Source: Xylographa opegraphella
Taxonomy: Eukaryota
Length of the DNA: 39,008 nt
Direction: 5' to 3'
Assembly: GCA_022813865.1 (NCBI GenBank)
Contig: JALDZX010000103.1
Location: 1 to 39,008, forward strand
Both the position numbers and the translations under genes were made by a program. Shown piece by piece: positions 1 to 39,008 of this stretch (position 1 is its first letter; each line of letters starts with the position of its first letter). Under the pieces are notes generated by a model. That model was not told the DNA's origin and did not search any database. It saw only the letters and a program-made list of their open reading frames with translations.

Positions 1-61
<61 letters not shown>
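1..61. repeat. (TAA)n microsatellite, truncated by the window start
   Basis: About 20 perfect TAA units. Confidence 0.95.
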
Positions 62-62
<1 letters not shown>

Positions 63-497
63 TAAAATTATACGAATTTTTAAAATACGCATAAATTTAT
101 ATAATTCGATTAATTTAATATAATATACGCAGATTACGCAAGTTCGTAAACGTGTAAAATACGCGTAAATTTCATAAACACGCGTATATCTGCAAAATTC
201 GTTTATTATAATAAAATATATATAAATCGCTCAGGCCTCGTAAATTTGCAAACGTATAATATACGCGTAAATTTATAAATTACGTATAAACGTGCGAATT
301 TCGCTTATTATAATAAAATACGCGCAGATTTTTCAATTTAAATAAACGCGCAAAATTCGTAATTATTACAAAACTCACGATAATTAAAATTTAATTTCAT
401 ATTATTAAAGAAATTTATTTCATTTCAATTCAATTCAATTCAGAAAAAAATTTAATTTAATTTACAAATAATTCAATTCAATTTATATCGTAATATA
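62..497 (+). mobile_element. Heavily RIP-mutated right arm of the hAT-like foldback family seen at 25612-27046
   Basis: gcaaacgtataatatacgcgtaaa aligns to gcagacgtataatatgcgcgcagg (~26781); aattcaattcagaaaaaaatttaatttaatttacaaataattcaattca aligns to the AACCC array at ~26940-26990; terminus tatcgtaatata matches tgccgcagtgta by C>T/G>A changes. Confidence 0.75.
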
Positions 498-770
498 TAT
501 TTAGTTTTAATCTTTATTTTCGATCAATCTAACGAAAATTCTGGCGAAAATAATACTCGAATAAATCATAAATTTTGTTATAAATTTTGCGTAAATTATA
601 AAAATTAAAATAATTTACGTAAAAATTTTCGCAAAATTTTTGTATTTTAATATTCGCGATAACATAAGCCTGTGGCTTTTAATCAAAAATTTAAAAATTT
701 TAAATCTTAAAATCTCGAAATTACGTTCGCAAACGCGGGCCTGCGCTACGTTTGAGGTACTAAAACAATT
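498..770. repeat. AT-rich RIP-degraded repeat of unassigned family
   Basis: Very AT-rich with CpG retained; abrupt switch to genic composition near 770. Confidence 0.55.
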
Positions 771-1453
771 CCGTTCTCACTAATTTTCTAGTTTACCACA
801 GTACGGGTTCTATCAACAGTGGCAAGTCCAAGCATCAGTCATCCAATAAAAAACGCGTTGTGATATTTTACTTGGTTTTTTTACTATGATATTCGAGCGA
901 TTGTGCAGCTAGTAGTAATTACATTATTAATGACTGGTTTACAATGACGCTCCAGGCTTGTTCGCTGACATTAGATAGCAAACACTGGAGCGATGCGCCT
1001 CAGATTGAGACGGCTTCTCCTTCCTAGATTTCGGCAAACCGCTGGTGCAGCCAACGACTGCGGCAGTATTAGATCTCCAGGTTCAGATCGCTTCATGAGC
1101 AAAAGAACGACCATGCGGGGCTGATGTTTAGGTGAAGCTTGAGCAATGCGCTGAGGCCTTTATGAGAGCAAAGAAAAGCTGGTAGCAACCGAAGTTCCCA
1201 TAATGACGTGGCGGCGGTGTGCCGGTACGAGCAAATCGGAGAAAATTGTTAACGAGGTTCGTTTCAACAGCGACCAGGATGCGAGCCGAAAGCTTATGGG
1301 TGCATCTAGTAAGGTAGTGAAGCAATGGTTGCCGGAAATCTTGCCGTAGGAAGATCATGAAGCCGCAGAACAAGGTATGCCTCTAAAAAGCCCTTCTTTA
1401 CGCAGTTGGAAAAGGGCTAGATTCGTGGTATTGAAACTGAGCGAGTAGAGCTC

Positions 1454-4111
1454 CTAGTGAAGGTCCAAGTGCCCGGTCGAAGCATCACCCCCTGTGACGT
1501 CTGCAATAGACTGGTGATACATATAGGATGGAAGCATCGTGTAAGGAGCAAATCCAATTGATGGATACTGGAAATGGCCACCAGAGATCTCGGCTTCGCC
1601 TGGAGTCACGGGAGATCCAAAGGGACCAAATTGGGTATGATAATACGTTGGATCATAAGGAAACTGTGAGAAAACCGGCGGCGCCACAATCGGAGGAGGT
1701 ATACCCCCTTGATTGGTCATGGTAGTGGTTGGGGAGAATTGCTGAGGCCCTGTCACACCCGAGAATATGAACGACACCAATGCTGGATGAATTCCGGAGG
1801 CCAAGGCGCGACCCACTGCGTGACTTGGATTGACCATGCCCCCCAATGAGTCGGGAGAGGCGGCTCCAGTCCGACGACGAGGACTTCCTGAAGAAACCAT
1901 GTAGTTTGCACGATGTGGTTGATGAACTGGAGAGTGTTTAATCTCAACACGTAGGCGAACTCCATCAAGAACGTACTTCATGATGTTAGCCGTGGAAGAC
2001 CAAGTCATTTGCAGTTGAGCATCTTACATCCTGACTAACCGCACATCGAGCTTCTTCTTCGGAGCCTAATTCAACGAACGCAAACACACAGATGCCGACG
2101 GCTGCTGCTATGGCGAATCAGTACACTGGCATCCTTGCCTAAATGACAACATTCTTACCGTTATTGACTGGCTTGGATATGATTTCAACACCGTTAACCC
2201 TACCATGAGCTTGGAAAAGTGTACACAGTTGAGCCTGTGTCACCGAAAGCGGCAGACCACCAACATAGACAGAACTACGGTCTGGGGTACGCCACATGCG
2301 AAGCTGTGGAGTTTCGTAGCTCCGACCTGGTGTCAACCTCGTCAAAGGTGATTGATTTGTACGATCGACACGACTCTTGGTCTCCGTCGGAAGTGCAGGC
2401 TCTTCTAGGCGGAACTTTGGGTGATCTTTAAATGCCTGCTCAGGTCAGCAGCGTTCGATAGTTTGCAATGCATGCTCTTGTACATTCTGTGCATCGCGAG
2501 CGCCCTGGAAGTAGGCCCACATAACCCAAACGCCATCTGGAAGACGATACATCTCTTTATCGGTTGGTGAAGTGACCCAGACTTTCTCGAAAGGCCCAAA
2601 GTCCTTGAGTATGTCACAGGCTTCTTCCTCAGATATAGCACCACCGGTCACGCGGGAAAGATAAAGTGAACCTATCAGAGTGAGCCATTACAAGAGTCTC
2701 AACAAGACATGTTGAGCTTACGGTGTGCCTTGGCACGTTCTGTACGACACTGACGACCATCGATTGCAATGCCGCGTCCATGCTCTATAGCACGCTCTGA
2801 ATCAGACACATTCTGCTTACTTTAGTTTGAAACAAGGAAGAGCTCTTGTCACGGTAGGTCTTACTTCATACTGCGCGAAAGCATAAGGCATACTCCTATT
2901 ATCGCGACGAATCTTGACGTACACTCGTCCGAACTGTTCAAACACTCGGGTAACCGAATACTCTAGTTGCTCATCCGTTCGTGTAGAAGATAAGCTGAAG
3001 CATGTCAGTGTAAGATCATTCCAGAGGAGCGACACCCACTTTGCCACGAAGACGCATGCCATAGGAGGCAACAAGGCTTGAGCATTATCATTCGTCACTT
3101 CTACCCCGTTAATAATGGTAGGAGGATGGAGTGATCCAGTGGGATGCATGCTGTTGTTATTATTTTCTATTTGCTATTCAGCATCATAAAGTCGATTGCG
3201 GGTTATGAGCTTTGCGCCCCAGTTTTTGCTTACTGCCAACATAGAAGATATCTTTGTCAGCTTGACCTTGCACGAAGTTCTCCCGGTCTCCACGCCAGGT
3301 TGGGGGTTTTGGCTTGTCCTTGGTGCGGTTTTCAGTAAGAGAGGAATCATTAGAGCCAGTAGATACACTGCAAGATGCAGAGTATGTGCCGGTGGTGGTG
3401 ACCTTCGAAGGAGACAATTGCTCCACAAGGGTGAGTCCGACTTCGCGACTGAGTTGAAGTCCACTGAGGCGAGCTACAACGTCATCCGATGTACGACCAG
3501 ACCGTGCAACAATAGCTGGGTCTTTGCAAGTTAGTACATGCTAGAGAATACAGATTGATGAGGGGGACATTCGAAACACGAGAGATAGACGCATAGCAAC
3601 TTCAAAAAAATCGGATTTTGAAACCAGCTCATCGCCATCGTTACAGCGGGCAGTAGGAGAGCATTGGCATTTATTGAGAGAACAATGGTTCCAACAATCA
3701 AAAACCCAGCGGTGAAATCCTTGATCAAACCCGAATATTCATATAGGCCGAACAGCATACTGAATCCATGAGGCGGCTCGTGTTTCAAGATTAGATGATT
3801 TAAATCAGATCATTCAATTGTGAAGCAGTACAACGACACACCAGAAAGTTCCAGGAGTGTACAAGCGAACAATAATGGAGAGCGCCGAATGTCGATGGTG
3901 CAATGAAGGAAGACTTACCATTGAACCCTCGAGGCGTTGCCGGAACACTATCACCCACAGCAGAAGTGCCATAGGTACTAGCTGGAGACGGCTCAGTCGC
4001 TGCAGCTTGAGCCACCTTGGGAGCGACAGTCTTTTCCACAAGAGGAACAGCCACCTTGGCAGAGTACTTTGAGCCGGAGACAACAGTCGGCGTCGCTGGG
4101 GAGGTGCTCAT
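1454..4111 (-). CDS. RIM4: Multi-exon RNA-binding protein with three RRMs, similar to meiotic activator Rim4
   Basis: Spliced model (ATG 4111, alternative 4123; exon1 to 3919, exon2 3515-3234, exon3 3166-3040, further short GT-AG introns, stop 1456-1454) gives ACVFVANLSSTRTDEQLEYSVTRVFEQFGRVYVKIRRDNRSMPYAFAQYENVSDSERAIEHGRGIAIDGRQCRTERAKAHRSLYLSR, closely resembling Rim4 RRM1; later RRM DRSSVYVGGLP...VFAFVE; P/Y/G-rich low-complexity tail. Confidence 0.78.
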
Positions 4112-5176
4112 CTTGACCTGCATTGGGTTCAATGAAGATGATTGATGGAAGTATTGAAAATTGGAAAAGAAGGTGATTAAGTCGTGCCGAGCTTACACGA
4201 TGGAAGGTAGGAAAGCTGTTCGGGAAGGACCGTCCTTTGCTTGGGCTGATGGTCAACTACAGATAGATCCACTTGATATCGACGAAACGAATGAAGGTGC
4301 TGGTTGCAGAAGGGAGGAAGGTGTGTATGAGAAGAAGGAAAGAAGGGAAATAACAGAAGAAGAGAAACTGAAAGCTGAAGGATTCCTGTAAGGAACCACA
4401 TTCTAGCGTTACGCTATGTGGAATAGATCTAGATGTCCATATGACCAGCAGGAGGAGACTTTGCCCATCCGAAAACTCGTTCCTCGAAGGTTGCGAGATG
4501 TGTCTTCTGAATCGAAATCCCGTGGCAGATCTTCCTGCCAGACCTCGAATGCGCTTGCTGTGGCTTCTGATTGGTTGATCAGGCGCGACGGCTGGGTGAC
4601 ATCGGTGGACCCTAAGTGCTAACGGATACAGGCTAGCGTATATACCCCGCTAGCAATATGCAAGATTGGCGAGCATCGTCGATCTCTCCTTGCATCCCGC
4701 CTTGATTGCTAGCCCTTGGCGTTTCCGGCCGCTAACCGAGCTTATCAAGACGTCAGCAATAACCGCTGTGACGAACTGTTGAAGCGTGCAAGAACGTAAT
4801 CTTTAGACTCGGAATGGTCGTAGACGTGTATCATGTACCTTATGTACCGAAGTAAACGCTGGCATGAAATGAATGAAAAGCCCAATGCTGTTGACAGAAT
4901 GAGTATTCGCACCGGTCAGGGCAGGAGAAGGCCTGGTAGTGCTGGCAATTCATTATCACCGCCCATTATGTAGATATTTGCGCCTCCCCAAATCCGCTTC
5001 CCCCCCACACCTATCTTATTATCAACCTGAAATGTTGTGCACCTTCATGCCAGAGCTTATTCAAGATAACATCGTCCGCTCTCGCGGTTGACAGCCCTCT
5101 AGACAAAATCTATTCCAGCGGAGCAGTCAGCCAGAAGGAAGCACATTACTCTTGAAGACAAGTTGATTACCACGTT

Positions 5177-5989
5177 ATGCGTACCACGCCTCTGCTGCTT
5201 GTTCCAGGTCTTGCCAGACGTAGCCTTGAAGAGTTCAAGCGGTTTGCGAAGATTGGTAAGTCGAGTAGCTTTGGAGGGCGTACACGGAAACTGATAAAGC
5301 GGTACGTAGCTATAAAGCAGGAGGGTCTTACAGTTCCAGCCGCTCCTTACCCACTGCTCGATTTCAGAGACCCGTCGACCATCGAAGTTTGTAAGACGAT
5401 GTCTGACGCCGATATTGGTGGCTATTCACAGGTCAACCTCATACATATTCCGGGCTCTGATACCACTCCTTCGCATGCTCGTTTCCACGGAAGTATATCC
5501 ACCGAGCTACCGACCAACCGTCCCCACATACAAAGAACTGGCTATGCGGCATGGAGAAACCGCGACCGACGAGGCACAATATTTGGCAAGAGCCTATGGG
5601 ATGTGGACCCATATGCTTATCTTGGTCTACGGGTCAAATCAGATGGAAGGAAATATTTTGTAAATGTACAAACAGAGACAATCGTACCCACGGACTTGCA
5701 TCAACACCGTCTCTACTCACGCCGACCAGGAGAATGGGAGACAATAATGATTAAGTGGAGCGACTTTGTCCGGACAAATCACGGGGTAGTTGTGGAACCG
5801 CAAATGGAAATGCTGAGGCAGAAGGTTCGAACCATTGGAATTGGTCTCATAGATAGAATACCTGGACCGTTCGATCTAGCTATCGGGAGAATATGGGCCA
5901 CTAACAATCCCAACAATGGTCACACGGGGACAGGGGAAGGGGATTCAGGCAGGAATGTGGAAGGGAAAGCCGAAGCCAGAACGACTTGA
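5177..5989 (+). CDS. CIA30: Complex I intermediate-associated protein 30 (NDUFAF1 family), one intron 5256-5309
   Basis: Motifs SDADIGGYS, ARFHGSIS, RTGYAAWR, LRVKSDGRKYFVNVQT, FVRTNHG; canonical GTAAGT..CTGAT..TAG intron; known MAT-flank gene. Confidence 0.93.
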   Translation: MRTTPLLLVPGLARRSLEEFKRFAKIGKSSSFGGRTRKLIKRYVAIKQEGLTVPAAPYPLLDFRDPSTIEVCKTMSDADIGGYSQVNLIHIPGSDTTPSHARFHGSISTELPTNRPHIQRTGYAAWRNRDRRGTIFGKSLWDVDPYAYLGLRVKSDGRKYFVNVQTETIVPTDLHQHRLYSRRPGEWETIMIKWSDFVRTNHGVVVEPQMEMLRQKVRTIGIGLIDRIPGPFDLAIGRIWATNNPNNGHTGTGEGDSGRNVEGKAEARTT

Positions 5990-6341
5990 AATTATTGACA
6001 CTCACAGTAGCCGTTATTGATCTTGATTGGCACAAAGATATATGGCTGAATTAGTAGCGAGACACTGAAGAAGTGGCGGTTTGTATTGTATTGTAATACT
6101 GAGAAGTATATGTTCTCAGCACAATGTTGCTCGATAGCGTCAGTCTACCATGCAATCCCTCAGGCTTTCCAAATCCCATCCTAGGAGCTTTTGCATTGCC
6201 GTCCAAATCCAAGCCATCCCTATTGTAGCTCCTGGTCCCCGTGATCTCATGAACGCCCACACTAAAGTACTTCGTCACACCGCCATTACACCCAATCCGA
6301 ATGCTGACCTGACAAGCGAGGAGCCAGATTCCTTCTGGAGC

Positions 6342-8938
6342 ATGTCTCGATACCTGAATGCTCCCAAATTGGGTCTTCTTGCGCTCATCTCTCTATATGG
6401 TGATTCTGTTGTTCCGACGGCAGCGATTGTTCCATTACTCTCATTTGTTGTTTCCTTTCTTTTACCACAAGCAATTGCGGGAGGGCGTCAATCTCGTGAG
6501 GAGGGATACTTTTCAGCCAGTTCCATCGGCGACATTCGGGAGGCCACTATCGTACATGCATCAGGTATTCCGGGTCGTACATTATGGGACCTGTTCCTTA
6601 AAAAGCTATGGGAAGTCAATTCTTTCGATCAATTGCATGTCTTCTTTGACTCTTTAGGTCTCCTCCTCCCAAAAAGTCCAGAAGAAGCACAGAAAGATGC
6701 AGACGTAAGACATTTGTCTCTTCCTGGTCCTATTCGATTCTCGAGAAATTCTCTCTTTGGCGTGTTTCTCAGGCGGGCCCAACTTGAATTCACAAGAATG
6801 CAGTTACATGACATTACTACTCTGTGGAAAAGCTTCGTTTTTTACAGGAATCCCACACTTTCTACCTGGAGGAGAAGAAACCCGGGTTCTGGACAAGCTA
6901 GTTATGATATCAATGATAGGCAAGAGGATTTCTACTTGGTATTGTATAGAGATACCATGGAAGCAGATCATAGCAGAGGGTACAACAGTGTTGAAGATAT
7001 CGAGAAGTTGTTGGACTTTCAGAGAGATCGGATGCAAGGTTTCAATCTGCAAGACCGTTTCGAGGTATTCATCACCACCACTGACTCTTGCAATTTAGCA
7101 ACCGGAAATAGGATTACTGAGGACATGCAAAGGCAACTCACGGAGATGATACAGGCCGGAACAAATGTCCCAGCCCTCTTTCATTATGTCAAGTTAGCTT
7201 GAATCACGGAGATGTCTATTCGGTTTTCTGACGTGCTATTAGTTTCCTAGACGCCTGGAAGTGTGGCGATTATCCATCGTCCTTTGATAATCTGCACCGC
7301 TTCTATGACTACACAATGCACAACCGGGACAGGACATTTTATCAATACGCCTTGCTTAATCTTGCAATATTACAAAAAGATTTTGGCTGTCTCCCAGAAG
7401 CAGTCACGGCAATGCGTGAAACTATTTCAGCGGCAAGGGAGAATAAGGACTTGGGCTGCCTGAACTTCAGCCTCTCCTGGCTACACCACCTTAGCAAGGC
7501 ATACCCCACAGAAATTCACGGAACACAGAAAGGTGGAGTGCTTGGGAATGACAGAGAAGCTCTTGTGTTCATGAAGGCAAAAGCCAAGGAGTCTGGTATG
7601 TGGGGTCTCCTAAGCACTACATTTTTGAGCGAGGCTGGACTAGCTCTCGTGAATGTGAGTAATCTTTGGCGTAGTTTGCCGTCAAGTTAAAGTTGAGTGG
7701 AGCAGGGAGAAAGTGTTTCTATGGCACTCGAGAACATCACGAAAGCGTCTTATCTGAGTTTCGTTAAAAATGTGCCTTCAACGGTCGCTGGCGAGTTACG
7801 GTTGCAATCGTCTGTATTCAGTAGGCTCGGTAAGCCGTCAGTGATAGCTCATCTGATATGTCTCTGACCACAAGCTTAGGCATAAGCTGTATTGCATGTT
7901 CTCTAGAAGAACTTTTGCTTGAATGTCATTTTGAGCACTCTTCAGCGGAGGAGTTACTACAAGCTTTAAGCAAAAGAGCTTGTGAGGTATGTTGATCCAA
8001 TCTTAAACGCTCGCCGTAGACTTATGATGAGATAGATGGCCCTCAAAGGTCGGCATGGTGATGCACTTGTGAGAATGGAAAATATAGATCCTGGTATCTT
8101 GCGAACCTTGAAGCATCGACAATGCTGGCGGACGTGTGTGGATCTGTTGCACCTTCAGCACGCTCTCCATAGGTGAAACCACTACATATCAGGAAGCACC
8201 CTTCGCTAAAAGTTCTTTTGTAGAGATGACCTGAATGCCGCAGAACATTTTCTATCTCAACTGCAGGCGAACCCGCCTTCAGACCGGGAGTTGTCCTTTC
8301 CAATCATGGTCCTTGAGGTAAACGTACAACTAAGGCAACAAAACTATAGCAATGCTATCCTGCTTCTTGAGAAGCACGCCGGAGAACTGCAAACTGAAAA
8401 CGCTGATATTCTCTTTCGGGTATTCTTGATGACGCTAAAGGCCCAGATATATAACCAAGCAGGATTAGCTCAGAAGGCGTTCTCTATCGCTATTCGAGCC
8501 GCATGTCTGGCTTATGAAGCGCGGCTTCTTCCAAGTCTCTGGCAAGCTGTCATAGTCCTTTGCCAAGTTTTGAACAGCCTTCAAGAATTCGACGGTGGCT
8601 TGAAGCTATTGAGAGCCATCATACCACAAGCGCTCGAATGCGAAGACTGCGAATTAGCAGGCACTGCCTTCTCTGCTCTTGCAGATACACATATCGGCAT
8701 CGCTGGGAAGATGCTTGATGGATCCATAAAGCAAAAGGAACATATGACGAGAGGGTTAGGATATCTAGAGATGGCTTTTGATGAGTATGCGCGAGGCAAT
8801 CTTCTTCGAGGTCAATGTGAAATGCTCGCGAAGAAAGCTACAATCCTGCACCTCAATGGGGATCTTGTACTTGCCAATGACTGCGCTGCTAGATATCTAG
8901 CTATACTAAAGACCGCAGACGACGAGGTACTTATGTGA
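6342..8938 (+). CDS. APC5: Anaphase-promoting complex subunit 5 (7 exons)
   Basis: Start MSRYLNAPKLGLLALISLY; motifs GRTLWDLFLKKLW, SLFGVFLRRAQLEF, DNLHRFYDY, YQYALLNLAILQ; introns 7039-7098, 7193-7242, 7655-7705 and three more give an open frame; conserved position next to COX13. Confidence 0.92.
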
Positions 8939-9208
8939 GGCGGCAACGCTACATCAGTGGAGTGTTAGGAAGATATACGAGGGTGCAATTGGTTCACCTT
9001 TGGAATTGAGTCACTTGGCTATACTTACTTTGGGTCACCATGTGTACTAGGGCATGCCATCTGCATGATTAATACGTATGCTACGATCGAAATGAACGGG
9101 AAAGTCGTTCTGTGATAGCTTCGATGAAGTTTGTTCCACTTCCCACTACCAAGCCCACAACTTCCTGCCAATCCCGCAACACCACTAGTCCTCCTGAAAT
9201 CGTCCGGT

Positions 9209-9934
9209 TTACTCGTCTTTGTGATGATAATTTACCTTGTCATTCCAGCTAATGTAAAAGACCAGTCAGTGCCGATTTACCAACTACTTCGCTCGAGTAG
9301 CAGTGTAGCTCCGGCAAAGATGATCAACTTCTCAATATCCTCATTACTTCGATGCATGGTTGGGCTCACTTACAACAGTGTCTAGAGGACACCGATCAGC
9401 GTTGCCCCTTTTCTGGTAATGCACTCCTAGTCAGAAACACTAACCTTATCGCCATCGCCCCACGGGAAGTTCTTTGTCCTGATATTCTGATACGGATATT
9501 CCACACGCTCTTCCAAAGGAGGCAAATGGTTCCAATGATCCCAATGCTCAGTCCACAGGTTGTAGGCATTGACTGAGGCGATAACTAGGCACGGAATCAC
9601 AACACTACAAACCGTAAGCTGTCCTTCGAGGAACGAAAGAGTGAAAGTCTGGTACTAGATCGACAATTTGCGCCAAAGATCTGTCATCGATTAGTTCTGG
9701 AGTTCCACTGAGAAATCGAGCAGGCATATTACCGCTTGTGGCAGCTGCGTGTGCCTTCACAGCTTGTCTCTCACGGTTGAAAGCATTGTCTGCGGCTCCT
9801 GTAAGAGGCGGAACGTCGGTGCGAACGACATCAGAATGAGCTAAGCGTCGCTGGAAGTTGAGGCGTAGGGTAGGGGCTCGACCACGAAGTCCTATACGGT
9901 GAGGAACACGTACAAGTGATCGTTGGGAAAGCAT
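9209..9934 (-). CDS. COX13: Cytochrome c oxidase subunit VIa (5 exons including 8-nt microexon 9374-9381)
   Basis: Mitochondrial presequence; HAAATSDLWRKLSIYVVIP; EYPYQNIRTKNFPWGDGDKTLFWNDKVNYHHKDE*. Confidence 0.95.
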
Positions 9935-10058
9935 CGTATCACTTTGAGCGTAACTTCGATTTCGAATGTTGCGTCTCTTGGTTTATTCTATTAGCGGCCG
10001 GTACGGAGGTACTCTATGCTCAGGTGCAAGGTTGCCTCGGAGGTCCCTCAGACGGACC

Positions 10059-10178
10059 GCACTAGGCCCCTGCCGGTTAGTGCCCTTATCTTGATTATTA
10101 ATAAGTTAGCAGCGCGCTCTTTGTTACACAGCAAGGGGGTAAGCAAAACAAAAGCACTAAGCCGCAGGGGCTTAGTGC
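10059..10178. promoter_or_regulatory. Two inverted copies of a 25-bp quasi-palindrome in the divergent COX13/APN2 promoter
   Basis: 10154-10178 GCACTAAGCC-gcagg-GGCTTAGTGC (perfect 10-bp arms); 10059-10083 matches its reverse complement at 22/25. Confidence 0.5.
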
Positions 10179-10417
10179 CCAACGTGCAAGGTGCACGGTG
10201 CACTGTGCTTACCTACACAGTAATACATCTACCAAATCGGGTTAGACCGTCGCGTTTTCGAATTCACTGTTTATGCTACCCGAGCTATCCTAGCCATCGG
10301 TAGGCAACATGTGGTTCGTTCCTCGTCGTCTCAAGCTGCGATTGGCTGATGCAGTATGGGACGCGAGCCAAAAACAACAAGAAGCGTTGGAAGAGCACTT
10401 AGGACTACTGGTCGAAG

Positions 10418-12628
10418 ATGGTTCCTCGCATCACTACCTGGAATGGTACCATTTCCCATCGCTGCCGTTTGAGAGCATAATGGGTTCGCTAATCGAAAGG
10501 CCAAATAGTCAACGGCATACGGTGCTCGCCAGATAATGCCTGGAGCGGTGGTCAATGATTTTGCTGATCAGCGGCGAGCAGGAATCCATTCTCATATCAG
10601 CCATGGCGAGACAAGAGAACTCTCGCTGTGAGTGCCACCCGACAGTGATCACATTTTCTGGCTAACCGCGATCTAGGCTATGTTCGATATCCTAGAAGCC
10701 GATATTGTGGTCTTCCAGGAGACGAAAATTCAACGCAAAGACCTTCGAGACGATATGGTTCTGGTCCCCGGATGGGACTGCTTCTTTAGCTTCCCGAAGC
10801 ACAAGAAAGGTCCGGGTCACATGACGATCAAGATCTATCCAATAACTAAGTACTGCAGGCTATTCCGGCGTCGTGATATATACTCGTCAATCTGTCTGCT
10901 GTCCGATACGCGCCGAGGAAGGCATCTCTGGTGTCCTGTGTCGCCCATATTCGTCCACAAGTTTCTCAGATCTTCCTGAAGACCAGCAAATCGGTGGCTA
11001 TCCTACCATGGCCCAGGCCTCAGTTGCACAAGACTTGACAAATTTAGCAACCGACTTTGTGACCTTGGACTCAGAGGGTCGCTGCGTAATTCTCGAATTC
11101 CCAGCATTCGTGCTTCTCGGAGTTTATAGTCCCGCGAATCGCCATGAAACTAGGGATGATTTCCGCTTGGGTTTTCTCAATCTTCTCGACATCCGGGTTC
11201 GCAACCTTGTTTCAATGGGCAAGCGTGTCTTTCTGACCGGTGACTTGAACATCTCAAGAGAAGAGTTGGATACCGCCAATGCAGAGAGCGCAATGCGGAA
11301 GAATAGCATAACTACAGTTGAGTATTTTTCATCTCCTGCTCGTCGGCTTTTCAACCAGCTCCTCGAAGATGGTAAAGTCTATGGAGAGAGAGATCATGGA
11401 AGGGAGCGCGCAGTACTTTGGGACATTTGCCGCGGCTTTCATCCGATGCGGAAGGGTATGTTTACATGCTGGGAGCAGAAAGTCAATGCAAGGCCAGGAA
11501 ACTTTGGTGCGAGAATAGACTATGCCCTCTGCAGCATTTCCATGAAGGACTGGTTCTCTGATGCAAACATTCAAGAGGGTCTCATGGTTTGTCTTCTCGT
11601 TATCAAGACCCGCGTAACGCCTAACTTAAGCCCAGGGGTCGGACCATTGCCCTGTTTACGCGACGATGAAAGATGTAATAGCCATCGATGATATAAGAGT
11701 TGACACCAAAGATGTAATGAATCCTCCGGGGATATTTCGTCAAGGTCAGCGACAGCAAGAACTCTCTACGAAGGACATGTTGCCTTTATCTGGGAAGTTA
11801 ATACCGGAGTTTGATCGGCGACAAAGCATACTTGACATGTTTAAGCGAAACTCAACTTTACCTGTGCAACAAAGGCTCGAGATAACGAATCAGTCCGAGA
11901 CGGACTCAGCGATGGTACTCTCCGCCAATGGGATCCACGAGCTCGATGTCAATACCACTACACTAAAAGCGAATGTTGCAGATTATGACGCCACTGAAAA
12001 CCGTCCAGATCGAACTCATAGAGGGACTCCTTCGGAAACTCCTTCGGAAAACAACAGGAGGCAATCTCTTGAACAACAAAGCAAACGGCCATCGAAGCGT
12101 GTAAAGTTGGGCTCCGCAGCACCAGCAGGCTCGAATCAGATAAAGGGCCAACGAAGTCTAAAAGGCTTTTTCAAACCTGCATCTACAGAAGCTACGAATT
12201 CAGCGAAGATGCCAATTACCCAAAATCCATCTCCAGAGTCTCCACTGTCAAGGCCAGTTCCTACCACGGACTCAATACCGAGTAATCCTGCCTATACTCC
12301 TGTATTCGTGGATAGACTCATCACTTCATTACCTTCGTCTGAATCTCCATTTCCCAAAAGCAATGGGTCTGTGCCTCTTACTTTACACAATCCGATCGAG
12401 AGCAAGGAGTCCTGGTCAAAGCTATTTAATAAGCCGGCACTACCCCGCTGTGAGGGCCACAACGAGCCGTGTATCAGTCTGGTGACAAAGAAGAGCGGCA
12501 TTAATTGTGGGCGGTCCTTCTGGATGTGCCCTCGCCCACTGGGTCCAAGTGGAGCCAAGGAAAAGGGGACCCAATGGAGGTGTCAGACATTTGTATGGGG
12601 CAGTGATTGGAATTCGAAAGTGAATTGA
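10418..12628 (+). CDS. APN2: AP endonuclease / DNA lyase Apn2 (6 exons including 13-nt microexon 10509-10521)
   Basis: MVPRITTWNVNGIRNPF, FQETKI, GYSGV, GDLN, RIDY, GSDHCPV, PIP-box QRSLKGFF, C-terminal GRF zinc finger; canonical MAT flank. Confidence 0.96.
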
Positions 12629-13062
12629 ATCACAGAACCTTTAGGTTTCATTTCACAGCCATAATGTAATTTCTAGCTGTCGACGCCCCACCCACTAACG
12701 GCAATGAAGTCCGAAATTCCTAGTTCCATGAGCTATCGGTCCCACACCGGGGCGATGCTTTTTACTGAAGAGTTTTTCACATTGATTATGCAGAAGCAAA
12801 ACTTGCGATGTGAACACATCAACCGTTTTGTTCGTTCATACAACACGGTAGTGCCTTGTGGTTTGTAAACTTTAAGCTAATCGTCAGATTAGACTCCAAG
12901 AGAGTCGGTACAAGCAATGCACAGTCTCAGCAGAACAAAGAAAAATCGCTCTACTACTATCCGATGTCTCAGAATTTGCAACCTTCTCATTGCTTGGCGT
13001 TTGACATCTTGTGTGACCAAACAGCCGTTCCACCCAGCAATATGATCTCCTATACTAACAGC

Positions 13063-13170
13063 CCAGCGCTTCACTTCTTTGCTGGGAAGCCAGTCATTGC
13101 AAAGATCGCACAGCTTCCAGCACTTCACTTCTTTGCTGGGAAGCCAGTCATTGCAAAGATCGCACAGCTT
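13063..13170. repeat. Tandem duplication, 54 bp x 2
   Basis: 13063-13116 and 13117-13170 differ at one base (G/A). Confidence 0.95.
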
Positions 13171-13862
13171 CGAGCGTTCATTCTCGGAGATGTTGTATAT
13201 AGGTTGAGCGTCATCACTAAATAGCTACAAATTACCTAAATGAAGTAGCACCAGCATTGCTGTGGAGGACTGTTAGGTTCGGACTTGCATTCAAGATGTG
13301 TCATCATGCCGGTTCTCTTCCTATGCTCTGAGTCAATGACAGCTTGGGTTTACAAGGGTCATTGGAAATTGAATGGTTCGATTGTAAGAGCAGTGTCAGA
13401 ACTAACGCTGTCTTCGATTTGCAACGGTCAACGCGATGGTTGTCGTCTACCTTATGTCGAAAACGGATTCGCTGTGTCAATGCGGAGTATTTCATTCCCA
13501 TTGTACAGGGAAACTGCTATTCTGTATAGGATATGTTATAGTGTACATTTTAATGGATTTGTTCAATGTTGGACTTTTCAAATTTGGAGTTGGCTACTGG
13601 TTACTATTTAATAGTTCGACCTCTTATGTTATCACGTTTTGGCGTGAGGTGTTGTCAATGTTTAAGAAATTCCTTCACACCCAAAGTTTCGTAGTTCATT
13701 CACAACTTATATTTTCTCCAAAACACTAAGATAGATCGATCGATGAGTCACACAAATTATGCTTAGGCTGCTGGCTAGTAAATCCCTGGGGCAACTCTTG
13801 TTAAGGCAGTACACCTCGTTTTCAGATCCATACAATAACAGAGCACTCACTTGTATTCGAAC

Positions 13863-15118
13863 ATGTCTTCTCAGGACGATGATGGCGACTGGGAAACCGA
13901 TTCTGAAGCCTCTCCAGAATCAGACGACATCGAACCTTTAGACTGGGACATTTTTTTCGATACAAAGCCGGCTGAGTGGTTCCGAGACTCGAAAGGGTAC
14001 ACTCAATACAAAGACCAAGACAAAGGCCACATTGCAGGTCAGCACATCTTCCCACTATGTCAGACGAAGCTGACCTTCACAGAACACCCTGAGCACAGTA
14101 CACCATGTGGCTCCAAATTTCTGCAACATATGTTGCGCGATCTTTTTCTCATATTTGAGCTATTGGTCTCATCGTTCAGGATTTCAGACTGCCGAGGCCG
14201 GAGTTGTCCTAAGCAGCATTTGCAAGGAGATTAAGCGTCTTCAGAACCATCGCGAGCTCTTCCCAACCGAATATGTTGGTGAACAGTTCTTGGGTAATGT
14301 TTACGATATTTGTGGCTGGGTGGAGGAAGCATTTGGGTTCTTTCAAGAAGAACTCAATATGTGGCACAAGTTGTTTGACCTGGAGCTTGCAGAGATCAAA
14401 GCAGCCTCTTGGCCAACATTCCGGGCTGGTCGAAATCCCTGGCATCAGTTCCTTCATAATGGAGCTCCAGGTCATAGGGTTATCCCGAAGCAGGCCCCGA
14501 AAACAGAGAGCATGCAAATAATTCCTCCAGGTGGGCTCAATCTTCTCCAAGCATGGCAAACGGAAATCGAAGATATCCTGAAAACTTACGACGAGGTGAG
14601 CAAGCTACGTTTTGAATCTTCTGCGCTCAATGAAATTAAATAAGACCTGACTTTGTACTAATTTCTAGAGTAATAGCATCTAAGAATACAGCGAATTCCT
14701 TCCAAAGTTGTCGGTGATAAAAGGTCTTACTTGGCTGTAACTGGAAACATCCGCGTAATGGGAACGGTATATGCCCAATCCCAGGCATTCGGGTTAGGCT
14801 AACCTTTTGGGAAGTTCGCTGATGCAAATGGAGCCCCGATAATTGTCCCAGTGAGTCTCCACGTCACGCTGATCGTGCTCTGTGTCACATCTGACATACT
14901 AAGGAATCGTCCACGTTTTTGAGAGACTTTTCCACGAAATCAACTATGCCTTTAACGCAGCTATCTCAAGACTTTGGTAAGCATAAAGACGTTATTGGAA
15001 TAGTAGTATCATGTATGGCTAACCGAATGCAGAGGCATTCGAAGACAGGGTGGGACATTCGAATTATGGAACTAACTATGTCTGTGTCAGGGAGGGCCGT
15101 GTATCTCCAAGGAAATAG
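13863..15118 (+). CDS. Auxiliary MAT1-1 idiomorph gene (positionally MAT1-1-7/MAT1-1-4-like), ~300 aa, 7 exons, no recognisable domain
   Basis: Exons 13863-14037, 14083-14127 (or -14097), 14180-14595, 14677 (or 14692)-14766, 14815-14850, 14904-14976, 15033-15118 join in frame with branch-site/AG signals; acidic N-terminus MSSQDDDGDWETDSE; lies between APN2 and MAT1-1-1. Confidence 0.72.
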
Positions 15119-15531
15119 CATGTCGCAAAGACACAGCGCAATACCTTGACGGGACAATCTGCGCAGTGTTATGACCTGAGCTTAATTAGCGAACTGTAGA
15201 AATTCACATCGTGAAGTGAAATTAGGTAGCAAAGTATGACCAATAGCGGACGAGCTGTTCTTTGTTGTGAATGTATTAGGCCACCAACCTTGTGAATATT
15301 TTATGTGATTTCGCGAACAACACAACCCTCACACTATATTTCTTCCCAGCCACTTCTCTATCTCACTCTCTTCTTACCTCTTCATCTATCCTCCTTCCCA
15401 ACATCTCTTCAATTCCTCGATGCTTCAACTTTCAATCAACTCTTTGTTCAAGAAGATAATTTCTTGTTCATTCTTGACTCTCGAGTATACCCCCAAGGCG
15501 CAAACTTAGCTCATATCGACTCCAATCAAAA

Positions 15532-16658
15532 ATGCTATTCTCAGCAGTAGCATCACAGTCTCAAGCATCCAAGAACATCGTCAAGCAATACGGCCCAACC
15601 AAATCCGCTTCAGCGGTCTACACTGCTCGTCAGTTTGAAGCTTCTGCCGACTTGGACATGGCCAATGTTAACAAAGGTGATGTGAACATTGCCAAAGCAA
15701 AAGCCACTAGACCTTTGAATTCATTTATGATCTTTCGTAGTAAGAGAGTACTCAATATAATCATACACGGTGAACTAATGTTTCATAGGCCACTACAGCC
15801 AGATATTCAATGGCATGCAGCAGAAAGATATCTCTTCAAACGTGACCAACCTTTGGAAGCATGATCCGTTCAAGGCCAAGTGGACAATCCTAGCTAAAGC
15901 ATATTCCGTGATTCGAGATGCCAGCGGTAAACAGAACACACCTCTCAACAAGTTCATTTTACTCAATGGCCCCTATATTGGGATCCTTTCTTCTGAAAAC
16001 TATCTCAGCACTCTTGGCTGGGAACTATGTGTCGTCGACGATCAGCTTAAGCTGTTTCGTATGTCTGAGGTGGAGTTCGCTTCACTTGATGAGGGTTTTC
16101 GCACCACGAACTTGTCAGTCGACAACATTATAGCCTATAGCATCGACATGGGTTATGTCGCTGCAGAATGTAGTGGTCTACCTATGCAGCCCAACGAGCC
16201 ATCCATGGTCATGGCATCATCCTCTGTTCAGCGTGCTCCTGCCAAACATGGATTCTCAGCACGGAGGCTCCACAGGAACAAACATTGTTGCGGTAGGCAT
16301 GTCCACTACCATCGCCACGGGCTCGAACGCAAACATCAGCGGTTCAAACATTGTTCTCAATACTCCAACTACTGCTACCACTGGTGCGACTAATGACGCA
16401 TGGCTCGCTGCTACAATTCAGCAGATAATTGACGAGGACGTAGCAGACGAAGCTGCGGAATCTGTGGCTGACAACGATGACATCAGCCTAATCATGCTTA
16501 GCAGTGAATTCTATGCTCTCGAGACTGAATACCCCTTCAATGAAGAATTCGAGCCTGATCGTCCTGCTTTCGAGTTCGATCCATACATGGGCGATGCGTT
16601 CAATGCCTACAACATCGGAGACTTTACGGAGGGAAATGCCTTTGCATTCCAGTACTAA
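15532..16658 (+). CDS. MAT1-1-1: Mating-type alpha-box transcription factor with apparent +1 frameshift near 16244-16246
   Basis: RPLNSFMIFR-S-HYSQIF across the conserved alpha-box intron 15740-15788; QKDISS..LWKHDPFKAKWTILAKAYSVIRD. The spliced frame stops at 16393, while the acidic/aromatic tail (EYPFNEEFEP..FDPYMGDAFNAYNI) is in the +1 frame ending 16658. Confidence 0.93.
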
Positions 16659-17763
16659 AAGGTTTGACACGAGCACAACCAAAGCAAGTGCCCCACTAAT
16701 TGTAATCTAGATTGCCACAAATTCCAAGTCAACCAAAGCTTGCGTATTTTCGATCGTTACAGATAACGAGAAGTCGTCGAAATTATCGGAGCGCATGACC
16801 TTCTGAGGTTCGCATGGAATGTTGTTCGCTTTATGAAATTTGACCAATTGAAGTAAAATGAGCAGGGGGCTGAGAGGGTGTGAGAAGAAACACGAACACA
16901 AGTGGTGCCGCTACCCATATTTGTTTATCGATGCAACACACCAATAGATAGATACCTAGATAGCTCAAGCATCAAAATTAACCTGGCAAGGTGAATGTAC
17001 CGCTCAGTTCTTGACGTAAGGTAGTTAGTCTGGTTTATTCCGTAGCCTAACTGGTGATTGTTTCCCGAGAGGTAATTGCGACACGATTGAGACTGGACTT
17101 TGGCAACGGCTTATTTCCTTTCTTCATTGAACAAGATAATTGTATCGACGGGCCGCACAGTTATGCAAGGGCATAGATAAATACTTAGAGTTGGTACGGT
17201 GAAAGTTGGCCACGATTTAATTGACCTTCTCCGATAAAATCAGTCGAGCAAGACGCCACTTACGGTCTACAAAATCAATAACAACGAGTGCCGTGCTTTG
17301 TATATAGGTGATCAAGCCTGGAATTGTGTACGGAAGTGCTTTGGTTCTAGTGAGTCGTCCGAACTCGTTGCTTTCCCACTATCGAAACGGTCATGGTAGT
17401 CAGGATGTTAGCCACAGACTGTAGCCGGAACCATTACGAAACACAAGCATGCAGGATATGGCTGTCAACAGCAAAGGGCCACCCAGTGCAGCCGTGATGA
17501 CATTTTCGAGTAAGCCTTGATTTATAGGCAACCGCAAGCACTTCCGAAGTCGCCTCACTTGGGTACAGTGAGGTCCCGAGACCTTTATAATGCCTCCAGA
17601 GTGGTACATTGTACATGAATGCTATAATGTCATGGAAGGTTCCAGCGTGTGATTTTAGGTATGAAGGTGAGATTCTGCGTTCCACCTCTGTATTGTAGAA
17701 GTCCTTGCATACGCATGGCAGACCTCGCCGTAACCTCCATATTACCGATGCAAATTTCGCTAT

Positions 17764-20700
17764 TCATTCCTCTTGGTACGAAATCTTCCGCATCTCCCCT
17801 AGTCTTTGCCGTGCTTGTGCAAGGTTGTTTTCTAGCTGCAGAATCTCAACCTAATTGTGCTCAGTAGTAAGCTTGCGTTCCTGATAAGATAATGCAGATG
17901 GGTATCGAACCTGTTGCTCCATCTCTCGGACCTTGAATTCGTGCCCGCTCATTTTTCCATAGTCCAGCTCCTCGCCTTCGTCCCGATTTCTTTGGCTGAT
18001 AATCTCTTGCACCTGCCTTACCAGCCCTCTGCAAGATTTACCGACGGCTTTACTGGCTTCTTCCAAACGGTCCTGCGCCCGCGACCCAAAGTTCGCTTTG
18101 ACCCTACTGGCGGCCACAAGTTGCGCCGTACTTGCAGCGACGTCATTGCTTGCCACAATGAGCTGCTCCGGACTATTTCTCCTGCTGATGACACCATCCG
18201 CGGTTTCGATCAGAATATTGGTAGAGGAGGCGACGGCCTTCGCGGCACTTATAAGTCCCTCTGTCCAGCGATTATTCTTCTTGTAGAATGCTGTTCTCGA
18301 AGAAGAGCCTCGACCTTCTTTGACAATCTCGTGCTGCAAAGCAGTTGCAGCCTTGATAAGCTGGGCAATAGCGTTAGTAACGGCAATGGCGGCCTCTAAT
18401 ATACTATCATGAATCTTGAGCTCGTACAAGCTATAGCCGTCCCTAGGTTTCTTCCTAAGCTTGTTCAATTTTTCGGCCGCAGCATCAATGGCATTTGCCG
18501 CGCTCGTCAATTCTCGGTCGACCATATCCCCTAGATCACCACTTTGGCTTGAAAGCTTTGCTGATTTAGGTGCGAAAGCATCAGCAAGCTTAGAGAGTTT
18601 CTGCAGGTTCATCTGTACCTCGTGGGCGTTGTTGATCACCACGTCTGTCTTCTGGATCGGTTCTAAGCCCTCAAGGCGGAATGATTGGAGAGCGCGAAAG
18701 AACGTTACACTGGCCTGCGCAGATTGTCGTGCAGCATTAATAAGCTGGTCAGCTTTCTTTTCTTCTGTCGCGAACCGGCTTAGTCCTTTCGTATTCGATA
18801 GAACATCGGCAATTGAACCTGCGAACACGCTGACAGTCCGAATAATCTCCGCATGAGGGCTGTTAGGACCATCGGCAATAAAGTTGTTGAATGCGGTAGA
18901 GAACTCTGTTGCACTCGAGGATGCCTTTTCAATCTGGGAAAGCACATAAGATGCTGAAGCGTTCTGGTTTCCAGCTTGCATGGTCGACTCAAGTTCGTAC
19001 AGTGCATCATCCACTCTCTGAACACCACTTTGTAGCACAGAATCAATAATATCGTTTATTTTCTGAATATTGCCGAGTAACACGGCGTCGATTTGATCGT
19101 CTAAAGCTTTGTCGGTTTCTCCACCATGCTATACCTGTTAGCTCCTGGCGATCTTCAACATTTCCAATATAATTACCATTTGCAGTTCGTGTAGATCCAG
19201 CAACGCTTGATCCATAGCAGATTTTGATATTTCCAGCTCTTCCTCCTTCTCTCGCAGAGCGCGTTCGAGGCTGCTGTCGCGTTCTCCATATTTTGACTGG
19301 AAGTCGTCCAAAATCCGCGATTTGTTCTTGCACGTTGTTAGAAAAATATTGATAACTTTCTCCAAGATACATTACCCGCAGGGCTTCCTCCAGATCAGCC
19401 ATCTCCCTATTATACTTAGCAATCATGGATGAAAGTTCAAATCCTTTGGATCTTTCCACGTCATCCGCTCTGTCCAAAGCCATTCGAAGTTCTCGTTTCA
19501 GCTTGTCGAGCTCTTCTCGGTTTCCACCGTTAAGTCGATCTTTTTCATGAAGAGCTCGATCGCGCTCCCGAATCATATCAGCCAGCTCGAGATTCTTGGT
19601 CTTGATCTCGCGCTCCAGCTTTTCTCGCTTTTCGATAGCTTCTTGTGCTGATGCGGCTCTGAGCTGAACGCTCTTGAATTTCTGTAACAGATCTAGATGT
19701 TCTGTCCGTAATTGGGAATAGAGCTTTGCGAGAGCTTCGTACTTGGAGCGCCACGTGTTTACCTGTTCCTGTAGAGCTCTTACCTGGTCATCCTTTGATT
19801 CATTTTGTTGGTTGAAAGTGCTATTAAGTTGGTTGAATTGTGTCTCAAGATCCTTAACCCGCCGATCATACTGTTGTAACATAAGTTGATCCTGTTCGTA
19901 TTGAGCCCTGGCATTGAGATTCTCCCGCTCCAGCTCAACCATACGACCGCTAGTCTGTTGCTGGTATTGCTCTCGCATGAGTTGCTCATCTGCTAGCCTT
20001 TGTTGTTCAGCCAGGAGTCGCTGCTGTTCCTCAAAATCCCGTTGCGCCTGCTGCTGCTGTAGTTGCTGCTGGTACTGCTGCTGATTCCATTGCTCTTGCA
20101 GTTGTCGTTGCTGGGTCTCATAATCTTCTTGCTGCCGTCTTTGAGAGTCTTGCCAAAATTCATTGATTGGTTCCGGTTCGGTAGTTGCAGCGGCCTGTTC
20201 TCGTAGCGGTGAAAGGTCTCGAGCTCTCGGCAGTTCATTCTTCGGTCTTTGAGGTAAGGCGGGGCGTTCTTCGTCATCGGCGAGTAAATTTGGAGGGTCC
20301 TGAAGTAATTTCGGCACGCTAATCAGGCTTGTGAGATACCGCAGATTTGAACATTCGTAATAGAACTTGAGCAAACGGTAATATTGAGTATCGTATCTGC
20401 TCCGCAAGGGCTCCAGTGCATCCTCATCGCCAGTTGCTAGCAGCAGATAAGCATTGGATGATATACAGGAAGGCTACAGATCTCACTGGTATGCATAGCA
20501 CGCAACATAGATGTGATAAACTTATAGATTCCATAGCTCTCTTGAACCAAAGGTACCAAAGCTGAGATTCTACATTCATTGTTCGCTCCGCTCCGAAAAT
20601 GTGAGAAGATGAGTTTTTGAAACGAGTCTATCTGATCCTGAAGTGTCATCAGATCAGAGATGGTCTCGTATCTGCGATTCGTCAGCTCTGCAGTATACCA

Positions 20701-21583
20701 GTCATTTCACAGTGCACTCGCCCTTCGTTGGGGTCATTGATGGATTTGAGACTAATATATTCCTCGTATTCGAAGAGACCTGCGTTGGACTTTAGCGCAT
20801 AGCTCAATCGACTTCCGCGACGCATTACCATTGAATTCAGGATGCTGTTTATGAAACGAGAGTTTGGCGAGCAGGAAATAAACGTATTCCTTAAGCAACG
20901 GTCCGTACCCTAGCATACTAAGCTTCTTCCAATCATGGCAGACCTAGATCTGATTATACCTCGCACACCTTCGCCAGATACTCCTCGTGTCAGGCTTTCC
21001 AGCCAGCTAGTATTTGGCTGTGCTTCCCTCACGGCAATCGGATGTCCTTCCTGCAGTACTTTGTGTATAGTGATCAATGCCTTGAAAGTCTGTACTTCGT
21101 CTGCAAGGATAGGCTGCCTATAAGAACAGAAATTTTACCATCAGCGTTGACAAAATCACGGTATCCCTACTGAAAGGACTCAACAGGGTCGAGCTTTTGT
21201 AGACTCACACTTTCATGCCCGCCCAGAATGACAGCGACGACTTGTGATCCCAAGTGTAAACAATACACGCCCGAACATGCTTTCCTAGTCCCTAGTGAAT
21301 ACCGCATAACATCTCAAGTGGTAAAGAGAGACGATTAGCGTACGTTTGGGAGCGGTTTCTTCTGCATTTCCGAACACAATCAGTACTGGTCACAAGAGCT
21401 GTATGTGCAGGAGCACTCGCCGATACTCGTAGCTTTCCTAATGTTAATGGCTAAGTCTGTTTCTGATCTGCCCATACGTCAAATAATGGCACGAATGCTT
21501 GCTTGTCACCTGCGCATAGAGCAAACTGCTTACCTCCCCAGGTCGACATTGCGCGCAGTTGTAGAACCATAGCCACTGGACAT
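17764..21583 (-). CDS. SLA2: Cytoskeleton assembly/endocytosis adaptor Sla2 (ANTH, coiled coil, talin-like I/LWEQ), multi-exon
   Basis: IRKATSIEETAPKRKHVRACIVYTWDHKSS; Q-rich linker; FYKKNNRWTEGLISAAKAVA, STAQLVAASRVKA; last exon VEILQLENNLAQARQRLGEMRKISYQEE*; includes GC-AG intron 21420-21362 and 18-nt exon 21361-21344. Confidence 0.96.
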
Positions 21584-22382
21584 GGCGGATCACGATCACA
21601 GTTCATGTGGTAGATTCGCAACGTAGCCGCTGTCTGGAGACAAATACTGCTGGAACAAGCTATCGAAAGAAGAGGTGATGGGCTAAGAAAGCACGTTGAA
21701 GTGGGGTATTTTTGGGTGGTTATGGTATCGCGAAGATTGTTTCACAATATAAATAAGATAGTTTTGAGGACCTTCAGGATACAAAAAATCCTTGTGTAAA
21801 ACTCGAGTTTAGCGGCGTTATATATATTCACGTAAAGCCGCGTAAATAGGATATCGGCCCTCCCGCGCCTGAATGCGTTCAACTTTAATTGTTTTTACAA
21901 CTAAGGGCCTGTTCTGCAACTTCGGGTAGGTTTAGTAAATTTTAAGCTACTAAAAATTCAGTAAATTGCGAACCTATCAAAATATTCGATAAATTCGAAT
22001 AGATTCGAACACGTAATTAAAACGTTCGGTAATTGTTTTAATATTAATAAATAAAATTAATAAAATTACGCGATTTATATTATTTATTAAATTAAATCCT
22101 GAAATACTTCGAAATAATCGTATATCGATGCAAAGATTTTATAGATTTAAATTTAGTTAAACGTATTTTATATAAATATTGTATTAAAAAATTTAGTAAT
22201 AATAAAATATATGTTTTGACGTCGTAATTATTTCAACTTTTTATTTTTATTTTTATAAGAAATTTCTTTAAATTATTTATATATATTAATATAAAAATTA
22301 TTTAAAAAAGTTTTAAAATTATATGTTAATTAAATTTGGATTATAATTTTAATTTGAATAAAAAGCCTTCGCGATTTAACAG

Positions 22383-22565
22383 TGTGACGGCTATGACATC
22401 AGTCACAAGTAATAGGGGTCGGGCTGGATCAGGACTAGCACCTTNAGTATATAGTCTCGCCCATGGAGCAGCCTCACCGCTTCTCCATCTTAATCTGGGT
22501 TGAAATCGTCCACCTTAAGCTTACGTTCTAGGCGTGCTTGCGTGGTGAGTTGATAAGCCATAACA
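22383..22565. mobile_element. Solo LTR, family A copy 1 (183 bp)
   Basis: TGTGA...TAACA ends; 5-bp TSD AACAG on both sides; near-identical to 25213-25395. Confidence 0.9.
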
Positions 22566-24777
22566 AACAGCGATTAAATCTTTTAATACGAGATTCAAAA
22601 CGGTAGCGTAAAATACGATAATATCGTTAATATAAACTTAAAATGATAAATTAAAAATTATTAATAAATCATTACTTTTTAAAAATAAATTAAAAAATTT
22701 AAAAAAATTTTAACTTGCGTAAAAAGATATTGATTTAAACGCTTTCGATTTTAAAAGAAATAAAACAATTAACACGATAACGTACTTTAATAAAAATTTA
22801 AAAAGGTTATTAGTACTTAATTAATAGCGATTAATTAAAAAAATATATTCATAATTTTTAAAATTATTCAAAAACCGCTTAAACTCGGTAAAAAAAAGTT
22901 ATAAATACGAAAATTTTAATCGAATTATTTAAAGAATTCGCGGCGATAAAAAACGTTATTTGAATTATAAAATCGATATTGACCGTAAAATTAATAGTAA
23001 TTATAACTAATTTCGATAGTTTAATAGTCGATTTAATTATTATAAACATATTTATATTTATAATTAAGGAGAATTTATAAATAAATGTTATTTTCGCTAT
23101 CGCTACTTTTATTTTTATATTAGATATTTTAAACTTTTACGTATTTTCGTTTTTAGCGGCGTTTTTTTTCGTTCGAGAATTTTTCGCAGACAAAAAAAAT
23201 ATTTATAATTATATAATTATAAGCGATATATAAATTTATTAATATTAAAAACGCGATCGTTGCGCACGTAATGAAATTACAGAAAAAAATTAAAAAATTA
23301 ATAATACGTTTATAATTACAGCGCGCGCGAAAGAATAAAAATTCGTTTAATCAAAATTTCGAGTTTTTTTTTTTAAAAAAAAAAGGTAAATACGAAAATT
23401 TATAATTATTTAAATCAGGAAATAAAAAATAAATTTATTTTATTAAAAAAAACCAAAAAAATAATAATAAATAAATTAAATAAATTATTATTAATATATA
23501 TAACGTAATCGTTTTATATCAATCAAGCGATTTTAATCTCGTTTTTTATTTAATTTAATCGTCGATAATAATTAAAAAAATATAATTATTATCGACGACT
23601 ATATTATTTTTTGTTATTTGATTTAATTTTTTTAAAAATGGTCTTTCGAATAAAACTGTATAATTTATAAAAAATAAATATAAATTTTATTTAATTCCGA
23701 AAAATGTATTTTAAACTAAATTATAAAATTCGAAATCATTTTTTTTAAATATTAAAAATAAGCTCGATCGCGTTGCTCAGGAAAAAGTATTAAAAATTAA
23801 AAAAGAAATTATTTTCGAATTTGTGTTAATTTATTAATAAAAATATACGATAAAAATAATTTATTTAACATTTATAATTCTTTTTTTCTGTAATTAATAT
23901 TGAATTTTTTTTTAAAAAGTTAAAAGTTAATTACGATTAACATATTTTATATTCGCGAAATAACATTTATTTTACAAAATTAAAATTTTTTTATTCTAAA
24001 TAATATTATTGTATATGAAATTTTTTTATTTAAATAAAACGTACGTAAATTACAATTTGAAATTATGAATCGCGAGTACGTTTTGTAAAGAATATCTTTT
24101 ATAATTTCGTAACGAGATCGTCGTTTTCGCCGTAAAAAAAGTATTAATATAAATTTTATTTAAAATATTTAAATAATTCGCAAAGTATTTATACTTCTTT
24201 TTACTTTTTTTAAGCCCGGGCGAAAAAGGTAATCAGCAAAAAAGAAAAGCGAAAATAATAAAAAACGAAGGAAATTTAATAAAAATAACGTTAAAAATTA
24301 TAAAAAAACGAAAAATTTAATAATAATAATTATTTATTTATTGAGATATAAATTTATAAAAATAAATCGTAAAAATAATTATTTTAATATTATATTAAAA
24401 AATGTATTAAAAACGTTTCGTAACGTTTTATAATAATTCATCGTGATTTACGATCGCGAGGAAAATCGCGAATTTTTTTTTATAAAAAAACGCGTAATTT
24501 TTTAAATTCGTTTTTTATCTTTAAAATAAATAAATAATTATTTAAAAATACGCAAAAATATTCAAAAAACGATCGTTTTGCGCGTTGAATATTTATAAAA
24601 TATTAAATGAATAATATATACGATTTCAATATAATACAAATTATATTAAAATAATTTCGTATAATAAATATTATAATAATTAATAAATAAAATAAATATT
24701 AAAAATAATCGTTTAGTTCATAAAAATTTGTCGTAAAAATAAAGCGTTTATAATTACCCAAGAAAATATATTGAATT

Positions 24778-24969
24778 TGTTGAAAATCCAGGGGGTTAGC
24801 GCAGCCTGTGTTGTCGGCTTGTACTATAGCCAATTAGGACTAGCTTAGTACAGGACTCGAAGAGTCTTCTGAAGCTTCCGCTTCAGGAGAACTCTTCACC
24901 TTCTTAGTGATTAAGCAATGCACTGCTATCTGCTGCCAAAACCCCTGTGCCTAGTGATTAAATTCAACA
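24778..24969. mobile_element. Solo LTR, family B (192 bp)
   Basis: TGTTGAA...TTCAACA inverted ends; 5-bp TSD GAATT on both sides; GC-balanced island in RIP'd DNA. Confidence 0.88.
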
Positions 24970-25212
24970 GAATTTATAATAAAAGTAACGAATATTTAAA
25001 AAAACGGTAAAACTTTTCTCATAAATTTTTATTTCAATACTTTCGAAGATATTAAAGCAGTATATAATTTTTAATGTATTAAATTATTTTAATTGCAACG
25101 TAATTGCTTTAAGAATAAAAAAGTGTAAATCGAATATCAATCGTTAATAAAATAATATTTCCGCTTTGATCAGTACAATATTCCCTCTTTAAATTTAATT
25201 TTAAAGGGTTTT

Positions 25213-25395
25213 TGTGACGGCTATGACATCAGTCACGGGTAATAGGGGTCGGGCTGGATCAGGACTAGCACCTTTAGTATATAGTGTCGCCCATGGAGCA
25301 GCCTCACCGCTTCTCCATCTTAATCTGGGTTGAAATCGTCCACCTAAAGCTTACGTTCTAGGCGTGCTTGCGTGGTGAGTTGATGAGCCATAACA
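25213..25395. mobile_element. Solo LTR, family A copy 2 (183 bp)
   Basis: TGTGA...TAACA ends; 5-bp TSD GTTTT on both sides. Confidence 0.9.
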
Positions 25396-25611
25396 GTTTT
25401 AACTTTTCACAACGTTATATATTAAGTGAGAGTTTTTTTCGCGCTGGATTACCTGGTTGTAGCGTAATTGCTTTGAAAATAAAAAAGTTTAAATTCAACT
25501 TTGATCGTGAATGGCGCAGTATTTCCGTGTCGAAATTAATACAATATTCTTTTTTTAAGTTTAATTTCCCCCGGGCCTTGATTTTTTACAACGTTGCATA
25601 TTAAGCGAGAG

Positions 25612-27046
25612 TATGCTGCGGCATGGGTTGGGTTAACCCACTGGATTATGAATTGGGTTGGGTCTGGGTTGAGTTCTGGGTTGGGTTGGGTTAACCCAGT
25701 CGCATAATTACATAAAATTATACTATACATAAAATTTATATAATACATTTTATAGTCATTTTTATAATAGTCGGGAATTTTTACGTCTACGCGTATATTA
25801 CACGCCTGCGTGGCCTGCACGCATTCACCACGCCTGCGAGCCTGCATGGGCTACGCGTATTTCATAATGATGGGCGCATTTTGCAGGCCTGCGCGCATTT
25901 CATCATAATAAACGAATTTCGCAGGCCTGCGCGCATGTTACACGCCTGCGGGCCTGCGTGATCTGCGTATATATTCGCTACGCCTGCGGGCCTGCATAGT
26001 CTGCGTAACCTGCGTACATTATATTATACTAGGCGAATTATACAAATTTATACGTATTCTGCAAGCCTGCGTGTATTTTGCGCTGCATTTTATTGATATA
26101 ATTATTATTATTTTTACAACTTTGCGCATTAAAGGCCTTCGTTTGCAATAAAAATTTGATTTATTAAAATCGAAAAATCTTTGCCGAACGCTAAATATTA
26201 TAATTAATTAAATATCGTAAAGCTTGCGTAAATTAAACCTTGAATTAACGTCGCTTAAAATTAATCTTTTTGAAATTCGATTTTTAAAATTAAAATATCG
26301 TAAACGAAGAATTTCGAATTCTGCGTTGCATTTTACAACGCAGATTTGTAATTCAAATTTGTAAAATACGCGCAGACCTGCGAAATTCGCCTATTAATGA
26401 AACACGCGCAGGCCTGCGAAATACGCCTATTATAATGAAATACGCGCAGGCCCGCAGACCCGCAGGCGTATAACATGCGCGCAGGTCAGCGAAATGCGCC
26501 TATTATGATGAAATACGCGCGCAGGCCACGCACGGCCCGCAGGCGTGGCGAATATACACGCAGGCCTGGTAAATACGTGCAGGCCTGCGAAATACGCCCA
26601 TTATGATGAAATGCGCGCAGGCCCGCAGGCGTATAACATGCGCGCAGGCCTGCGAAATGCGCCCATTATAATGAAATGCCCGCAGGCCCGCAGGCCCGCA
26701 GGCGAATAACATGCGCGCAGACCTGCGAAATGCGCCCATTATAATGAAATATGCGCACGCTACGCAGGCCCACAGGCCACGCAGACGTATAATATGCGCG
26801 CAGGCCTGGTGAATGCGTGCAGGCCCACGGGTCACGCAGGCGTAAAAATTCGCGACTATTATAAAGATGGTTATAAAACTTTATTATACAAATTCTATGC
26901 ATAGTATAATTTTATATAATTATGCGACTGGGTTAACCCAGCCCAACCCATAAAAAAACCCAACCCAACCCACAAATAACCCAACCCAGGGTGGGTTGAG
27001 TTATCAACTCAATAACCCAGCCCAACCCAACCAATGCCGCAGTGTA
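25612..27046. mobile_element. Non-autonomous hAT-like foldback element (1435 bp)
   Basis: 8-bp TSD AGCGAGAG (25604-25611) / AGTGAGAG (27047-27054); termini TATGCTGCGGCAT vs rc TACACTGCGGCAT; inverted arms of several hundred bp with GGGTT/AACCC arrays and GCAGGCCTGC-type internal repeats. Confidence 0.8.
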
Positions 27047-27322
27047 AGTGAGAGATTTTTTTATGCTGAATTATTTAATTGCAGCGTAACTACTTTAAGG
27101 ATAAAGGGGTCCAAATTAAACATCGGGCGCTAGTGGGCAAATAATCCGCTCCGGGGTATACTTTATTTCCTATCCAAGTTTAGCTCCAGGGGGTCTTGGC
27201 TCTCCCAAACGCTGCATATTGAGCGAGAGGTCCCCTCGCGCTGGATCACCTGGTAGTAAATCAAAATCGAATTTACTGGGCGTTCGACAGGATGTTTTAA
27301 TCTATATTTACTGAACCTTAAA

Positions 27323-27553
27323 TGTAACGGCGTGTTACATGGCACCTTAACAAGTGATAGACGGAACGGGACTAAAGCGCGTCCGGGACTCAGGCTAGTT
27401 CGAAAGCGGTTAGGAGTCTTGGCGTTAGCACTGTTTATTTTAACTTATACGTGTATTACTAAACTTGCTTCCTTGTATTATTCTAGGTTGAAATCGCTCA
27501 CCTATAGCTGTGGTTCTAGGCCTGCTTTTCTGGTGAGATAGCGAGCCGTAACA
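27323..27553 (+). mobile_element. Solo LTR, family C (231 bp)
   Basis: TGTAACGGC...GCCGTAACA ends; 5-bp TSD TTAAA on both sides; second copy inverted at 38948-39008. Strand is relative only. Confidence 0.9.
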
Positions 27554-27794
27554 TTAAATAGGTTTAATCTATTCAATTTACCGAGTTGTAAAACGGCACC
27601 TAACTATTTTCCTTACATATATGTTGGAAATCCTCGGCTCTAAGAGATTTGACTTCGGAGACGCCATTAGTTAGGTTTAAGGCTCTGTGCTTCCAGGCCA
27701 TACACGGATATTTACGCCCAAATTTTAGGTGAATTGATTTCTCCTTATACTCATGTAACGCTAGGACTTCCATGGGCTACTGTGAGACATTCTG

Positions 27795-30632
27795 CTATGA
27801 ACGCTCTTGATGCTCCATCCAAATGGTCTTCGACCTTGCTTCCTCTTCCTGCGCGACACACCAGCTGGGTTCGGTCATGTTAGGAGTTTCGCCGTCATCA
27901 TTCGTGTCAAAGTGGTGACTCGACCTAGCTCGAGGTGAGGGAGAACGATTTTGACACCCTCTCTCAGTAATTGTATCATTAGTTGCTGAACGTATAGAAT
28001 ATCCTCCTCCTCCTTCCACTTCTGCTTCCTCATCCTCGTCCGATTTTATATTATCAATGAAATCTCCGTAACCGTCGTCAAGTGGACTGGCCGATTCAGA
28101 ATCTAGAGGAGCCTCCACGACGAGGACGCCTGCGACATGCCCAATTTGGTCTGATTTGTAATTCCCAGAGAAACGTTGCGGTAAGGGTGGCGCGGACTGT
28201 TGAATAGCGGACGTGCTCATCTGACGACGTTCTGGTAGTAATGGAGGAGGTAGTGGCTTCCGTTTCGGAATAGCAATGGGTGTGGCATAACGCTTGTCAG
28301 GACGAGGCAGAGGCTGACCAGGTGGCGGAAGGGGTCGCCCACGGCCTATTGGATGTGCAGGTATACCCTCTCGTTCAGCTTCATCTCCATAGCGACTGTT
28401 GCTTCCTTGCTGAGTACTGCGTGTGATTGCATTCCATCCCCATTTCTTTGCAACGGCGGCCGCTGCGCCAATGGATGGGAGTGCTTTTTTCTTGTCGAGA
28501 TCCAAAGGACGTGCTCTAGATACCCCAGAAGCTTGGTGGTCGTTCCCAGGCTCAGGAGGAAAGATTTTATCTTGGAGGTCGTCATTTGCAGTGGTCGCCG
28601 CTCGGTCCAGCAAGTCGCTATGGTCTAGAATGGTGGCTTGCGATGCACTTAGTCCCAGATCCATACTTGTATTTGATGTTATTTGAGAACAACTTCCAGA
28701 CTTCTGAGTACCATATGCAGATGTGGGTCTTGAGCTCGAGTATTCTACTGGCGTTTCATATGGAGAAATAGGTTGAGAACGGTTAGAGATCTCGGTCATG
28801 ATACTAGTAGCATCTTTCGATCCTTTGATCTTCGTCTCATTGCTTGGTGATTCTACATTGGCATTATCCATACTGAGAATGGGATGTGCGGCAGCAGCAA
28901 AAGAACGCGATCGAATGGCTTTAGGAAGCTCGGATTTTTGCTGCGCGCCAGTCGAAGATGCTAAACCGATACTTTCGGTTGATTGACTCGACTTATGCAT
29001 CCTCTGAGAGACTGAAGATATTGTGTTGTCAACAAGAGCGGGCATACTGAGCAGACGATCGTCTTTACCATTGGAAGGCATGGATTCTGGGGAGCTCGAC
29101 CCACTTACAGACTCAACCTGCACGTCGTGATCAGCTATTTTGCCCGATATACTGGTCGTCCGCGACATAGAGAGAGGTTGGCAGTGCTCATCCGTCCAAA
29201 TGCCTCCACGATATCGTTGGTGCGCTGTGTTGAAAAAGGGACTATCGTCCCAATGTGGGAGCACTATGGTTTCCGCAATGACTTCTCTTATCCTGTTCTC
29301 TATAGCTCGAAGGATTATGCCATACGTGATTTGCCTCGAACTGACAATTGGCTCAATGGTCATTTCTATGTGGGGCATACTCTGAAATGAGATCCATATT
29401 CGATTGCTTGGAGGTGGCTTGATGCGCACAAGCACGTGGCCCTCGAGCTTTTTCACCACGACAGCCAGGACAAGATTAACCTCCCGGGCTTTGAAGCGGG
29501 TTCCTAGGTCGATCCGAGCCGTCGCAGCGATTTCTAATCTGAAGTTTCCATCATACTTGAAATCTGCTTCAACACAGCAATCTCCGTCTACCGTGAGGTC
29601 CTTCAAGTGGGGGTTTGTAATGTGTGGAGCACCTTCTCCCAAGTCCACCTTTTGTAAAGATATTCCAGACAAGAAGGCCGGCTTCCTGACACGTGCAATC
29701 TTCTTGGTAATCTTCATGCAGACAATATCTTCAAGATCCTGCGTTTTATAAACGGCTAGAAAGGCTCTTCCCACCATTGCATTGACCCATCGTGTCTGTA
29801 GATGTTCTTCGGAAGAGTGTAGTCTCTGTACGAGTGATATGATGTCTTTCACCTCGAAATGTTGCGGCGGTGGTGGACTGTTTGGATCACCACCTTGACG
29901 ATCTTGGTTCTGTAAGAGCGCGAAATAGAAGTCCTCCTTATCGGAGCAATTTTCTGAGAATAGAAAAAAAGGCTTAGTGGAAGAACCGGTATCTGCGATA
30001 TTCTCTTTTCGGGTAAGCTGGATTGCATTACGCTTGATCCAAAGTTCACCCTCAGGTATCTCGTTGCCACCACTGTATATGCTCACATCGTGGTGTGCTA
30101 GAGAGATAACGTGGCGAACCTCTACCTGCTCCAAATCATCGTATAGCATGAGGTGCCCATGTCGAAGGACCACGTAGAAGACATTCCGGGCTTTCTTGGT
30201 AGACCTGCCATTACCCCTGTTGTTCTCCAAAGTAGGCGCTTGTTTCCTATCGAATAGACTTCTGTACATACTCTGGTACACAGTAGGGCTTTCTTCCGCT
30301 ATAGCTTCTCCTGCGGGTGTGGTTCTTTCAGGTGGCTTCCCATTGACACCGCCTGGAACATATTCTCTGCAAACAGCGAAGTACCCCTCCGCCACGTCAG
30401 GCTCATGACCCCTTTGAAATTGCTGGGCAATTGCAGCGGGACCGGACTTGATAACATTATCGTCATCATTGTCGCGCCGGATGGGATCCGTGCTTATGGA
30501 CGGGCTTGCCAACTCTGACTGCCGTAGCGGGAAGGTGAGATATCCATGTAGGACAATGACACCGAGGACGATGGGAAGAAATGTTAGACCACCAGACAGA
30601 TATATCAAGATAAACACGATAGAGCTGACCAT
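27795..30632 (-). CDS. NVJ2: Membrane contact-site lipid transfer protein (N-terminal TM, PH, SMP domain), Nvj2/TEX2-like, single exon
   Basis: ATG 30632 MVSSIVFILIYLSGGLTFLP (TM); FYVVLRHGHLMLYDD (PH), CSDKEDFYFAL, TRWVNAMVGRAF, IKPPPSNRIWISF, IEPIVSSRQIT (SMP). Confidence 0.85.
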   Translation of the reverse strand: MVSSIVFILIYLSGGLTFLPIVLGVIVLHGYLTFPLRQSELASPSISTDPIRRDNDDDNVIKSGPAAIAQQFQRGHEPDVAEGYFAVCREYVPGGVNGKPPERTTPAGEAIAEESPTVYQSMYRSLFDRKQAPTLENNRGNGRSTKKARNVFYVVLRHGHLMLYDDLEQVEVRHVISLAHHDVSIYSGGNEIPEGELWIKRNAIQLTRKENIADTGSSTKPFFLFSENCSDKEDFYFALLQNQDRQGGDPNSPPPPQHFEVKDIISLVQRLHSSEEHLQTRWVNAMVGRAFLAVYKTQDLEDIVCMKITKKIARVRKPAFLSGISLQKVDLGEGAPHITNPHLKDLTVDGDCCVEADFKYDGNFRLEIAATARIDLGTRFKAREVNLVLAVVVKKLEGHVLVRIKPPPSNRIWISFQSMPHIEMTIEPIVSSRQITYGIILRAIENRIREVIAETIVLPHWDDSPFFNTAHQRYRGGIWTDEHCQPLSMSRTTSISGKIADHDVQVESVSGSSSPESMPSNGKDDRLLSMPALVDNTISSVSQRMHKSSQSTESIGLASSTGAQQKSELPKAIRSRSFAAAAHPILSMDNANVESPSNETKIKGSKDATSIMTEISNRSQPISPYETPVEYSSSRPTSAYGTQKSGSCSQITSNTSMDLGLSASQATILDHSDLLDRAATTANDDLQDKIFPPEPGNDHQASGVSRARPLDLDKKKALPSIGAAAAVAKKWGWNAITRSTQQGSNSRYGDEAEREGIPAHPIGRGRPLPPPGQPLPRPDKRYATPIAIPKRKPLPPPLLPERRQMSTSAIQQSAPPLPQRFSGNYKSDQIGHVAGVLVVEAPLDSESASPLDDGYGDFIDNIKSDEDEEAEVEGGGGYSIRSATNDTITERGCQNRSPSPRARSSHHFDTNDDGETPNMTEPSWCVAQEEEARSKTIWMEHQERS

Positions 30633-30775
30633 CCCGTCAATGAGTACTTCGTTTCCCTTTGCGACGCATGATAGCACAGCATCAGCTCGGGATAGATTTC
30701 CAGCGCGGTATATGACAACGTACGCTTCCGAGCTAGCAACGCCGGGGATCGATATTCACCGCCTTCAGCCCCGAG

Positions 30776-30844
30776 ATTGAAGAGCTGCAATTGAAGAGCT
30801 GCAATTGAAGAGCTGCAATTGAAGAGCTGCAATTGAAGAGCTGC
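30776..30844. repeat. 14-bp tandem repeat ATTGAAGAGCTGCA x ~5
   Basis: Perfect units 144-212 bp upstream of the NVJ2-like ATG. Confidence 0.95.
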
Positions 30845-31062
30845 TTGGGCTGTGCTCTCAACTAGGAAGGGTAGCCAGAGCTTTTGGTGCAGGTCCTCAT
30901 GCTGAACAAAAAAGTTGTCCTACTGCTACGGTCCGCAACGCTCGGCCTAGCTAATTATAAACAAAGTCTGTACGTCCGTATCCGAACAACTAGAACATCC
31001 AGTACTTCTCAAGCATCACGTCTCTATTGTTTATCTGCTGAAAGGTGTGTCCAATATTTTGA

Positions 31063-34000
31063 CTACCAGTCCATCACGTCTCCAATATTGTCCTTGACAT
31101 ATGCCATTGTAGGTTGTATTATCATCCTTGTGCTGCCCAAACCTGCCCTGTGTCTCGTCCTCGTATAGAAGACTGGGCAGTCTTTACTATCGCATCTGAC
31201 ATCTTCACCCCAAGCAAGCCCAGCACAGGATCTGCAAACCTTCTCCAGCTGGAATGCCTTTGCTTCCGCTTTGTTGAGGTCGGACTGCAGTTTCACAAGA
31301 GCGATTTCCGGGAGCTGCATACAGTCGGTACAGATGGGTAGCTCGGCTTCGAGTTTTCGTTGACATACAAGGCAAGCCGATGACTTCATGTACGAGTCGA
31401 GAGTCTTCTTCAGGAGCGGGAGTTCATTTCCCTCGGTATGAGGTACTCCTTCAACTCGGCGAATGCGTTGGTATTTGGGCATTTCGTCGTACCAATGCCG
31501 GACATTGGCCCCAACGAGGTTGAAAATCCGCTCGAGCGGTGGAATCAAATTTTTCGTGATATAGTATTCTGCATCTATCTCATAATGATCACTTTGAAGC
31601 AGGACTTCGGGTGCCACACATCGGTCGATCAGGCGGGCCCCTGGTACACCAGTAACTACAACATAAGGGATACGTTCCCCATACTGTGGCTCAGCTCTAG
31701 GGTCCTCAAGCATCCTGCGGGTACTGATCAATGCTCCTGGTGGAGGGGGCACCTTGTCGCTGTACGTACCAAGCTTAACCTCCTTAGCAAAGCAGAAATC
31801 TTGAATAGAGACTTTGCCCTTCATGATTTTGGCACATTGAGCTTGAAAGTAGTCTTTGACTTGGCTCAAATCTGCTGTACGAAATAAAATTTTCAGAGCA
31901 TTTTCCTCAATCTTTTGCTCTGCAGGTGTCCCATCGCGACGCACTGTCTCGATACCTTTTGCGTCAAAGTCCGGTTCTTGCTGTGCCTTGCTTTCGTACT
32001 TGAAGCCAACATACCGCTTCTTGGCCAGAAGCACACATGGGAAGTACACCTTTTCAAATTTGAGCTTTACTGGCCTTGGATTCATGTCTGTGATTGATTT
32101 TGCGATCTCATTACCAATGTCAAACGCCTCATCTTTTGTGCGGCCTTTCAGGTACACGAAGAGACTATCGGTGTCTCCATAGACGACCTCGGCGCCCCAT
32201 TTTTCTACGGAATGTATCAGCGCAATGGCTTTCTCCAACGTCTCCCGACCAGTTTGGACGATGGAATCAGCAATCTCAGAACAAGGCATGCGACCCGAGA
32301 AAGACGCAGATGTATAGCCATATGTGACGTTGGCGATCAATTTTAGGGCCAGCTGCCTATTGTTGAGCAAGCGCTGCAATGCTTTGTCGTCCTTGTCGAC
32401 CTTCATTCCGCTTTTCACCATAACACGAGTTTCCAGGATCTCACCCAGCATTTTCGCGAGCAAAGACTTACGTATCTCAGGCCTTACATACATCATACCA
32501 TTCGGAGCGATATTGATGTGGTCTTTCAAGAGCTCAAGCAATCGGGCTTCTCTTTTATAGTCGGTAAATCCCATCTTGTTCTGCCCACGCCAGTTGACAA
32601 CACGTCCTAAAAATGTTGAATAGCAGTAATTGTAAGCAATCATAACACTTGGATATAGAGACTGAAAGTCGAGTACCAGCAAGGGGCTAGTATAGAATGC
32701 GCTTTGCGGCTCCATCACCAAAGATAAGCACTCCAAAGCATTTTGCTGTCCAACCTGATTGCGACTCGGCGATACGAGGATTAAGTTCTCGGGTTTCGCG
32801 ATTCGACATATGAGCGACTCAACCTTGAACTGAGAGCCTCTCGAAAATACAGAAAAGAAGTCAACCCCGAGAAGGCGTGCTTGCTCGCTGGTCCGAGGTA
32901 TCAGCTCACTCTGCTCTAGGATCTCGAGATCAAGTTGTACACGGGACACGAAATAGTCAATCACCATCGACAGATCTCTAGACTTGCCGGTATTGTACCA
33001 TTTCGTGAGGTTAACGAAAGAATAATGGGGTATTCGACGATGCAGCAGATGAAAGGCAATGTTTTCCATCGTATATTGAAGTAGATTCAGCTCGCCACGC
33101 ATAGCCCGCCACACATTAATCACATGTCTACCTGTGATGCGGATGGTCGAAGTTTGGTTGAAGCCCCACTTGTCGTTTTCCTTCCCGAAGCGACCGTGAG
33201 ACAATGATTTCACCCGGGAGAATTCGTCACAGAGGTCGTAATCGTACTTGATTCGAGCTCTTTCGATCACGTAACCCCAAGAACCTCCATGTACTTCGAA
33301 GCCTGTCAGTATATCCGGGTCATAACTTCGAACTAGCTCAATCATGCGGTTGATCATATCCAATTCAGTTTGCTCTACTTCAACCTCTGCTGAAGTCTGC
33401 TTGGAGATCTTGCGTCCCAATTCTCCAGATTCTGATAGCGCTAGGACCCCGACATGGGTACCTTTCAAGGCGCTATTGATATCAAGTCCTTCGCCGTCGG
33501 ACTGAAGACCCCAAAATATGCAGGATATTTCATCTTGCTCAGGATCTGGGACCAGGCTACCCCGGGTGTTTACATGTATCTCAAGACTCATGATACTCAT
33601 ATATTGAGTTTCGTGCTGAACACTGGTGGAGGATTGTTTTTGCGAGTACTTGAAGCCGTACTTGTTATTTTGTGTCGGCCCATCAACCTGAGAGAAAGCG
33701 TCTTGTCCCCCCTGTTCAGGATTTTCCGCCTGTGAGCTTGTGGAATCCTTGCCAGCAACAATCCAGCGATGAACTTCAAATCGGGTCGGAGGCGATTCGC
33801 CAATCTCCCATGTCTTTATGGTACAAGATCGTCGGAGCTTTCGAATTCGTTTCTCATCAACGTATTGATCAATTCCAACACCCAATTTCTCTCCTAAAGA
33901 TGCAACCGATTCCTTATCAGCGTCAAAATTTGGCAGGTAAGAAGCTGTAATACTCCCGAGCTTGAACTCTCTTCCAGCGTATTCTCGTGGACGTTCCGGA

Positions 34001-36311
34001 ACGTCTTCCTCATTGGAATAGAAGGCATCCTGATAGATGATAGAAGCATTCTTTAAGATTTGCATGATACTGGACACCTCTACCTCGCTGGGAGGGAAGC
34101 CTGCAAAAATGGACATCCGCTGTGAAGTAGATATGTTAAAAGTTTTGCACACCTCAGAGGCCATGATAGTGACCCAGGAAGTAGGGCCGGGGAACACCTT
34201 TTCAGTAGCGACACTCGGAGATGGATCCAAACTGACGGGTAAAGCATGTATCGAAGCTTCAGAGGGCTCGAAAGCACCATTTGCCCCCAGAGAACCCGGC
34301 GGACTTTTACCCGGGCCTTTTGCTTGTTGACAAAGTCTTTGCATGGCATGAGGATCTTGTGGATCCTTTACTACGCAGAATGGAAGCTTACTATATTCAC
34401 GATGCACGTTGACCCTCTTTGCAAACATTTTGTTTGCAGGGAAGCGCATAATACCAATCGAAGAAGCGCTGGCTGGCTGATGTGTAGCCTCCTCAGCAAC
34501 ATCCGCAGAGGTAACCATAACACCGTTTGGGGGTACCTTGGTAGAACGTGTCACAGCTGGAAGCGGTGAGAGGATTGTAGAGGTTTCTAACGTAGTACGT
34601 GCCGACTTGGCGAGTTCTGAAGGAAATTCATCGTGCACGATTTTTTGGCGCTTCAAAGGACGCGCCAATACTAAAGTAGATGACTTCGCACGCCTGTGCT
34701 GAATGATGGCCGAGCTCAGATCGCCAGTATATTCCCGCGGAATATTGAAAGCATCCTCTGGCCCGTAGTCGTAATTTCCAGGGTCGCAGATGCCCTCCGT
34801 CTCAAGTTCTGAAGAGCTGCTTGGGCCGACATAACCCGTATCAGGCGCCAGCACCTTTGTGGTTGTTGATAGCTTCTCAACAGTAGACACACTATCAAGC
34901 TCTGCCACAGCGCCATGCGGGACCAAGTGTCCGTCTGTAGGCTCATTATCCTCTTGTTGTTCCTGTATCAGTCCCAATTCACGTGCGACATCTTCGTCCG
35001 AGTTATATAGGATTTCATCATGCGCAATTGCAAGGATACGACGCTCGTCGACTTCGATATACCCTGATTCAATCCGACTCAGATTTTCCATACTTGTGAT
35101 CCTCGCCTCTTCTTTGGCTTTCAATTTTGCGAGATTCGCCGGGAACAGGTCCTCTGTACTTTCGAAAGCAGTTTGTATTGATTGTTCAAATCGACTGGTC
35201 TGGATAAAGTTATGAAAGCCTATATCCCTTCCGTCACTTTGATCCGTCTCGTCTCTTAACACTTCGTGCATCTTCCTTTTATATTCATCGGAGTGTATCC
35301 AGCCATTATTCTGGGTGCTGCGAGGGTCGGCTGATACAGATGCAAGAACTTCGGGCGGAAATGGGCTACTCCCATCGTCCACCATCCCCATCCGTGCTTT
35401 TCTTCTTCGAGCCTCATCTCGCCACAACCCAGCCATACTGTGTACCAGCTTTTCTTCCGCTACTAAGGGACTAGCCTTTTCGACGAAATCGTGATGCAAG
35501 AGTCTTGCTTTCGTCTCGCAACGATTCATAATATCCTGAACGCAAACATCCACCTCGAGAGAACAATGACTTTGCCGAGGCAAAGCCGCTTCATCGGATA
35601 TTAGGTTTTTAGGTATCGTTCGATCATGCCAGTGATGTGTTGTATTATTCATTTCAAGGTATTCTGGGACAGGACCACGAAAGACCACCTTACTGCAATC
35701 AATGTAGGCGCAACCGTAAAGGTTGTAATCACACATCCATTGCAATATATACTGTATGTGACTTTCGTAAGGCTGTAAAGCTGTCTTCATCACGGTGCCT
35801 TGCCGGAGGAGATCCGTCAAACGAGTCATGTGTAATGGATTAAGTAAATAGATCTTGAGAAAGTAGTTGTAACCAACATGATAGCCATAGAACGGGATCC
35901 CTTTCACAAGTGTAATATGCGCGACGAATGCCGACTTACCATCATCTAAATTCCTGCGATAACTAACGGCCAATGCATGGTCAATGGACAGGCGAAGTCG
36001 GCGAATATAGATGTCAACTGGCACGGATCAGCAGTTCATTCGATGAATTACTTACTGAACCTACCATCTTCTGATTCTAGGCTTCCACCATATTCGATAT
36101 AGAGATAAGGGAATGCGCCATGGATATGGGCACATACTTTCTGTCCTGTTGCAGTGGCACCGAAAACTCTAATGACCGGCACTCTGGGCACTGGGTACTG
36201 ATGATTTTGCTCACAATCTTGTTCCTGACTGCGAAATAATTGCGGATCGTACACAGTCGGCATGCCTTGATAGTGATCGACACAGTTCAAGCGGACGCGA
36301 AAGATGTCCAT
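31063..36311 (-). CDS. REV3: DNA polymerase zeta catalytic subunit, one intron 36064-36018
   Basis: VPVIRVFGAT..GQKVCAHIHGAFPYLY N-terminus; PolB motifs LDFQSLYPS, KLIANVTYGY, YGDTDS; C-terminal CysA/CysB clusters. Confidence 0.97.
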
Positions 36312-36442
36312 AGAAGTGTGGAGAGACCAATCCCACCAAGCTAAAAGGTACGGATTGCATGACGAACTTTACTCGGCCTGATATCTCAACCAGCTCAATG
36401 TTTCTTGCAAGTTAGATACTGGGTCCTATGCTAGGGAAAAAA

Positions 36443-38947
36443 GGGTCCAGCGTGAGGCGCCCTCTCGCTAAATATGCAGCGTAGTATAGCCACAGCCCAA
36501 AAAAAAAATTTAATATCTGCAGGATTTAAACCAATAGCTTAATTTTTAACTCGTAATATAATATGCGTATTCGCTATTTCTAACCTAGTTTTACTAAAAC
36601 TTAATTATTATTAAATTAAATAAAATTACTAAATTACTCGAGCGTTTGTTAATTCGAGATTAAAGTTTAAAATATATAAATATATTATTATTAAATAACG
36701 TTAAAAGTATAATAATATAAAAATTTCAGTATATAACTCTGGAACCACAGTTTTTATATATAAATATAAAAAAATTCGAGAAAAAAATTTAAAATTAAAG
36801 GCAATTGAGTTTAAATTTCTTACGCGTAGAACTTTTATTAATATTAAATTAATAAAATTTATATTTAAAATACGTAAAAATAAAATATAATAATAAATTT
36901 TAAACGATGTAAATTACGTATATAAAATATAATAATAAAGATATTAAACTATATATAAATAAAAGAATTATAATAAAATCAATTTCGCTCGAAATTTTAT
37001 TCAAGCGTTCGAATTTAATATCGCGAGTTTTTAAATTAATCTTATTATTATTATAATAACGATTTTAATATTATTAAAATATTTTTTATAATAAAATATT
37101 TTTTTATTTTAACTTGTTTGCTGTCGTTATTCTTTTATTATTTTTATTATTTATTATTTAAACACTTATTGCGTTGCCTTTAATATTGAATATTATAATA
37201 TATTATAATATATTATAATATATTAAATAATATTAAAAAAAAATTATTATTTTTTGCGGAAATTTTTTTATTTACTCGCAGTAACTATTTTCTTTTTTTA
37301 TTAATATTAATTAATAATTATATAAATTATTAACAAATCTTGATTATCTCGCTCGGCGATGGCCGCAAACAATTTTTTTTTAAAATCAACTTTCGGATCG
37401 ATTTATCAGCCGATTTATTAATATATAGAATTTTTCGAAAATTTCGAAAAAATTAATATTATTATAATAATAAAAAAAAGTTTTTCAAAATTATGAAATT
37501 TTAATATTAAAAAAAGGCGTTAGAAATTTTAATTAATAAATTTTTCCAAAAAGTATTTTGCTAAATAAAGCCCAAGTCTCGAGGCGATTTAAAATATTAA
37601 ATATTTACTAATAAAATACTAATATAATTTAATTTTTTTATTTGATAAAGGGCATTTACTCGAATTATATAATTCAATCGCGTTTATATATAATTTATAA
37701 AAATCGTAATAAATACGCTAGTTATATAATTTAAAGTATTAATTTTGCGATTAAATCAATATAAAAATTAACAGTTTTATCATATTTTTATAGTAAATAT
37801 TTTCCGTTTTATAATTTATTATATTATTTATTAATATCTAATTAAATTATTCGTTTTTATATATCGCAGGCCGCGATAATTTAAATAGTTTTTGCTGCGA
37901 AAATTTTTACTTTTTATGATAATAAGCGTCATTTAACGTTTTTTAATTAAACGTTTACGTAAATATTTTCTCGAATCTTTTTGAATAATAAAACGTTAAT
38001 CAACATTAAAAATAAAAATTTAATAAAAATATTAACGAAAATAAAGACAAGCGTTAATCCCGCAATTTTATTATAAATTGTAATAAATAATATTATTAAA
38101 CTGCGCGAATGAGTTTATTTCCTTATAATATCGCTTATTTTTTATTTAATAAAAAAAACAGCGAAGCGAAAAAAAAGATTAAAAAAGGAGGGGAAAAAGG
38201 GGGGGAAAAGGGAAAGGGAGAAAGAGGGGGGGGGGGGAAGAGGGGGAAAACCGGGGCGATTTTGGCGAGTAAAAAAAGGGGGGAGGGGGAATAAAACGAA
38301 TAAAAACGTAACTGCCGCCCTGGCGATAACAGAAAAAATCTTTGACTTTTAAATTAATAAAATTAATAATAACATTAATAATAACATTAATAATAACATT
38401 AATAATAACATTAATAATAACATTAATAATAACATTAATAATAACATTAATAATAACATTAATAATAACATTAATAATAACATTAATAATAACATTAATA
38501 ATAACATTAATAATAACATTAATAATAACATTAATAATAACATTAATAATAACATTAATAATAACATTAATAATAACATTAANNNNNNNNNNNNNNNNNN
38601 NNTTAATAATAACATTAATAATAACATTAATAATAACATTAATAATAACATTAATAATAACATTAAAATTATTAATAAAAATGAAAATGAAAATGAACGT
38701 GAAAAAGAACAAGAAAATGAACATGAAAAAGAACATGAACGTGAAAAAGAACAAGAAAATGAACATGAAAAAGAACATGAAAATGAAAATTAACATGAAA
38801 ATTAACATGAAAATTAACATGAAAATTAACATGAAAATTAACATGAAAATTAACATTAAAATTAACATGAATATTAACATTAACATCAAAATTAAAATTA
38901 AAATTATATAAATTATTTGATATTATTCGAATTCGTAGTTACGCAAG
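36443..38947. mobile_element. RIP-degraded repeat block whose left end carries the Helitron2-like hairpin terminus (minus orientation)
   Basis: rc of 36443-36482 = acgctgcatatttagcgagagggcgcctcacgctggaccc, matching 27209-27248; remainder extremely AT-rich with CpG retained. Confidence 0.6.
38363..38900. repeat. Compound minisatellite: (TTAATAATAACA)n with a 20-N gap, then ATGAAA/ATGAAC and ATTAACATGAAA variants
   Basis: 12-bp period 38363-38666 (N gap 38583-38602), 6/12-bp period to ~38900. Confidence 0.92.
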
Positions 38948-39008
38948 TGTTACAGCTCGCTATCTCACCAGAAAAGCAGGCCTAGAACCACAGCTATAGG
39001 TGAGCGAT
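38948..39008 (-). mobile_element. End of LTR family C, inverted relative to 27323-27553, truncated by the window edge
   Basis: Reverse complement of 27493-27553 with one mismatch. Confidence 0.9.

Follow-up and report, generated by a model that had tools for sequence, protein, structure and literature searches.

In heterothallic Lecanoromycetes such as Letharia, Cladonia, Stereocaulon and Lepraria, MAT1-1-1 is described as lying between APN2 and SLA2, and the MAT1-1 idiomorph combines an auxiliary gene upstream on the same strand, a PF04769 domain, an intron within the alpha box and a conserved C-terminal motif (PMC10512270, PMC11515122). The MAT1-2 idiomorphs of these fungi are reported to carry a diverged remnant of the last MAT1-1-1 exon (PMC10512270, PMC11515122). 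Damaged genes of sexual reproduction have also been described. In Inv+ isolates of the homothallic Sclerotinia sclerotiorum, a 3.6-kb inversion and a retained intron leave a truncated MAT1-1-1 with a premature stop and an alpha domain cut to 15 residues, and the fungus still fruits, so that fertile strains can evidently carry a shortened alpha-box gene (PMC3574095). In sexual Stereocaulon, a single-base frameshift of the meiosis gene hop2 is reported across the genus (PMC11515122).

The MAT1-1-1 gene of Xylographa opegraphella described here shares the location and the architecture of its Lecanoromycetes counterparts. Unlike its five close relatives and 25 scorable loci from metagenomes, it has its C-terminal third out of frame with the start codon. 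The lesion differs from that of the S. sclerotiorum Inv+ isolates: it is a small indel that spares the complete alpha domain and eliminates the tail alone, in a locus that is MAT1-1 only. As in the MAT1-2 remnants, a 3' part of MAT1-1-1 would persist as untranslated DNA adjoining SLA2; those remnants are reported as highly diverged and devoid of an alpha box, whereas the tail found here is undiverged and directly follows an intact alpha-box gene. What it shares with hop2 of Stereocaulon is that a sex-related gene of a lichen fungus is broken by a small indel; the gene is another one, and the allele comes from one strain of one species. A full-text literature search on MAT1-1-1 frameshifts in lichen-forming fungi returned no description of this allele, the term frameshift being applied, among the passages listed, to hop2 and within a cited software title, and the papers naming the species, judged by title and the start of the abstract, include none on its genome or mating type.

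The analysis covered one stretch of 39,008 nt (contig JALDZX010000103.1 of assembly GCA_022813865.1), hereafter the window, which is a usual ascomycete mating-type locus with the order APN2, auxiliary gene, MAT1-1-1, SLA2:

5156-5989, forward strand: CIA30 gene, from a Pfam scan of long open reading frames (ORFs)
6138-8938, forward strand: APC5-like gene, from the same scan
10846..12628, forward strand: APN2 (DNA lyase), the upstream flank of the locus, two ORFs with a Pfam Exo_endo_phos match at 8e-10
12814-14643, forward strand: ORFs without a Pfam family
14074..14643, forward strand: auxiliary MAT1-1 gene, largest ORF of 189 aa, identified by tblastn, upstream of MAT1-1-1 and on the same strand
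15532-16658, forward strand: alpha-box gene MAT1-1-1, Pfam PF04769
17767..21583, reverse strand: SLA2, the downstream flank, with Pfam I_LWEQ (1.1e-49) and ANTH matches and tblastn support from three SLA2 orthologues
after SLA2 in window order: a PH-domain gene and a family-B DNA polymerase, from the Pfam scan

The two APN2 ORFs also gave a weak match to the GRF zinc finger (4.7e-4, below the curated cut-off). The Pfam search of 14074-14643 found no family for the 189-aa ORF. Its homologues precede the MAT1-1-1 match by 1-1.7 kb in 25 of the 51 related metagenome loci (tblastn, E 2.5e-17 to 1.9e-7), on the same strand as MAT1-1-1 in 21 of them and on the opposite strand in four (L033-L036). 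By its position, this auxiliary gene is probably the MAT1-1-7 of the lichen literature, whose name and position are given in PMC11515122 and PMC10512270. Further forward-strand ORFs stand beside it at 12814-14234. No HMG box was matched, either by the 22 ORFs of 110 aa or more in the whole window or by 22 ORFs of 55 aa or more in the interval from APN2 to SLA2, so the locus carries the MAT1-1 idiomorph only. At its other end, neither strand of 20500-26500, about 6 kb past the 5' end of SLA2, has a stop-free frame that reaches 110 aa; this stretch consists either of many short exons or of non-coding DNA. A 79-aa forward-strand ORF over the 3' end of SLA2 (17628-17864) has a sub-cut-off Pfam match to circovirus ORF4 (E 9.4e-4, 19.8 bits against a cut-off of 25), which we take for chance.

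Within MAT1-1-1, which starts at the ATG at 15532, the following parts could be delimited:

15532..15739, forward strand: exon 1, 69 codons and 1 nt, whose last residues (..TRPLNSFMIFR) open the alpha box
15740..15788, forward strand: intron 1, the alpha-box intron, 49 nt, donor GTAAGA, branch CTAAT, acceptor TAG
15789..16243, forward strand: conserved frame A part of exon 2, the remaining alpha domain followed by SMVMASSSVQ
16235..16246, forward strand: the break, 10 nt between conserved Arg and Asn codons against five codons in all five relatives
16244..16393, forward strand: out-of-frame extension of frame A, 49 His/Cys/Arg-rich codons (KHGFSARRLH..YHWCD), then TAA
16245..16658, forward strand: conserved continuation in frame B (NMDSQHGGSTGT..), 137 codons, stop-free to the normal stop
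16488..16643, forward strand: acidic/aromatic C-terminal motif (DDISL..EYPFNEEFEPD..FDPYMGDAFNAYNIGDF), out of frame with the ATG

The position of the alpha-box intron is generally conserved across Pezizomycotina. Here its branch A lies 10 nt from the 3' end according to a motif scan, and its removal gives ..MIFRSHYSQ.., the same as in all aligned relatives. The translation of exon 1 equals that of the public gene model (protein P0004, 341 aa) and aligns with the relatives. In exon 2, PF04769 (MATalpha_HMGbox) is matched at E 1.2e-28 with 100.3 bits against a cut-off of 28.1; the match takes in exon-2 residues 2-126 and profile positions 57-177 of 194, the earlier part of the domain being encoded by exon 1, and it stops about 25 codons ahead of the frame break. 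The conserved part of exon 2 is 78-79% identical to the two closest relatives. Frame A runs from 15789 to 16393, where the TAA at 16391-16393 closes a protein of 270 aa. Frame B is open over 16134-16658, both frames thus being open across 16134-16393. An alignment carrying X at the break and a codon listing both place the change from A to B at 16244-16246 (gccAAAcat).

The first-pass annotation of this stretch had called MAT1-1-1 frameshifted, with its alpha box intact and its acidic tail out of frame, and the PF04769 match and the alignment of five relatives agree with that description. The translation likewise confirms its protein of 270 aa with a His/Cys/Arg-rich tail ending at 16393. Its figure of 358 aa up to 16658 for the rejoined frames also fits, since 221 residues are read in frame A as far as 16243 and 137 in frame B starting at 16245. 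By its alpha domain, its location between APN2 and SLA2 and its alpha-box intron with standard signals, the gene is an orthologue of MAT1-1-1. One continuous frame from the alpha box to the C-terminal motif, the remaining property of such genes, is missing, and as written it is a disrupted copy.

A comparison with relatives makes the nature of the disruption clearer. The proteins of X. pallens, X. trunciseda and X. bjoerkii and two further proteins were aligned with the read-through of the window, an alignment with congeneric MAT1-1-1 proteins having already been proposed as a check by the first-pass annotation. Frame A is conserved up to ..NEPSMVMASSSVQRAPA, and frame B from NMDSQHGGSTGT.. 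to the last residue. The 49-codon extension of frame A is absent from all five aligned relatives, each of which reads through with 19 residues (57 nt) between ..EPSM and the next H/Q/N/R, against 52 nt in the window. The difference amounts to a net loss of 5 nt, and not necessarily to one extra A. Removing one A, as initially suggested, does rejoin the frames formally; as an account of the historical change, one superfluous base is not needed. The indel may go back to a 5-nt deletion, to deletions of 3 nt and 2 nt, or to a 6-nt deletion with a 1-nt insertion.

Beyond the break, the 132-aa tail retrieved the two nearest relatives by phmmer with E-values of 1e-60 and 6e-62, and matched 40 of 53 MAT1-1-1 homologues, mostly through query residues about 77-128 against their C-terminal ends. 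These matches identify an old conserved C-terminal motif and reflect true homology rather than chance; its consensus in the alignment of homologues is EYPFNxxFDP..FDPFMGxxFNxFD. A scan of metagenome contigs provided 51 related MAT1-1-1 loci of 30-67% identity, none of them congeneric. Exon 2 and the C-terminal motif share one stop-free frame in all 25 scorable loci, a set with many near-duplicates that comes down to about 10-11 distinct ones, the other 26 of the 51 being partial. As far as these alignments tell, a single intron followed by a long exon 2 is the usual structure of the gene, and the window is the exception.

The public databases nevertheless hold a seemingly intact version of this gene. 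The 341-aa protein P0004, annotated as a hypothetical protein of X. opegraphella and 100% identical to exon 2, joins ..NEPSM to HGGSTG.. and hence removes 16208-16259:

16208..16259, forward strand: 'intron 2' of the 341-aa model, 52 nt, GTCATG...TCTCAG

From the species name and the style of the locus tag, P0004 appears to belong to the data set of PMC9098629. That paper describes lichen genomes, Xylographa included, assembled with SPAdes or ABySS and annotated with ab initio calls by funannotate (Augustus, snap, GeneMark-ES, GlimmerHMM), and the word RNA has no occurrence in its main text. The first-pass annotation had named 16208-16259 (52 nt) and 16226-16259 (34 nt) as possible rescuing introns with weak donors and no clear branch site. 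Both intervals exist and restore the frame, and the former coincides exactly with the intron of the public model. The shorter one was rejected as an intron at only 34 nt.

Typical fungal introns begin with a donor resembling GTRNGT and carry, 10-40 nt before the 3' end, a branch site of the CTRAY kind. The signals used by this genome were gathered from six SLA2 introns, delimited by their spliced score against an orthologue, which replaced an earlier ab initio enumeration over the whole window whose 1528 candidates were uninformative. They are given with donor, branch and its distance from the 3' end, and acceptor:

21208..21118, reverse strand: SLA2 intron, GTGAGT, CTGAT at 23 nt, TAG
20828..20780, reverse strand: SLA2 intron, GTAATG, CTAAA at 12 nt, CAG
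20721..20672, reverse strand: SLA2 intron, 50 nt, GCGAGT, CTGAC at 10 nt, CAG
20486..20437, reverse strand: SLA2 intron, GTGAGA, CTTAT at 11 nt, TAG
19375..19327, reverse strand: SLA2 intron, GTAATG, CTAAC at 11 nt, AAG
17910..17851, reverse strand: SLA2 intron, GTTCGA, CTTAC at 17 nt, TAG

The ambiguous SLA2 junction J2b and two introns flanking a micro-exon near 21300-21400, read by eye, were excluded. For 20721..20672, the GC-AG solution scored best (232), in a near tie with a GT-AG alternative at 20717..20665 (GTGCAC, 226). Together with MAT intron 1, this small sample of seven introns, one of them the near tie, has a branch-like CTNAN 10-23 nt from the end in all seven and G at +5 in five; lengths range from 49 to 91 nt and fall within 49-60 nt in six. 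With two GTAATG donors and one AAG acceptor, the splice signals of this genome seem fairly permissive.

Measured against this sample, 16208-16259 has the GT..AG ends and the length of an intron and departs from the consensus at donor and branch. Its donor GTCATG has C, no purine, at +3 and T instead of G at +5. CTNAN is absent from the region 6-45 nt before its 3' end, and the single occurrence in the interval overlaps the acceptor. The first-pass description of weak donors and no clear branch site was correct. Its GC content (0.52, against 0.31-0.53 in the real introns) does not separate it from them. The interval corresponds to coding sequence in the relatives, which read through it with neither an intron nor a gap: it encodes VMASSSVQ, its GT belonging to a Val codon and its AG to a Gln codon, and these residues are conserved. 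Of the underlying MxMA(S/T)(S/T)xQ motif, M and A recur in at least 90% of the 40 homologues aligned. An intron at this position occurs in none of the five close relatives and in none of the 25 scorable metagenome loci.

The ease with which such a rescue arises was assessed by enumerating all frame-restoring GT/GC..AG intervals of 30-399 nt around the break, and by simulating 2000 one-base insertions into five intron-free coding ORFs of the window. The real break is surrounded by 267 frame-restoring intervals. Among them, 16059-16140 (GTATGT) and 16114-16189 (GTCAGT) have good donors; they were rejected, being devoid of a branch motif and deleting conserved residues of the alpha domain. For 1906 of the 2000 simulated frameshifts (95%), at least one GT..AG interval of 40-100 nt brought the frame back; the donor was at least as good as GTCATG in 1756 cases and of the GTRNG type in 641. 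With chance rescue at this frequency, ab initio models can mask pseudogenes. Judged on its signals and its conservation, 16208-16259 is probably no real intron, and the 341-aa model is best explained as an ab initio rescue that skips the break by means of a chance GT..AG interval.

The reading we favour, with moderate confidence and from sequence comparison, is that of a genuine frame-disrupting indel in a young allele, whose transcript would be spliced at the alpha-box intron only and would yield a truncated protein of 270 aa. Among the options raised in the first-pass annotation (a loss-of-function or dominant-negative allele, a cryptic intron, recoding, an assembly error), a true truncating allele is thus the best supported. 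Its main competitor holds that 16208-16259 is really spliced, wholly or in part, to give the 341-aa protein, as a recent 'intronization' compensating the indel; the product would lose 17 codons (VMASSSVQRAPA, the break and NMDSQ) and keep the C-terminal motif. The interval has in its favour GT..AG ends, a length of 52 nt that is 3n+1 and restores the frame exactly, a size typical of the introns of this genome, pyrimidines before the acceptor (TTCTCAG) and a tail free of decay. The donor in itself does not decide, since two SLA2 introns use GTAATG and also do without G at +5. Against splicing stand the C at +3 of that donor and the missing internal CTNAN, which all seven reference introns possess, as well as the removal of a motif kept by nearly all homologues, the lack of any intron there in the close relatives (5/5) and scorable loci (25/25), and the finding that nearly every simulated frameshift offers a comparable interval by chance. 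The evidence put forward for it is an ab initio gene model. We therefore regard splicing as unlikely, and the cryptic intron first suggested as more probably a predictor's rescue, even if the public model uses exactly that interval. Slightly less likely again is a specific route of intron birth, in which a 5-nt deletion was followed by the use, as a 52-nt intron, of a chance GT..AG pair provided by the conserved Val-Met and Gln codons, at the price of the conserved 8-residue motif and to the benefit of the C-terminal one.

The frame change might also be absent from the genome of the organism and stem from sequencing, from the library or from a minority variant that became the consensus. One public DNA run carries all sampled words of the window. 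A contig of 9269 nt built from this run, with a mean word depth of 165.8, reproduces 15000-17200 of the window letter for letter and without gaps. An assembler error, as envisaged in the first-pass annotation, is made unlikely by this independently built contig. The run is the only one with the sequence, the contig probably derives from the window's own reads, and contigs drop rare variants; the identity observed would also fit an artefact of the library, a second allele in the minority or a mutation that arose in culture. A second assembly procedure nonetheless returned the same letters at that depth, the site offers only AAA and no long homopolymer, the relatives differ by a net 5 nt and not by a one-base slip, and the genomes paper names the short-read assemblers SPAdes or ABySS (PMC9098629), all of which makes an artefact very improbable. 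Programmed +1 ribosomal frameshifting near 16244, which would join the two frames in translation, we find scarcely credible. A shift anywhere in 16134-16393 would give a stop-free product, both frames being open there; yet the Ty1/ABP140, Ty3, antizyme and EST3 motifs are all absent from 16134-16393, GCC AAA CAT would allow no +1 re-pairing and is not directly followed by a stop or an evidently rare codon, and no relative needs a shift, so that the shift would have arisen together with the indel. The recoding once proposed for this gene finds no support in the sequence.

Under the favoured reading of a truncating allele, a net loss of 5 nt relative to the congeners, about 25 codons past the alpha domain, would have broken MAT1-1-1, and the primary transcript would be spliced at the canonical alpha-box intron alone. 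The predicted 270-aa product would begin with 221 native residues that include the complete DNA-binding alpha domain and end in 49 unrelated His/Cys/Arg-rich residues; it would be devoid of both the variable Ser/Thr-rich linker and the acidic/aromatic C-terminal motif. The make-up and conservation of this motif suggest an activation or partner-binding module. The truncated protein may therefore bind DNA and activate poorly, as a hypomorph or null and possibly as a competitor for DNA binding. The stop would fall in the last exon, and exon-junction surveillance is therefore not expected to degrade the mRNA.

The age of the allele was approached through protein-level counts of unique residues in the alignment of six sequences. 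The window has 19 unique residues in 143 columns before the break and 14 in 115 after it, and thus no extra decay of the tail; the corresponding fraction in the other five lineages is 0.03 to 0.17. A stop-free tail of 137 codons with no extra decay indicates that the tail is still translated or that the indel is recent, two situations that these data do not separate. An intact tail with a complete motif, also expected under continued translation, and the 52 nt of the interval, a typical intron length here, are points against truncation. The frameshift allele is known from one individual, and the indel may be strain-specific or acquired in culture.

The finding mainly corrects a public gene model. 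The 341-aa protein is probably wrong and conceals a frameshift, and a survey of lichen mating systems that relied on it would count the locus as intact. Should the allele prove real and widespread, a lichen fungus with a MAT1-1-only locus would possess an alpha-box regulator lacking its conserved C-terminal motif, and either the motif would be dispensable or mating of the strain would be impaired. Because laboratory crosses of lichen fungi are very difficult, a natural separation-of-function allele is useful. The case would be of greater interest if the truncation were fixed in the species or if 16208-16259 were spliced; a spliced cryptic intron would represent a rare and datable intron gain, at the level of a species, in a mating-type gene. 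The gene call of P0010 (296 aa), the nearest relative outside the Xylographa-like group and 50% identical in the alpha domain, retains the MVMASSS motif and lacks the conserved C-terminal one at its end; either a further truncation or an erroneous gene call could account for this.
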